This document shows positions 1-63,051 of a DNA stretch of 63,051 bases, piece after piece (the first letter of the stretch is position 1; every line of letters starts with the position of its first letter). The notes beneath the pieces were generated by a model. That model worked only from the letters and a program-made list of their open reading frames with translations. It did not search any database and had not been told where the DNA came from. A program made the translations under genes and the position numbers. This stretch comes from Candidatus Hodarchaeota archaeon (GTDB taxonomy: Archaea; Asgardarchaeota; Heimdallarchaeia; Hodarchaeales; Hodarchaeaceae). The stretch spans positions 1 through 63,051 of the forward strand of contig JAEOTC010000065.1 of NCBI GenBank assembly GCA_016840035.1, in the 5' to 3' direction.

Positions 1-582
1 AACAGCTGGATGGCCAAAATAATCCAAATCAAATTGTTCTGCTCCTCCTTCTGTAGAAGCAGTCAATATAAAAGGGGTGAAAATTTCAGTAAATCCTTTT
101 TTAAGGAAAAAAGTTCGGGTTGCGTGAGCAATAATACTTTTTAAGTTCATAATGGCAGTAACATCTGGGTCACGGATGGATAATTCTCTATATGCAAATA
201 CAGTGTCGATTTCCGTCTTTGTTTTCATTTTAGTAAGGTCTATCGGAAATTTAAGTTCTGCAATCGCTAAAATTGTCACTGCAAGAGGAGTTAATTCTGC
301 CCCTAATTTGGAACGAGAGTCAGCTTTAACTTTACCACGAATTGATACTACTGATTCGAGAGTCAACTTTTTACACGCTTCCCAAACATCTTCGCTAACA
401 CTCTTTTGATGTAGGGTAATTTGACAGATTCCTGAGGGATCTCGGAGTGTAAGAAACATTAATCGACCTTTATCGCGAATTTGTTGGATCCACCCACCAA
501 CCAATACTTCCTTGCCATCATTCTGGCTATTCACGTCTTGAGAACTATGTGTTCGCCATTCAGGATTTACAGCATATATCAT
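1..582 (-). CDS. aspS: Aspartyl-tRNA synthetase (class IIb Asp/AsnRS), N-terminal part; runs off the window start
   Basis: Not in the ORF track. My translation from ATG 582: MIYAVNPEWRTHSS...EVLVGGWIQQIRDKGRLMFLTLRDPSGICQI (OB anticodon-binding domain)...YRELSIRD...FFLKKGFTEIFTPFILTASTEGGAEQF (motif 1). GAGGA lies upstream at 591-595. AsnRS is not fully excluded. Confidence 0.85.
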   Translation of the reverse strand, partial: MIYAVNPEWRTHSSQDVNSQNDGKEVLVGGWIQQIRDKGRLMFLTLRDPSGICQITLHQKSVSEDVWEACKKLTLESVVSIRGKVKADSRSKLGAELTPLAVTILAIAELKFPIDLTKMKTKTEIDTVFAYRELSIRDPDVTAIMNLKSIIAHATRTFFLKKGFTEIFTPFILTASTEGGAEQFDLDYFGHPAV

Positions 583-609
583 AGCACTTTTCCTCTGTGA
601 GAGACCTAG

Positions 610-790
610 GATGGATAGGGATATAAGAATAGTCATGACTCAATTTGTCGGCAAGAAAAGCTAGGAAGCTTCTAAAGACACGACGGGAGGAGTCACTGCT
701 CCCCTATCCGGCTGGACAGTAAACACAGACGTGTAACTGACCTTAGGGACTACTTGACTCTCAGCTGGTAATCGTTGGCTGATATTAATG
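610..790 (-). ncRNA. Putative TnpB omega-RNA (reRNA) scaffold plus flank-derived guide; limits approximate
   Basis: TnpB guide RNAs are known to overlap the 3' end of tnpB and the right end. The minus strand has AAGTAGTCCC...GGATAGGGGAGCAGTGACTCCTCCC, which contains a GGGAG/CTCCC stem. Confidence 0.55.
635..654. repeat. Terminal inverted repeat at the tnpB 3' end
   Basis: ATGACTCAATTTGTCGGCAA vs the reverse complement of 2027-2046, ATGACTAGCTTTGTCAGCAA: 16/20 identical. Confidence 0.75.
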
Positions 791-1920
791 GCCGCATTCT
801 GATCGGCATTCAAACGAAGCCCACAAGAGTAACAAAGATATAATCCCCGGGCTTTCCGATTCCTTTTCCGAATAATTCCACACTGACTACATTGTTGAGA
901 GGTATACGCTTCAGATACATTGATAACGGTAATCCCCACCAATTTCGCTTTATATTCTAACATATGAAGGAGTTTGTGAAACAGAATGTGCACAAATGAC
1001 TGATTATTACGTTTACCTAAATTACAATGCTGTTTCCATCCGGGATTATACCCAATCACAAGGGTAGTAATATTGTTTTGGAAACAATGATTGATTATCA
1101 GTCGTGAGGTTTGATGAAAGAAATTAGTGATTCTATTTGCCCGTTTCCGCTGGAAAGCTAAGATTCGGTTTGTCATCGTTTGCTGGTTGTGTTTCTTTGC
1201 AAGGGACTTATAGGAGGCTAATTGCTTATTGTACCATTGATTGATGGACTTTACCACCCCGCCTTTGACGAGTAACCCGTCTGACGTAGTTACGAGGTTG
1301 GTAACTCCAATATCAATGCCAATGGCTCTTGAAGGACCTAGAGAGGTAGGGAATGCTTGGACATCCACGGTATACAAGAATTCCATGATAAACCGATCAT
1401 AATACGGCACTAAGCGTGCCCCCGTACAGGTTTCCGCAGTTATCGGGAGATTCCCTACGAGAAACGTCGGGAATCCCCGCTCCATCAGGTTCCGGGCGAA
1501 GAGGATCTCTGTGCCTCGGATTCGGACGCGGGGGCGGGGAAAGTTTAACATATGGAGGCTATCTTTGGGTTTATAACCTGGAAGGCGGGGTCTGCCTTGA
1601 AAGTGACTTGGATCTTTCTTCCACGCTTTTATCGCCTGAAAATAGCTTCTCCAGGTTTGTTCGATCTGTCTGAGGACTTGCTGGGGGAGATAACTATCTG
1701 AGATGTCTTTTAGCGCCAGGTATACAGGGTCATGTTTTAGCTGATGATACAGGGTTGTATATTGCACCCATTTCCCAGTCTCAAAGAATTCCTGGCGTAC
1801 CTGGTACGTGGCATAATTATACAAATTCTTGGCTCGAGTACACAGATCCACGAATATAGGGCGGGATTTTATCTGAATTCTGATCGTTAATTGAGGTGTG
1901 GTTTGTTTTTTTGTTCGCAT
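661..1920 (-). CDS. tnpB: RNA-guided endonuclease TnpB (rearranged RuvC-II type)
   Basis: N-terminal AKNLYNYA helix; RuvC-I AIGIDIGVTN; RuvC-II LVIGYN with alternative Glu in VSEAYTSQ; zinc finger CSQC...CYSC; RuvC-III NADQNAAINI. Confidence 0.95.
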   Translation of the reverse strand: MRTKKQTTPQLTIRIQIKSRPIFVDLCTRAKNLYNYATYQVRQEFFETGKWVQYTTLYHQLKHDPVYLALKDISDSYLPQQVLRQIEQTWRSYFQAIKAWKKDPSHFQGRPRLPGYKPKDSLHMLNFPRPRVRIRGTEILFARNLMERGFPTFLVGNLPITAETCTGARLVPYYDRFIMEFLYTVDVQAFPTSLGPSRAIGIDIGVTNLVTTSDGLLVKGGVVKSINQWYNKQLASYKSLAKKHNQQTMTNRILAFQRKRANRITNFFHQTSRLIINHCFQNNITTLVIGYNPGWKQHCNLGKRNNQSFVHILFHKLLHMLEYKAKLVGITVINVSEAYTSQQCSQCGIIRKRNRKARGLYLCYSCGLRLNADQNAAINISQRLPAESQVVPKVSYTSVFTVQPDRGAVTPPVVSLEAS

Positions 1921-1946
1921 TCCCAGCTAGTGTTGGTTGGTCCTCC

Positions 1947-1957
1947 TATTTAACTTT
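1947..1957 (-). promoter_or_regulatory. Putative archaeal BRE/TATA promoter of tnpB
   Basis: Minus-strand AAAGTTAAATA ends about 27 nt upstream of the ATG at 1920, the spacing expected for a leaderless archaeal mRNA. Confidence 0.45.
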
Positions 1958-2026
1958 GTATCAGAGAGAGATCACCGAAAATGCCGATATTGACTGTTTT
2001 TCGGGGTCACATTCTTTTTTATCCTT

Positions 2027-2046
2027 TTGCTGACAAAGCTAGTCAT
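2027..2046. repeat. Terminal inverted repeat at the tnpB 5' end
   Basis: TTGCTGACAAAGCTAGTCAT; partner of 635-654. Confidence 0.75.
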
Positions 2047-2105
2047 ATATTCTGTTTTGAAGTATTGAGAAAAATATTTTTCAATCTGGATATAGAAGTT
2101 CCTTC

Positions 2106-3089
2106 ATGCAATTATTTTTACATAGTAAACCTAGTTCTGATGAAATAAATACTAACCAAGAGTTAGTAATTATCGGTAGTGGCCCAGCAGGATTAACTGC
2201 AGCAATATATGCTGCTCGTGCTCAATTGAACCCTCTTGTCGTTGCTGGAATTGAGGCGGGGGGACAATTAATGACTACTACGGAGGTCGAAAATTTTCCA
2301 GGTTTTCCTGAAATGGTTCAAGGACCTGATTTAATTACGCGTATGCGAGAGCAAGCAACTCGTCTAGGTGCCGCTTTCTTAGAAGATAACGTCCTTGAAG
2401 TTAATTTTGATCAAAACCCATTCCTAATCATGACTGGTCAATACCAAATTGAAGCAAAATCTGTTATAATTGCCACTGGAGCCGAACCAAAACGATTAGG
2501 ATTGGTCAATGAGCAAGAGTTGAGCGGGAGAGGAGTTTCATATTGCGCAACCTGTGATGCTCCATTTTTCAAGGATGTAGATGCTGCTGTCATCGGTGCA
2601 GGGGATGTAGCTCTTGAAGAGGCACTTTTTCTGGCAAAATATGCTAGTAGCGTAAAAATAATCTATCGTGGACCCAAGGAAAAAATGAGAGCCACTAAAG
2701 CCTTATTGAAGAAAGGTTTTGAGAATGAGAAAATCGAGTTTATCTATAATACTGTAGTTGAAGAAATTCACGGAAAAGAACGATTAAATAGTATCACTGT
2801 GAGAAATACGGCCGATAATCAGACTGAAGAATTACATTTGGGAGGATTGTTGGTAGCCATCGGATATAACCCTCAATCACAACTTTTTGAAGGAAAAGTA
2901 GCACTTAAAGACGGATATATCATAACAACGAAATTTACAATGACAAGTATTCCTGGAATATTTGCAGCAGGTGATGTTGTCGACTTCCGATATCGTCAGG
3001 CAGTTACTGCCGCAGCCGAAGGATGCAAGGCAGCCTTAGATGCAGAAAAATGGTTACAGGATCCTAAACTCTTAATACCAAGTTATTAG
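2106..3089 (+). CDS. trxB: Thioredoxin-disulfide reductase
   Basis: GSGPAG FAD motif, GGQLMTTTEVENFPG, CATC redox centre, GIFAAGDV, YRQAVTAA. Confidence 0.95.
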   Translation: MQLFLHSKPSSDEINTNQELVIIGSGPAGLTAAIYAARAQLNPLVVAGIEAGGQLMTTTEVENFPGFPEMVQGPDLITRMREQATRLGAAFLEDNVLEVNFDQNPFLIMTGQYQIEAKSVIIATGAEPKRLGLVNEQELSGRGVSYCATCDAPFFKDVDAAVIGAGDVALEEALFLAKYASSVKIIYRGPKEKMRATKALLKKGFENEKIEFIYNTVVEEIHGKERLNSITVRNTADNQTEELHLGGLLVAIGYNPQSQLFEGKVALKDGYIITTKFTMTSIPGIFAAGDVVDFRYRQAVTAAAEGCKAALDAEKWLQDPKLLIPSY

Positions 3090-3114
3090 AAAAAAAGAAA
3101 GGGAAGGGTGGTTA

Positions 3115-5382
3115 TCAACCACCAAAGATGAGATCTAAACCAACATCATCCATCGCATCAAAATAAGTTTGAATAGCATCGAGATAGGAGGGATCACTTG
3201 CAAATGCACCAAGGATTTTAAAACCAGCAATTGTATCCAAGATTCCTTGCGCTAATCCAGCTATTGATGGAATATTTGGTAATGTTGCATTAGGCTCAGT
3301 GGGGGGAGGTCCAGGGAACCACAGTGTATTTTGCCATGATGTTTTCACATTATTATCAATCAGTGTCGCATCATTAATCTCAGTATAAGCTAAAGAAGCA
3401 TTGTTCTTGGAGAAACCCATAAGAACCTCAGATCGGTTAAAATCGGGATCAGTAACTATTAAATTGAAGAATGTGGTAGCGTTTCCTCCTGCGCCTGCAA
3501 TAGCTGCTTCATATGATTGATTAAACAAGGAAAATCCTACAGTGAAAGATTGGATAGATTGAACTGTCCCATCTAAAGCCCCCATAAGATATCCCATTTC
3601 AGTAACGTTTGCACTAAAGCTGGTCATCATCATGCTAAAATCTGCTAACATCGGTTTGAGCGAAGTATCGATAATTGGCCCATAAGTTTTATCGGTAAAT
3701 GAATTGCTCAATGCGGTTGCAGCTTGGATATTACTATCAGCAGCAGAAAAGATCACGTTTGCAGACGCTACGCTTGTACCGAATGCATCCCAATCAGTTA
3801 GTAGCACATCAGTTCCACCGAAATCCAGACTCTCTAGTGTTGTTAATACACCTTCAATAGCTGTATAACATTGGGTGCCATTCGCTGCTGCAAGTGCAAA
3901 CCAACCGAGGAGGTTTGTCATATCTTTCAAAATCTCAACTGTTCCCCAAAAGGGTAATTGAGAATTGGGATCAAGACCAGAAGAGTCTATTCCTTGCATG
4001 GTAGAATTTGCTTCTTGTAGTTCTCCTGCAGCATCATCTAACCAAAAATTTGCACCAGGAAAATCACTTTCTCCAAGCTCTTCGATTGCTAATGTAGTTT
4101 TATAGGTGGCATTGAGAAAATCTATTCCACCGTTGGCAATTTGTAGAAGAATACCATATCCTACATCTACTTCGTCAATAATATCAATGACGATTCCCAG
4201 GTCAGTTCCCTCACCAGTAATAACATCAGTCAATATTTCTTTAACATTACCAACTGCTTCAAGAACATCATCCTGAGCCTCAGTAAAATTATCAACCGCA
4301 TATCCAATTTTATCCAATCCAGCGTCAAAATCAGGATTATATTCTGCTTGGAAGCTACTCTCACTGCTTCCAAAACCTCCACCTAAATCTGTGTCACCTA
4401 ACACAGAGAAAGCGAGGTCGAAACCACCAACGAGATTTTGATATCCAGCGAAGAGTTCAGGGAGTTTTCCCGAAATCAGTGCAAGTACTTCTGCAATATC
4501 AAGGATACCGGTAACTTCTTGCATATTAATTCCCTGAAATGAAGTATTTCCTGGAAAAAGAGCATCTATAATTATATTCACAAGAAAATTATTTTGAAAT
4601 TGTTTGAAAGCAATAGAGGACTCTTTAAACCATTTTTCAGCTCTTTCAGCAGCTTCACTGAGGTTCCCAATGACATTAGGATCATTAAAATCTACTAAAC
4701 CTCCATCTTGAGCACCACTGCCTACTGTAAAACCAAATGCTTTCATAAATTCCGAGGCTCCTGCTCCGATGGAAAGACCTCCATAAGCAAGATTTGCCAC
4801 ACCATGATAGGTAAATGGGACGAGGATTAAGATTGCTATCACAAAGAAAGCCGCAATCGGTTTCATTATAACAGAAAAGATGGAGAGGTCTCCTTTTTTC
4901 GTCCAGATACCAGTAGCTACAGCAGAGATGAAGAATCCAAGAAAGAGAGCGATAAGCTCAACAAAAACTAAATCTAAAATCATTGCTATCGCGGTTAAAG
5001 GTTCACCGAATTCTTCCAATCCAGGTATCATACCAGTTTCAATAATTGCGTTTACAGGGCCAGAAAGACCTGAAAATATTCCAAAAGGATTGGCAATTAA
5101 TCCACCGGTAACTAAATCAAGAATATAAAGAATTGCCCATGCTATTGGTGCAGAAATTACACTCAGTAATCCGACTAACTTTGATCTTGCAAGAATGCCA
5201 GTAAGACAAAATGCAATGGCTACTAGTATTAGTTCAACTTGCATCAATAGAGGACTTGTTCGTGATCCTAATAATCCAAAGACAACAGCGATAATGACTG
5301 GTCCTAGGATTCCCCCCAAAAAGGCTTGCCAGAATGGAAGCGCTTTTACGGTTCGTAAATCGTCAGATTCAGGTTCGAACAT
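3115..5382 (-). CDS. Hypothetical membrane protein: about 5 N-terminal TM helices plus a large acidic helical-repeat domain
   Basis: 755-aa ORF with a hydrophobic first ~200 aa, then Asp/Gly/Ala-rich amphipathic helices. Confidence 0.75.
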   Translation of the reverse strand: MFEPESDDLRTVKALPFWQAFLGGILGPVIIAVVFGLLGSRTSPLLMQVELILVAIAFCLTGILARSKLVGLLSVISAPIAWAILYILDLVTGGLIANPFGIFSGLSGPVNAIIETGMIPGLEEFGEPLTAIAMILDLVFVELIALFLGFFISAVATGIWTKKGDLSIFSVIMKPIAAFFVIAILILVPFTYHGVANLAYGGLSIGAGASEFMKAFGFTVGSGAQDGGLVDFNDPNVIGNLSEAAERAEKWFKESSIAFKQFQNNFLVNIIIDALFPGNTSFQGINMQEVTGILDIAEVLALISGKLPELFAGYQNLVGGFDLAFSVLGDTDLGGGFGSSESSFQAEYNPDFDAGLDKIGYAVDNFTEAQDDVLEAVGNVKEILTDVITGEGTDLGIVIDIIDEVDVGYGILLQIANGGIDFLNATYKTTLAIEELGESDFPGANFWLDDAAGELQEANSTMQGIDSSGLDPNSQLPFWGTVEILKDMTNLLGWFALAAANGTQCYTAIEGVLTTLESLDFGGTDVLLTDWDAFGTSVASANVIFSAADSNIQAATALSNSFTDKTYGPIIDTSLKPMLADFSMMMTSFSANVTEMGYLMGALDGTVQSIQSFTVGFSLFNQSYEAAIAGAGGNATTFFNLIVTDPDFNRSEVLMGFSKNNASLAYTEINDATLIDNNVKTSWQNTLWFPGPPPTEPNATLPNIPSIAGLAQGILDTIAGFKILGAFASDPSYLDAIQTYFDAMDDVGLDLIFGG

Positions 5383-5570
5383 TTTTTTTCACTTATCTAA
5401 AATATATTTTAATATGAAGAATTTGTATAGGTGCTTCCTTATTAAAAGTAACTATTCATTTGTAGTGAAATAATCGAAGATATAGGTTGTATACGGTAAC
5501 TAGGAGTGTAGAAGGAATATCTGGTAAATAGTAGTACAAGAAGCTGATGTTTGGGAAAATCGAATCCGAT

Positions 5571-5590
5571 GTGTAATGACAAAATTACAC
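5571..5590 (-). terminator. Short hairpin just downstream of ligA
   Basis: GTGTAAT-gacaaa-ATTACAC: 7-bp stem about 10 nt after the ligA stop. Confidence 0.3.
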
Positions 5591-5600
5591 AATTCAGATC

Positions 5601-7553
5601 TTACTCAAGTTCGCTGTAAAATTCCTCCCATGCTCTTATTGGAATTCCATATTTCTTGGCCTTCTCTAGTTTCTTTCCTCCAGGATTTTCACCAACTACT
5701 AGTAAATCAAGAGTTTTAGTAAGAGAAGCCCATTCATAATTGTGACGCTCGAGTAGGGCTTTAATTTCTTTCTTGGTTAAATCAGGAATTTTACCTGTTA
5801 CGTATACGGTACCTTTTGATTCAGTAACCTCATCGTCGATAGGTTCTTTAATTGATTCAGCTTTTTCACTTTCTCCAATGAAATCCAAGAGATTACTTTT
5901 TGTTGGTCTAATTACTCGACGTCTGTCAGATGTATAATCTATTGAGACACCTTTATCAAACAAGGCTTTACCTAGAGTTGGATCTTGTATTCCTTCTAGT
6001 ATATATCCTGCAGTAAGATCAGAAATTCCTTCAATTTTAACTAGTTCAGAAACTTTTGTTTTCTCTAGCTCATCCCATGTACCATAATGTTTAGCGAGGA
6101 CTTTTCCCATCTGTAGACCAAGACTCTCAATCCCAAGACCAGCAAGGAATATGTGAAATGGTAATTTACGTGATCGCTGGATATTTTGAAATACTTTAGA
6201 CCCATTTTTTCCTAATAAAGATATAAGTTTAGATTCAGTCAATTCAGGATTATAAACGTCGGAAAAATGCTTTATATTGTTGGAAGAATAAAGTCTTTCA
6301 ATGTTCTTGATTCCTAGACCTTTAATATCTATTATTTTAATCCAATGTCGAATTTTTTGTATATCACGCTCTTTACATACTTCACTTAAGCATACAAGGT
6401 TTACTCCATCTTTATGGAGAGTGAACCCACATGAAGGGCATTTATTAGGCAATCTGACCTGATTTGATCCTTTATTTTCGACCGTAGTAATTTTTGGAAT
6501 GACATCTCCCGAACGAATTACCATAACCTGATCCCCAATTGCAACATCTAAAGCCTCTACAAACTCTCTATTATGTAGAGTGGCACGACGAATTACTGCT
6601 CCCGATACTTCGATTGGTTCTAGTTCAGCGACAGGTGTAAGTACTCCGGTTCGTCCCACCTGCCATGTGATATCTTTTATTTCAGTACTTTTTCCCCGAC
6701 TCTCAAATTTCAATGCTATCATCCATTTGGGATGATGAGCAGTAGCACCTGCGTTATTAATTGCTTTACTATCATTATATTTTAATACTAGGCCATCTAT
6801 TTCAAAATCTAACGATTCTCGCTCTGTTTCCACCTTAGAGAAAACTCGTAAGATATTTTCCTTTGTTGGATCAGCGAGCTGATCAATCTTTGCTAAATGA
6901 AACCCCCAATTCATCAATATTCTAGCTCTCTCATTCAATGTATCTTCTTCTGCATAACCAAGTAGGTCAAAAGCAAAAAATTCTAAGTGCCTCTTCTCAA
7001 GTAATGAGAGATCTTTTTGTTTAATGGTCCCTACAGCCAAGTTTCTTGGACTACTATAACTTCCAGCTTCTAGAGAATTAATTCTCTGGAATTCTGATAT
7101 AGGCATAAAAATCTCTCCCCGAATGAAAATTCGATCCTTAACAGGAATACTCTTTGGAATACTTGATAATTTCATTGCTACAATGGTGGTATCATCTCCA
7201 GTTACTCCATTCCCACGAGTAGCAGCTTGAATTAAGTGTCCTCCATCGTATGTTAAAGAAAGTGAAAATCCATCAATTTTATATTCAATGTAAAGCTCAA
7301 GTCCTTGACTCCATTTTAGGACTTCATCAATCCCCTGCGCTTTCTGACAGGACAGCATTGGAATATCATGCGTTACTTTCCCACCTTCAGGAGCACCAAT
7401 AATAAATAGAACAGGGTTTTCAGGATCTAATAGTCTTAATCTATCCTCCAAACTATCATAAGCCTCATCTGATATCTCAGGTTCCCCATCATAGTACTTT
7501 CGCTTATGGTACAGGATTTTACTGGCTAATTTGGAAATCTCTTCCATCGACAA
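5601..7553 (-). CDS. ligA: NAD-dependent DNA ligase
   Basis: Domain Ia (YYDGEPEISDEAYD), motif I EYKIDG, ATRGNG, QVGRTG, RATLHN, GDVIPKI, CPSC..C..C zinc finger, HhH repeats and C-terminal BRCT (KLEKAKKYGI). Confidence 0.95.
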   Translation of the reverse strand: MSMEEISKLASKILYHKRKYYDGEPEISDEAYDSLEDRLRLLDPENPVLFIIGAPEGGKVTHDIPMLSCQKAQGIDEVLKWSQGLELYIEYKIDGFSLSLTYDGGHLIQAATRGNGVTGDDTTIVAMKLSSIPKSIPVKDRIFIRGEIFMPISEFQRINSLEAGSYSSPRNLAVGTIKQKDLSLLEKRHLEFFAFDLLGYAEEDTLNERARILMNWGFHLAKIDQLADPTKENILRVFSKVETERESLDFEIDGLVLKYNDSKAINNAGATAHHPKWMIALKFESRGKSTEIKDITWQVGRTGVLTPVAELEPIEVSGAVIRRATLHNREFVEALDVAIGDQVMVIRSGDVIPKITTVENKGSNQVRLPNKCPSCGFTLHKDGVNLVCLSEVCKERDIQKIRHWIKIIDIKGLGIKNIERLYSSNNIKHFSDVYNPELTESKLISLLGKNGSKVFQNIQRSRKLPFHIFLAGLGIESLGLQMGKVLAKHYGTWDELEKTKVSELVKIEGISDLTAGYILEGIQDPTLGKALFDKGVSIDYTSDRRRVIRPTKSNLLDFIGESEKAESIKEPIDDEVTESKGTVYVTGKIPDLTKKEIKALLERHNYEWASLTKTLDLLVVGENPGGKKLEKAKKYGIPIRAWEEFYSELE

Positions 7554-7678
7554 GATATTTTTCTCCTACCTGAGTTATTCTCGCAGTATGCAATTGGGGT
7601 TTTCCAAGAATTTTAATTTTACAAGCCTTTATCAATGACATCTTTTCCATGTTTATAAAAATTGACGGAGGTCGAAAT

Positions 7679-8527
7679 ATGATGGAAATTGACCTAATTT
7701 TGAAAATTGGAGGTTCTAGTCTTTCTAACAAACGTTTACTGGCAAAAGCTATTAAGAGTCAATCACCAGAAGACATTGAAGAGGCGTTAAAGATTGATAA
7801 GAAGAAGATCGATAGTATTGCATCAGAAATTGGGGCAATTTATTCTCTAGGATTAAAGAAAATGATCATCTTAACTGGAGTTGGGTCACCAGGTCATTTC
7901 GTCGTCTTACAACATGGTATTCACAAAGGAAATTCAGGAAATATTAATCAACATTTAGGGTTAGTGGATGCTCAAATTGCCGTTAATAGATTGAGACAGG
8001 GATTATTAGAAGCTTTTGCTGAACATGGGATTCCTGTCGTTCAACTTTATGCTTCAAGTATCTACGAGTCAAATAAAATGAGAATAATAAGGGGAGATAC
8101 TTCAAATTTTGAACGATTCATTCAAAATGGTATAATTCCCGTTATTTCTGGTGATGTAGTTCCTGATTTGACAATGGGATATAGTGTGTTGAGTGGAGAT
8201 CAAATACTTTTGGATCTTACACAGAAATTTAGACCCCAAAGAATAATATTTGGATCTGATGTTGACGGGGTCTTTGAAGAAGATCCCAAAGATAATCCTC
8301 ATACCCAACTAATTCCCCAGATTTCTTTTTCACAGTTACCGCACGTAATAGAACAACTTTCGGGTGGAGATGCTTCTGGTCAGATGAAGGGAAAATTAGT
8401 AGAAATTAGCAATTTATTGGAGCAAGGGCAAAAGGAAATCCTTCTATTGAATCTTACAAATGAAGGAGCTTTGAGTGATGTCATAAAGGGAAATATGGGT
8501 CGAAATACAAGATTCTTTCTAGATTAA
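7679..8527 (+). CDS. Isopentenyl phosphate kinase (amino-acid kinase family; archaeal mevalonate pathway)
   Basis: LKIGGS, GSPGH (IPK His), PVISGD, LSGDQI, SDVDGV, DASGQMKGKL. Start moved to 7679, which follows GGAGGT. Confidence 0.8.
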   Translation: MMEIDLILKIGGSSLSNKRLLAKAIKSQSPEDIEEALKIDKKKIDSIASEIGAIYSLGLKKMIILTGVGSPGHFVVLQHGIHKGNSGNINQHLGLVDAQIAVNRLRQGLLEAFAEHGIPVVQLYASSIYESNKMRIIRGDTSNFERFIQNGIIPVISGDVVPDLTMGYSVLSGDQILLDLTQKFRPQRIIFGSDVDGVFEEDPKDNPHTQLIPQISFSQLPHVIEQLSGGDASGQMKGKLVEISNLLEQGQKEILLLNLTNEGALSDVIKGNMGRNTRFFLD

Positions 8528-9057
8528 ACAGACTTTAGCTGTGACAAGATTTTCTCCGTAATTTCCTGTATGTCCTTCTCTAAATCTATCGAAAGCGTTC
8601 TTAGTTCCATGGAAGTACTTTTTTCTTTACTTGGTAAGGATTCGATTATAAGAATCGGTTCTTGGTTATTATACCGGACTTTTGTATTTTTAAAGTCGTG
8701 AAAATCCTTAATTATATAGATCAGAGGGATTTGGGGAAACGATGCAGGATAACTCTCACAAAGGACAAGTTCACTCGACTCAGGAATCAATTTTAGAATG
8801 TCTTGAATACCTGAACGTTGAGATACTCTTTTGTAAGTAACAGTTTCAAAAGGACTGGTAAAAATAATAGGATTAGCAGGGGTGTTCCGAAAAAGATTGG
8901 AATCTTTACCTTCAGGCTCGAGTGAATAGCCAGAACTACTAAATTTTATTACAGAAAGATCAATTCCGTAATTCCCGAGTAATTTACTGCATTTTAGGGT
9001 GAAGGTTGTCTTTCCTGTATTTTTACTGCCTACAATACCTATCAACAGGGGAGTCAT
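8524..9057 (-). CDS. mobB: Molybdopterin-guanine dinucleotide biosynthesis protein B-like P-loop protein
   Basis: IGIVGSKNTGKTT P-loop, VIK, EGKDS, LVLCES. Confidence 0.75.
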   Translation of the reverse strand: MTPLLIGIVGSKNTGKTTFTLKCSKLLGNYGIDLSVIKFSSSGYSLEPEGKDSNLFRNTPANPIIFTSPFETVTYKRVSQRSGIQDILKLIPESSELVLCESYPASFPQIPLIYIIKDFHDFKNTKVRYNNQEPILIIESLPSKEKSTSMELRTLSIDLEKDIQEITEKILSQLKSV

Positions 9058-9077
9058 CGTCTAGTCTCGAAGTTTAA

Positions 9078-9446
9078 TTATAGAAAATACATGATGATAT
9101 AAATCAATGCTCCTCCAAATGTTATCAATCCACCCATCGTTCCTCCAAGAACTGCCAACAGAAAAGCAATGATCATCCAATTTAAGGTTTCTTTTGCATG
9201 CATATCATTCCTTACTGTCATAACAATCAGCACTACTCCAACTATAATAGGTACAATACTCCAGATATATTGAATATCTTCATTAAGCGAAATATATGAT
9301 GCTAAAAAGAATGGACTAGGCAGAGTCTCGTTAAGAAGGGATGTAACTCCATAAAGTAGCATTAGGAATCCGCCTAATGCCACTAAAATTACTCCTAGAA
9401 CTGTGCAATAACGGTGCCATTGTGTTTTATATCTACGTTTTGTCAA
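9078..9446 (-). CDS. Small hypothetical membrane protein
   Basis: 122 aa with 3-4 hydrophobic segments, upstream of and co-oriented with mobB. Confidence 0.7.
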   Translation of the reverse strand: MTKRRYKTQWHRYCTVLGVILVALGGFLMLLYGVTSLLNETLPSPFFLASYISLNEDIQYIWSIVPIIVGVVLIVMTVRNDMHAKETLNWMIIAFLLAVLGGTMGGLITFGGALIYIIMYFL

Positions 9447-9624
9447 TTTGTTTTCCTCAAAAATAATCCATTTTTAGTTTGATATTTATGAAAATCTGGT
9501 ATTCTACAAGCTTTTCGGACTAGATATGTGTTTACTCTGTGGATTGATAGAAGTAAATTCTTGATTTTTGTATTTATCTATCCAATAATTTCAAATATGG
9601 TCGTTTGTATATACGAGATTTAGT

Positions 9625-10101
9625 ATGTCCTCTAATCAGCGTTCCTCTTGGAAAATTTACTTCATGAAAATCGCGTCGCAAGTTAGTACACGATCCACAT
9701 GTGATCGCAAAAATATCGGTGCAGTAATCGTTCGCGATAAAACAATATTATCAACTGGATATAATGGATCGATACGGGGTCTTGCCCACTGCGATGAAGA
9801 GGGACACATGATGGAGAATGGGCATTGTGTAAGGACGGTTCATGCAGAAGCAAATGCGATTGCTCAGGCAGCGAAAAATGGAGTAAATGTGGATGGAGCT
9901 GAAATCTTTATTACTGCCTCACCATGTTGGACGTGTTTCAAACTCTTAGCAAATTCCGGAATTATTAAAATTACTTATGGGGAGTTCTATCGTGATGAGA
10001 GAATACTTGAAGAGTCTGCTAAAGCTGGTATTAAGCTCGAACATCTTCCTATTGATGCATTAAGTGAATCTGAACACCAACCAAGAATGGAGAAAGAATG
10101 A
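9625..10101 (+). CDS. dCMP deaminase (ComEB-like cytidine/deoxycytidylate deaminase)
   Basis: RSTC.R..GAVIV, TGYNG, HAEANA and PCWTC zinc motifs. Confidence 0.9.
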   Translation: MSSNQRSSWKIYFMKIASQVSTRSTCDRKNIGAVIVRDKTILSTGYNGSIRGLAHCDEEGHMMENGHCVRTVHAEANAIAQAAKNGVNVDGAEIFITASPCWTCFKLLANSGIIKITYGEFYRDERILEESAKAGIKLEHLPIDALSESEHQPRMEKE

Positions 10102-10182
10102 GAAGCTGATATACCCAGCTTCAGAAAAAATAGAGAAGAAGAGGATTTCTCAAATCCCTCTCATTTTCCAACTAAGGATCTT

Positions 10183-10566
10183 TCATATTTTGAATCTATG
10201 AAAATATTGAGCTCTTGCTCTTTTCTTGATTCTAGTTTTGCTATTACGGTTTTTTTTCATAACAGCACGTTTTTTCAGATTTTTTGGTTTTGTGGATGAA
10301 CTTGATTCGTTTTTAATGTGAGTTTTCCGATTAATATTAGATTTTATTTTCGGTTTTTTTTGAAATTTCTTCTTCTCAGTATGACGAGGCTTTGAAGGAG
10401 ATTTCGAGAGTTTTGCTCCGTCTGTGGTATTTGGTGTTTCTTTTTGTTTTTTGCGTTCTAAGAGCTTTTTCGTTTTTTCTTTCTCTTCTTCAAAGTATTG
10501 TGTTGCGATATCTATTTCAGTGCGATTACGTCTGTTTTTTCTTGTATGTGCAGTCAATGGAATCAC
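10183..10566 (-). CDS. Hypothetical Lys/Arg-rich basic low-complexity protein
   Basis: 127-aa ORF with a GTG start; strongly basic, purine-rich coding strand. Confidence 0.5.
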   Translation of the reverse strand: MIPLTAHTRKNRRNRTEIDIATQYFEEEKEKTKKLLERKKQKETPNTTDGAKLSKSPSKPRHTEKKKFQKKPKIKSNINRKTHIKNESSSSTKPKNLKKRAVMKKNRNSKTRIKKRARAQYFHRFKI

Positions 10567-11002
10567 CTGTGCTCATATTCGAGTTTTTTTGACTTATCAC
10601 TCGAATTGAAAGTCGTTGAATGTCTCGTTCTGGCTTATGACGAGTCCCAAGCCTTGACTGGATATTCTATCTGGGATTGATTATTGGAGTTTAACCTCAA
10701 AGAGCGAATCGCATTATTTTACTCTTAACTCTATTGAAATTACTTCAACAATGTGATTATAGTCCGTTGTGACGTGTAGACATATTTTAGTAGCATTTTT
10801 TAAGTCTAGCCGTCTGATATTTGGCAGATGACAACTTTAATGAATATTATTCCATATCACTCAAGATGTCTCTAAGTAAATTCATATCCCAGATTTTTTA
10901 AGCTTATCGATTCAAAACAACAGATGACATTAACTCCTTGTCTATAAATAAAGATTTCAAGAAAATTTTTACTGATCTCAAACCAATCTTGGAGGAAAAC
11001 CT

Positions 11003-11734
11003 GTGCCTAAAATAGAAGTGATATTTTTCAATATGGGAGGAACCTTAATCCAATTAAGGAACATAACACTACCTCAACTATATTCAAAACATTTAACCAA
11101 TCTTTTAGGGAGAAAAATTGATCCTAGTTTAGTTTTTTCCGCTTTTCGGAAAGCAGAAGCTTGGACAATCTCCAGAAAAAACCATTATTATTTATTTTCT
11201 GATCTAGATCAGCGAAAATACCAAAATGCTTTTTATAATGAACTAGGGGTTAAAGGACGATCCCAAATTAATAAAATTGAAACAAATCTTGCAGATCTCA
11301 TTGAGTTGGACTTTCAACTAGAGCAAGGAGCAATCCCCTTACTTGAGCAGTTAAGTACAGAATATTCACTAGGATTAATCTCAAATTGGGATCATCAGGA
11401 TTTATATGAGATTCTCGATTCATTCGAGCTAAAAGACTATTTCGATTCAATAACAATTTCTGGGGAATTTGGAATAAGTAAACCCAGTCCGGAAATTTTC
11501 AAATCAGGCTTAGCGGACTTTCCCAAAGCAAAACCTAAGAATACTGTTTACATTGGAGATGATTTTGATTTAGATATTGTTCCCGCTCAAAGATTGCGAA
11601 TGTTTACAATTCTATTTGATAAAGGCCCTTCAGGAATGCATGGATGGCCAAAACGGCCTGAAGTCAAATCACCACGAGTTGAAAACCTCAGAGAAATTCC
11701 TAGGATTCTAAAGAAATTTGAGAAATTAAAATAG
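11003..11734 (+). CDS. HAD-superfamily hydrolase-like protein (motif I Asp replaced by Asn)
   Basis: IFFNMGGTL (motif I), LISNWD (II), KPSPEIF (III), YIGDDFDLDI (IV). Confidence 0.85.
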   Translation: MPKIEVIFFNMGGTLIQLRNITLPQLYSKHLTNLLGRKIDPSLVFSAFRKAEAWTISRKNHYYLFSDLDQRKYQNAFYNELGVKGRSQINKIETNLADLIELDFQLEQGAIPLLEQLSTEYSLGLISNWDHQDLYEILDSFELKDYFDSITISGEFGISKPSPEIFKSGLADFPKAKPKNTVYIGDDFDLDIVPAQRLRMFTILFDKGPSGMHGWPKRPEVKSPRVENLREIPRILKKFEKLK

Positions 11735-11759
11735 GAAAACAACAGTCATATTAAACAAT

Positions 11760-13271
11760 TTATCTTCTACAAGCGCTTGTTAAATGTAAAATCTCCTTTC
11801 CTGTCTCTTCCGTTTGTTTATTCCAAGAAAATCTCCATTCCCAGTTATTTCCCGTGGTTCCTGGGACATTCATTCTTGCTTCAGAACCTAAACGAAGAAG
11901 ATCCTGAAATGGAATGATGGCCATATTTGCAGCTGATTCCCAAGCGAGTTTAATTAGATCTCCAACTATATCCTCCCCAGAAGTCTTTGTGTATTCAAGA
12001 ATTTCATCTTGTTCTTCAGTAGAAAGGGATTCAAACCATGCAAGTGTTGTTTGATTATCATGAGTGGCAGTGTATACCACTGAATTCTCAATTATATTGT
12101 GAGGTAAATACTTATTTTCAGTATATTCATCCTCATCTTCCCCAAAAGCAAATTGTAGAACATTCATCCCTGGAAATCCTGTACCTTGCAACATACTTTC
12201 TACTTCAGGGGTAATAATGCCCAAATCTTCAGCAATAATGGGAAGATCGCCTAATTCATCAAATATTTTTTGAAATAACTCCAGTCCTGGTCCAAGAATC
12301 CACTTTCCTTTTTCTGCGGTTTCTTCATCAGCATCTATTTGCCAATAGGATTCAAAACCTCTAAAATGGTCGATTCTAAGAATATCAACTTGCTCTAAAT
12401 TGTGTTTAATCCTCTTGATCCACCATTTAAAGCCATTTTTCTTCATCTTTGCCCATCGATATAATGGATTGCCCCATCTTTGTCCAGTAGTGGAAAAATA
12501 GTCAGGAGGAACTCCTGCCACATATAATAAGTCCATCTTTTCGTCAAGGTAATACATTTCTGGGTTAGACCATACATCTACAGAATCATATGCTACAAAA
12601 ATGGGAATGTCCCCCACAAGTTTGACATGTTTATGTTTCGCATAGTCTTTTAGCATTTTCCATTGTGTAAAAAAGAGAAATTGAGTGAATTTAACCCTCT
12701 CAATTTCTGTTTTTTTTTCCTCTCTCCATTGTTCAATAACTGTCGTTTCTCTTTGTTTAAAAGAGTCCGCCCATTCATTCCAAGGCCTCATGTTATTTGC
12801 TTTCTTTAATGACATAAATAACGCATATTCATCTAGCCAAAACCCATGTGAATCCAAAAATTCCCTGAAATTATTCAATAATATTGCATCAATGTTCAAA
12901 CAAAAATTATCGAAAGCGATGTCAACAACCTCTTCCTTGTATGCAATTACTGATTCATAGTCAATTCTGAGTTTATCTTTAACTTTAATAGGAGGAAGTT
13001 CATGTTCTGCCACTATATTCATCTCTACAAGTTTCTGTGGACTAATAAGTAACGAATTTCCAGCAAAAGCAGAAAAGCATTGATAAGGGGAATTTCCATA
13101 ACCTGTCGGTCCAAGTGGAAGTATCTGCCAAAGAGTTTGACCGTATTTCTGCAAATAATCAATGAATTTATAGGCTTGAATGCCAAGATCTCCAATTCCA
13201 TATTTGCTTGGAAGACTTGTTGGATGTAGAAGAATTCCACTGCATCGCTGTTGAATTTCTTTGCTTTTCAT
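11760..13271 (-). CDS. malQ: 4-alpha-glucanotransferase (GH77)
   Basis: SGILLHPTSLP, WQILPLGP, GDIPIFV, GVPPDYFS, RIDHFRG, IAEDLG, THDN. Confidence 0.95.
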   Translation of the reverse strand: MKSKEIQQRCSGILLHPTSLPSKYGIGDLGIQAYKFIDYLQKYGQTLWQILPLGPTGYGNSPYQCFSAFAGNSLLISPQKLVEMNIVAEHELPPIKVKDKLRIDYESVIAYKEEVVDIAFDNFCLNIDAILLNNFREFLDSHGFWLDEYALFMSLKKANNMRPWNEWADSFKQRETTVIEQWREEKKTEIERVKFTQFLFFTQWKMLKDYAKHKHVKLVGDIPIFVAYDSVDVWSNPEMYYLDEKMDLLYVAGVPPDYFSTTGQRWGNPLYRWAKMKKNGFKWWIKRIKHNLEQVDILRIDHFRGFESYWQIDADEETAEKGKWILGPGLELFQKIFDELGDLPIIAEDLGIITPEVESMLQGTGFPGMNVLQFAFGEDEDEYTENKYLPHNIIENSVVYTATHDNQTTLAWFESLSTEEQDEILEYTKTSGEDIVGDLIKLAWESAANMAIIPFQDLLRLGSEARMNVPGTTGNNWEWRFSWNKQTEETGKEILHLTSACRR

Positions 13272-13464
13272 TAAATTCTATCCTGATATTGTGCTCGAGA
13301 GACTTTTTTTTTACTAGTATACACTTGCAGTATGATAACTCTCTGTTTTTTATCTCTGTAACTCTGGAATTAGTTGAATAATCACATTTTTTTTTATTTG
13401 TCCAGATACTTTATAGAATTTTTATCCAAAAGAAAAAAAAGATTTCAATTGTGACTCCTATATC

Positions 13465-15564
13465 ATGCGACCTAAATCTAAATTGTTGCTTTCTGGTGTT
13501 TCTGGCCATAAATTTAGCGTGATGCGATTAGCTGCTTTTCATCACTCAAATCGGTTTGCTTCATGCTCATTTGATGGAACAGTGCGTATCTGGGAGGAGG
13601 TAAAACAACAAAAGGTATTGTTCTTCTTCCCAGAAGCAATTGAAGGGTTGGAAGTAACACCTGATGATAAAAATCTAATAGTCGTGCTTGCAGATTCATC
13701 AAAAGCCTTTGTGCATAATTTGATAAAGAACACAACACGAGAAATTGGATCAGGAAAAGTTTTTCGGAGTTTAATTGGAACTAGTCCTGATAGTACGAAA
13801 ACTGCAATCGTTACTTTTGATGATGAACTCTTTATTTATAATCACGAAACAGACTCACTGGGAAATCGTGTAGTTGTGGATAATGTTTCTGGAGACTCTC
13901 TAATTTGGCTAGATAATAACCGAATAGGTATCCCAAAGCGTAATGGAAACGTGGCTGTAATAAATTGCCAAGAAAGAGTAATAGAACATGAACATCCTAT
14001 ACATGATGGATTAATAACCTCAATTTTCCGTGATGGAGAAGATATTATTACAGTGTCAGAGGATGGAACTGGAAAAGTCCATGACCTGGACTTCAAGCCA
14101 AAGTTCGGTTTTAAACTCAAATTTACTCCCCAAAGCGTATTCTCTTCCTCCAAACACAAATTGATTATTGTATCTGGTGATAGGTATCTTCTCTTTATCG
14201 ATACTCCAACAGGTCAACTAGATTTGACTTCTCAAGAGTTATCAGGATGTAATCCAATAATAACTATAAATGGAGCTATATTCAGGGGATCGGGAATTAA
14301 TAGCATTTCACAGTTTTCCTTAGAAGGGAATGTTATTAAGGAATTGAAAGGGCGCTCAAAAACAGTAGAATCAGTGAATTTCTTGAATCGACATACAGTA
14401 GTTTATGGATCAGGCGATAATTCCGTCCATATCCTAGATTTTTCTTCAGGAGCTGATGAGAGTCTCATTTCTCATTCCGAAACAGTTTCTTCCGTCACTT
14501 ATAATTCTCTTAAACAAACTATTATCGCTGGGTCTTTTGATGATACTATTTCCATCTACCATCTTCCTCAAAAATCTGAAGTAAAGAGAATCAAGAATGT
14601 TCCTTTAGTTACATCAATTGCTTTATCTCCTTCAGGTACTTCTTTTGCTGCAGGATGTAGTGGTGATAATAGTCTACATATATTCAATGCTGAAGGGGAA
14701 GAGATTACAAGTTGGGAAGCACATGATGATTATATCAGCTCAGTTTATTTCCTTAATGATGAAGTAATAGTATCTGGATCAGATGATGGACGGCTATGTT
14801 TCTGGAATCCATCGGGAAGATTAATTAGTTCGCTTAATGTTTCCGCATCTGTTAAATCGATCTTTACCACACTTGAGTATGATTATAATGTAGTTGGTCT
14901 GGAAAATGGAGAGATTCTAATCTTAGAAAAAACTACTAATCGAAAGATTGGATCATATTCCTCATCTGCATCTATTCAATGTATTCAGGGAGTGGACAAT
15001 ACTCAATTATTTTTTGCAGCTAAAGAGATTCTTTATCGAATGGAACTGGATGGACCAAATATCATAGGTGTTGAAGAAGTTTGTCGTCATACGGAACCAA
15101 TCAAAGGAATTTTATGGATTGAAGATAGCGACATGATTATTTCAATTGATCATAGTTTAGAAATCATTAGTACAATACTTGAGAACGATGAAGAAATACC
15201 TACATCATCTACAATTATGTTTACTCCTGGTGAAGCTATAGAGGAAGAGATTAGTGAACCAATGACAGACTTGGGAAGTGGATCGGTAGTTTCATCGAAC
15301 GGAGAAGCTCTAGTAAAGATTATTGAGTATTTAAAAACTATTTCAAGTCAATTTAATGAGTTGATCTTGCCCAAGTTACAAGAAATTGGAATAGATGCGA
15401 AATCATTTCAAGAATCATTACAAAAACTTGAACAAAATCTGAATTTCAAGTTAGCGCAAGTAGATTCGGCAAGGCTTCGTGATTCTGTTGTTAGTGAGCA
15501 AGAAGAAGAAACTGACTCTGATACGAGCTGGAAAAATTTTGACTGGGGAAAAAGACAACATTAA
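13465..15564 (+). CDS. WD40-repeat (probably double beta-propeller) protein with a C-terminal coiled coil
   Basis: GH...SCSFDGTVRIWE, H.G.IT...TVSEDGT, SH...AGSFDDTISIY, AH...SGSDDGRLCFWN repeats over about 570 aa. Confidence 0.85.
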   Translation: MRPKSKLLLSGVSGHKFSVMRLAAFHHSNRFASCSFDGTVRIWEEVKQQKVLFFFPEAIEGLEVTPDDKNLIVVLADSSKAFVHNLIKNTTREIGSGKVFRSLIGTSPDSTKTAIVTFDDELFIYNHETDSLGNRVVVDNVSGDSLIWLDNNRIGIPKRNGNVAVINCQERVIEHEHPIHDGLITSIFRDGEDIITVSEDGTGKVHDLDFKPKFGFKLKFTPQSVFSSSKHKLIIVSGDRYLLFIDTPTGQLDLTSQELSGCNPIITINGAIFRGSGINSISQFSLEGNVIKELKGRSKTVESVNFLNRHTVVYGSGDNSVHILDFSSGADESLISHSETVSSVTYNSLKQTIIAGSFDDTISIYHLPQKSEVKRIKNVPLVTSIALSPSGTSFAAGCSGDNSLHIFNAEGEEITSWEAHDDYISSVYFLNDEVIVSGSDDGRLCFWNPSGRLISSLNVSASVKSIFTTLEYDYNVVGLENGEILILEKTTNRKIGSYSSSASIQCIQGVDNTQLFFAAKEILYRMELDGPNIIGVEEVCRHTEPIKGILWIEDSDMIISIDHSLEIISTILENDEEIPTSSTIMFTPGEAIEEEISEPMTDLGSGSVVSSNGEALVKIIEYLKTISSQFNELILPKLQEIGIDAKSFQESLQKLEQNLNFKLAQVDSARLRDSVVSEQEEETDSDTSWKNFDWGKRQH

Positions 15565-15630
15565 GATTTAAAAAAGGACAAATTAGGTAAAAACTTAGAA
15601 CTATGTACGCTTAAAGGAGAGTATTAGTGA

Positions 15631-16842
15631 ATGGAATCAACCACTGAACCTAATCAAATGACCAAACTCGATAACGAACTAGGTGATAAAGTCCCCTTAC
15701 GAACTAAAATTCAAAAACATATGTTTGTGACATTGAAAGAGATGTACAACGGGCTTAGACATCCAGAATTCAAATTTGCCCTCTCGGGAATAATTGTTAG
15801 TATTGTTTTATTGCTTGTTTCACTGTTTTTCTTTTTAGGGCCGTATTTCTTTACTATAGACGCTGAAACTCGTGGTATAGCGTTTTTTTCATTCAATATT
15901 TATCCTAATATTATTGGGATTTTTCTTAGTCTGGGGATTGCCTTTACAGAATTGTATCTTTGGTTTTTAGTAGGGATTCAAGTCACACCCAGAGCAGCAC
16001 ATTATCTTGTGGATAATAAAATCCTAAAGTTAATATTTACCAAAGGCCAAGTGCACTATTTAGAATATGTGCCAGAAGAGAAGCGAAAAATTGTTCTCCC
16101 ACACATCCTAAACAAGTATATTGCCTTAATCATCGCTTGGGTTTCACTCTCAGCCTTCTTATTACAGATAATCGCAGGGATACTTTTCGGAGGAGATCCA
16201 AGCACAATTTTAAAACCAGGTTCAGATTGGTTACTTTTCTTTATCAGAACTTTAGTGATCTTCTTCTTAGTGCCTATCATCTTTACTTTAGTTTATCCAG
16301 TTGGTTGGATGCTAGTGGATGCTAAATTAAAAGCATATAACTCTTTTACGAAATTAAATTGGCTTGTTGGTAAAAAAGTAGTGAGTTTAACAGCTGGAAT
16401 TATTACAGTCGGATCAGTGGTAGCTTTGGGTGCTACAGCATTAGAGGACCCTCTCGACAAAATACAATTAATTCTTGATCTTGTGATATTTTGTATAGTA
16501 AATATTTCATTAACAGTAACCTTAATTGCTATTTTTTATAATATATTTTTTCAAGGAACATTTTATCGACGAATTATTGATTCAATTGACGTAGGATTTG
16601 GGATTACTTCAGTCACACTCGTTGATGAAAGTGGAAATCCTACTTCAGATGAAAGTAGAACAGAGGATGACGAGGTTGAGGTTGAATCGGTTGTACAAGA
16701 AGCTTCTGTTCGTGATTCTTCTGAAACTACTATAATAGAACCTACTGATGAAAGCTATGATCTATCTGATAAAGAAGATTTACAAGAACAACCAAATGAT
16801 GATGTCAAAGAGAGTAGCGAGTTCTTTGAAGAGAAGGAATGA
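15631..16842 (+). CDS. Hypothetical multi-pass membrane protein with an acidic C-terminal tail
   Basis: 403 aa, about 6 TM segments, Glu/Asp-rich tail. Confidence 0.75.
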   Translation: MESTTEPNQMTKLDNELGDKVPLRTKIQKHMFVTLKEMYNGLRHPEFKFALSGIIVSIVLLLVSLFFFLGPYFFTIDAETRGIAFFSFNIYPNIIGIFLSLGIAFTELYLWFLVGIQVTPRAAHYLVDNKILKLIFTKGQVHYLEYVPEEKRKIVLPHILNKYIALIIAWVSLSAFLLQIIAGILFGGDPSTILKPGSDWLLFFIRTLVIFFLVPIIFTLVYPVGWMLVDAKLKAYNSFTKLNWLVGKKVVSLTAGIITVGSVVALGATALEDPLDKIQLILDLVIFCIVNISLTVTLIAIFYNIFFQGTFYRRIIDSIDVGFGITSVTLVDESGNPTSDESRTEDDEVEVESVVQEASVRDSSETTIIEPTDESYDLSDKEDLQEQPNDDVKESSEFFEEKE

Positions 16843-16913
16843 TAAGAGTAAATATTATCTTTCTTCTTTCATAATATCTTTATATGAAACTTCCACAGAA
16901 TAAATAGAAAAGG

Positions 16914-18401
16914 ATGATAAGAATGGATTTCACTTCTTTACTCAACACTTATTGCAGAAAAATTGGAATATGGTTTTTAAGCCTCATTCCTGTTGTTTTA
17001 TCAATCTCATTAATGATTCTAGCCTTCACTCAGACAAAAGATGGATTAGATCACACTCTCAAAACCTTAGTTGCACTTCTCTATATTGTTTTGATTCTCA
17101 TTGCGATTCCTTTTTCCCTAAATGGTTTTTTAATGGAAAGAGCTTTTAACGATGAAATCAGCAGAATAATAAGTACAGGACTCCTTATTCGTGGCGTTGA
17201 AGGTTTTAGCGATGTACAAAATAAAATAAAACTATTATATCGGGCTTCGTATTCGATAACAATAAGTGTTATTATATCTTACTTAGTTTTCACCTCAGCC
17301 ACTTTTTTAACGACTAGTGAGGGGACAGATCCAAATATAACAATACTCGCACGACTTTTTATCTTCGTTGCTAGTATAGGATTGTTGGCAATCTCTAGTG
17401 GGGCATCGATATTACTACGTCTACCAAACAAATCAGCTCTTCAACCTGGAGGTCTAATGAAGTATTATTCTCCAAGAAGTTTGACCTTAAAGCTAGATAA
17501 TCTCTTGACAGATTCTATTATCCCTAGATTAGATCCAATCACTAGAATGCAAATGGATGAATGGTCATTCTCGATCTCTGAAATGATGAATCCAAATTTC
17601 AGAGTGGATCAAAGCGATCAATCAAGACTGGAGCAGGCGAGAGAGAAAATTTTCCTTCTAGTATATTTAAAGGAATATCTCCCAGAAATTGTTTCAGAAG
17701 ATGTCTTTCTTGCAGAGATGAAAGAAATCATTCAGGAAAGTAATCTAAAGCAATTTTTCAAAGGAAAAAAATCGAAAATTTCACTTAAAACGCTCATTAC
17801 AATTATTCGTGATGTACGAAGAGAAATCCCTGAAGTTTTCAAGTTAGTTCAGAGAATATTTGTCTTAGTAACTGAAAACATACATCTGCTGAGATCAAAT
17901 GATAATTATATAAGTATTGTCCATCCTAGTAGTCATGTTGGAAATATTGATCCTTTTAGAGTAACAGTATTTATGCTAAATCTACAAGATAAAAAGAAAA
18001 AAGTTAAATTACAAGTACAAACATCGATGAGCAGTCTTGATCCAGATGATGCGTCACAAACGATCCTATTAGATTCCGGTTCAATTAAGCTTCCTGAAGA
18101 GGGGGAAAAACTATCAATATCCTCATCAACTGAATCTATGGATGTCTTAAGATTAGTAACTAGCATATTGCAAATTGGAGATGCTTTGAATTTACAATTC
18201 AGACCAAATCGATTTGGAACCCATGTTTTAAACATTTCTGTTGAAGATGAGCAAGGAATGATTTCAGGTCGGTCAATAGTTGTGTCGGTATATAGAGATC
18301 CTATGTTTTATATAAAAACAATGGGAGCCAAAGCTTTAGGATATATTGGTGCTGCTGTTTCGTTTATTGGAATCGGATTAGGCGCTATAATCGGTTTTTA
18401 A
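16914..18401 (+). CDS. Hypothetical membrane protein (4 N-terminal TM, soluble helical and beta domains, C-terminal TM)
   Basis: 495-aa ORF; hydropathy pattern. Confidence 0.75.
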   Translation: MIRMDFTSLLNTYCRKIGIWFLSLIPVVLSISLMILAFTQTKDGLDHTLKTLVALLYIVLILIAIPFSLNGFLMERAFNDEISRIISTGLLIRGVEGFSDVQNKIKLLYRASYSITISVIISYLVFTSATFLTTSEGTDPNITILARLFIFVASIGLLAISSGASILLRLPNKSALQPGGLMKYYSPRSLTLKLDNLLTDSIIPRLDPITRMQMDEWSFSISEMMNPNFRVDQSDQSRLEQAREKIFLLVYLKEYLPEIVSEDVFLAEMKEIIQESNLKQFFKGKKSKISLKTLITIIRDVRREIPEVFKLVQRIFVLVTENIHLLRSNDNYISIVHPSSHVGNIDPFRVTVFMLNLQDKKKKVKLQVQTSMSSLDPDDASQTILLDSGSIKLPEEGEKLSISSSTESMDVLRLVTSILQIGDALNLQFRPNRFGTHVLNISVEDEQGMISGRSIVVSVYRDPMFYIKTMGAKALGYIGAAVSFIGIGLGAIIGF

Positions 18402-18433
18402 GAGAAAATTGTAACTTAATTCAGGTTCTAGGT

Positions 18434-19738
18434 ATGTCTAGTAATTTTATCCGAAGGAACTCTATTCCATCATTGTTTCTTCTATTCAGTTTAATTTTAT
18501 TAAATGGGGTAGGTGTTACCCTTCCGATTCCAAATCTAAAAATTATAGGAGAACAGCATAACTTTCCGTTAATTGGACTTGTAGAAGCTTTTTTTATTAT
18601 TTTCTCAATGATTTTCTTAATTGTTTGGGGATACTTAGTCGATAAATTTGATCGAAGACCACTATTACTGCTAGCTAATGTTATCTGGTTACTCCCAGCG
18701 ACTCTCATATTTTTCATTCCTGACTCGTTGTTTATATATGTTTCAGGACGATTAATGATGGCTATAGGGTTAGCTGCATTTTCACCCCTTTCATATTCAA
18801 TAACTGCAGATTTTGCACATTTTAAAGATAGGGGAATTATTTCTGCGGGATTAAATCTCGCATGGGTTGGATCCAGTGCAGTTGGTATAATTTTAGGGGC
18901 TATCTTCACTTCGGATTGGCATTATTCCTTTGGAGCTATCGCCCTAATCGGAGTGATACTCTTCATTGGACAATTCATGATTAAGATCCCTATTCGGGGT
19001 GTAAAAGAACCCGCATTTTCAGAGATGGTTGATTTTCAATATCCTTGGAGAATAAATGTCCAGCTTATTCCAAAAATATTTCAGAGTAGGAGCTTATATT
19101 GGTTATTGGTTCAAGGGATATTCGCATTAATACCAGGTACTGTATTTACATACTGGTTGGTTTCCTATTTAGCTTCCTCGGAAGGAATGGATATTTCAAT
19201 TGAACTTGCTAGTGCGATTGCGATTATAATTGCAAGTGGTCGTGCACCAGGATACATATTTTTCGGAAAAATGGGAGATATTTTAGCATCCAAGTCAACT
19301 AATTCCACAATTAGAGCGAAGATTGCCGGTTTCGGGATGTTTGGACAATCACTATTCTTTTTTGGGGCAATTTTTATCTTAGCTTCTACTGTAGAAAGCC
19401 AATTAATTTTTGCGGTCCTTTTCTGGATAGGTAGTTTTATTGGAGCCGCATCTGGACCCAATAGAACATCCTTACTATTTAATGTATCACTTCCTGAAGT
19501 TCGTGGAACATTAGGATCGTTGTATTCACTCACAGATCATTTGGGAGCAGCTCTTGGTGTGTTTGTATCCACATTCGTTCTGCAATTTCTGAACTATCAT
19601 ACGGTCTTTAATTTAAGCTTAATTTTTTACTTAATTGCATCTCTTTGTTGGTTTAGAAGCATTCAGTACATATCTACGGATGAAAGGAAGATCGACACAA
19701 CCTTGCAAGGAAGGGCAAGTGAGATTCTGGAAAATTAA
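18434..19738 (+). CDS. MFS transporter
   Basis: Motif A GYLVDKFDRR, about 12 TM helices, GKMGD and EVRGT repeat motifs. Confidence 0.9.
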   Translation: MSSNFIRRNSIPSLFLLFSLILLNGVGVTLPIPNLKIIGEQHNFPLIGLVEAFFIIFSMIFLIVWGYLVDKFDRRPLLLLANVIWLLPATLIFFIPDSLFIYVSGRLMMAIGLAAFSPLSYSITADFAHFKDRGIISAGLNLAWVGSSAVGIILGAIFTSDWHYSFGAIALIGVILFIGQFMIKIPIRGVKEPAFSEMVDFQYPWRINVQLIPKIFQSRSLYWLLVQGIFALIPGTVFTYWLVSYLASSEGMDISIELASAIAIIIASGRAPGYIFFGKMGDILASKSTNSTIRAKIAGFGMFGQSLFFFGAIFILASTVESQLIFAVLFWIGSFIGAASGPNRTSLLFNVSLPEVRGTLGSLYSLTDHLGAALGVFVSTFVLQFLNYHTVFNLSLIFYLIASLCWFRSIQYISTDERKIDTTLQGRASEILEN

Positions 19739-19872
19739 ACGTCTGATCCAGCTAACAAAGATCCAGGTAAATCTATACCTTCTTAGAGAATAAATTCTTG
19801 GATCCAAAAGTTTTTACCATTTATCTAACTTTGATATCCTTTGAGTATAATAACGATAAATGGTTGAATAAA

Positions 19873-21642
19873 ATGCCAAAGAACTTATACATACGTTCAT
19901 TAGGAGTAATGACGTTCTTATGGGGGCTTGTATTTGTAGTAGGGATGGTTTTAGTAGCAGTCATTTCATTTGCTGGAGTTATACCTCCTGGATCAGAGTA
20001 CCTAATAATAGTACTTCCCGTCTTGTTTGCTTTTCTGATTGTAGGATTACAGTTTTTAATCTCTCCATGGCTCATGGACTTTATAATTGGATGGGTTTAC
20101 GATGCTACTAAATATCAGGTCGATGAACTGCCTCCGCACATTAGAACGTTCCTTCATCAACAAATGGAGTTACATAACTTTTCTCTAAAGTGGGTAGCGA
20201 TCATTCACGACAACAATCCGAATGCGTTTACTTATGGTCATACAAAGAAACGTGCTCGTATGGCAATAACTGAAGGGATTCTAAATTATCTAACTGAAGA
20301 AGAACAAATAGCAGTTGTTGCTCATGAAGCTGGACATATTGTTCATCGTGATTTCATTTGGATGACAGTCGCTGCAGCCATTCCATTGGTACTATATTCT
20401 TTTTATCAGGGTTTATGGACCTACGCACGGGTAAGTACACGAAGTAGTGGTAGTGATGATTCAGCGAACGTTGGAGCTATTGCAGGGGCTGCAGCTATTG
20501 GAGCTTTTATCGCATATTGGATATCTCAATACATTGTGCTATTTTTATCACGTGTTCGTGAGTATTATGCGGATAGTTTTTCTGCAGAGGCTACAGGGCA
20601 ACCAGGTGCACTTTCTCGTGCGTTAGTGAAAATCGCATATGGAATGGTGAAGGAAGATTCTATTAATGCCGAGAAACTGAGTGATGAAAATGCCTCACCT
20701 ACCGTTCGAAAGCAAGCATCGAAGAAATCTGCTTTTACAACAGGAATGCGTTCTCTAGGTGTATTTGATGTTGCTAGTGCAAAAAACTTAGCACTCTCCT
20801 CATATGGCCGAGGTCTGAGTCTCGATAATGAGAGCGTGGCAAAAGCTGCCCAATGGGATCTATCAAACCCTTGGGGAAGATTTCTAGAATTATCATCCAC
20901 TCACCCTCTTCCAGCTAAAAGAATACTTGCTTTAAACTCAATGCAAGAAGAACGTGGTATTGAACCTGAATTCCCACAAATGGGAAAAATAAAACTTCCA
21001 GAAAGTCTTTGGGATGAATTTCTAATTGATTTGACATTATTGTACTTTGCACCTCTCCTCTTCTTACTCCTACCGATCATATTTGCCGTAGGTGCTGCGT
21101 ATGCAGGAATTAATATTAATATCGGAATCGGGGCTGGAATCTTGCTAGCTGCTTTGGTTTGGAAGCTCCGTAGACGTGAAAAATATCCTAAATTAAGGCT
21201 ATCTGATCCTGTTGTTACAGTTACTCACTGTTTGACGGATCATACAAAAAATAGCTATTATGAAGCATCTCCTCTTCGTGGAAAAGGAGCTGTATTTGAA
21301 GGGACGGTTGTTGGCCGAGGAGTACCAGGATTTTTCTTGAGTGAGGACTTAGTCATTCAAGACGAAACGGGAATTATTACTCTCGATTATAGTCCAATTC
21401 TTGGGTTCATGTCTTGGTTTTTTGCGTTGTTCCGTGCTCCAGCCCTTCGAGGGATGAAAATTAGAGCTTATGGATGGTATCATCGCTCTCCAGCGCCTAT
21501 CCTGCAGGTATGGAAAATCGTGACTGAAGAAGGAAAAACTTTTCATAACAGATGGTCAGGAGCAAATTGGGTCTTCATGTGGTTTATGATAATCATTGGA
21601 TTGATTTTAATTGCTACTGGGCTATCTGAGCTCCCAGCCTAA
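19873..21642 (+). CDS. htpX: HtpX-like M48 zinc metalloprotease with C-terminal extension
   Basis: PNAFTYG, AHEAGH, SRVREYYAD, STHP. ATG at 19873 preferred over TTG at 19798. Confidence 0.85.
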   Translation: MPKNLYIRSLGVMTFLWGLVFVVGMVLVAVISFAGVIPPGSEYLIIVLPVLFAFLIVGLQFLISPWLMDFIIGWVYDATKYQVDELPPHIRTFLHQQMELHNFSLKWVAIIHDNNPNAFTYGHTKKRARMAITEGILNYLTEEEQIAVVAHEAGHIVHRDFIWMTVAAAIPLVLYSFYQGLWTYARVSTRSSGSDDSANVGAIAGAAAIGAFIAYWISQYIVLFLSRVREYYADSFSAEATGQPGALSRALVKIAYGMVKEDSINAEKLSDENASPTVRKQASKKSAFTTGMRSLGVFDVASAKNLALSSYGRGLSLDNESVAKAAQWDLSNPWGRFLELSSTHPLPAKRILALNSMQEERGIEPEFPQMGKIKLPESLWDEFLIDLTLLYFAPLLFLLLPIIFAVGAAYAGININIGIGAGILLAALVWKLRRREKYPKLRLSDPVVTVTHCLTDHTKNSYYEASPLRGKGAVFEGTVVGRGVPGFFLSEDLVIQDETGIITLDYSPILGFMSWFFALFRAPALRGMKIRAYGWYHRSPAPILQVWKIVTEEGKTFHNRWSGANWVFMWFMIIIGLILIATGLSELPA

Positions 21643-21664
21643 CCCCTTCTTCTTCTTTCTTTTT

Positions 21665-22507
21665 TCAGGGTTCCTTTGTTAATAAACCCACAAATTCTCT
21701 ATAATTTCTTTGTGCTCGTAGTTCTTCTAAATTTAGAATCTTCCAAATTATTCCTTTACTCCCAGAATCAATCTTATTCAACATATTCTGACATTGGGGT
21801 TCTTCATTTGTAAATTTTTGTGACGGGTCAGCTATACAGGAGGCTCCAGTGCTCCAATATGGATCCGAGAGTATAGCTCTATTCGTATCACTGACAATAA
21901 TAGCCATTGCTCCCTCTTTTGCTCGAATAAATGCTAGATTATGCCATATATATTGCCCATAATTGGTATATATACTTTCCGGGACAACTGTTAATGCTGG
22001 GACAAATAAAATATCGATTTCTTCAGATATTAATTCTTGTATAAGATTCAGATTCCAGAGATCATTACAGATGCGAATTCCAGCACGGAAATTTCCTATT
22101 TTCCAAGTGAAAAGAGCATTACCAGGGAAGATATCTTGCGTTTTTTCATAACCAAAAAGTCTGATTTTGTCGTATTTTCCCACTATTTTTCCTTCTGGAT
22201 TGAAAATTAATGAACGATTAAAATTGTGATCGTTTTCTTGTACGAGGAAGCTCCCTCCAATGACCCACGCCGAATATTTTAATGCAGTGTTCTTTAGGAA
22301 TTCCTTGGAGTCGATAAATGACTTCTTAGATGAACTGTTGATTCTTAGCCCATTCCAGTATTCAGGAAAACATATTACATCAATACAGTCTAGTTGATCT
22401 AATCTTTCTTGAAATAACCTTTTGTATTCCTGAATATTTTTCTCTAAGTTATGGAGCGTTATATTAGGCTGTAAAGAAACAACTGATAGTTCCTTTTCTA
22501 ACGTCAT
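21665..22507 (-). CDS. Carbon-nitrogen hydrolase (nitrilase family)
   Basis: Catalytic triad FPEY (E), YDKIRL (K), ICNDL (C). Confidence 0.9.
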   Translation of the reverse strand: MTLEKELSVVSLQPNITLHNLEKNIQEYKRLFQERLDQLDCIDVICFPEYWNGLRINSSSKKSFIDSKEFLKNTALKYSAWVIGGSFLVQENDHNFNRSLIFNPEGKIVGKYDKIRLFGYEKTQDIFPGNALFTWKIGNFRAGIRICNDLWNLNLIQELISEEIDILFVPALTVVPESIYTNYGQYIWHNLAFIRAKEGAMAIIVSDTNRAILSDPYWSTGASCIADPSQKFTNEEPQCQNMLNKIDSGSKGIIWKILNLEELRAQRNYREFVGLLTKEP

Positions 22508-23676
22508 GTATTATTCGTCCGGTCTAACACCAGTTCTGCAATATCGATAGTTTTAATCTCTAACCCTTGCATTTTTATATTCTCATCGATGTTTAAAAGA
22601 CATGAAGGGCAGGCATTAACACAAATATCAACTTCTTGTTCTACTATTTGAGTGATCAATCGGTTTGCAATGTCATTTGCGACTTCAGGGTGGTTTACCT
22701 TAATTAACCCTCCAGATCCACAACATAAAGCTTTATCCCTATTGTTAATCAATTCTCTATTCTCAATACCTGGTAGACTTAACAATAATTCTCGTGCGAC
22801 ATCGTACACACCAGAGTGTCTGCCTAGCTCACATGGATCTTTGTAAGTTACCTTAAATGGAGAATCATTTGATAGATTAATCTTTTTAGCTTTAATCAGG
22901 TCTTTCATATATTTCATATGTGAAATAACATTGAAAGGAAGATCTTTTCCAGTTAATTGAGGATATTCTTCAGTAAAGACTCGATAACAACCCGCACATG
23001 ATATAATTAAATCTTTGATTCCGAGTCGTTGAATCTCTGAAATATTATGCTCTGCAAACTCCTTAGCCTTTTCTTTCTGGCCTCCCAATAAATATGGATT
23101 ACCACAGCAGTATTCACTAGGGGAAAAAATACTAATCTTTTCATTAGCCATTTTTGCCAGTTTTAAAACTGCTGTTGGACCACGTCCAGCTCTACCAGAA
23201 TATGAATACACACATCCAAGAAAAAATCCTGTTTCATGATGGAGGTTGACCCACTCATCATAAAGCTCCTCAATATCGTAACTCCAGATATCTCTATCTT
23301 CTTGGTCTAATCCATAAATATTATGTTCTTTATTCAAATTTTCAAATACTCTAATTGTGTATTTGGGTAATCGATCCTGAACGAGAGTTTTTAATTCCGA
23401 ATAGACTTTTGTAAGGGGTATATCAACAATGCAATTCTCTTGACAAGCACCACAAAAAGTACAAAGAAATAATCCATCCCTTAATGCATCTAATCCTTCC
23501 TCTGAGTCAATTAATCCTTGAGAGAGATTTCGTGCGGTTATTAGTTTCCCCCTACCAGTGACTATTTCATGAAGTGTAGAATGATATGTAGGGCAAGATG
23601 CTTGATTATTAACGCAATATGCGCAATATGCGCATATAAATAGCTCGTTATAATACTGTAAGCCTTTCAAGTTCAC
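22504..23676 (-). CDS. Fe-S oxidoreductase, HdrD/GlpC-like (4Fe-4S plus two CCG domains)
   Basis: CAYCAYC...CP, CTFCGACQENC, YCCG, SCAGC, DPCELGR, CCGSGG, ACPSC. Confidence 0.85.
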   Translation of the reverse strand: MNLKGLQYYNELFICAYCAYCVNNQASCPTYHSTLHEIVTGRGKLITARNLSQGLIDSEEGLDALRDGLFLCTFCGACQENCIVDIPLTKVYSELKTLVQDRLPKYTIRVFENLNKEHNIYGLDQEDRDIWSYDIEELYDEWVNLHHETGFFLGCVYSYSGRAGRGPTAVLKLAKMANEKISIFSPSEYCCGNPYLLGGQKEKAKEFAEHNISEIQRLGIKDLIISCAGCYRVFTEEYPQLTGKDLPFNVISHMKYMKDLIKAKKINLSNDSPFKVTYKDPCELGRHSGVYDVARELLLSLPGIENRELINNRDKALCCGSGGLIKVNHPEVANDIANRLITQIVEQEVDICVNACPSCLLNIDENIKMQGLEIKTIDIAELVLDRTNNT

Positions 23677-23807
23677 TTTTACTGAATCCTAGTAAGAGAA
23701 GGTTTCTTTATGTTTTTTGGATTAAGATTAGTTCTTACATGTAATAGCATAGGAATGGTTTATTTTAAGGTGTCGTAACGAGATGAATAATTTCGAAATC
23801 ATCTATT

Positions 23808-24695
23808 CTAAAATGGTACATAACCGTAGCTCATAAGAAATTCCTGTTCTTCTGGTGTAAGCGTTTGCCCCTTCTCTTTTTTCTGTAAAAGCAACTGAAT
23901 CTTCTCTTCGATTTTCCCAAAAGTTTTTTGTTGGGATTCTGTCTTTACTTTCTTCTTAACTTGGACTATCTTTGCTTTTAATGAGTCCAATTCCTCTTGT
24001 TTGGCTTGGACATCTTCCTTTAATGCTTCTACACGTTGTAAGTGGTTAACAAATTCTTGATGTGCCGTATCTTCCTCTTCTTTTAATGGACCAATTCTAG
24101 TATATAATTTCTGAATTTTCGATTGTACTTCCTTCTTTAGACTTTCTTCTTGAGAGATCTTCTTTTCAATACTAGATATTTCCTCTTGAATTTTGTCTTT
24201 TGATTTAGGGATGTCTCCAAGGTAATCAGCCACGATGGCTTCATTTCGTTTTTCCAGAAGTACAATTCGTTCCTCGATTCTCTTTATCTCATCAATGAGA
24301 AGTCCTTCTTCTTCTCTATCTAGCGAGCTAGTCTGCTGTTTAAATTCCAATTCGTATAAGTGAAATTTTAACTCTACAATGGTCAATTTTTCAAGATCTG
24401 CGTTTGAAAGAAGTTTAAATGGAGATCCTTCACTACGTTGCGCTTGGCGACGAAGAAAGTCGCGTCGTTTCTTTAATCCTTCCAGCACCTCTTTTTTTGA
24501 ATCTCTCCCATCTACTTCTGGTGTTGCTTTCAGAATTAATGCCTGTCTTTCTCCTTTAAACCGATCCCGTTGTTTCCTAAAGCGAGTGGTTAGCTTTTGT
24601 TCTTGATCTAATTCTTTCCTCAAAGTTTTGATTTGACCAATTAATTCCTTCTGCTGATCATAATATAATTTTAATTGATCGCTCGAGTCTGTCAT
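23808..24695 (-). CDS. Archaeal coiled-coil protein (COG1340-like)
   Basis: All-helical and K/E/Q-rich; LEFKQQTSSL..EEE..LI and C-terminal G.TLT.EE motifs. Confidence 0.7.
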   Translation of the reverse strand: MTDSSDQLKLYYDQQKELIGQIKTLRKELDQEQKLTTRFRKQRDRFKGERQALILKATPEVDGRDSKKEVLEGLKKRRDFLRRQAQRSEGSPFKLLSNADLEKLTIVELKFHLYELEFKQQTSSLDREEEGLLIDEIKRIEERIVLLEKRNEAIVADYLGDIPKSKDKIQEEISSIEKKISQEESLKKEVQSKIQKLYTRIGPLKEEEDTAHQEFVNHLQRVEALKEDVQAKQEELDSLKAKIVQVKKKVKTESQQKTFGKIEEKIQLLLQKKEKGQTLTPEEQEFLMSYGYVPF

Positions 24696-24981
24696 ATAAT
24701 TATCGCCGGAATTTCAATGTTAAATCGTGATTGGAAGCCGTGGATAAACTTATGGGATCATTAGCGTTTTGAATTGATATTACTTCAAATATCTGTAATC
24801 AAATGCATCCATTTTTACAAATAAACCTAGAAATAATAGCTTATCTCTTTCTCAATGATCTTGGTTAAGGACTAGACTAACGGTTAATCTTATGAAATGG
24901 TCATCACTTTTAAAAAGAAATGAATGGTAATCTGAGATAACTCATCTAGCCTTTTTTTTCATTAATACTAGAGTTGAATTT

Positions 24982-25500
24982 ATGGATTTCTTTGAAACTA
25001 TAATCAAAAACAAGAGATATAACTCTTTTCAATCAGGAGAATCTCTTACTCAAGATCAATTAAAACAATTACTGGCATGTGCTCAGCTAGCTCCATCATT
25101 GAGTAAAATTCAGAATTTTGCTTATATCATAATCACGGATCCCAATTTAAAATCTATAATTGCGGAAAAAATAGAAAAAACTGACACTGATGTAACAAAT
25201 GCGGCTGTAATCTTTGCAATAGTAGTTGTTCAGGATGAGAACGATGATAAAAATATCGTTGATGCAATTATTGCTAGTAATCAACTCATGCTGGCTGCTA
25301 CTGCAATAAACTTAGGTACAGATCTGATAGTTGATTTTGATGATTCTATCGATGAAATACTTGGATTAAACAATGAATTGTCAATTATAGGCCTTGTTCC
25401 TATAGGTACAACCATGGACAAGGGGTACCAAGGCTTAAAACGGTCAATAAGTGACCTAGCGTTTCATAACACAATAAATTCAAAGTTTGAATTTGTTTAA
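24982..25500 (+). CDS. Nitroreductase family protein
   Basis: AQLAPS..K.Q, LMLAATAINLGT, VPIG. Confidence 0.8.
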   Translation: MDFFETIIKNKRYNSFQSGESLTQDQLKQLLACAQLAPSLSKIQNFAYIIITDPNLKSIIAEKIEKTDTDVTNAAVIFAIVVVQDENDDKNIVDAIIASNQLMLAATAINLGTDLIVDFDDSIDEILGLNNELSIIGLVPIGTTMDKGYQGLKRSISDLAFHNTINSKFEFV

Positions 25501-25643
25501 AACAGTAATATGAGGTTGAAACAGTTTCACAAATCCAAGAAGTATATTTCCTGATCGTAAAAATTGGAGGAAATTTCTCTTCAATCGAATCTACAATTAT
25601 TGACTCTTTAGAGGATTATCATGATGTTGTTTTTAATGAAGAT

Positions 25644-25931
25644 ATGTCAGAATGTCTTATAGGGGATTCAAGCAGGTGGAGTGAATGGTTACCTATCGTT
25701 AATAAGAGTAGATTTCAAAATATTGATAGTGCAGTTGATTATGAGAGAAAACTCTCTCGAATCGTTGTCCTGAAAGATGAAGAAAGAGCTAGACGGATTG
25801 CGCTAATTGTGGATTTAATTTTAGGAGTAGTAAAAGATTTAGAAGAGGGAGAAACTTTGATCGATCAGCATTTTCCCAAAAGAAAAAATCGACTATCTGA
25901 ATTTAGTATTACATATCCTTTTATTACATAA
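25644..25931 (+). CDS. Hypothetical protein (frame is open from 25509, so the true start is uncertain)
   Basis: 95-aa ORF between co-oriented genes. Confidence 0.5.
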   Translation: MSECLIGDSSRWSEWLPIVNKSRFQNIDSAVDYERKLSRIVVLKDEERARRIALIVDLILGVVKDLEEGETLIDQHFPKRKNRLSEFSITYPFIT

Positions 25932-25976
25932 ACCTAGTATATTAGATAAAGACGAAGTCAGAGGGGTCTTACTAGT

Positions 25977-27428
25977 TTGGAAGTTAGACAAAAGAAGGTA
26001 TTTTGCCTATTTCGTGACGTGAATAGCCTGGAAACTTTCTTTTTAAGTGATCTTGCCCAATCTGATATTTTTCGTTGTATTATCACAGTTCTAGATGAAA
26101 ATAAGAAGTCCATCACCTTTCAAGACGAGATTACTACGAAATATGATATAAAGCAGATAAAAGTCCCCTCTAATAGACGAAAAAAGACTTTTCCTTCCCT
26201 AATTCAGAAAAAAACTCTGAAATGTTTGACTGAACTCCCAAAATCCGAGCATGGAATTCATATCTTTTTGGATTTTATGAACATCAAATTGTCTGAAAAA
26301 TATGTTTCAGATCTATTAAAACTTGTAGAAAACTACTTGATAGAAAAGAAGTATTTATATACAATTTTTGCGATTTTTAATGAAAAATTCTTGTCAAAAC
26401 GGTTATCTCGTCAATTAACATTAAAATTCCCCTTTTTGTGCTTTACACCGTCCCAGATTCATCCCAATTTCTTTTATGACGAAAACTCTGAGAATAAATT
26501 TCCTGAAACACTTCGAGAACTGTATCAACCAATTCATATTTTGATTAACGAACTAAAAGCCGAAAAATTAGAAGCTGAAAAATTAGAGAAGCAATTATTC
26601 CAATTATCTACTCAATGTAACATCTTAGAGTCAACTTTATCTTTTTATTTAGCGCAAGAAAAGAAATTACTAAGTACAGAAGAAGTACCAGCCGATTTAA
26701 TATCTTTAATGGAATTTCATTCATTAAAACAGAAATACAATCAAAAAACTCAGATTTTATCAACCGTAATTCATGATCTAAAATCACCTTTAGCATCAAT
26801 CCAAGGCTATTCCGAAGTAATTCTTCATGGTTTATCAGGGCCTGTTACATCAGACATGAAGAAACAACTTGGTACAATAATAGCAAATACTCACCGTCTC
26901 ACACGAATGATTGATAGCCTGCTAGAATTTGAACAATATGATCAGTCAACGTATATTGCCGAAAGGGGAACTTTTGATCTAATTTCAATTCTTGAAGATG
27001 CTAAGATGGCTGTTCTTCCCCAAATGATACATCGTGGCCAGAAAATCTCATTTTTCGTACCAAAATCTTTAGAAATCGTTGCAAATAAGGAACTGATAGT
27101 GAGAGCGATACAGAATCTGTTAGATAATGCAATCAAATATTCTCCACCAGAAAAGGGGCATGTAGAGGTATATGTGGAAGAAAACTCTGCTGGAAGGCAA
27201 AAAATGGTTATTATCAAGGTGAAAGATAATGGATTTGGATTCCGAAAGTCTGATTTAAAGAAAATTTTTCAACCATTCTCCCGATTTGAGGCCCACTCCA
27301 GATCCACAGGACTAGGGCTGTCTATTACCCAAAAAATTATTGAGGAAATACATGGTGGACAAATAAGTGTGAAATCAGCTGGTAGAAATAAGGGAAGCAC
27401 GGTTGAAATAATATTGCCCAAGTCATAA
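25977..27428 (+). CDS. Cytoplasmic sensor histidine kinase (degenerate MEDS-like N-terminus, HisKA, HATPase)
   Basis: H-box HDLKSPL, N-box NLLDNAIKYS, DNGFG, F-box FQPF, GLGL; no TM segment. Confidence 0.9.
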   Translation: MEVRQKKVFCLFRDVNSLETFFLSDLAQSDIFRCIITVLDENKKSITFQDEITTKYDIKQIKVPSNRRKKTFPSLIQKKTLKCLTELPKSEHGIHIFLDFMNIKLSEKYVSDLLKLVENYLIEKKYLYTIFAIFNEKFLSKRLSRQLTLKFPFLCFTPSQIHPNFFYDENSENKFPETLRELYQPIHILINELKAEKLEAEKLEKQLFQLSTQCNILESTLSFYLAQEKKLLSTEEVPADLISLMEFHSLKQKYNQKTQILSTVIHDLKSPLASIQGYSEVILHGLSGPVTSDMKKQLGTIIANTHRLTRMIDSLLEFEQYDQSTYIAERGTFDLISILEDAKMAVLPQMIHRGQKISFFVPKSLEIVANKELIVRAIQNLLDNAIKYSPPEKGHVEVYVEENSAGRQKMVIIKVKDNGFGFRKSDLKKIFQPFSRFEAHSRSTGLGLSITQKIIEEIHGGQISVKSAGRNKGSTVEIILPKS

Positions 27429-27429
27429 C

Positions 27430-27460
27430 CTCTGTACTTTAACATTCTAATAGTACAGAG
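27430..27460. promoter_or_regulatory. 9-bp inverted repeat (terminator or operator)
   Basis: CTCTGTACT-N13-AGTACAGAG, between the kinase stop and the wHTH gene. Confidence 0.4.
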
Positions 27461-27513
27461 AAATTACCTAATCCTTAAAAAAGATCAAAATAACGGTTGA
27501 ATGGGAAACGGAA

Positions 27514-27846
27514 TTGACTGGAAATCCTCTAAAACAACTCGAACAGGAATACATCCTTCTCATACTCCAATATTTACATTTAAATCCGCGAGGAAAAACT
27601 TTCAGCCAAATCTGTGCCTCAATTGAACATGATGCAAATCCCAAAAATGTTACTAAGAGCTTAAAGACACTGACGTCAATAGGATTAATTTATGAAATTA
27701 AAACTGAAGATAACACTGAAATTCTTTATGTCTTATCGAATCGAGGTCGATACGCTAGTGAAATCGTCTGGGATCTCTTTCGTATCATTCTTAACCCTCA
27801 TGAGGCAGATGAGGATAATTCTGATCTTTTAGATTTCTATCGGTAA
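27514..27846 (+). CDS. Winged-helix transcriptional regulator (HxlR/MarR-like)
   Basis: ILQYL...KTFSQI...VTKSLKTLTSIGLI...YVLSNRG. Confidence 0.75.
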   Translation: MTGNPLKQLEQEYILLILQYLHLNPRGKTFSQICASIEHDANPKNVTKSLKTLTSIGLIYEIKTEDNTEILYVLSNRGRYASEIVWDLFRIILNPHEADEDNSDLLDFYR

Positions 27847-27956
27847 ATTTTCCAGTAATCATTTTTAAAATTACGATTTTTTTGTCTCTAAATCTCTTGT
27901 GAAGTATCTGAAATCGTCTAAACAAAGATATTAATTAAGGTTCTACATCTTGTATT

Positions 27957-28958
27957 ATGTCTTATGCTGATCCTAAAATGCAAGCTTTGTTGAAAAAGCA
28001 GAAATATCAAATTTCGGGAAAGAACACGGCAGTAAAGAAATGTAGATGGACTCATAATGCTCTGAGGGAGAATAGATTCTGCTACAAGCATTTTTATGGA
28101 ATTAAATCACATCAATGTATACAGTTTTCTCCAGTATTAATCTGTAATTTCTTATGTAAATTTTGCTGGAGAATACACGAATCAGATATAGGGGTAAAGA
28201 ACATGTTTCAAGGTTATGATCCTCAAGATCAGAAAAAGTTAGAAGAAATGTTCGATTCTCCTGAAGAAGTAGCTGATTCGTTATTTCTTAGTCAGCAAAA
28301 GATTATATGTGGTTATAAGCCTTATGTTCCTTCAGAGAAATATGATGAAGCAATGAATCCGAAACATGCTACTTTAAGCTTAACAGGGGAACCTTTTCTC
28401 TATCCTTGGGTTCCTGAATTAATCCAAGAACTAAAAAATCGATCTCTTACAGTATTTATCGTCACGAACGGAAGTGTCCCCCGAACACTTCGATCTATTC
28501 TTGAAAAAAAGGCATATCCAACTCAATTATACATAACTCTTCCTACACCAGGCTTAACGAATTTTTTGAAGGTACATCGTCCTTTGGAGAAAGAAAAAGC
28601 TTTGGATCAAATATATGAGAGTCTTAGAATCATTGGTAAAGGAGTACCTTTCCGAACTGTGGCTCGATTGACAGTTGCAGATGGATTAAATCTTATAGAT
28701 CCAGATGGTTATGCCAAGATGATTACTGAAATGATGAAACCATCATTCATAGAAGTGAAAGGAGTTGTGCACGTTGGTGCAGCAGAAAAACGCTTACCAC
28801 GAAGTGCCATGCCATCACACACTAAAATTCTTAATTTTTCAAAAGAACTAGAAAAACTAACTGGTTATAAAATTGTGGCAGAATCTGAAGTTAGTCGATT
28901 GGTTATATTGTCAAATGGGTCTGAACCTCTACTAATCCCTGGACTGGATCAATCATAA
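27957..28958 (+). CDS. taw1: 4-demethylwyosine synthase (radical SAM, Taw1/Tyw1)
   Basis: VKKCRWT, CYKHFYGIKSHQC, CNFLCKFCWR, PKHATLSLTGEP, FIEVKG, MPSH. Confidence 0.92.
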   Translation: MSYADPKMQALLKKQKYQISGKNTAVKKCRWTHNALRENRFCYKHFYGIKSHQCIQFSPVLICNFLCKFCWRIHESDIGVKNMFQGYDPQDQKKLEEMFDSPEEVADSLFLSQQKIICGYKPYVPSEKYDEAMNPKHATLSLTGEPFLYPWVPELIQELKNRSLTVFIVTNGSVPRTLRSILEKKAYPTQLYITLPTPGLTNFLKVHRPLEKEKALDQIYESLRIIGKGVPFRTVARLTVADGLNLIDPDGYAKMITEMMKPSFIEVKGVVHVGAAEKRLPRSAMPSHTKILNFSKELEKLTGYKIVAESEVSRLVILSNGSEPLLIPGLDQS

Positions 28959-29118
28959 CATTTTTGTCCATTCTATATTGGTTTTCAGTTTTAGATACAC
29001 AACTTTCGAAATTATGATTCATCACTCTAGGTTCTACTCCTTGTAATAACATTAATAGAATAGTTTTTTAGGAGGATGACCGATACAATAACCTAACGAA
29101 AGACATGGGGAATTACTC

Positions 29119-29322
29119 GTGAAGTTGACGGAAAAAACGATTGATTCAACAACCGGCCTGAAGATGAAATCGGGTTCAATAGTTGAATTACATGTGATTC
29201 ATAGTGAAAATAGCGATGAAAAAAGTTTAATGATTAAAACAGATGAAGGAGTTCTCTCCCTTGACCAAGACGATATCTATAGTTTTATGGAATTATTTAG
29301 CAAATTTCTGGAGAGCTTTTGA
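29119..29322 (+). CDS. Small hypothetical protein (beta-sheet plus C-terminal helix)
   Basis: 67 aa, 19 nt upstream of the next gene, and resembles that gene's N-terminal domain. Confidence 0.6.
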   Translation: MKLTEKTIDSTTGLKMKSGSIVELHVIHSENSDEKSLMIKTDEGVLSLDQDDIYSFMELFSKFLESF

Positions 29323-29341
29323 ACTTAAGGATTGAAAATCA

Positions 29342-30316
29342 ATGGATGTTGAATACCAAAAAAAGGAAGTAACTTGGTGTCTAGATCGTGTTGGTCCAAG
29401 AATTTGTCTTAAAGCAACGGCCATCAATGATAAACTCCAAAAGCTTGAAATCACCAGTGATGAATTTAAATTAGAATTGGAAAATGAAGAAGCAAGGGAA
29501 TTTCTTGGAGTTCTACAGAGAATCACTTCGTTAAAACCCAAACTTACACAGGTATCCAAACCTCTACCGCCGACTCCCATAATACCTGAGAAAATAGAAC
29601 CATCTGTTCCTCATTTTGAGAAATCTGAGATTGAAGTGGTAGCAAGTCCTATAGTGAGCGAACCAATACAGAAACCCACTCCAAAACTTAACACAGCAGA
29701 AATTTTAGAAGTTTTAAAACAATCAGAAAGTAGTCTGAGTGAAGAGAGGATTTCTTTTCGGAAAAAATTTGCAGAAAATGAAGCACTTGAAAAGAAAGTA
29801 GCTACTCCGATAGAAACACCACAGGTTCAAGAAGAGACGCTACCTGAAATCTCTATTGAGGAAGATGTTAAACCACCAGAAATTTTTACAGAAAAAATGG
29901 ATACTGCATCATTTTTCAGAGATGTAGAGGATAAATCACCCTTAGAACAATTACTCGAAGAAAATAAAAAAATATCACAGGATATAACATTGGAAGAGAC
30001 ACCCTTAATGGTATCAAAGGAACCCGATCAAGAAACCGAGATTACCCAAGAACGAGAAGAACAAGTACAGTTCAGTCTAGATGACTTGAACACCTCGGCT
30101 TTTTTAAGTAAGTTTAGCTCTAAAACTTTTGAGGAGGAGTTGGAGGAACAACAACTACAAACTAGTGAAGAAACTCAACCAACCGAACCTGAACATCAAG
30201 AAGAAGAACCTGTCGAACGTAGTACCTTTTTGAGTGAGGAAGACAGAAAAAAAGAAATTGAACGAGAACGTGCTGCGCGAAAAAAGAGATTATGGGAACT
30301 AACTCGCGGATTTTAG
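29342..30316 (+). CDS. Hypothetical protein: small N-terminal domain, long acidic disordered region, basic C-terminal helix
   Basis: 324 aa, E/P/T-rich middle, ends ERAARKKRLWELTRGF. Confidence 0.7.
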   Translation: MDVEYQKKEVTWCLDRVGPRICLKATAINDKLQKLEITSDEFKLELENEEAREFLGVLQRITSLKPKLTQVSKPLPPTPIIPEKIEPSVPHFEKSEIEVVASPIVSEPIQKPTPKLNTAEILEVLKQSESSLSEERISFRKKFAENEALEKKVATPIETPQVQEETLPEISIEEDVKPPEIFTEKMDTASFFRDVEDKSPLEQLLEENKKISQDITLEETPLMVSKEPDQETEITQEREEQVQFSLDDLNTSAFLSKFSSKTFEEELEEQQLQTSEETQPTEPEHQEEEPVERSTFLSEEDRKKEIERERAARKKRLWELTRGF

Positions 30317-30357
30317 ATTTTCATTCAAATCAATTCTAATTTTCTCTGGGATAAAAC

Positions 30358-31560
30358 ATGCTTAATTCTAATTTTCTCAAACCAGAAATTGCTGTTGTTC
30401 TTCATGCATATCAACCACCAACTCAAAAGCAAGAAGTATTGGCTCGAATAATAGAGAATTGCTACCTACCTTTTGCAAATATGCTCGAAGAGAATCCAGA
30501 GTTTAAGGTTACTTTGAACTTAAATGCAAGTTTAACAGAAATGCTTGAAAAGGAAAATACAAACGTTATCGAAAGATACGCAAGTTTAGCTAGAAATAAT
30601 CAAGTGGAATTTCTTGAATCAGGTGCCTTTCACCCAATATTACCTCTTCTTTCAGAAAGAGAATCTCGTTACCAGATTACACTGAATCATCGAATTAATC
30701 TCAGAATCTTTGGATCAATTTGGCGACCAGTCGGATTTTGGCCTCCAGAATTGGCTGTATCAATGGATTTGTTGAAACAACTTGAACATTTAGGATATCA
30801 GTATACTATTGTACCTGAAATTTCCCTACGTCAAACTAACATACATCCAACTCCTTTACTTGAAAGAATCCCAACTCTCTCGTCATTACCAGGTTTGGCA
30901 TTGGTTTATCGGAATCGTGATATCTCAAATAGCCTTTCCTTCAAAAAATATTCAAAGGTTGATAATTTTTTTGAACATGTAGACCATGTAAGGGGTAAGC
31001 GACATCAAAAGTCATTTTTAATTCTTGCCACCGACTTGGAAACTTTTGGGGAGCATCATAAAGGATATGTGGATTTTCTCAGACAAATTTTTGACAAATC
31101 TACCTCTTGTACAATCAAAGATGTCTTATCTTTACCAAGAGATGAAATTTCGGAATTTGATGCAAGTAGTTGGAGTACCTCAGAAGAGAATCTTAACAGA
31201 AATATTCCCTATCCTCTATGGGCATTTCCAGGAAATTCTATTCACGAAATCCAAAACCTACACACTGAAATTCTCTCCGAGACACTCAAATATCTATTGA
31301 ACACTAAGAAAGACCAAACCGCTGAAATCCAACAGGTAATGAAGGAGGTTGCTAAAGCCCAATATAGTTGCCAAACATGGTGGGCATCGGTGAAAGATCA
31401 CTTTAGCAAAGAATTAATATTATTAGGGTTTCAAGAGCAGAAACGTGCATTGAAAATAATATTAAATGCTATTGATTCTGATTTCTCCCATACAATAATC
31501 ACTGCAACATCTGAACGACTTGAAGAACGGTTGAATCACTATTTAACGAGAACTAACTAA
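30358..31560 (+). CDS. Glycoside hydrolase family 57 protein
   Basis: HAYQP, HPILPL, WPPELA (nucleophile Glu), TDLETFG (acid/base Asp). Confidence 0.88.
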   Translation: MLNSNFLKPEIAVVLHAYQPPTQKQEVLARIIENCYLPFANMLEENPEFKVTLNLNASLTEMLEKENTNVIERYASLARNNQVEFLESGAFHPILPLLSERESRYQITLNHRINLRIFGSIWRPVGFWPPELAVSMDLLKQLEHLGYQYTIVPEISLRQTNIHPTPLLERIPTLSSLPGLALVYRNRDISNSLSFKKYSKVDNFFEHVDHVRGKRHQKSFLILATDLETFGEHHKGYVDFLRQIFDKSTSCTIKDVLSLPRDEISEFDASSWSTSEENLNRNIPYPLWAFPGNSIHEIQNLHTEILSETLKYLLNTKKDQTAEIQQVMKEVAKAQYSCQTWWASVKDHFSKELILLGFQEQKRALKIILNAIDSDFSHTIITATSERLEERLNHYLTRTN

Positions 31561-31584
31561 GCATTATGTTCAGGAAAAAGGAAT

Positions 31585-32967
31585 ATGCCTTTTAAAAAAT
31601 TAGGTATCGAGCTTTTGAGTAATCTTGTGAGCTTTAAGACAATTAATAATCCATCAGAGATGTTATTTCCTGATTCGGAAATAATATCTTTCATACAAAA
31701 GACTGTTCAACAATGGAATCCAGAGTATCAATCAAAGATTTTTCATACTGATCAATATCACTCTATTTATATTGCGAGCGATTTAGAGACTCCAAAAGAG
31801 ATTTTATTCCTTGGACATCTCGATGTTGTTCCAGTAACAGATAAATGGGATTCTAATCCATTTGAACTAACAATAAAGGATAATAAATTAGGTTTTGCAA
31901 GAGGATCAAAAGATTGTAAAGGATCTGTTGTCCCTGCCCTATTATTGATTAATAAAATTAACAATAACTCAAAAATACCCTCTCTAGTAAAAAAAATAGG
32001 AATATTTCTATCATCAGATGAAGAAACAGGGGGACAATATGGTGCTAAGAAATTCTTTGAATATGCCAAAGAAGCCAAAATTCTTCCAAAACAAGTGATT
32101 AATGTTGATGGAGGAGCAAAAGTTGTATTTAAAAGACGAGCAGGTTTCAATTTACGATTGATTATTGAACCTGCAGTTAAGAACACATTTGCGACTTCTC
32201 AAAAAAACACTTTTGAAACAAACATATTATTTGATAATAACCGGCACAGTGCCTATTTTTTCCCTGGTGTGGACTCTCACGCGTTACTAAAGTTATCTAA
32301 ATTCCTCCATCTCCATTCTCATCTTAAGGTTAAGGAAATTTCAGGCGATTGGGTTAAAGGAAATGTGATCCCAAACAAAATACGGGTTACTCTTCTTGAT
32401 CCGCATTCCCCTTCTAATACCAGACATAAGATTAGCTACGATCAGAACTTAACCAAAATTTTACAAAGACTGCGGAGTTTAGGTCAGTTAAATATCAAAA
32501 CGGAGAAAATGAGTGATTATGGCGTTACTATCAATCCGAATCTCTTATCTCATTCAGAAATGAAAGGTACTGAGATTCAGTTCGATATACGTGCATTTAT
32601 ATCATCCGAGAATAAAGAAGAGCTAACATCTGCTATAGAAGCGCGTTTGGGATCGTTTACTGATCAAGTCCAAATTGAATGTAAAGGTTCCTCGGGTTAT
32701 TTCTATACAGATCCTACTGATCCATTGGTTACAATTTCAACGGAGGTATTAAGGAAACACAATCTGATGGAAAAGGAAGAACCACCTAGAGAGCAGGAAG
32801 GAGCATCAGATGCTCGGTATGCATCGATGTACGGAGTACCAGTAATAGATTTAGGGCCTAAAGGAGGGAATATTCACGGAGACAACGAATATATCGATCT
32901 AGATTCCATGGTACAGTTCTCCTCAATTTATGAGGATATTGTAACAAATTTACTGAATAGGGAATAG
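31585..32967 (+). CDS. M20/M25/M40 metallohydrolase (ArgE/DapE-like)
   Basis: GHLDVV, RGSKDCKG, DEETG, GASDAR, HGDNE. Confidence 0.88.
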   Translation: MPFKKLGIELLSNLVSFKTINNPSEMLFPDSEIISFIQKTVQQWNPEYQSKIFHTDQYHSIYIASDLETPKEILFLGHLDVVPVTDKWDSNPFELTIKDNKLGFARGSKDCKGSVVPALLLINKINNNSKIPSLVKKIGIFLSSDEETGGQYGAKKFFEYAKEAKILPKQVINVDGGAKVVFKRRAGFNLRLIIEPAVKNTFATSQKNTFETNILFDNNRHSAYFFPGVDSHALLKLSKFLHLHSHLKVKEISGDWVKGNVIPNKIRVTLLDPHSPSNTRHKISYDQNLTKILQRLRSLGQLNIKTEKMSDYGVTINPNLLSHSEMKGTEIQFDIRAFISSENKEELTSAIEARLGSFTDQVQIECKGSSGYFYTDPTDPLVTISTEVLRKHNLMEKEEPPREQEGASDARYASMYGVPVIDLGPKGGNIHGDNEYIDLDSMVQFSSIYEDIVTNLLNRE

Positions 32968-33087
32968 AATGTGTGATTTTTCGCTTATTTTTTCTTACTT
33001 ATCTATCGAAAAAAGATATTAGCTGATTTCAGACCAAAAAACCTAAAGCATCGGATAGTGTAGTTCCGCTCGTAGAGGATCAAAACA

Positions 33088-35703
33088 ATGGGAAAAAGGT
33101 TCCTTTTCACTTTTTTGGCTTTGATTTGTCTTTTATTGATTAGTATTCATGATATAAATTACATAGATCATACATTAGACGAGAAAGAAGAAATTAATCC
33201 ACCTAGAGTAGAAACAGCTAAAGCTGCGAATTATGTCTTTCTCCAGTCTCCTGAAAATGGTTCTGTTCTTACTTCTGGCACTGAAATCTTCCTGGAAATC
33301 GATGATTCCTTGCTATTAAGAGTTGATTTTAATTGGAATTTTCAAGCCAACTTTTCTTTTCTTCCCCCTTACATAACTGTGTTACCTCCAGGAGATGGAC
33401 TCCATGTATTACATGTTTATGCATTAGACAACCTAGATATCTGGGAATATCAAAAATTCCATTTTACTACAGATGACACACCCCCTATCATACAATTAGA
33501 ATCAAATACGAATACTACTATACAAGCTCCTAACACTCCAATAAACCTAATAATAAATGATACCAATCTAGAAGGAGTGACATATCATTGGAATGATGAT
33601 AATAACATAAGTTTGGGGTTTCCTTTTACAGTCTATCTTCCTTTTCAAGATGGAAACCACATTTTAACGGTTTATGCAATAGATATGGCTGGTAATTGGG
33701 GATTAGAGAGATTTTTATTTACGGTACAAATAGAAATTGCTCCTGATACTGACAATGATGGATTGGATGATTATATTGAATTCTTCTTAGGGACGGATCC
33801 GGGTGAGTCAACAGATACCCTCTTTGGGTTTCCATTAGTAATATCTGATTTAGAAGAAGATACTCCAGATGATTACTATACAGTACTAGTATCTCATGAC
33901 CATATAGTAGCTCAGAATTGGATTATTGGAATGGTGGATGAAAAGGGGTTCGAGGATGAAACTGATTCCTACATCTTCACCTCTGAAATTCGTACAACAG
34001 GGAAAGTAGTATTTCAAAGTAACGTTCCTGGGATACAACTTACCTTATTTGATCTAGAAGGCAGGATAAATATCTCGACTGATCTAGGTTTGAATAGTAT
34101 ACAATTGGGAATTGGTGCTAGTGATTCCTCATTTCTCGAATACATACCGAATGCATTACCCTATTTAGTTGAAATTCCGATTCCCCTCGCAGTCGAGTTA
34201 TTCATCATTCAAATTGATGGAGGCTTTTCAGGTAGTTCATTATATTCAATTTGGGTTGAACACACACCTCTACAACCACATATGGAACTATTAAGCATTA
34301 TTTTTAATTTGATTCTATTTATTGGTTTCCCCTTTATGTTTTTTCTAATTCTACGTTGGGAAAATAGACGTTTAACAAAGAGACTACAAAAAATAGAACA
34401 AGTGGATGAAACAGAGCTTGAGTCTTCTTCCGATAGTAGTCTCCCAAAGAAATTCCCACCAATTGTCAAGGTTAGGTTTTCTGAGTGGATATTTTCTAGT
34501 TTTGTACTGTTCATTATGGTATTATTATTCACTGAGCTAAGTAGAGAGAAATTTCAGAACCAAGTTTCAGTTCTCACAGCTAAAGGATTTGTGGATCTAG
34601 GTTATCGCATTTTCTTCCTTGCTGTGACACTAATTATCATTGGAATCGTTCTTTCTGTTATTAATTGGGTTAAGAACCGGATTAGCAATCAAGGTTCAAT
34701 GCATCAGAGAAAGGGTCTCATAAGTTGGGTCACAGGTTTAACTCTGAGAGTACTACTGATCTCTATTGTATACGTTTTACTATGGATTGGATTTATCGAA
34801 TTAATTATCCTGGTAAAGACCAATGTTTCATCTTTATCCTCATTATATGAGATTTTGGATCTATTTGAGGTTTTTTTCGCTCAAGATCTTTCTGTTCCCC
34901 CCTCAGTTGAGGAATTAACATTTTTGAAGTCCATGGGGGTCTTGGAATTAATTTTTATAGTGTTTACAATTCCTCTCGCGTTGTACATGTTTGTTCTAAA
35001 CTTTGCGGGAGGAACCTCAATTAAAAAGATATTTAGAGCAAGTGAAGAAAGAAAAAGTCGTTGGAATTATAAGACAATCATATTGGGTTTGAGTCTCTCA
35101 ATAGAGATATATCGGATATTCTCGAACCTGGTAAATTTCTTAATTTCAATATTTTTTTCCGAAAATAGCACATTCTTTTTCATTCAGATTTCTGAACTTC
35201 CTTGGTGGCATCAGTTGGTCACATGGATCAGTCAAGAGACATTAATTAGTACACCAGTTCTTTATGGTTTGTATTTTGAATTACAAGGAATTTTCTTTGC
35301 ATGGGTGATTTACACAAGTCTACCGACCTTTTTTAGAAGATTTATGGCTGGATCAGGATTTTCAAAATCGATTACAAGAATTGGTTTTTTCCTATTAGGA
35401 ATGTTTGTAATCTTTTTACGTACATTACATCTATTACTACTTATCCCAATAGGAGTGCCCAGCTTCCCATTCAGTGTAATTCTCACAGACCCCTTTTCAA
35501 TTCTCCTTCTAGTTGCAATGATATCAGAATCAATCGAAATTCTAGGATTTATACTAGGAATGTTGTTTGTGTTTTCTCTTAGAACAAGTCGGAAGGATGC
35601 GCTTAAGAGTGATGATTCCATTAGTCAATTGATATCTATTGAAGAACCCAAAACACTAATTGAAACGGAAACTTCAATAGTTTATCAGATTGAAGAAGAA
35701 TGA
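33088..35703 (+). CDS. Large membrane protein: signal anchor, two Ig-like repeats, Ca-binding-type loop, multi-TM C-terminal half
   Basis: Tandem W...P...LP..DG.H.L.VYA.D repeats; DTDNDGLDD; about 9 TM segments. Confidence 0.75.
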   Translation: MGKRFLFTFLALICLLLISIHDINYIDHTLDEKEEINPPRVETAKAANYVFLQSPENGSVLTSGTEIFLEIDDSLLLRVDFNWNFQANFSFLPPYITVLPPGDGLHVLHVYALDNLDIWEYQKFHFTTDDTPPIIQLESNTNTTIQAPNTPINLIINDTNLEGVTYHWNDDNNISLGFPFTVYLPFQDGNHILTVYAIDMAGNWGLERFLFTVQIEIAPDTDNDGLDDYIEFFLGTDPGESTDTLFGFPLVISDLEEDTPDDYYTVLVSHDHIVAQNWIIGMVDEKGFEDETDSYIFTSEIRTTGKVVFQSNVPGIQLTLFDLEGRINISTDLGLNSIQLGIGASDSSFLEYIPNALPYLVEIPIPLAVELFIIQIDGGFSGSSLYSIWVEHTPLQPHMELLSIIFNLILFIGFPFMFFLILRWENRRLTKRLQKIEQVDETELESSSDSSLPKKFPPIVKVRFSEWIFSSFVLFIMVLLFTELSREKFQNQVSVLTAKGFVDLGYRIFFLAVTLIIIGIVLSVINWVKNRISNQGSMHQRKGLISWVTGLTLRVLLISIVYVLLWIGFIELIILVKTNVSSLSSLYEILDLFEVFFAQDLSVPPSVEELTFLKSMGVLELIFIVFTIPLALYMFVLNFAGGTSIKKIFRASEERKSRWNYKTIILGLSLSIEIYRIFSNLVNFLISIFFSENSTFFFIQISELPWWHQLVTWISQETLISTPVLYGLYFELQGIFFAWVIYTSLPTFFRRFMAGSGFSKSITRIGFFLLGMFVIFLRTLHLLLLIPIGVPSFPFSVILTDPFSILLLVAMISESIEILGFILGMLFVFSLRTSRKDALKSDDSISQLISIEEPKTLIETETSIVYQIEEE

Positions 35704-35839
35704 TTTTCCATCTGAAGCAATCTGAAAATAGAAGTTTTCTTTATAGAGAGCTGTAATATGAATGAAAATTACACCATTAGGAACTTAAGTTCTTTCACTA
35801 ACTACCAAATAATATCTTTCCAAAAATAAATGATTCCCA

Positions 35840-36637
35840 ATGACATTAGAACTAAATCAAATCTATAACATGGATTGTGTCGAAGGTCTATCTCAACTCG
35901 AGAGAAATTCAATAGATCTCTTACTAACTGATCCACCCTTTGGAATAGATTTCCACAAAGTGGGAAGCCAATACAATAGAAAACAAAAAGAACTTGGTAA
36001 AATGTATCATGAGGTTCCTGCTAGTGATTATTACGAATTTACATTGAGTTGGCTGAGTAAATGTCACAAAGTAATGAAAGCTGAGGCCAGTGGTTTTATA
36101 TTTAGTGGCTGGAATCATCTGGGAGATATATTGAACGCATTAACAGAGCTTAAGTTACGTATTATTAATCACTGCGTCTGGAAGTTTCAATTTGGCGTAT
36201 TCACAAAGAAGAGGTTTGTAACGAGTCATTATCATATCTTATACTTCACAAAACTAAAAATTAAAGATGATAAGCAGAGAACTTTCAATAGGATTCCTGA
36301 ATATAGTAGTTCTCCAGGAAAACTGTATTTTGAAGATGTCTGGAGAATTAAACGGGATTATCAGAAAGGGGGAGAAAAAACTCCTACCCGTCTTCCTCTG
36401 GCTGTTACTGACAAATGCATAAGAATGGCGAGTAATGAGGGTGATACAGTACTTGAACCATTCCTAGGAAGTGGAAGTGTAGTTTTATCAGCTATTAAAT
36501 ATAAGAGAAATTATGTTGGATTCGAAATCTCTGAAAAAATATTTCAAATTGCACAAAAACGGATAAATAGCTTGGAAAAAGACCTTAATTCTAAAGACAA
36601 AAGCTTAGAATTTTGGCTTAACCAAGATGGAAAATAA
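35840..36637 (+). CDS. Orphan beta-class amino-DNA methyltransferase (N6-A or N4-C)
   Basis: Motif IV TDPPF near the N-terminus and motif I EPFLGSGS near the C-terminus; no adjacent nuclease gene. Confidence 0.9.
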   Translation: MTLELNQIYNMDCVEGLSQLERNSIDLLLTDPPFGIDFHKVGSQYNRKQKELGKMYHEVPASDYYEFTLSWLSKCHKVMKAEASGFIFSGWNHLGDILNALTELKLRIINHCVWKFQFGVFTKKRFVTSHYHILYFTKLKIKDDKQRTFNRIPEYSSSPGKLYFEDVWRIKRDYQKGGEKTPTRLPLAVTDKCIRMASNEGDTVLEPFLGSGSVVLSAIKYKRNYVGFEISEKIFQIAQKRINSLEKDLNSKDKSLEFWLNQDGK

Positions 36638-36711
36638 TAATTCAATTAATAGAGAAAATTGTTCAGATTAAGAACTTAAGGTTGATATTGTGTAGATTTC
36701 GGTGATGGCAA

Positions 36712-37722
36712 ATGGTTATCCTAGTTACCGGTGGTACAGGTCTAGTTGGATGGTTTCTGTTAGAAAAAATTGCCTCTACACCATCATTACATGAGAAAGG
36801 TTGTCGTGTTATTGTTCGTAACTCTGAAAGTAAAGAGAGGGTTGAAAAGCTAGGATTATCCCCAGTGAAAGCTGATTTAAATGATGTACCTAGTTTAAAG
36901 AAAGCAGTTGAAGATACAAGCTCAGTCATTCATCTTGCAGCAAGAGCGGATGATTGGGCCTCATGGAATGAATTATACAAAGCAAATGTGGAGGGGTTAC
37001 AAAATCTAATATCTGTATGTAGAAATACAAATACTGATCCTTTTATCTCTCATACGAGCACTACAGGTGTATATGGTCATTATATTCCAAGTACACCAAT
37101 TAAAGAGACATATCAGTTTAATCCCACAAGTATTTATCAAAAAAGTAAGTATTATCAAGAGAAATATCTTTGGAAACTAAAAGATGAAGAGGGATGGGAC
37201 AATTTTAGTCTTGTAAGATCCCCCAGTATTATCGGGCCAAGAGATACAAAAACTATAAGCGAAGTATTTAGACTGGTTTACGAGCATAAATTCCCTATTC
37301 TAAGAGGGGGTAATATGTACGCTACATTTATTCATCCTGTAGACCTAACTACTGCTTTACTTTTGCTAGATTCTTCTAAATCAAATTCAAGAGGACAAGC
37401 ATATAATATAAAGTCCTTTGAGTGTAAAATGATTGATTTTTTGGAATATGTGGTAAAATTAACTAAACCCGACAAACCTCCATCCTCTATGAATTATCGA
37501 TTAGTCTACACTATCGCTTTGTTATCTGAATTCTATTCTAAACTGACTGGGAGAAAAACGAATCTGAACAGATATAGAGTAACTAAATTCGCGAAAACAA
37601 GGCGCTATGATGATACTAAAATAAGAACAGAACTTAATTTTTCACCAGAAAAGACCATGGAGATTACTCTTGATGAATCATTTACTTGGTTAACAGAGCA
37701 GGGTTTATTCCCGCCAAGGTAA
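36712..37722 (+). CDS. NAD-dependent epimerase/dehydratase (extended SDR, 3-beta-HSD-like)
   Basis: TGGTGLVG, HLAA, YQKSK, IIGPRD. Confidence 0.9.
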   Translation: MVILVTGGTGLVGWFLLEKIASTPSLHEKGCRVIVRNSESKERVEKLGLSPVKADLNDVPSLKKAVEDTSSVIHLAARADDWASWNELYKANVEGLQNLISVCRNTNTDPFISHTSTTGVYGHYIPSTPIKETYQFNPTSIYQKSKYYQEKYLWKLKDEEGWDNFSLVRSPSIIGPRDTKTISEVFRLVYEHKFPILRGGNMYATFIHPVDLTTALLLLDSSKSNSRGQAYNIKSFECKMIDFLEYVVKLTKPDKPPSSMNYRLVYTIALLSEFYSKLTGRKTNLNRYRVTKFAKTRRYDDTKIRTELNFSPEKTMEITLDESFTWLTEQGLFPPR

Positions 37723-37880
37723 GAAATCCCTCAAGATGACTTTTGTTTATTAGATATTGTCTAGAAGCTGTAATAGTAACCGAGAGAATATTTGAACATT
37801 TAGCTATAAATAAAAAATATCATGATTTCAGATGAATCGGATTTTTGTCCCCAATGACATGACTTTGGAAGTACCCACCT

Positions 37881-38846
37881 ATGAACGATGAGAATACAGA
37901 TCCATTGCTTACAGCGCGGGTATTATTAGTTGAGGATTCAAAAGATCACCAATTTTTGTTTATAAAACGACTTAATAATCTTGGAATCCATAATATTACA
38001 ATAAGTGAAACGGGAGAACAAGCCATTGATAAAATCAAAGGTGATCCTGATTTCGACTTAGTACTTGTGGACTATAATTTGCCAACTGGAATTTCTGGTA
38101 TTGAGGTGATCCGTGAAATTAGAAATCTAAATCCAGAGATACCAATAATCATGGTGACTGGCTTGGGCTCTGAACAAATTGCCGTACAAGCAATGAAATT
38201 AGGGATTCAAGATTACATCACCAAAGTGGACCTTCTACAAACGGATCTCAGTGATATTATTGTTCCTCTGTTACTCGAACGAAAAGTTCAACAGGAAACA
38301 TTATTGGCTAAACGGTTAAAGTCTGATCCAACTCAACTGTCAATATCTGTATTTAAATTTGGACAAGTAGGCCCAGAACCATATCTCACTTCCCCTCTAC
38401 CCTTCGAAAGTGCTTTTGAATCTGAACAAAGCCGAGAAAGTTTCCTTGTAAAGCTTGGTACACATTATATGTCAGCAACGGGTACAGGACATAACTATGC
38501 ACAGGGACTCTACGAACTCCCTGTACCAAGTCATAGGGTAGATATTGCCTTAGATGAACATGAAGATCAAGATAAACCCCCTAATCCCTTTAGCAAGTAT
38601 CATAGTTTAGTTTATGGATTTAGGATGACCGAAAAAGATCATTTTGATGAGCGAATCAAACTTAATAACTCCATGAATTACGGTTTGGTTGTTGTAATCT
38701 TTCCTATACTCTATCGTTCTATATTACCAAATAGGTCTATAATAGAAAGACGATTGAGTGAGTTGTTAAGCTCCTATCAAGATATGGAGGAGTTAAATAC
38801 TGCATTTTTAAAACGAGCACAGAATATCTTTTTCATAACATCATAA
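37881..38846 (+). CDS. Response regulator (REC) with an atypical C-terminal output domain
   Basis: LLVED, DYNLP (phospho-Asp), MVTG, DYITK. Confidence 0.88.
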   Translation: MNDENTDPLLTARVLLVEDSKDHQFLFIKRLNNLGIHNITISETGEQAIDKIKGDPDFDLVLVDYNLPTGISGIEVIREIRNLNPEIPIIMVTGLGSEQIAVQAMKLGIQDYITKVDLLQTDLSDIIVPLLLERKVQQETLLAKRLKSDPTQLSISVFKFGQVGPEPYLTSPLPFESAFESEQSRESFLVKLGTHYMSATGTGHNYAQGLYELPVPSHRVDIALDEHEDQDKPPNPFSKYHSLVYGFRMTEKDHFDERIKLNNSMNYGLVVVIFPILYRSILPNRSIIERRLSELLSSYQDMEELNTAFLKRAQNIFFITS

Positions 38847-38853
38847 AGAAACT

Positions 38854-39804
38854 TCAAGTTTTGGAATTCTCTTCTGAAAATTCTCTTTGAATTGTCTGTA
38901 GAGAAGATGCTAGAGAAGCAATGAGTCTTGCCAAATAAGAAAAAGACTTTACTATTTCTCTATTAGATGTTTGTACACCTAATATTTCAGATGATGGATC
39001 CTCTGATTTTAATAACAAGAATAAAATGCCATTTTCTTTTTCTGAATCTATCATTACAATGTTGGGTCGATTTTTTAAGAATTTACCGAAAGGATCTATC
39101 AGTTTATCAAGGTTTACGTCCATAGTTTGAAACATTGGAAAATTCAAGATATTTTCTATTTTATTTAGACTGATGCCTGTTATTGAATCCGAAATCTCAT
39201 CTAGTAATATATCTTCTGATAATGTCAGATATTCTTCATCTGTTAATACCAGTGAAACATTCACACCGCGCTGCCGAGCTTTTTTCAGCTCTTCTCCAAT
39301 CGGAAGTATAAATAAAGGTAAAACATTTGAAAAGATTTGATCAGTTGCTGTTTCTATGTTCTTCCTTAATAAACGAAAGATATGTTGCTTTCCTCTTATT
39401 ATTTGGATTTGATGTATTAACTCATTATCTTCTTCGTAAACTAAAGTATTAGAAATATGCTTAAATTGATCTAAAACTCGTATGGTAGCATTATCAATTG
39501 GATCCGTTAATTGTTGCTTTAATAACGCCACTAATTTTTCAGGTTCATACAAAAGACTATACATATTTGCAGAACCAGTAATTTCATCTACTTTTACTAC
39601 TCCTAAACCAATTAAAGAGTCAAGAACTTGATAGATCTTATTGCGTGGTACTTGAGATATCGAGGTTAGCTTTGAAGTCGGCATTGCATGCCCTGATTTG
39701 ACTAAAGCTACTAATACTCTAGCTTCATATTCCTTTAAACCTAACCTTGCTAAATCTGTAACCAAGGAAGAATGTTTGTCCTCCATATACGATTCAATCT
39801 CCAA
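38854..39804 (-). CDS. TrmB-family transcriptional regulator
   Basis: LGLKEYEARV...SQVPRNKIYQVLDSL wHTH, plus a C-terminal effector domain (ELKKARQRGV). Confidence 0.88.
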   Translation of the reverse strand: MEIESYMEDKHSSLVTDLARLGLKEYEARVLVALVKSGHAMPTSKLTSISQVPRNKIYQVLDSLIGLGVVKVDEITGSANMYSLLYEPEKLVALLKQQLTDPIDNATIRVLDQFKHISNTLVYEEDNELIHQIQIIRGKQHIFRLLRKNIETATDQIFSNVLPLFILPIGEELKKARQRGVNVSLVLTDEEYLTLSEDILLDEISDSITGISLNKIENILNFPMFQTMDVNLDKLIDPFGKFLKNRPNIVMIDSEKENGILFLLLKSEDPSSEILGVQTSNREIVKSFSYLARLIASLASSLQTIQREFSEENSKT

Positions 39805-40024
39805 TAGGAATTGATCTTATTCTTTGAAACAGATATTGTAGGGGATCAGAAGTCTTATAAATGTTGCCACCCACAGTGAATACAGAAATAAGTTCAAATA
39901 AAAGAGAACAAAGCTCAAGAAAATTAGAGGAAACTCATTTAGATCAAAATATTTAAGCTAAAACTATTCCGAAATTCAATAAAATAGATAATTTTTCCTC
40001 ATATAAAATGAACAGGTGTAACGA

Positions 40025-40765
40025 TTGACTTATGATGTAGAATTAAAAGGGTTAAGTAAGAAATTTGGTCCAGTGACAGCTGTAGATAATATAGATTTAG
40101 AAATTAAACAAGGAGAAATTTTTTGTTTAGTCGGACCTAACGCGGCCGGTAAAACCACAACGATAAAATTAATTCTCGGTATTCTTAAACCTGAGAAAGG
40201 TGAATCTAGTATTCGGGTGAGAGGTTTTAATATTCCACAAGAAAAAAAGAAACTTAGGAGAATTATTGGCTATCTTCCACAAAGAAAAGCACTCTATGAT
40301 ATGCTTACTGCCCGTGAGAATATCGAATTCTTTGCTAAAGCCAAAGGATTATCAAATGAAGAAGCAAAAAATAATACAAAAGATCTAATTAAAAGGTTAT
40401 CCCTTACAGATCATCAAAATAAGCTAGCAGTACATTTATCTGGCGGAACGCAACAACGAACTGCTTTAGCATCTGCTATGGTAAGTAAACCCCAAATAGT
40501 CTTTTTAGATGAACCTACTGTTGGTTTAGACCCTGTATTAAGAAGGGAATTTTGGGAATACTTTAAAAAGATCGCTCAGTCCCAAAATACTACTATTTGT
40601 GTGACAACTCACTATTTAAATGAAGCAGAATGGGCTGATCGAGTAGGAGTTATGAGAGATGGGAAAATTATTGCTATAGAGACACCCCAGAACCTCATGG
40701 AACAAACAAACCAGAGAAATATGGAAAATATGTTCTTTGAATTACTAAAGGGGGAAATATCATGA
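40025..40765 (+). CDS. ABC transporter ATP-binding protein (ABC-2 exporter)
   Basis: GPNAAGKTT, LSGG, FLDEPT, TTH. Confidence 0.93.
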   Translation: MTYDVELKGLSKKFGPVTAVDNIDLEIKQGEIFCLVGPNAAGKTTTIKLILGILKPEKGESSIRVRGFNIPQEKKKLRRIIGYLPQRKALYDMLTARENIEFFAKAKGLSNEEAKNNTKDLIKRLSLTDHQNKLAVHLSGGTQQRTALASAMVSKPQIVFLDEPTVGLDPVLRREFWEYFKKIAQSQNTTICVTTHYLNEAEWADRVGVMRDGKIIAIETPQNLMEQTNQRNMENMFFELLKGEIS

Positions 40766-41934
40766 GACTAACATTTCTTATTATGAGGAGACTTTTTCGT
40801 ACTTTAGTACGAGAACGTAGAACGATTGGTCTCGTTTTAGTCGCCCCAGTTCTTTTCATGGTTATGTACGGAATAGCATTTGGAGGAGCAATTGAACATG
40901 TACCTATCGCAATTGTCAACTTGGATAGTGATGCTGAAGTGGTAATAACTCAAACTATCACTGTAGGAATATTTGAAGTAAATATTACGGTGTTTAACGA
41001 AACCGTTTTAGCACTAGGTGATGCAATTACAGATACACTTCATGTGGATGACACGAGTGTAGATGTAACTATGTATACTGATTTTGAGGAAGCAAAGAGA
41101 TCTGTTGAAAATAAAGAATATACTTGTGCTCTCCTTATCCCTGAGAATTTTACGTATAATTTAGTCAGTCCACGGGGAGAAAACATCTCGTTAGAAATAT
41201 ATATTGATAATTCGATCCCCCAAGTAGGAGGAGTTGTCCTCCAGGCAATTCAAGAGTCTTTTCAGGAAGCTACTAGTGATTTTAGGGGCAATCTTGGGTT
41301 TAATATTAATTACGCTTACGGAGAGAATATTTCAACGATAGACTTCTTCACCCCAGGGATGATTGTATTTGGAGTATTCTTTTTCTCGTTCATTCTTGTG
41401 ATTATGACATTAATCGAGGAAAGGAGATCTGGAACGTTATCATTACTTCTACAATGTCCTTATGATAAAATTGAAATTATTCTAGGATATTTGGGTGCAT
41501 TTGCAGTGGTTAGTGCTGTCCAAACAACTTTAATTATAATTGTTGCAGGAGTTGTATTCCAAGTCACACTCGGAGCTACGATTGCAAATTATATTTCATT
41601 GTATATTGTAGCAATTATTTCTGGATGGACTGGGTTAGTACTTGCTATTTTTCTTTCAGCTTTTGCTAGATCCGAATTTCAGGCTGTACAATTCATACCA
41701 ATATCTATAATACCAATCTTGTTACTTTCGGGTATCGTTATCCCCCTTAACCAGATTCCTGAGATTATAAGGTGGATGAGCTACTTAATGCCTACTTCTC
41801 ATGCAGTGGATTTATTGAGGAAAATCTCAATAGAAGGATATATCCTTGAACCTTCAAATTTCGGCTTTTTATTTCAAATTGGGTTCTTAATTCTTCTTGT
41901 CGTTGCAAGCAGGTTAACTTTGAAGGAAAGTTGA
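40762..41934 (+). CDS. ABC-2 type permease
   Basis: Overlaps the ATPase stop (ATGA); EERRSGTL, LLSG...P; TM-ectodomain-5TM layout. Confidence 0.9.
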   Translation: MRLTFLIMRRLFRTLVRERRTIGLVLVAPVLFMVMYGIAFGGAIEHVPIAIVNLDSDAEVVITQTITVGIFEVNITVFNETVLALGDAITDTLHVDDTSVDVTMYTDFEEAKRSVENKEYTCALLIPENFTYNLVSPRGENISLEIYIDNSIPQVGGVVLQAIQESFQEATSDFRGNLGFNINYAYGENISTIDFFTPGMIVFGVFFFSFILVIMTLIEERRSGTLSLLLQCPYDKIEIILGYLGAFAVVSAVQTTLIIIVAGVVFQVTLGATIANYISLYIVAIISGWTGLVLAIFLSAFARSEFQAVQFIPISIIPILLLSGIVIPLNQIPEIIRWMSYLMPTSHAVDLLRKISIEGYILEPSNFGFLFQIGFLILLVVASRLTLKES

Positions 41935-41976
41935 AATTATATCATATTATTGAATATTACATAGAGAAATAAAAGT

Positions 41977-42666
41977 TCAAATTTGTGAAAGGATCGTAAT
42001 AAGATCCTTTCCAACAGAGGGGATTATCGACATTGGTTCATATCCCACCTCATCTGTTGGGAAATAATCTCCAAAAACTCCTGTCCGTACTAATATGACT
42101 TTTATTCCTGCATTACGTGCTGCAAGTAAGTCGACTAAAGTATCTCCAACAAAAATCACTTCATCTTTCCGAACCCCTAATTGCTTACAGGCAAATAATA
42201 ATGGGATAGGAGATGGTTTGGAAATACCAAGACTCTTTGACTCTACTAAGATATCAAAAAAATGGAGATGTGCATTAAATCGTTTTTTCAGTAATCTGGG
42301 CGAACCATTGGACACAATCCCGAGGAAATAACCTTCAGACTTTAAATCTGCTAAGGTTTTGACGACTTCAGGAAAGACATGTGGTGATTGATCCCATTTA
42401 AAAAATAACCACGTGGCCCGCATCATCCCCTTAAACAATCTTATCCAGGAAAGTTTGAAATCTGCTTTAATTGTAAGAAATAGTTCCGGTTTAAACCAAC
42501 CGTGTTTTTTGCCTGAATTGTATATGATACCCAACCGATGAAGGTACTTTCGTATATCCTTAGGAGAGGGATTAATCATAAATTCTTGAGCGATAAATTG
42601 AGGGAAAACGCGAAGAGTATCTACTAAAGTTCCGTCTAAATCAAATAGTACTGCTTTCGTTTTCAT
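41977..42666 (-). CDS. HAD-family phosphatase
   Basis: FDLDGTL, VSNG, KPSP, VGDTLVD. Confidence 0.9.
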   Translation of the reverse strand: MKTKAVLFDLDGTLVDTLRVFPQFIAQEFMINPSPKDIRKYLHRLGIIYNSGKKHGWFKPELFLTIKADFKLSWIRLFKGMMRATWLFFKWDQSPHVFPEVVKTLADLKSEGYFLGIVSNGSPRLLKKRFNAHLHFFDILVESKSLGISKPSPIPLLFACKQLGVRKDEVIFVGDTLVDLLAARNAGIKVILVRTGVFGDYFPTDEVGYEPMSIIPSVGKDLITILSQI

Positions 42667-42742
42667 AGCGAATTCTCTCAGTCAAGAAGCGAGGGGAAGC
42701 ATTCTTTAGATTTCTGTGTTTAAAAGTCAAAATGTTCCTTAG

Positions 42743-43687
42743 GTGATTAAAGTATCTGTACTCGGTTTAAAAAATCCTTTGATTTTATCACCTCTCGCAG
42801 AAATAACTATCCCTCCTTTTCGTAGGATTTGTGCGGAATTTGGGGCATTAACGATAAGTGAGATGACTTACGCAAAAGGTTTATTGTACAATGATCCAAA
42901 ATCCATTAGGAGGATCTCTCGATCCGAAAGCGAGAAAAAATTTGGTATCCAATTATTAACTAATTGTCCAAGCGATCTAGGAGAAGCAGTTGAGCTTATT
43001 GAAAAGAATAACTGGTCTGATTTTATAGAATTAAATCTAGGTTGTCCCAAACCTAAAATTACAAATGCAGATCTAGGAGCAAAGCTTTTAATCCCGAAGA
43101 ATAGAAAAAGACTGACTGAATTACTGGAAATTGGTGCTTCAACATCCAAATTACCTTTTTCAATTAAGATTCGTCTAGGATATGAAAAACTATCATTGTT
43201 TGAGGTTATTGATCTCGCTGAAACAGCCGATATAGCATTTATAACTCTCCACGCTCGTTTAGCAACTGAAAATTACCTAAATCCGGCGAAATGGGAATAT
43301 TGGAGGAAAGCTGTTGAGAATACTTCTCTACCAATAATTGCAAACGGTGACATTAAATCATATAACCAAGCAACTGAAGTAATTTCTGAATATGGTGTAA
43401 AAGGTGCTGCAATCGGTAGGTTCGCACGAGGTAATCCCCAAATATTCCAAAAAGAGAGTAAAATACCATCACTCGAGATCTATGACAAATTAATTTCTTA
43501 TATGAGGAATTCCCCCTATTTTAATCTCTTTAATCTTAGAGTACAATCTGCAGACTTCTTAAAACATTTTAGATATGCTGCAGGAGCTAGAAAACAGATT
43601 CTCTCAATGTCTAATAGAGAAGAGATAATCGAACATACTCGAAAAAAGCTAGCAGGATTCCAGGAAGAAAAGAATAAAAAAATATAA
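42743..43687 (+). CDS. dus: tRNA-dihydrouridine synthase
   Basis: NLGCP, KIRLG, LHAR, IANGDI, IGR.A.GNP. Confidence 0.88.
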   Translation: MIKVSVLGLKNPLILSPLAEITIPPFRRICAEFGALTISEMTYAKGLLYNDPKSIRRISRSESEKKFGIQLLTNCPSDLGEAVELIEKNNWSDFIELNLGCPKPKITNADLGAKLLIPKNRKRLTELLEIGASTSKLPFSIKIRLGYEKLSLFEVIDLAETADIAFITLHARLATENYLNPAKWEYWRKAVENTSLPIIANGDIKSYNQATEVISEYGVKGAAIGRFARGNPQIFQKESKIPSLEIYDKLISYMRNSPYFNLFNLRVQSADFLKHFRYAAGARKQILSMSNREEIIEHTRKKLAGFQEEKNKKI

Positions 43688-43780
43688 ATTTCAAAGGAGA
43701 ATTGAATCTATCCAAAATTAAACCCTTATTTACCGAATTGTTCTTAGAAAATCTATTGATTTAGTTTAAAGCTGATTTTT

Positions 43781-44959
43781 ATGCCTATTAATCTTAATCA
43801 CGAAGCACAGGTTGAATGGGACAAATATCTAGAAGCTTCGTCAATAGAAGAACAAATAGTGCACTTAGAACGATTCGTTGGCGTTGTTGTCAAACATAAG
43901 GGTGTCGAAAATCATCTGAGAATGGCTAAACAGAAACTTAAAAGGTTAAAAGCCACTCAGGAAAAGATGCGTCAAGCGAAGAAAGGATCCGGAGAAAGAT
44001 GGCTTGTACCTAAGGGTGAGGACGCCCAAATTGCGATTATTGGGATTGTGAACTCGGGGAAGTCCTCAGTACTAAATGTATTAGCTGGTTCGGATTCCGC
44101 TGCAAAGGTTGGTGCCTATCCATTTACAACAGTTAAACCAGAAGTAGGTTCAACAACTGCTAGAGGTGCGAGATTACAACTTGTAGAGCTTCCTGCGGTA
44201 GTGGAAGGAAGTGTTCGTGGAGAAATGTCAGGAAAATTAGTTCTTGCAGGGATTCGTAACTCAGATTGTGTAATCTTAGCTATCGACTTATCTCAAAATC
44301 CAATTGAGCAGCTTGAGCTTGTATTGAAAGAACTATCCATAGGAAAAATACGATTAAACACCAATAGGCCTCCCGTAACGATTGAAAAAGTAGGATCAGG
44401 AAATATCCAAATATTCAATTCTCATCATTATGAAGGGAAAGGAAATGACGAGATTATAGAAATTATGAGAACTAAAGGTTACATGAATGTTATTGTAAGA
44501 TTTCATGGATCTACGACCATCGATCAATTCTTTGATGCCTTAGATTATACAATCAGTTATTTACCTGCAATTATTTTCGGAACGAAGGGAGACTTGCAAG
44601 GTTCAAAATCGAATTACTCAATCTTAGCAAACTATATTTCGGAAAACCAGCTACCATTCAAACTAATTCCTGTTTCTTCGACTAACAAAGAGGGGTTTGA
44701 TGATATAGAAGAGGATATTTTCGAAAAGCTTGGAAAAATACGAATTTATACACGGAATAATGTGGGTGACATTGCAGAACGACCGATAATACTTGACCAA
44801 GGAAGTACCATTGAAAATGCAATCGAAGTCCTATCAAAAAAGATGTTACGATTCTTTCGTTTTGCCCGAATATGGGGTAAATCGGCAAAATTTGACGGAG
44901 AGAAAGTTGGTTTGGATCGAACATTACAAGATGGAGATGTGATTCAAGTATTTGCATAA
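43781..44959 (+). CDS. OBG-family DRG-like GTPase with TGS domain
   Basis: GIVNSGKSS, YPFTT, TKGD, and TGS RIWGKSAKF..LQDGDVIQ. Confidence 0.9.
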   Translation: MPINLNHEAQVEWDKYLEASSIEEQIVHLERFVGVVVKHKGVENHLRMAKQKLKRLKATQEKMRQAKKGSGERWLVPKGEDAQIAIIGIVNSGKSSVLNVLAGSDSAAKVGAYPFTTVKPEVGSTTARGARLQLVELPAVVEGSVRGEMSGKLVLAGIRNSDCVILAIDLSQNPIEQLELVLKELSIGKIRLNTNRPPVTIEKVGSGNIQIFNSHHYEGKGNDEIIEIMRTKGYMNVIVRFHGSTTIDQFFDALDYTISYLPAIIFGTKGDLQGSKSNYSILANYISENQLPFKLIPVSSTNKEGFDDIEEDIFEKLGKIRIYTRNNVGDIAERPIILDQGSTIENAIEVLSKKMLRFFRFARIWGKSAKFDGEKVGLDRTLQDGDVIQVFA

Positions 44960-45039
44960 ATACTTAGTTTCTCAACAGTTCTGTTATGATAATCTGGTAT
45001 CAGAATATTAAAAAGTTATTAACTGTGAAGTGGCATCAG

Positions 45040-45056
45040 TTGCGAAAATTTCGCAA
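45040..45056. promoter_or_regulatory. Palindromic candidate operator upstream of the Ca2+-ATPase
   Basis: TTGCGAAA-a-TTTCGCAA: perfect 8-bp arms. Confidence 0.45.
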
Positions 45057-45186
45057 ATATATGAAATGCCCTTCATAAACAAAAAATAACTCTAACATTT
45101 TTTACCCACAGGTAAAAAGGGTAAGATGTTGAATATACTCATAATTATGAGGTTAAGAAGAATAAAGTTTACTTTCAGGGATTTTA

Positions 45187-47937
45187 ATGTTGGATAACTG
45201 GCATTCTGTTGATACTCGTACTCTAATGACTGAATTAGGAGTAAAAGATGACTTAGGTCTAACATCGAATGAAGCAAATCAGCGTCTAAACAAATATGGT
45301 CTTAATGAACTGCAAAAAAGTGACACAAAATCTCCAATCACCCTATTTTTTGAACAATTTGTAGATCCGCTGGTTATAATCCTACTCGTTGCTCTGTTAA
45401 TTTCAGTAGTAATTGGCATATTTTCTACTGATGAACATGAAAGAATTGAATACTTCATTGATTCAGCTGCAATATCAGTAATCGTGCTGTTCAACGCTTT
45501 TTTTGGGTTTATACAAGAATATAGGGCTGAAAAATCGATTGAAGCTTTAAAATCAATGGCTGCTCCTTATACAACGGTCGTACGAGATGGGAAGAAAGGC
45601 CGTATTGAAGCATATCAATTAGTTCCTGGAGACATTGTATTTTTGGAAGAAGGGGACAAAGTTCCAGCTGATGGGAGATTACTACAATCCCTTTCATTAC
45701 GAATCGATGAAAGCATGCTGACTGGTGAATCATTTCCTGTAGCAAAAAGTGCGAACACCCAAGTTCCAATTGACGCACCAGTTGCTGAAATGTATAACTC
45801 GGTTTTTAGTGGAACGAACGTTTCCAGAGGGCGAGGGCAGATAATTATTACCCAAACTGGAATGAGCACCGAATTTGGAAGGATTGCTCAAGGATTGATG
45901 GAGGAATCTAGGGAAGAAACCCCGTTACAGCAACGATTATCGACTTTAGGGAAATATATTGGTATCGGAAGTCTTGCAATTTGCGCAGTCATATTCGGTA
46001 TTGGAATAATTCTCGGTAGACAAGCTCTCGAGATGTTTATTGTTTCTGTTGGTCTTGCGGTTGCTGCGGTGCCTGAAGGACTACCAGCAGTTGTGACGTT
46101 GGCATTGGCATTAGGTGTGCAGAGAATGAGCAAAAAAAATGCAATCATCCGCCGACTACCTTCAGTAGAAACACTTGGGTCTACCACTGTAATATGCTCT
46201 GATAAGACAGGAACTCTAACAATGAATAAAATGACGGTTAGAAGAATACTTACCGTAGATGATGAATTCAAAGTTACAAAAGGATTAAAATTGAAAAATG
46301 CAATGAGAGATATTCTCCTAATAGGCAGAGAATGCAACAATGCCCAAGTCTCAGAGGATCCTTCTAGAGCTGATGTTGGGGATCCTACTGAACTCGCACT
46401 TTTACGAGTAGCTACACGCTTGAATCTTCCACAATCGACTCTAGAACGTGTATATGAAATTCCTTTTGATTCAGATTCAAAACGAATGAGTGTAGTTGTG
46501 AAGGATGATAATAATAAGTATTCCGCATTTATGAAAGGTGCTCCTGATGTTCTCATTAGTCTTTGTACGCATTATTTTACTAAAGGAGAAATAAAAGAGT
46601 TAGATAAGAATACACGGGAAATTTTAGAAGAGCAAGAGCAAAAATATGCAACCAAAGGTTACAGAATGCTTGGAATGGCATCAAAACAAATTGAAAAAGA
46701 ACAAGCTGAATTGCATATTTTTTCAGAAGATAATGAGGAAATAGAATCTGGAATGGTCTACATGGGAGCAGTTGCAATTATGGATCCTCCGCGTAAAGGC
46801 ACGAAGGAAGCAATTGCGACTTGTAGAGATGCAGGAATTAGACCAATAATGATTACTGGAGATCATCTTAAAACAGCGGTTGCTGTTGCTTCTGAAATTG
46901 GATTGATAGATAATCCTGAGGCAGCAATCGCACTAGAGGGACGCCAATTATCAAGAATGTCGGATCAAGAATTATCAGAACAAGTAAAAGAAACAAACGT
47001 TTTTGCTCGTGTTTCTCCAGAGCATAAGTTACGATTAGTCTCTGCATTAAAAGAAAATAATCAAATTGTTGCGATGACCGGGGATGGAGTTAATGATGCC
47101 CCTGCTTTGAAAAAAGCAGATATTGGTATTGCAATGGGAATTGCTGGTACGGATGTTTCCAAGGAAGCTTCAGATATGGTACTTGCTGATGATGACTTTT
47201 CTACCATTGTTGGGGCGATCTTGGAAGGAAGGACAATCTATGACAATATGCGGAAGTTTGTTCTTTACTTACTTTCTTGTAATGCTGGAGAAATTATGGT
47301 GATGCTATTAGGAATGATTTTAACATCTTTCTTGTTCCAACAACCAATACTACCCCTTCTAGCAATTCAGATTTTATGGGTAAATCTGGTTACAGATGGT
47401 TTACCCGCATTGGCTCTAGGTTTAGATCCCCCAGACGAAGATGTTATGGTGAGGAAACCCCGTGATCCTGATGAGCAAATTCTAACCCGGAAATCCATAT
47501 ATTTCATTATCTATTCAGGAATTATGATAGGTATTGGTACTCTATTCCTTTTCTTTGTGTATTTATTACCTGACATAATGAATGGTGTAACCCCTACTCC
47601 TGAAGATATTACTTATCCTAGAACTATCAGTTTTACGATGCTTATAATATTTCAAATGGTCATGGCACTCAATATTCGAAAGGAAGAACATTCATTACTC
47701 GGGAAAGAACTCATCAAAAATCCTCATTTATTACTCGCAATAGCAAGTTCAGTGCTTCTCCATCTCATGATCATCTACAATCCTATACTTCAAGGAATAT
47801 TCGATACAACTGACTTAGAAGTTTTTGATTGGCTTCTAATAGTCGTTATGGGGAGTATATTAGTTCTTATAGATGAAATTAGAACATTTCTTGCAAAGAA
47901 AGTACCTAGATTACGCTACCTAGCGGGTTATTGGTAA
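45187..47937 (+). CDS. P-type ATPase, P2A (SERCA-like Ca2+ pump)
   Basis: TGES, VAAVPEGL, DKTGTLT, KGAP, MITGD, GDGVND; TM5 SCNAGE and TM6 WVNLVTDG Ca2+ ligands. Confidence 0.93.
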   Translation: MLDNWHSVDTRTLMTELGVKDDLGLTSNEANQRLNKYGLNELQKSDTKSPITLFFEQFVDPLVIILLVALLISVVIGIFSTDEHERIEYFIDSAAISVIVLFNAFFGFIQEYRAEKSIEALKSMAAPYTTVVRDGKKGRIEAYQLVPGDIVFLEEGDKVPADGRLLQSLSLRIDESMLTGESFPVAKSANTQVPIDAPVAEMYNSVFSGTNVSRGRGQIIITQTGMSTEFGRIAQGLMEESREETPLQQRLSTLGKYIGIGSLAICAVIFGIGIILGRQALEMFIVSVGLAVAAVPEGLPAVVTLALALGVQRMSKKNAIIRRLPSVETLGSTTVICSDKTGTLTMNKMTVRRILTVDDEFKVTKGLKLKNAMRDILLIGRECNNAQVSEDPSRADVGDPTELALLRVATRLNLPQSTLERVYEIPFDSDSKRMSVVVKDDNNKYSAFMKGAPDVLISLCTHYFTKGEIKELDKNTREILEEQEQKYATKGYRMLGMASKQIEKEQAELHIFSEDNEEIESGMVYMGAVAIMDPPRKGTKEAIATCRDAGIRPIMITGDHLKTAVAVASEIGLIDNPEAAIALEGRQLSRMSDQELSEQVKETNVFARVSPEHKLRLVSALKENNQIVAMTGDGVNDAPALKKADIGIAMGIAGTDVSKEASDMVLADDDFSTIVGAILEGRTIYDNMRKFVLYLLSCNAGEIMVMLLGMILTSFLFQQPILPLLAIQILWVNLVTDGLPALALGLDPPDEDVMVRKPRDPDEQILTRKSIYFIIYSGIMIGIGTLFLFFVYLLPDIMNGVTPTPEDITYPRTISFTMLIIFQMVMALNIRKEEHSLLGKELIKNPHLLLAIASSVLLHLMIIYNPILQGIFDTTDLEVFDWLLIVVMGSILVLIDEIRTFLAKKVPRLRYLAGYW

Positions 47938-48052
47938 TAGAGGAAATCATTCGACTTAAATGCTTGAATCTATAGGCAAAGAATATTAATCAACCCCAAT
48001 AAATCGATTTGTTGATATTCATTCTGCTTAACTTCTCATAATGGTGGAATAA

Positions 48053-49534
48053 ATGGTTTCAATTAGAAGGATTCGAACTTATCGATTCTTTAATGCCACA
48101 ATCTTCTTTCTATTAACTCTACTTCAGATGATTATAGTATCATGGATTTCTATAAGTCAAGAACCGAATGAAGGGTCAGAATTTTCATTTGCAAAGATTC
48201 TTGGCTTCTATATTTCGATTAATCCATTTTCAGAATTGAGATTTACCGCGGTATTAGTAATTCTGACTGGAGGACTCCAAATTTTATTATTAGCTTTCTT
48301 AGTAAATGTTGTGTTTTCTAACAAGAACATGATACAAATCTACCCACTCCCTAAAGGTGGGATGGCCCATTTACCAGAAGAAGAGCAGCTAGTGAACAAA
48401 ACAATAAATATTGTGTCGAATGTAGCCACACAGGCGAAAATCAGAGTAAAAAAGATCTTTGTTTACCGAAAAAGTGTTCCTAATGCGTTTAGTTTGGATT
48501 TAATCCCTCTACCGTTATTGCGACGGCCTTATATTGTTTTGAATACAAATGTACTTGAGATTTTAAGTGATAAAGAAATTGAAGCCGTGGTAGCACACGA
48601 ACTCGCTCATGTTAAGCATGGGGATAGTTTATTCCGATTAATTTTGTCAATTCCGCGGTTATTCCTAAATCTTGCGTACCTCTTCATTTATCTTCAAGTA
48701 CTAACTGGAATTCAAAATGCTCTTTTTGAAACTTTTAATCTTATTGATGCAGTAGAAAGAACATTATTTTTAGGGTTAATTTATTTGGTAGTAGCTATTT
48801 TAACAAAGATAACATTGAGATTCCTTTATACAGCAAACAGGCAAGCGGAATTCCTGTCTGATTATTTTGCTGCTCAATTAGTCGGGTCGGGAATTCTGAT
48901 AAATTCCCTTATTCACTTAGGTCAAAGAAGTGAAACCATGCAAATCCTTTCTCATGAAATTGAGTGGTTAAATAGTTTAGCGGGTGAAAAAAAACCATCA
49001 GCAGACTTTATGCGTGGTATCAACTACCGATTTCCTCGTACTCAGTTGAATGAAGATGTAGCAAGAGAAATTGCTCCAAGGATTTTTCTAGAGGAAAAAA
49101 TACATCGTTTAATGACCGCTTATGGTCTATCCATTGATCAGACTTATAGAGATCAACTGATATCACAAGCTGTGCCTTCGTTACTAGAAAAACGATCTGA
49201 ATTCTTCAAATCTATGGATGAAACTAAAGAAATTTTAACTCCATCTAAGCTGAAAGAGCAAACGATTGATTGGCGTATTTTTGATTCAGACGAAAGCTAT
49301 TACTTAGAAGAAACAGAGTTGGACAATTTTATTATTACACTACTCTCCCATCCTCAAAAGATGGTTTTCGAGCATGAAATCTTGCAAACTCCAGAAAAAG
49401 ATAGTGATCATCCAAATTTTAGAACCAGAATTCTCCAAATCTATCAAATATTTCATCCTGATAATTACAATAAGATATTAAATCAGATTTTGAATCAAAC
49501 CACTGGAAATACTCTTACAAATACTTCAGAGTAG
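48053..49534 (+). CDS. M48 family membrane zinc metalloprotease with a large C-terminal insertion
   Basis: PNAFS, AHELAH, RQAEFLSD, distal DHP..RTRI. Confidence 0.85.
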   Translation: MVSIRRIRTYRFFNATIFFLLTLLQMIIVSWISISQEPNEGSEFSFAKILGFYISINPFSELRFTAVLVILTGGLQILLLAFLVNVVFSNKNMIQIYPLPKGGMAHLPEEEQLVNKTINIVSNVATQAKIRVKKIFVYRKSVPNAFSLDLIPLPLLRRPYIVLNTNVLEILSDKEIEAVVAHELAHVKHGDSLFRLILSIPRLFLNLAYLFIYLQVLTGIQNALFETFNLIDAVERTLFLGLIYLVVAILTKITLRFLYTANRQAEFLSDYFAAQLVGSGILINSLIHLGQRSETMQILSHEIEWLNSLAGEKKPSADFMRGINYRFPRTQLNEDVAREIAPRIFLEEKIHRLMTAYGLSIDQTYRDQLISQAVPSLLEKRSEFFKSMDETKEILTPSKLKEQTIDWRIFDSDESYYLEETELDNFIITLLSHPQKMVFEHEILQTPEKDSDHPNFRTRILQIYQIFHPDNYNKILNQILNQTTGNTLTNTSE

Positions 49535-49545
49535 TTATTTCCCGA

Positions 49546-50538
49546 TTATTCGTACAAAACTCTTTCTAACATTTGAAGAATCAATCTTTCATTATCAGGG
49601 AGAAGGAAAAGCCTTACGTTATTCATTCTACGTAAATAACCCAGTAAGGGTTTTGTTAACTGAAGTGTTTGACGTCTTGGGGTAATAATAATTCGGACAT
49701 CTTCAAAAGTCCTCAGAAGGGGTAAAAAATCCATTCCAGAAGTTGCTAATAAATCCGAAATTAGGATTACAGTCTTTTTCTTAGAAATAACTGTTGATAA
49801 TTCTTTTTGAGCATTCGTCAGGGCGGAATGGATATCTGTTTTCCCCCCTGAACTTAGCTGTATCAATTTTTTTACAATCTGACTTCTGGATATTGTTTTG
49901 TCATTAATATGTTTTATTGTCGTTGGTTCGGTATCAAAACTGATTATACCCATGTCCTGCTTTTCAAGGGCTAAACTAAATACTACTGCTGAAAGGATAA
50001 TAAATTTGAGATATTGTATCACCGAATGGCTTTTATCAATCAGAAGGAAAATTGATGACTTTCTCTCCTTTCTTTCCTCACAAATGACATGTGAATAATC
50101 AAAGTTACTCTGTCCTGAACTTAGGAAGTTCTCAATAGTTTTTTCGATATTCCATTTCTTTCCAGGTGTATACCTGGACCGTTGTGGATACTTGGATCGA
50201 TCAATACTATGGAAAAGAGACTCGGAGTGTTTTATTAAGCGAGGAATTAAGACTTGCATCATTTTTTTCTCAATAGATGGGTCTAAGTGATCCTTTATTT
50301 GAAAAATCAGGCTAGAAGATTCTAAAATAATACTGGAGTCAAAATTTTCTGTTTGTACAACATCAGCTACAGCGTGAGGATAGGATTCTGCTAGAATTTC
50401 CACAGCATGTAGATTTCGAGATTTAAGTGCCTCTTCTGTAAATTCCATTGTTTTTGAAGTGTCTAATTTTTGTTGAAGACGATATTCAAGAATCGTTTCA
50501 ATAAGACGATGATGATCTGTAGAAGAGGATAACATCAA
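49546..50538 (-). CDS. VWA domain protein (CoxE-like partner of MoxR)
   Basis: MIDAS DKSHS...GKTD...ISD. Confidence 0.85.
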   Translation of the reverse strand: MMLSSSTDHHRLIETILEYRLQQKLDTSKTMEFTEEALKSRNLHAVEILAESYPHAVADVVQTENFDSSIILESSSLIFQIKDHLDPSIEKKMMQVLIPRLIKHSESLFHSIDRSKYPQRSRYTPGKKWNIEKTIENFLSSGQSNFDYSHVICEERKERKSSIFLLIDKSHSVIQYLKFIILSAVVFSLALEKQDMGIISFDTEPTTIKHINDKTISRSQIVKKLIQLSSGGKTDIHSALTNAQKELSTVISKKKTVILISDLLATSGMDFLPLLRTFEDVRIIITPRRQTLQLTKPLLGYLRRMNNVRLFLLPDNERLILQMLERVLYE

Positions 50539-50576
50539 TTTGTGTTCTGAAATTGCGGGAACATTGTCCCGCCTTC

Positions 50577-51434
50577 CTAGTTTTTTGGTCGGGCCTCAAA
50601 AAAGATGTTGTATGCAATTTCTTCTAAACATTCCTCAACTGATCGTGATATATCAGGCTGTAATTTTACCTTTCCTGAAAACACCGCATTTATCGCATGT
50701 AGAACTTGGCTATCATTCCAGTCTTCATTCATTAAGATCTGAGTCAATTGAATTGCACCCCTAATACTAGCACCTTGTTCAAAGAAAGTAGAGATCCTTG
50801 TCTCCTCTGCAAATTGAACACACTTTCGTATTAAGCTGTTATCTGTACACTCCGTCCTTAACTTAACTATTTCTTCAGCAATCTTCCCGGTTTTGTGGGT
50901 TAAAGAAATCCTAATACATCTATCGAAGAATGCTTCAGGTAGTGGATTTGTACCAATATATTCCGATGGATTCAATGTAAAGATAGTATAAAAACCATCC
51001 TCTGCTCTTATACTTTTATATTGCGGAATTTCGATTGATCTTTCACTTGAATCCATGGCTGAAAGGGTCCCATTAACAGACTCACTAGGAGCTCGATTAA
51101 CTTCATTAAAGAAAAAAAGGCCACCATTTAACATCGCTAAAGTTAATGGACCTGGTATAAATGAGTCCTCCCCAAACCCAGATTCAATAACTAATGCTGG
51201 ATCAAACCACCCTCGAAGTTGCGTTATTGTTAGATTCTCATCCCCATCTACTCTATAAAATGGTCTTTTAAGAGCTAGGGCAACTGTTTTAGCTAATTCT
51301 GTTTTGCCCGTTCCCGATTCACCATCAATAATGATACTAATATTTTGTTCAATAGATTTCAAAATGAGAATGATTTGTTTATCTAGATCGATCAGGTTCT
51401 TTTTGCATTCCGCTAGGATTTTTTGAACTTGCAT
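50577..51434 (-). CDS. MoxR-family AAA+ ATPase
   Basis: GESGTGKT, GPL, FFNEVNRA, NP, PLPEAFFDR, SIRG. Confidence 0.9.
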   Translation of the reverse strand: MQVQKILAECKKNLIDLDKQIILILKSIEQNISIIIDGESGTGKTELAKTVALALKRPFYRVDGDENLTITQLRGWFDPALVIESGFGEDSFIPGPLTLAMLNGGLFFFNEVNRAPSESVNGTLSAMDSSERSIEIPQYKSIRAEDGFYTIFTLNPSEYIGTNPLPEAFFDRCIRISLTHKTGKIAEEIVKLRTECTDNSLIRKCVQFAEETRISTFFEQGASIRGAIQLTQILMNEDWNDSQVLHAINAVFSGKVKLQPDISRSVEECLEEIAYNIFFEARPKN

Positions 51435-51473
51435 TCTTTCACCAGATTTCTGGAAATTCTAAGATCAGAGGAT

Positions 51474-53423
51474 TTATGATTCAAGATCCAAGAAACTTCG
51501 TTTTAATGTTACAAGTTCCTTATCAGTATTATAATCAATCCACCCTTCCGATTCTAATTCCTTCATAAGTCTTTCTGCAAAAACAAGTTGAATTGCTACA
51601 GTTTTAGCCAATTCCTCAACGGAAGCTTGCTGAATATCTTGTAGTACGAAGAGAATGGCATATTTTGGATTTTTTGACAGATTAATTTTGAGTACTTCAA
51701 CGGCTTGTTTGTATTGCTTGGATTCTTCCTTTAATTTTGCTAATTGACGATTGAGAGATTCATTCTCCCCATTACTTTTTATAATCTCATCTTTGTAGGA
51801 ATTAAGTTTCTTCTCTAAGCGGACATTCTCTTCATTAGATTCGTTGAGTTGTAAACCCAGACTCTTAATCTCTACCTCGAATGTTTCTTTCTGTCTTTCA
51901 AAAGAGGCACTTTTTGTTCTGGAACCCTCGACTTCTCCCCTAATACTCTCATGTTTTTCTCTCAGCATTTCCAATTCTTTCATTGTTTCTGTTACTTCTA
52001 GGTCTTTTGTTTTCAATTGAGTTTCATTTTCAAGAATTGCTGACTTCTGTTTCTCGAAGTCAATTTTTAAGCTCGCATGTTTTTCTCGGATTTCATTTAG
52101 TGATTTTTCGATCACGTCAATTCGTTCATTTTTTCCTTGAATTTCGACTTGTAAATCTTCGTTTGAAGTTTTCAGAGTTCGATTTTCCTCTCGGGATTCT
52201 TCTTCCGCTTTTTTCGCTTCTTTTAGTCGAGATTGCATTTTTGCTATCTGAGAATCTTTTTCGTCCATTTCCTGTTGTGTGTGTGTTAGATTACCTTCAA
52301 CTTTCTCCCTAGAGGACTCGCTTGAGGCTAATCGATTTTTAAATTCGGCTTTTTCATTTTCTAAGGATTCAATTTTAGTTTCAAGTTCACTAATGCGGTG
52401 GTTTAGGTCATCAGTTTCTATATTTCTCTGATCAAGATGAGCTTTGGATTCTTCCAATTCTTTACGGACAGTCAGTGCCTCTTCGGTGGTTTCCCCCGAA
52501 TCAATTAAAAGATCTTCATTTTCTTTTTCCAAAAGCTGATTTTTTTCTTCTAATTCGGATAGAGTACTTTTTAGGTCGCTAATTTGTGAGTTCAGCATCT
52601 TTGTTTCTTCTTGTAAATCATCAGCGTGCTTTGATGTCAGTTTCTTTACTTTATCAACTTCTTTCTGGAATACTGATTTTAGATTCGATACTTCCTCACT
52701 CAATTTTTTGTTTTGCTCTTTAAGGGTTACATTTTCTTCTGTGTGACTGGTAAGTACCTGCACTTCCGATTTTAAGTTCTCTACCTCAATATCTTTATTT
52801 CCAATCACAGTTTGTAATTCTTCAATCTCTAAACGGGTCGTCATCAATGTGTTACCAATAACTTCATATTCTGCTTCAATTTTGTCTCTTTCTAACTTAA
52901 TTTGCTTTGTTTCCCTTTGAGCTTCATCATATAACTCTTGCAGTCGATTTATCTCTTCTAATTGTTCCTGATATTTTTCAGTACTCGTACCAGTTTTTGA
53001 GTTCAATTCAGATATTTGTGAGTCTTTTTCGTTTAATAATGATTCTAATTCTTCTATTCGTGCTTCAAAATGTGATGTATCTGGGGATTGTTGCCTTAAA
53101 GTATTTATTTCCTCCTTTAATTGTTGTAATTCACTCTTTGAAATAAAAGTGGAATCAGATTCGGGTTGTAGGAGGTCAATATTATCGAGATCTTTCAAAC
53201 CTCTTTTTGAAAATTCAGTATGAGCATCCTTGTTGAATGCAATCATTTTTTCTTTTAGACTCTCAATAACTTCTTCGACATCTTGTATCGTATAGTATGA
53301 TTTTGGTCGTGCTTGAAGCTTCATCACACTACTCTTCATTTCAGAGGAAATCTCATGTTCCATCTTACGAGCTTGTTCGGCAATACTCTTAATGAAAGCA
53401 AGTTTAGGATTATTACTGGCCAA
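51474..53423 (-). CDS. Long coiled-coil protein with C-terminal winged helix
   Basis: About 500 aa of heptad-rich E/K/L sequence; C-terminal PKYAILFVL...SVEELAKTV...LMKELESEGWI; no Walker motifs. Confidence 0.8.
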   Translation of the reverse strand: MASNNPKLAFIKSIAEQARKMEHEISSEMKSSVMKLQARPKSYYTIQDVEEVIESLKEKMIAFNKDAHTEFSKRGLKDLDNIDLLQPESDSTFISKSELQQLKEEINTLRQQSPDTSHFEARIEELESLLNEKDSQISELNSKTGTSTEKYQEQLEEINRLQELYDEAQRETKQIKLERDKIEAEYEVIGNTLMTTRLEIEELQTVIGNKDIEVENLKSEVQVLTSHTEENVTLKEQNKKLSEEVSNLKSVFQKEVDKVKKLTSKHADDLQEETKMLNSQISDLKSTLSELEEKNQLLEKENEDLLIDSGETTEEALTVRKELEESKAHLDQRNIETDDLNHRISELETKIESLENEKAEFKNRLASSESSREKVEGNLTHTQQEMDEKDSQIAKMQSRLKEAKKAEEESREENRTLKTSNEDLQVEIQGKNERIDVIEKSLNEIREKHASLKIDFEKQKSAILENETQLKTKDLEVTETMKELEMLREKHESIRGEVEGSRTKSASFERQKETFEVEIKSLGLQLNESNEENVRLEKKLNSYKDEIIKSNGENESLNRQLAKLKEESKQYKQAVEVLKINLSKNPKYAILFVLQDIQQASVEELAKTVAIQLVFAERLMKELESEGWIDYNTDKELVTLKRSFLDLES

Positions 53424-53569
53424 AGTTTAGGACCCTCAAATATTTTTCACTGAATACATGAATCGCGAATATATTCAGCACTTTAGATAATTAGATTCTG
53501 CAATTATCACTAGACAGATAATTCTCCTTTTTAAAATAACGGTTTAATATCTATCGAAAATTAGAGTAA

Positions 53570-54148
53570 TTATTCTTCGGGAGTTTCTTCAGTAGGAACC
53601 ATATTTTCTTTTAACTGATTTAGTTCTTTTTGAAAATCTTCAAAACGGCCTTGATAGAGATTTAAAAATGCCAAATCAAGGTGAGAAGTTCCTGTCTGAG
53701 GATCATATCCAATAGTTGATAACAATTTGAAATTCTTCTGCTGAACTGACTTTAAGAACTGGGGTAATTCTTCTAAATTCTTACTTACGGCATCAAGCAC
53801 CTTTAATGCACTTTTTTCATTAGTTGTAAGATTTTGGGTAAAGGATTCAACCTGAGGTAAAATAATAATCCGTAAACGACTTCGAATTTCATCCTTACTA
53901 AGGGTAGAATCAATAGCTAACTTCTTCACCCAGTCTACAATGGTTTCAAAATTACGTAAACCATTTTTCTGTAACTTAATCCAATTCAATAGAGTTTCTA
54001 AAACGTCTTCAACAGTACCTAATTGTTTGTACAACTCATCAGACTCTTCCAATGTAGTATCAATTTGAGATTTAAGCAATGACAGAGAGTCGAATACTTC
54101 TTCGAAATAATCTTGGTAGGATCTTGATTCGTCGTCTAAGGGTTCCAT
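53570..54148 (-). CDS. Hypothetical alpha-helical protein
   Basis: 192-aa ORF co-oriented with its neighbours. Confidence 0.7.
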   Translation of the reverse strand: MEPLDDESRSYQDYFEEVFDSLSLLKSQIDTTLEESDELYKQLGTVEDVLETLLNWIKLQKNGLRNFETIVDWVKKLAIDSTLSKDEIRSRLRIIILPQVESFTQNLTTNEKSALKVLDAVSKNLEELPQFLKSVQQKNFKLLSTIGYDPQTGTSHLDLAFLNLYQGRFEDFQKELNQLKENMVPTEETPEE

Positions 54149-54301
54149 ATTAGTTTCACGTCTTAACAGTGGATAAAAGAGAGTAAAGCCTAACTAAAGT
54201 CGATTTCTACAATATTTTAGGACGTTGGACATTTAAAGCTATTCATACTTTGAATGCCTAGAGAGGTGAGGTTTGAAAGAAAAATAATCAGAGTTCTGGA
54301 A

Positions 54302-56683
54302 TTAAATAAGTTTTGCTTGAATTAAGGGTATTTGGCCTATTGATATACAACCATCTCCACATGGAATTTGTCTGTGATATATTGGAGTATATTTCTTGTC
54401 CGAATCGTTTAGACTTTTGTAAAATTCTGTAAATATTGTTTGATTATAGCCCACTCCTCCCGATAATCCAATTTTATTTATCCCATGCTTTTCAGCTTGC
54501 AGAATCGAAACCTGTGCAATAGTTTTAGCAAGAGCTTTCTCCGCTGCATGTGCTAATGAATGTCGATTTCCTCCCTGTTGTAAACTATTCCAAACGTTTA
54601 AAATAAGCTCACTCGTTTTTATTTCAATAGAATCATTACCTTTCGTGTGATAAGGGATATCAATATCGAGTATTGAACCCTGAGATCCGTATTTGGCAAA
54701 AGATTCCAATTTAATTGCTGGTTCTCCCTCATAGGTGCGATATCTCGAAGCTCCTAGCATTACACTTAGTATATCAAGAACACGTCCACAACTAGATGTT
54801 AAGTGATGAGGAGGAAGATTCGGCTTATCAATTTGATTTTTTATAGATTTCAACAGAAAGGAATAGTTTTCCAAATTCGTGATCCATTTTAGCCATGACA
54901 TCGAATTTAAATTTCTAGTGACTTCTTCTGGAGGTAGAAATGAAAGAAGGCTTGCGAGTAATGCTCGATGAGGTGTTTTTATGGCAGAATCCCCTCCTGG
55001 AATAGCTAGAACTTCGAGATGACCCACTCTTTCGTATCCAGAATAATTTCCCATCAATATCTCCCCGCCCCATATTGTTCCATCAGCTCCAAAACCTGTT
55101 CCATCTAAAGTTGCACATATAATGGTCTCCTCAATATCAACTCCCGCATCAATTGCTAAGGCGCTCAGATGTGCGTGATGGTGCTGAAATTGGTAAAATT
55201 TAGTACCATATTTGCTAGCCCATTGATTTCCAAGAGTTGTCGATGAGAATTGAGGGTGTAAATCGCCTCCAATTCCATGAATGTCTTCAATTCCGAGTAA
55301 TGACATCATATGGTTCAGACTAGATTGAAGGAATTCGATATTTTCTAAGGTACTCAGATGCCCGATATGTTGTGTCGCAAATACTCTTTTCCCTAGTCCA
55401 ATAGCTCCAACTGAGTGCATTTCGGCACCTAGAGCTAATACGGGTGGAAAATTTTTTTTCATAGGAATTGAGATGGGTTCAGGAACGTAACCTCTACTTC
55501 TTCGTATTATTAATGGATATTCTTGATTATTGAACGAATGAAGACGCAGAACACTGTCATCAATACGTTGATAGATTTTTCTGTCATGAAGGAGAAAGTA
55601 ATCCGCGATATCTGACAAATTTCTCTGGATTTGTTCATTTTCAATGAGTATTGGCATGTTAGAAGGATTTCCTGAAGTCATTACTAATGCAGGATCTTTT
55701 AGAGTCTCAAATAATGTCACATGAATCCCTGCATAAGGATAAAGGACGCCAATATTGTGTAAGTTCGGAGCAATATGTTTTGAGAGGGGATACTCTTCCC
55801 TTTTATCTAGTAGTAATATTGGTCTTATGTATGAATTTAGAAATTTCTCCTCAAGCTCTGAACAGTAGGCATATTGATTCACAGCTTCACGACTACCAGA
55901 CATAACAGCAAATGGTTTATCTCCTCTTGCGCCCTTCCAAGACCTTATTTTTACGATTGGATCATCGATTACTGTTCGACAAGCAATATGCGTTCCCCCT
56001 ATTCCCTTAATCGCAACAATGTTCCCTTCATTGAGAAGTTTTGAAGGCTCATTTTCATTCCCTCTAAAGTTCTCGGGAGAGAGAATAAGATCCCCTTTTT
56101 TATCAAGTAATTTGAATTGAGGTCCACAATCCCAACAACAGGTAGTTTGTGCATGAAATCTTCTATCAGTAGGATTCGTATATTCTGATAAACACTTGGA
56201 ACAAAGAGGAAAGTCTTCCATTACCGTTCTAGGACGGTCATAAGGTAGAGAAGTAATAACCGAATATCTTGGGCCACAATCCACACAGGACGTAAAAGCA
56301 TAATTCTTCCGTCGAATATCGACTCCCATTTCCAGAATGCATTTATCACAAATTGGTAAATCGGGAGGAATATAGGATCCTTCATTTCCACGAGCTAAAG
56401 TGCTTTCTGCAATACGGAAATTCTCAAAAAGGGTATGATGGATATTTTCCTTGTGAAATTTTGTATTAAATTTATCATATTTCGCTAAAGATGGTTTTTT
56501 CTCGTCTAAATCCTGAATAAAAGAATCGATCTGTTCTTTCGATCCTTTTACTTGGATCTCTACTCCTGCATCACCTCGATTAAGAACAAATCCCACTAGT
56601 TTATGTTCTATTGCAAGATTATACACGAATGGCCTGAAACCGATACCTTGAACAACACCATTTATTATAATTTGGCAGTACAT
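54302..56683 (-). CDS. hypF: Carbamoyltransferase HypF
   Basis: GVVQGIGFRPFVY acylphosphatase domain, two zinc fingers (CDKC..CVDCGPR, CSKC..CWDCGP), KGIGG, QHHHAH, DGTGFG, GDG.IS.GQ. Confidence 0.96.
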   Translation of the reverse strand: MYCQIIINGVVQGIGFRPFVYNLAIEHKLVGFVLNRGDAGVEIQVKGSKEQIDSFIQDLDEKKPSLAKYDKFNTKFHKENIHHTLFENFRIAESTLARGNEGSYIPPDLPICDKCILEMGVDIRRKNYAFTSCVDCGPRYSVITSLPYDRPRTVMEDFPLCSKCLSEYTNPTDRRFHAQTTCCWDCGPQFKLLDKKGDLILSPENFRGNENEPSKLLNEGNIVAIKGIGGTHIACRTVIDDPIVKIRSWKGARGDKPFAVMSGSREAVNQYAYCSELEEKFLNSYIRPILLLDKREEYPLSKHIAPNLHNIGVLYPYAGIHVTLFETLKDPALVMTSGNPSNMPILIENEQIQRNLSDIADYFLLHDRKIYQRIDDSVLRLHSFNNQEYPLIIRRSRGYVPEPISIPMKKNFPPVLALGAEMHSVGAIGLGKRVFATQHIGHLSTLENIEFLQSSLNHMMSLLGIEDIHGIGGDLHPQFSSTTLGNQWASKYGTKFYQFQHHHAHLSALAIDAGVDIEETIICATLDGTGFGADGTIWGGEILMGNYSGYERVGHLEVLAIPGGDSAIKTPHRALLASLLSFLPPEEVTRNLNSMSWLKWITNLENYSFLLKSIKNQIDKPNLPPHHLTSSCGRVLDILSVMLGASRYRTYEGEPAIKLESFAKYGSQGSILDIDIPYHTKGNDSIEIKTSELILNVWNSLQQGGNRHSLAHAAEKALAKTIAQVSILQAEKHGINKIGLSGGVGYNQTIFTEFYKSLNDSDKKYTPIYHRQIPCGDGCISIGQIPLIQAKLI

Positions 56684-56835
56684 ATTCTTACCTCGATAAT
56701 GAGTATGTTTTTAGGGGGTATCAGACCGAGAGAGTTCAATCTTCCACAAGTTGTTTGGGAATATCAATCCATAATATTTTTTACTCTTTCACTTTTTATG
56801 TCTCCCATTCAGTTATTTTGGTGGAACTATATACA

Positions 56836-57093
56836 ATGTGTTTAGCTATTCCAGCACAAGTCCAAGAATTTCTTGATGAACAGATGATAATTGCTGATTT
56901 TGGCCGTGGGGTGAAAAGAGAGGTAAGCATTGCATTGTTAGGAGAAAAGTTAGAAATTGGGGATTGGATTCTTATCCATACTGGGTATGCTGTGTCAATA
57001 ATGTCTCCAGAGGAAGCAAGAGAAACGTTGGAACTTTGGGAGGAATTGTGGGAATCTGAAGAAAAGGAGAAAGGAAATTTAAGACAATCTTAA
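56836..57093 (+). CDS. hypC: Hydrogenase maturation chaperone HypC
   Basis: MCLAIPA N-terminus (true start 56836, not 56755), GDWILIHTGYA. Confidence 0.95.
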   Translation: MCLAIPAQVQEFLDEQMIIADFGRGVKREVSIALLGEKLEIGDWILIHTGYAVSIMSPEEARETLELWEELWESEEKEKGNLRQS

Positions 57094-58133
57094 CAAACTC
57101 GAGGAATTGGTTCTCCTACGGGTTTATCTAAAATCCTATGACCACCAATTGCTGTTTTAAGAAGGACTTGACCTTTTCGTGTACTTTTAACTTGACCAAT
57201 CACTGAGGCATTGAGGCCTAATTGATGGGATTTTAGTAATTTGATTACCTGTTCAGCATCTTCAGGATGGACAGCAATAATTGCTTTTCCCTCGCAGGAT
57301 ACATTCAATGGATCAATCCCGAAGATATCAGAAACTATCTTTACATCTTCGGAAATGGGTATTGATGCTTCATCAATCCAAATAGACACATTGGATTTTC
57401 TCGCCCACTCAGTTAGTACTCCTGTCAATCCACCACGAGTAGGATCTTTCATTGCATGTACACGAAATTTCAATATCGGTTGGATTAGCGGTAATAATGA
57501 AGCTACATCAGATTGTAAGTCCGTTTCAAGTTCTATCCCCTCTCTAGTAACCAGCATTGCAAAACCATGATCTCCAAGTGTACCTGTTGATATGATAACA
57601 TCGTTTGGTTGAAGTGAGCTATCAGTAATTCGCAAACCTGACGGTACTTCTCCAAGACCTGTAGTGTTAATTATTAACCCCGCTTCATCCATAGATCCAA
57701 TAGGCATTACTTTTGTATCTCCTGCTACGATACCAATATTGTACTTTTCGGTGATATCTACAATCGTTGTAATAACCTTATCTAATTCACTAAATTTCAG
57801 TCCTTCTCGGATTACTAATGCTAGTGTCATTGCAATCGGTCGAGCTCCCATCATGAGAAGATCATTTATTGTTCCAGCAGCAGCCAAATCACCAATATTA
57901 CCTCCACGAAAGAATAAAGGTGATACAGTATATGAATCGGTGGTTAAAACTAAATCAATGGATTGGTCAGGGAGAGGGATGATTGCCCCATCGTCATATG
58001 ATTCTACTCCAATTCCGTCTTGAGAGATTCTTTTTGTTTTAATACGACCTGTGATAAATTCAATAAGAATATCCATTTTTTTCCCACCCTGTCCCATATC
58101 TAATTCCACAATTTCGTAATCAAGTGCATCCAA
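57090..58133 (-). CDS. hypE: Hydrogenase maturation protein HypE
   Basis: TTDSYTVSPLFF, GTINDL, GDTKV, DPTRGG, C-terminal PRVC. Confidence 0.96.
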   Translation of the reverse strand: MDALDYEIVELDMGQGGKKMDILIEFITGRIKTKRISQDGIGVESYDDGAIIPLPDQSIDLVLTTDSYTVSPLFFRGGNIGDLAAAGTINDLLMMGARPIAMTLALVIREGLKFSELDKVITTIVDITEKYNIGIVAGDTKVMPIGSMDEAGLIINTTGLGEVPSGLRITDSSLQPNDVIISTGTLGDHGFAMLVTREGIELETDLQSDVASLLPLIQPILKFRVHAMKDPTRGGLTGVLTEWARKSNVSIWIDEASIPISEDVKIVSDIFGIDPLNVSCEGKAIIAVHPEDAEQVIKLLKSHQLGLNASVIGQVKSTRKGQVLLKTAIGGHRILDKPVGEPIPRVC

Positions 58134-58292
58134 AACTATTGGCCATCCTTATGAGCAACAACGTACTTTTGAAAGGTTTTCGTGGTTTAATCTCGAATAT
58201 TTATTCGAAAAAATACTCTTTTTAATTCATATGTGCTTCTTTGGTTTCATTATATCAATAACTTGGTTTTGAGAAAATAGAGGTTTTTTCCA

Positions 58293-59858
58293 ATGATTCC
58301 AATGCAACACGATACTGCATTCTATAATGGTAAAATAATTACACTTAACGAGAGTAATGATATTGTAGATATGGTTACTATAACCAATGGAAGATTCAGT
58401 TACATTGGAAGGTATAATCAAGAGCTAATAAACAATTCCAATAAATCTGTGGATTTAAAAGGGAAAACACTCCTTCCGGGATTTATAGATCTACATACAC
58501 ATCTTTGGACTGAATCAAGTGTTATCGATATCGATCTAACGGGGGTTCCAACATACAAAGAGACGATTTCAAAGGTTAAGAATAGCATTTCTACAAAAGA
58601 TCCAGGAGAATGGATTTTTTTTGCTGGGTGGGATGAATCTTTTTGGACAGATAAGAAAGAGTTTCCCACGCTAAGTGAATTGGATGCAATAAGCAAAATA
58701 AATCCTCTTTATATGAAAAGAGAAGATGGACATCTTGTGGTTGTTAACTCTTTAGCACTAAAACAGTTACCTATTTCATTATCTCACAAAGGTGTTATGA
58801 AAGATAAGAATGGAAAACCAACTGGAGTTTTAAAAGATGTATGGCTCGATTTAACCTCTTACTACCAGAATCTAATTCCTAAGAGTATTAAAGAATCGTG
58901 TAAGATTGCAACCTCTGTAGGAATTACAGCTGTGGTAGATAATCTTACAATTATGCCAGAAGGTCAGAAGAACATATTGAGGGAATATTTTGAGCTAGAT
59001 AACAACAAGGATCTACAAATACGCGTTTTTCTCAATCCTACTCGTAGTTTAATGAAGAATTATGTTGATCAGGGAATACGTCGGAATCAAGGGGGCAATT
59101 TGTTACTTTACTCTGGGTATAAAGGATTTTTTGACGGAGCTATAGGATCACATACGGCCCTCACTTCTTTTGACTATATAGATATAGGAGGTAGGGGTGA
59201 TATATTTCTAGATGAAGCTGAATTGATATCACAAGTTGAGTATGCCGAAAAAAATGAATGTACGTTATGTATTCACGCAATCGGTGATCAAGCAATAGAG
59301 AGATTGTTGGATTGTTTCGAGGATGGGATAAGAAAAGCTGGAAATAACCAAACAACACGAAAACACAGAATTGAACATGCAGAGATGATAACTGACAATC
59401 AGATTCTTCGTGCAAAGAAATTAGGAATTATCCTTTCAATGCAACCTAATTTTTTGAAATGGCAATATCCTGGAGAACTATACGAACAACGGTTTGGGAG
59501 AGACAGAATATATACACTGAATCGGTTTAATCAAATTATAAAATTGGGAGCACACTTATCCTTTGGTTCAGATAATATGCCTCTCTCCCCATTATATGGG
59601 ATACATGAAGCTGTCAACTTTCCTTCCGAAGAAATTAAAATCTCTATTGAAGAAGCATTAAAGGCATACTCAATAAATAATGCGATTGCTTTGTCTGTAG
59701 ATGATTGGTTAGGCAATATCAAGGAGAATAAAATAGCAGATTTCATTATATTAAATAAATCTCCGTTCGATGTTGATTCTAGCGAGATCCGTAATCTTAA
59801 GGTTATACAGACTTATGTCAATGGGAAATGTGTATACGATGTAGAAGCTCGGGGTTAA
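58293..59858 (+). CDS. Amidohydrolase 3 family (YtcJ-like)
   Basis: PGFIDLHTH, DGH, K.F.DG, HAIGD, RIEHA, GSD. Confidence 0.9.
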   Translation: MIPMQHDTAFYNGKIITLNESNDIVDMVTITNGRFSYIGRYNQELINNSNKSVDLKGKTLLPGFIDLHTHLWTESSVIDIDLTGVPTYKETISKVKNSISTKDPGEWIFFAGWDESFWTDKKEFPTLSELDAISKINPLYMKREDGHLVVVNSLALKQLPISLSHKGVMKDKNGKPTGVLKDVWLDLTSYYQNLIPKSIKESCKIATSVGITAVVDNLTIMPEGQKNILREYFELDNNKDLQIRVFLNPTRSLMKNYVDQGIRRNQGGNLLLYSGYKGFFDGAIGSHTALTSFDYIDIGGRGDIFLDEAELISQVEYAEKNECTLCIHAIGDQAIERLLDCFEDGIRKAGNNQTTRKHRIEHAEMITDNQILRAKKLGIILSMQPNFLKWQYPGELYEQRFGRDRIYTLNRFNQIIKLGAHLSFGSDNMPLSPLYGIHEAVNFPSEEIKISIEEALKAYSINNAIALSVDDWLGNIKENKIADFIILNKSPFDVDSSEIRNLKVIQTYVNGKCVYDVEARG

Positions 59859-59899
59859 TGGGAAAATAGATGTTTCATTAGCTGAAGGATGTAAAAGAG

Positions 59900-60883
59900 T
59901 TGCAAAATAGACCAAGAGTAGTATTAACACATAAAATCCCTGAAAAAGGTTTAAATCTTTTAAGAGATGATTTTGAAGTAATAATTCTGGATCCTAGTAA
60001 GTCTATACCTGAACAATTAAAAGAACAATTACCCTCAGCCCACTATCTTGTCCCTCTTCTTTCTGTTGAAATTGGGCATGATCTAATTAAAAATTCATCC
60101 AATTTAAAAGGTATAGCAAACTATGCTGTAGGATATAATAATATAGATATTAGATCTGCAAAAGAATATGGAATTTTAGTAACTAATACTCCAGATGTGT
60201 TGACTAATGCTACTGCAGATTTAACCTGGGGATTAATACTAGCTGTCACAAGAAGAATCATTGAAGCTGAAAGGGAATGTCGAAATCCAGAATTTCAAGA
60301 ATGGGCACCTGAATTCATGCTCGGATATGAACTATCAGGAAAAACACTTGGTATTCTAGGAATGGGACGGATAGGAAGAGCAGTTGCCCAAAGGGGGATA
60401 GGTTTTGGTATGGAAATCTGCTATTATTCTCGATCAGCGGTAAAAACTCTTCCCAAAACAAAGAACATGCAATATATTTCCAATCTGACTGAATTCCTCC
60501 AGTTATCAGATATTATAAGTTTACATGTGCCCTACACTGCAGAAACACATCATCTGATCGGAGAGAAGGAGCTAAAATTAATGAAAAGTACATCATTCTT
60601 GATAAACACAGCACGGGGTAAGGTAATTGATGAAATTGCCCTGATAAAGGCGTTAAGAAATAAAGACATTGCTGGATCGGGATTAGATGTTTTTTACGAT
60701 GAGCCAAAAGTCCCAAGGGGATTACGAGATTTAAATAACGTAGTAATGACTCCCCATATAGGATCCGCGACACGAGAAGCTCGTGATGCGATGTCAGTCA
60801 TGGTTGCAGAGAATATTCATGCAATGGAAAAAGGATTGATACCCCCAAATTTGGTCCAAGAAATGAAAAAAGAAAGAGAATGA
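59900..60883 (+). CDS. D-2-hydroxyacid dehydrogenase (glyoxylate reductase / D-glycerate dehydrogenase)
   Basis: VGYNNID, TNTPDVL, GMGRIG, NTARG, LDVFYDEP, PHIGSA. Confidence 0.92.
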   Translation: MQNRPRVVLTHKIPEKGLNLLRDDFEVIILDPSKSIPEQLKEQLPSAHYLVPLLSVEIGHDLIKNSSNLKGIANYAVGYNNIDIRSAKEYGILVTNTPDVLTNATADLTWGLILAVTRRIIEAERECRNPEFQEWAPEFMLGYELSGKTLGILGMGRIGRAVAQRGIGFGMEICYYSRSAVKTLPKTKNMQYISNLTEFLQLSDIISLHVPYTAETHHLIGEKELKLMKSTSFLINTARGKVIDEIALIKALRNKDIAGSGLDVFYDEPKVPRGLRDLNNVVMTPHIGSATREARDAMSVMVAENIHAMEKGLIPPNLVQEMKKERE

Positions 60884-60888
60884 GGAAA

Positions 60889-62574
60889 TCATTGGACTTT
60901 ACTTAGATTTCCTTTACAGTAGGGACAGACCTTAACTCCTGTTTTCCCAATATCCTCATAGCAACTCTCACAAACCATACGTGAGCATTGATCACATTGG
61001 TATGCGGAGTCAGTAGAAGGATGCTGCTCATTGTCTAATTGACAAAAGAATGCTTTTCTCTCATCTGGGAAAAATTTGTGAGTCTCTGGTTTTTGCTCAA
61101 CAGGAGTACCACAATTCTTACAGAATCTACTATCAGGCTTAAGAGTTTCATTACAGTTTCGACACCATTTTGAATCTGCGGGAGTTTTTCCTTTCGGTGT
61201 ACCATAATCACGCCCATGTAGTTTAGCCCCACAGTTCGTACAAAAGACATCACTAGGTCGATATTCTGCTTTACAACGATGACATTGGGTTTTTGTTACA
61301 GTAGGGGCAGGAGTTGGTGTTGGAGTGGGAGTTGATGGAGTACTGGGCGTAGTTGGTGTTGCACTCACAGTTTTCCTGGCACTTCTTCGCTGAATTACCG
61401 CAATGATAAGAATAACAACGATTATTAGGCCAATTCCCGCTAACCAGGGAGTTGCGCCTTGCCAATGATCCTCGTAAGTTACCTCTGTATTATATTTGAC
61501 ATCAAATGTTATTTCAACCGATTCTGCTGGATTAACAAAAGGATTCATATAAATGAAGAAATACCACGTTCCATCTCTTGGGATATCAAATGTTCCTTCT
61601 CGGCCAACCGCCAAATTTTCAATGGAAAATTCAGCAGCAGAGACATCAATATTACCTAAAGCTTCATAGTTAACCTGAAAATCTATAGTAATAGGCTGAT
61701 CTGTTGGGTTATACCAGACTAGGTACCAATCCTGAGCATAGGGACCTGTGAAGGTATTTGAATGAGTACCAGAACCTTGATACGAATCTTCTGGGATAAT
61801 TGTTTCCCAATTATTCCATCGATCAAGGTCATTTGCTTCAGCCACGAAGAAGTCGATATCACCACCTGATGTCACATTGAACTCGTAGATTAGGGTCGAA
61901 TCTTTCTTTAAGAAATATCCAATGTATTGATAGTCATGATCAGCCTGCACAACCATAGTTTCAGAGTAACTTCCCGTATATGTTTGATCTTGTGGTAGAT
62001 TTTCGAAAGTTTGATCCCATATGAGAAATGTGACCTCACTTGTCGCCTGAACATACCAATCTATAGTTTGGCCTGCTTTCATCGGTTCTCGTTCATACCA
62101 GTATTCATTATACCAGATCGTTTGTACATCTTGGTATGTAACAGTCCCAGTCGAATTACCACTCGCAAATGGATAGGGCACAAACGCCATTCCAATTATT
62201 GGGAGTAGAACTAGAAGTGCAATAATTCCTAGAACAGCCCCACCACCCCAATAAACTGGAGCATAATACCATCTACGATAGGGATATCCCCACCACCAGT
62301 TCCAGTACCACCAGCGACGATACCATGGACGATAGTATCCTCCCCAATATCGACGATGTCGTCTATGATGATAACTTCTACCTGGTCGAGATCTTGGTGC
62401 ACGAGAAACAGTTCTTCGTGAGCCAGTTCTACCGAAGGGACGTCCAGATCTTCTTACTGATCCTACTCGAAAACTACGACTACCACCTCGAAAACCTCCT
62501 CCTCGGAATCCACCACCGCCACGAAATCCACCGCCACCACCGCCACGAAATCCGCCGCCACCACCACGGGGCAT
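60889..62574 (-). CDS. Two-TM protein: RGG/Arg-Trp-Tyr-rich N-terminus, GOLD-like ectodomain, double zinc ribbon, RING-like C-terminus
   Basis: (FRGGG)n repeats; two hydrophobic helices; CHRC/CTNC/CRNC/CKNC; C-terminal CQLD..CDQC..CESC..CPYC. Confidence 0.85.
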   Translation of the reverse strand: MPRGGGGGFRGGGGGGFRGGGGFRGGGFRGGSRSFRVGSVRRSGRPFGRTGSRRTVSRAPRSRPGRSYHHRRHRRYWGGYYRPWYRRWWYWNWWWGYPYRRWYYAPVYWGGGAVLGIIALLVLLPIIGMAFVPYPFASGNSTGTVTYQDVQTIWYNEYWYEREPMKAGQTIDWYVQATSEVTFLIWDQTFENLPQDQTYTGSYSETMVVQADHDYQYIGYFLKKDSTLIYEFNVTSGGDIDFFVAEANDLDRWNNWETIIPEDSYQGSGTHSNTFTGPYAQDWYLVWYNPTDQPITIDFQVNYEALGNIDVSAAEFSIENLAVGREGTFDIPRDGTWYFFIYMNPFVNPAESVEITFDVKYNTEVTYEDHWQGATPWLAGIGLIIVVILIIAVIQRRSARKTVSATPTTPSTPSTPTPTPTPAPTVTKTQCHRCKAEYRPSDVFCTNCGAKLHGRDYGTPKGKTPADSKWCRNCNETLKPDSRFCKNCGTPVEQKPETHKFFPDERKAFFCQLDNEQHPSTDSAYQCDQCSRMVCESCYEDIGKTGVKVCPYCKGNLSKVQ

Positions 62575-62577
62575 TTT

Positions 62578-63051
62578 TTATTCCTCCTCTGGCATGGTTG
62601 TAGTTTCACGGAACACATAATCCCGAGAAACTGCAGCTAATAGGCATATAATGGCAATTACTGAGAACAGAAATCCTATGATATCAATCTGTACATTTGA
62701 TACTCGTAATACATCCATTAAAATAAATGAGATAAAGAACATCCATTCTAAAATGATTCCTAACAAACCTAATAGTATACCAATAGCTTGCCAATTTCGA
62801 GAAAGCTTAATCATCTTGTAATCGGCATATGCCCATTGAAAAATCGCATAGACACTCACTAGGCCTAAAATTATGAAGACAACGCCGTAAATTGATATAA
62901 GAAGCCACATAAGGCCGAATTGACCTTGAATGTCGATAAAACGGATCCAAAAACTGCCTCCGCGCGCTTCAAAAAGATAATAAGTGGCTGTAAATCCTCC
63001 TTGACTTGCAATGGGGGCTTTAAGGTAGCCAACAATCCCAATAAGCGGAGC
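62578..63051 (-). CDS. Hypothetical membrane protein, 5' end beyond the window
   Basis: The frame of the 110-aa ORF stays open to the window end (APLIGIVGYL...GQFGL-MWLL); at least 3 TM segments. Confidence 0.7.
   Translation of the reverse strand, partial: APLIGIVGYLKAPIASQGGFTATYYLFEARGGSFWIRFIDIQGQFGLMWLLISIYGVVFIILGLVSVYAIFQWAYADYKMIKLSRNWQAIGILLGLLGIILEWMFFISFILMDVLRVSNVQIDIIGFLFSVIAIICLLAAVSRDYVFRETTTMPEEE

Follow-up and report, generated by a model that had tools for sequence, protein, structure and literature searches.

The tnpB element that lies between the divergent host genes aspS and trxB appears, on comparison with its relatives, to be one old, non-autonomous copy of a transposon family restricted to one genus of Hodarchaeales. 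The DNA analysed (the window) is the 63,051-nt stretch at positions 1 to 63,051 of contig JAEOTC010000065.1, assembly GCA_016840035.1. The preferred reading, to which we give a probability of roughly 0.4, is that the element is a non-autonomous family member moved in trans as double-stranded DNA, with ends that are alike and a central AT that is exchanged or duplicated. As to the mover, a serine-recombinase-like crossover of 2 bp is favoured ahead of a DDE transposase, though only tentatively. Mirror-image ends, a left end (LE) without a hairpin, constrained flanks and the lack of Y1 genes in the genomes richest in the repeat together argue against a single-strand Y1 route. They argue for an enzyme with symmetrical binding of the duplex ends, by which the central AT is either exchanged or duplicated.

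Organization of the element

The insertion is situated in the promoter region between aspS (minus strand, real start near 582) and trxB (plus strand, start 2106), and the element extends from about 637 to 2044 plus one AT. Its features and flanks are the following.

626..634, no strand: host flank on the right-end (RE) side, the final AGTC of which mimics the element tip (sequence and comparison with empty sites)
635..656, minus strand: RE terminal inverted repeat (TIR), terminal AT 635-636 included, which is the 3′ end of the guide-RNA scaffold (the aligned ends of 17 full-length copies stop here)
635..790, minus strand: guide-RNA (omega/reRNA) scaffold region, into which the 3′ end of tnpB extends (consensus structure from 24 copies)
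661..1920, minus strand: tnpB, 419 aa (Pfam PF01385 and PF07282; RuvC motifs from the translation)
1941..1975, minus strand: CTCTCTCTG block and TATA-like box ahead of tnpB (kept in 19 of 19 upstream alignments)
2025..2046, minus strand: LE TIR, terminal AT 2045-2046 included (the aligned upstream regions of 19 copies begin here)
2047..2053, no strand: host flank on the LE side (sequence and comparison with empty sites)

The tnpB reading frame is uninterrupted in the window translation, and its product matches both OrfB_IS605 (PF01385) and Cas12f1-like_TNB (PF07282). A promoter role for tnpB may be ascribed to the CTCTCTCTG block and TATA-like box on sequence grounds. At window positions 1949-1987 this block is 90% identical to C245:1535-1573 of the same genome, located upstream of a solo tnpB of the IS607-linked clade whose protein is only 37% identical; this suggests that the two tnpBs share or have exchanged a promoter module. 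The longest open reading frame called for aspS begins at an ATG (634-636) made by the junction of element and flank, and the aspS start conserved in relatives is about 52 nt further in (MIYAVNPEW). On the other side of the element, the trxB product was looked up by exact match, with no hit.

Distribution and derivatives of the family

The family comprises about 20 full-length tnpB copies and dozens of derivatives (about 360 bp, 144 bp and 31 bp) in seven genomes of one Hodarchaeales genus. The genome names in the genus are those of Hodarchaeales or Heimdallarchaeota, which bears out the first-pass annotation in taking the host for an Asgard archaeon. With one mismatch allowed, the TIR pattern was counted 70 times in G002 (B3_Heim), 71 times in G014, 30 times in G020, 9 times in G004 and 13 times in the genome of the window (G000), against 0–1 for the control, the pattern read backwards; these are the five TIR-rich genomes referred to below. 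Among 400 scanned genomes of the phylum, the pattern was found only in the seven genomes of the genus, plus one single match elsewhere.

Full-length elements measure about 1.41 kb. MITEs of about 340–360 bp retain the LE with the promoter-like block and the RE with the guide-RNA region, while in 31-bp micro-elements the two ends are fused at their shared palindrome. The assembly of the window contains two more full-length copies (C121 and C167, 65–67% protein identity) and one remnant, as well as several solo ends and three MITEs of about 360 bp. The three tnpB-less MITEs lie at C234:10286-10651, C57:31210-31570 and C57:67925-68283, and, since they keep the promoter-like block and the scaffold, they may be a source of guide RNAs acting in trans. 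In G002:C8 two ends lie 2.6 kb apart, but this interval was rejected as a longer element, a host gene being located between solo ends.

In G002, five MITEs at different sites are 98–100% identical and four others are 96–98% identical; hence, they have been moved recently by some agent. The full-length copies have diverged (54–87% protein identity), and the one TnpB protein found identical on six contigs is always at the same locus, so that recent movement is evident for the MITEs only.

Terminal inverted repeats

The 20-nt arms reported in the first-pass annotation, at 635-654 and 2027-2046, are indeed inverted copies matching at 16 of 20 positions. Within the window alone the pair does not rise above chance, as a repeat search of 1.5 kb gave 23 inverted pairs, this one included, that are comparable in length and identity. 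Its significance comes from comparison, because the same arms terminate every related copy. In alignments of 19 upstream regions and 17 downstream ones, the similarity sets in and breaks off at identical bases; the LE starts with ATGAYYAAATTTGTCNGACAAC, and the RE is the reverse complement of this start. The family TIR is 22 nt long and is built on the palindrome TTGTCnGACAA, which lies at both ends. The tips are slightly and consistently different, with ATGACT at the RE in 47 of 48 copies and ATGATC at the LE in 26 of 36. The ends are mirror images, not the asymmetric ends with several short direct motifs of the IS607 type.

The window copy has a peculiarity of its own. Repeats 645-656 and 2025-2036 are both one base short, at the same position in the inner palindrome half (GACAA to GCAA); the arms still mirror one another, and the palindrome of each arm is broken. 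This loss is not present in L096, the closest relative.

If the element were an ordinary IS200/IS605 (IS1341-type) one with PATE derivatives, mobilized in single-stranded form by a Y1 HUH TnpA in trans, the repeat would be a by-product of identical subterminal palindromes. Haloarchaeal tnpB-only elements do have identical near-terminal palindromes and terminal-only deletion derivatives (PMC3119063), which the 31-bp micro-elements match. However, the LE palindrome folds as a single strand into a 4-bp hairpin of −0.8 kcal/mol, worse than shuffled sequences, 199 of 200 of which fold as well, and the inverted repeat continues 9–10 nt past the palindrome to the tips. Arms shared by related copies and an LE without a hairpin sustain the earlier view that these are true terminal inverted repeats rather than IS200/IS605 hairpin ends, and movement by a Y1 enzyme is considered quite improbable.

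Junctions, target and empty sites

Flank statistics were obtained for 84 classifiable ends (36 LE and 48 RE). An AT common to both junctions, noted previously for the window, flanks every family copy on both sides. Read from outside to inside, all 84 ends have a pyrimidine at −1, immediately before the AT (C 66, T 18), with C 28 and T 8 at the LE and C 38 and T 10 at the RE. At −2 the two sides differ (LE: A 21, C 7, G 8, T 0; RE: T 26, C 13, G 5, A 4; Fisher p = 8e-9). In every classified copy the first base of the right flank is a purine, followed mostly by A. Near-identical MITEs differ at these positions, which means that the flank bases are contributed by the target. Read in the orientation of the element, the target is approximately V-C-AT-G-A, and it (C-AT-GA) resembles the RE-AT-LE joint built in silico (TC-AT-GA). 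One MITE (L116) adjoins a 12-nt copy of the LE tip.

These flanks bear on the Y1 route in two ways. The fixed motif VCAT before the left end and a right end that also ends in CAT are in its favour, but the right flank is constrained to a purine, whereas in IS200/IS605 elements it is variable (PMC10711439).

The best orthologous empty site is found on contig C85 of the window's own genome (AT at 9588-9589), which reads AAC-AT-GTC where G014 has a copy, with flanks 86% and 74% identical to those of that copy. The comparison is gapless if one AT is kept, and keeping no AT requires a 2-nt gap. The aspS-trxB spacers of G002 and G004 are also empty and contain neither repeat, which disposes of the possibility, raised earlier, that relatives without tnpB already carry both. 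An AT on both sides of the element and one AT in the empty site fit duplication and crossover equally.

If the AT is duplicated, it would be the 2-bp target-site duplication of a DDE transposase acting in trans by cut-and-paste on a TnpB-carrying, MITE-like passenger. The combination of terminal inverted repeats with a 2-bp flanking repeat and many MITEs is classical for DDE enzymes, and the single AT of the empty site agrees with it. The target-site duplication of IS630/Tc1-mariner elements is TA. Inverted repeats are reported for all DDE-associated TnpB groups, as are solo TnpBs with the ends of transposase-bearing elements (PMC10691335). Against this, a target that mimics the joint of the element is expected of a site-specific recombinase and not of a DDE enzyme, and the DDE reading is regarded as doubtful. 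Duplication of 4 bp (CATG) was rejected, since many copies have different outer bases on their left and right.

The direct repeat TAGTCAT is present where it had been reported, at 630-636 and 2040-2046, but the 7-bp overlap or target duplication deduced from it does not hold in general: across the 84 ends, only the AT and the adjoining pyrimidine or purine are constant. Because only the AT and the pyrimidine recur and the empty sites are free of repeats, the 7-bp repeat of the window is explained as the AT plus flank bases that chance to mimic the element tip. This repeat and the CATGA shared by several copies are points in favour of a tyrosine recombinase (host XerA or an integrase) exchanging strands over a 6–8 bp overlap that includes CATGA. 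In most copies, however, the shared stretch is only 2–5 nt (e.g., 3 nt in L112), and the insertion sites are many and scattered, unlike those of Xer-dependent elements at dif. A tyrosine recombinase is considered highly improbable.

TnpB nuclease and guide RNA

The RuvC motifs were read from the window translation against the criteria of PMC10711439. RuvC-I is DIG, not the DPG of Fanzor, and RuvC-III is NAD. The canonical position of the RuvC-II glutamate is occupied by glycine (VIGYN), and an alternative glutamate is found six residues before the first CxxC of the zinc finger. Alternative-glutamate TnpBs are described in PMC10711439, and an E-to-G rearrangement as in the window TnpB is described for RIIr-5 (PMC10691335). 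The IS607-linked relative G014:C54 also has VIGYN, and the Y1-linked TnpB on C178 of the window's genome has the canonical VLENL. The window TnpB is an active-looking RuvC nuclease with the features of OMEGA nucleases (RuvC D-E-D with the alternative E, a C4 zinc finger and a scaffold ending at the right end).

The consensus fold of 24 right ends contains hairpins with compensatory changes and a long-range helix, in which an invariant GUGACU pairs with the terminal AGUCAU about 60 nt downstream. This helix implies that the scaffold ends exactly at the RE tip, AU included. The same assimilation into the scaffold is described for the fixed right-flank base of IS607 and the target-site duplication of Fanzor elements (PMC10711439). 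No Rfam family was found over the element. The predicted TAM is VCAT, and the resident copy would be spared, since T is absent four bases before the left junction and the element's own RE reads TCAT.

Relationship to other TnpBs

In a quick maximum-likelihood tree, the window family adjoins the clade containing IS607-linked TnpBs, and the Y1-linked TnpBs form a distant outgroup on a very long branch, which is a further argument against the Y1 route. The nearest relatives linked to a TnpA are of the IS607 type (37–42% identity), and the identity to Y1-linked TnpBs is 27–28%. This kinship to IS607 passengers, together with a target that mimics the element joint, is the reason why a serine-type 2-bp crossover is favoured. 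Against it stand the palindromic AT core, from which a serine recombinase could derive no polarity, and the known IS607 elements, which use GG and lack terminal inverted repeats (PMC6188088).

Search for the mobilizing enzyme

No transposase adjoins any family copy, in accordance with the first-pass conclusion that a tnpB-only element must be moved in trans, and no tnpA, the Y1 partner included, is found beside any of more than 25 copies. Profile PF01797 (Y1) had no match in G002, G014, G020 and G004. The only Y1 gene of the window's own genome is broken and is situated beside a TnpB 28% identical to that of the window, and both results weigh against the Y1 route. The respective locus (C178:1-1600, L001) is a classical IS605-type pair, in which a TGA-interrupted Y1 tnpA is divergent from a tnpB of the canonical-E form, truncated where the contig ends.

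Among the five TIR-rich genomes, PF00239 identified serine recombinases only in G014 and G002; there was no match in G020 or G004, and the window's own genome gave only a weak 32-residue fragment. Both G014 enzymes are IS607-type TnpAs located beside tnpBs at most ~42% identical. The second of them was rejected as the mover because its element is another IS607, in which the TnpB is canonical and 532 aa long. The G002:C2 resolvase was also rejected: it is a Hin/resolvase-type gene beside a reverse transcriptase and a methylase in a defence-like island, with no TIR nearby. Throughout, a serine TnpA adjoins only tnpBs that are 34–42% identical and have other ends, and it is absent from all family copies. 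The end examined in an IS607-linked relative of the genus is asymmetric, reading GATAACCTA, with no inverted repeat.

A DDE enzyme was sought with one family, PF13358 (IS630-type), which had no match in the five TIR-rich genomes. No recombinase or transposase lies between family ends among the TIR pairs of G000 and G002 or the G014 matches listed, all of which are tnpB elements, MITEs or micro-elements. A metagenome scan with the TIR pattern (17 specified bases) yielded, among the matches listed, mostly chance hits, the real ones being MITEs, micro-elements and one tnpB fragment; no longer element with the same ends was among them. These results, and the fact that the window's own genome is almost without repeated DNA, speak against DDE transposition.

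The five TIR-rich genomes were found to have just one recombinase in common, a Xer-like (XerA-like) tyrosine recombinase, which is a point for the tyrosine reading. On the other side, the Xer-like enzyme is the sole tyrosine recombinase of G014 and G004, and hijacking of XerA was rejected because the insertion sites are many. Cas1, considered with the idea of an Asgard Cas1-TnpB in mind, was discarded as well: it had no match in G002, G014, G020 and G004, and the only match was a fragment in G013. All these genomes are MAGs of 84–93% completeness, and high-copy or extrachromosomal genes are easily missed in them; hence, the absence of an enzyme is weak evidence.

Comparison with known systems and proposed mechanism

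According to PMC3627910, tnpB-only elements lack terminal inverted repeats. The haloarchaeal IS1341-type tnpB-only elements and PATEs (PMC3119063) are similar to the window family in carrying tnpB only, in having the same short palindrome near both ends, in their terminal-only derivatives and in moving without an intact TnpA in the genome. They differ in being described without inverted terminal repeats, whereas in the window family the repeat reaches the tips, both flanks are constrained and the palindrome is too short for a stable hairpin.

The first-pass annotation treated TIR-bounded TnpBs as essentially eukaryotic. This is contradicted by Altae-Tran et al., as inverted-repeat TnpB transposons have already been described in prokaryotes. 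In the later PMC10691335, every DDE-associated TnpB group is reported to have inverted repeats, and solo TnpBs are reported to be mobilized in trans. The TIR-bearing DDE transposons with TnpB or Fanzor (DDE-1 to DDE-6, PMC10691335; Fanzor1 and Fanzor2*, PMC10711439) share with the window family symmetrical ends with a short flanking repeat, the inclusion of the repeat and flanking bases in the guide-RNA scaffold, solo copies moved in trans and TnpBs with the alternative RuvC-II glutamate. The window family differs from them in that its ends are associated with no known DDE gene, its flanking repeat is AT, its RuvC-I is DIG versus Fanzor DPG and its host is archaeal.

The IS607 family (serine TnpA; IS607, IS1535, ISC1926, ISXfa1 and the C. 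botulinum IStron) is alike in its double-stranded DNA logic, in the same dinucleotide found at both junctions and once in the empty site, in the fixed right-flank bases within the guide-RNA scaffold and in a target that resembles the TAM; moreover, the nearest TnpA-linked TnpBs of the genus are of this type. The differences are the core (AT in the window family, GG in IS607), the ends (true terminal inverted repeats versus asymmetric ends with short direct motifs) and the lack of a serine TnpA inside any family copy and in most host assemblies.

According to the preferred reading, an enzyme supplied in trans would bind both duplex ends as mirror images and exchange strands across the central AT. 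In the excised circle, the RE-AT-LE joint would form a 42-bp palindrome, and the circle would recombine with CATG-like sites resembling this joint. After excision, TnpB and its guide RNA could cut the emptied site, so that the element would be restored by homing, while the element's own right end, reading TCAT, would escape TnpB cutting.

The movement of tnpB-only elements in genomes without TnpA has been a standing problem from 2011 or earlier (PMC3119063), and a literature search found no paper on TnpB in Hodarchaeales. The family is a clean test case, with sharp mirror-image ends, a 4-bp target, recently multiplied MITEs and, in Hodarchaeales, an intact TnpB with the alternative glutamate, a type that has been linked to the origins of Fanzor. 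The identity of the mover would show whether a further transposase class has acquired TnpB in archaea. Both the predicted TAM (VCAT) and the compact guide-RNA scaffold lend themselves to direct tests. The present analysis adds the LE/RE flank asymmetry with the TAM prediction, the tip pairing within the guide-RNA scaffold, the identity classes of the MITEs, the empty site on C85 and contig L193.

Palindromes on contig L193

The mover could, in principle, be an unrecognised enzyme, perhaps encoded on an unbinned extrachromosomal element and acting on the 42-bp palindromic RE-AT-LE joint, although we consider this unlikely. If true, the family would represent a new superfamily of transposons associated with TnpB, in the order of archaea that is nearest to eukaryotes, and a prokaryotic counterpart of the Fanzor TIR/TSD lifestyle. 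Searches of viral contigs and genome contigs for the joint-type pattern gave no match, and a looser viral scan gave only single chance matches.

Metagenome contig L193 (VAPL010027350.1) is AT-rich and virus-like. Its proteins, compared with Pfam, PHROGs and a protein atlas, gave only a weak CopG-like match. Between its ORFan genes lie six intergenic palindromes of about 42 bp, at 1366, 2172, 2746, 4191, 4848 and 5419. Each consists of a pair of TTGTCGGACA(A) sites, both placed 8 nt from the AT at the centre, which is exactly the geometry of the family RE-AT-LE joint. The L193 repeats could be a cassette array or an operator or terminator motif.
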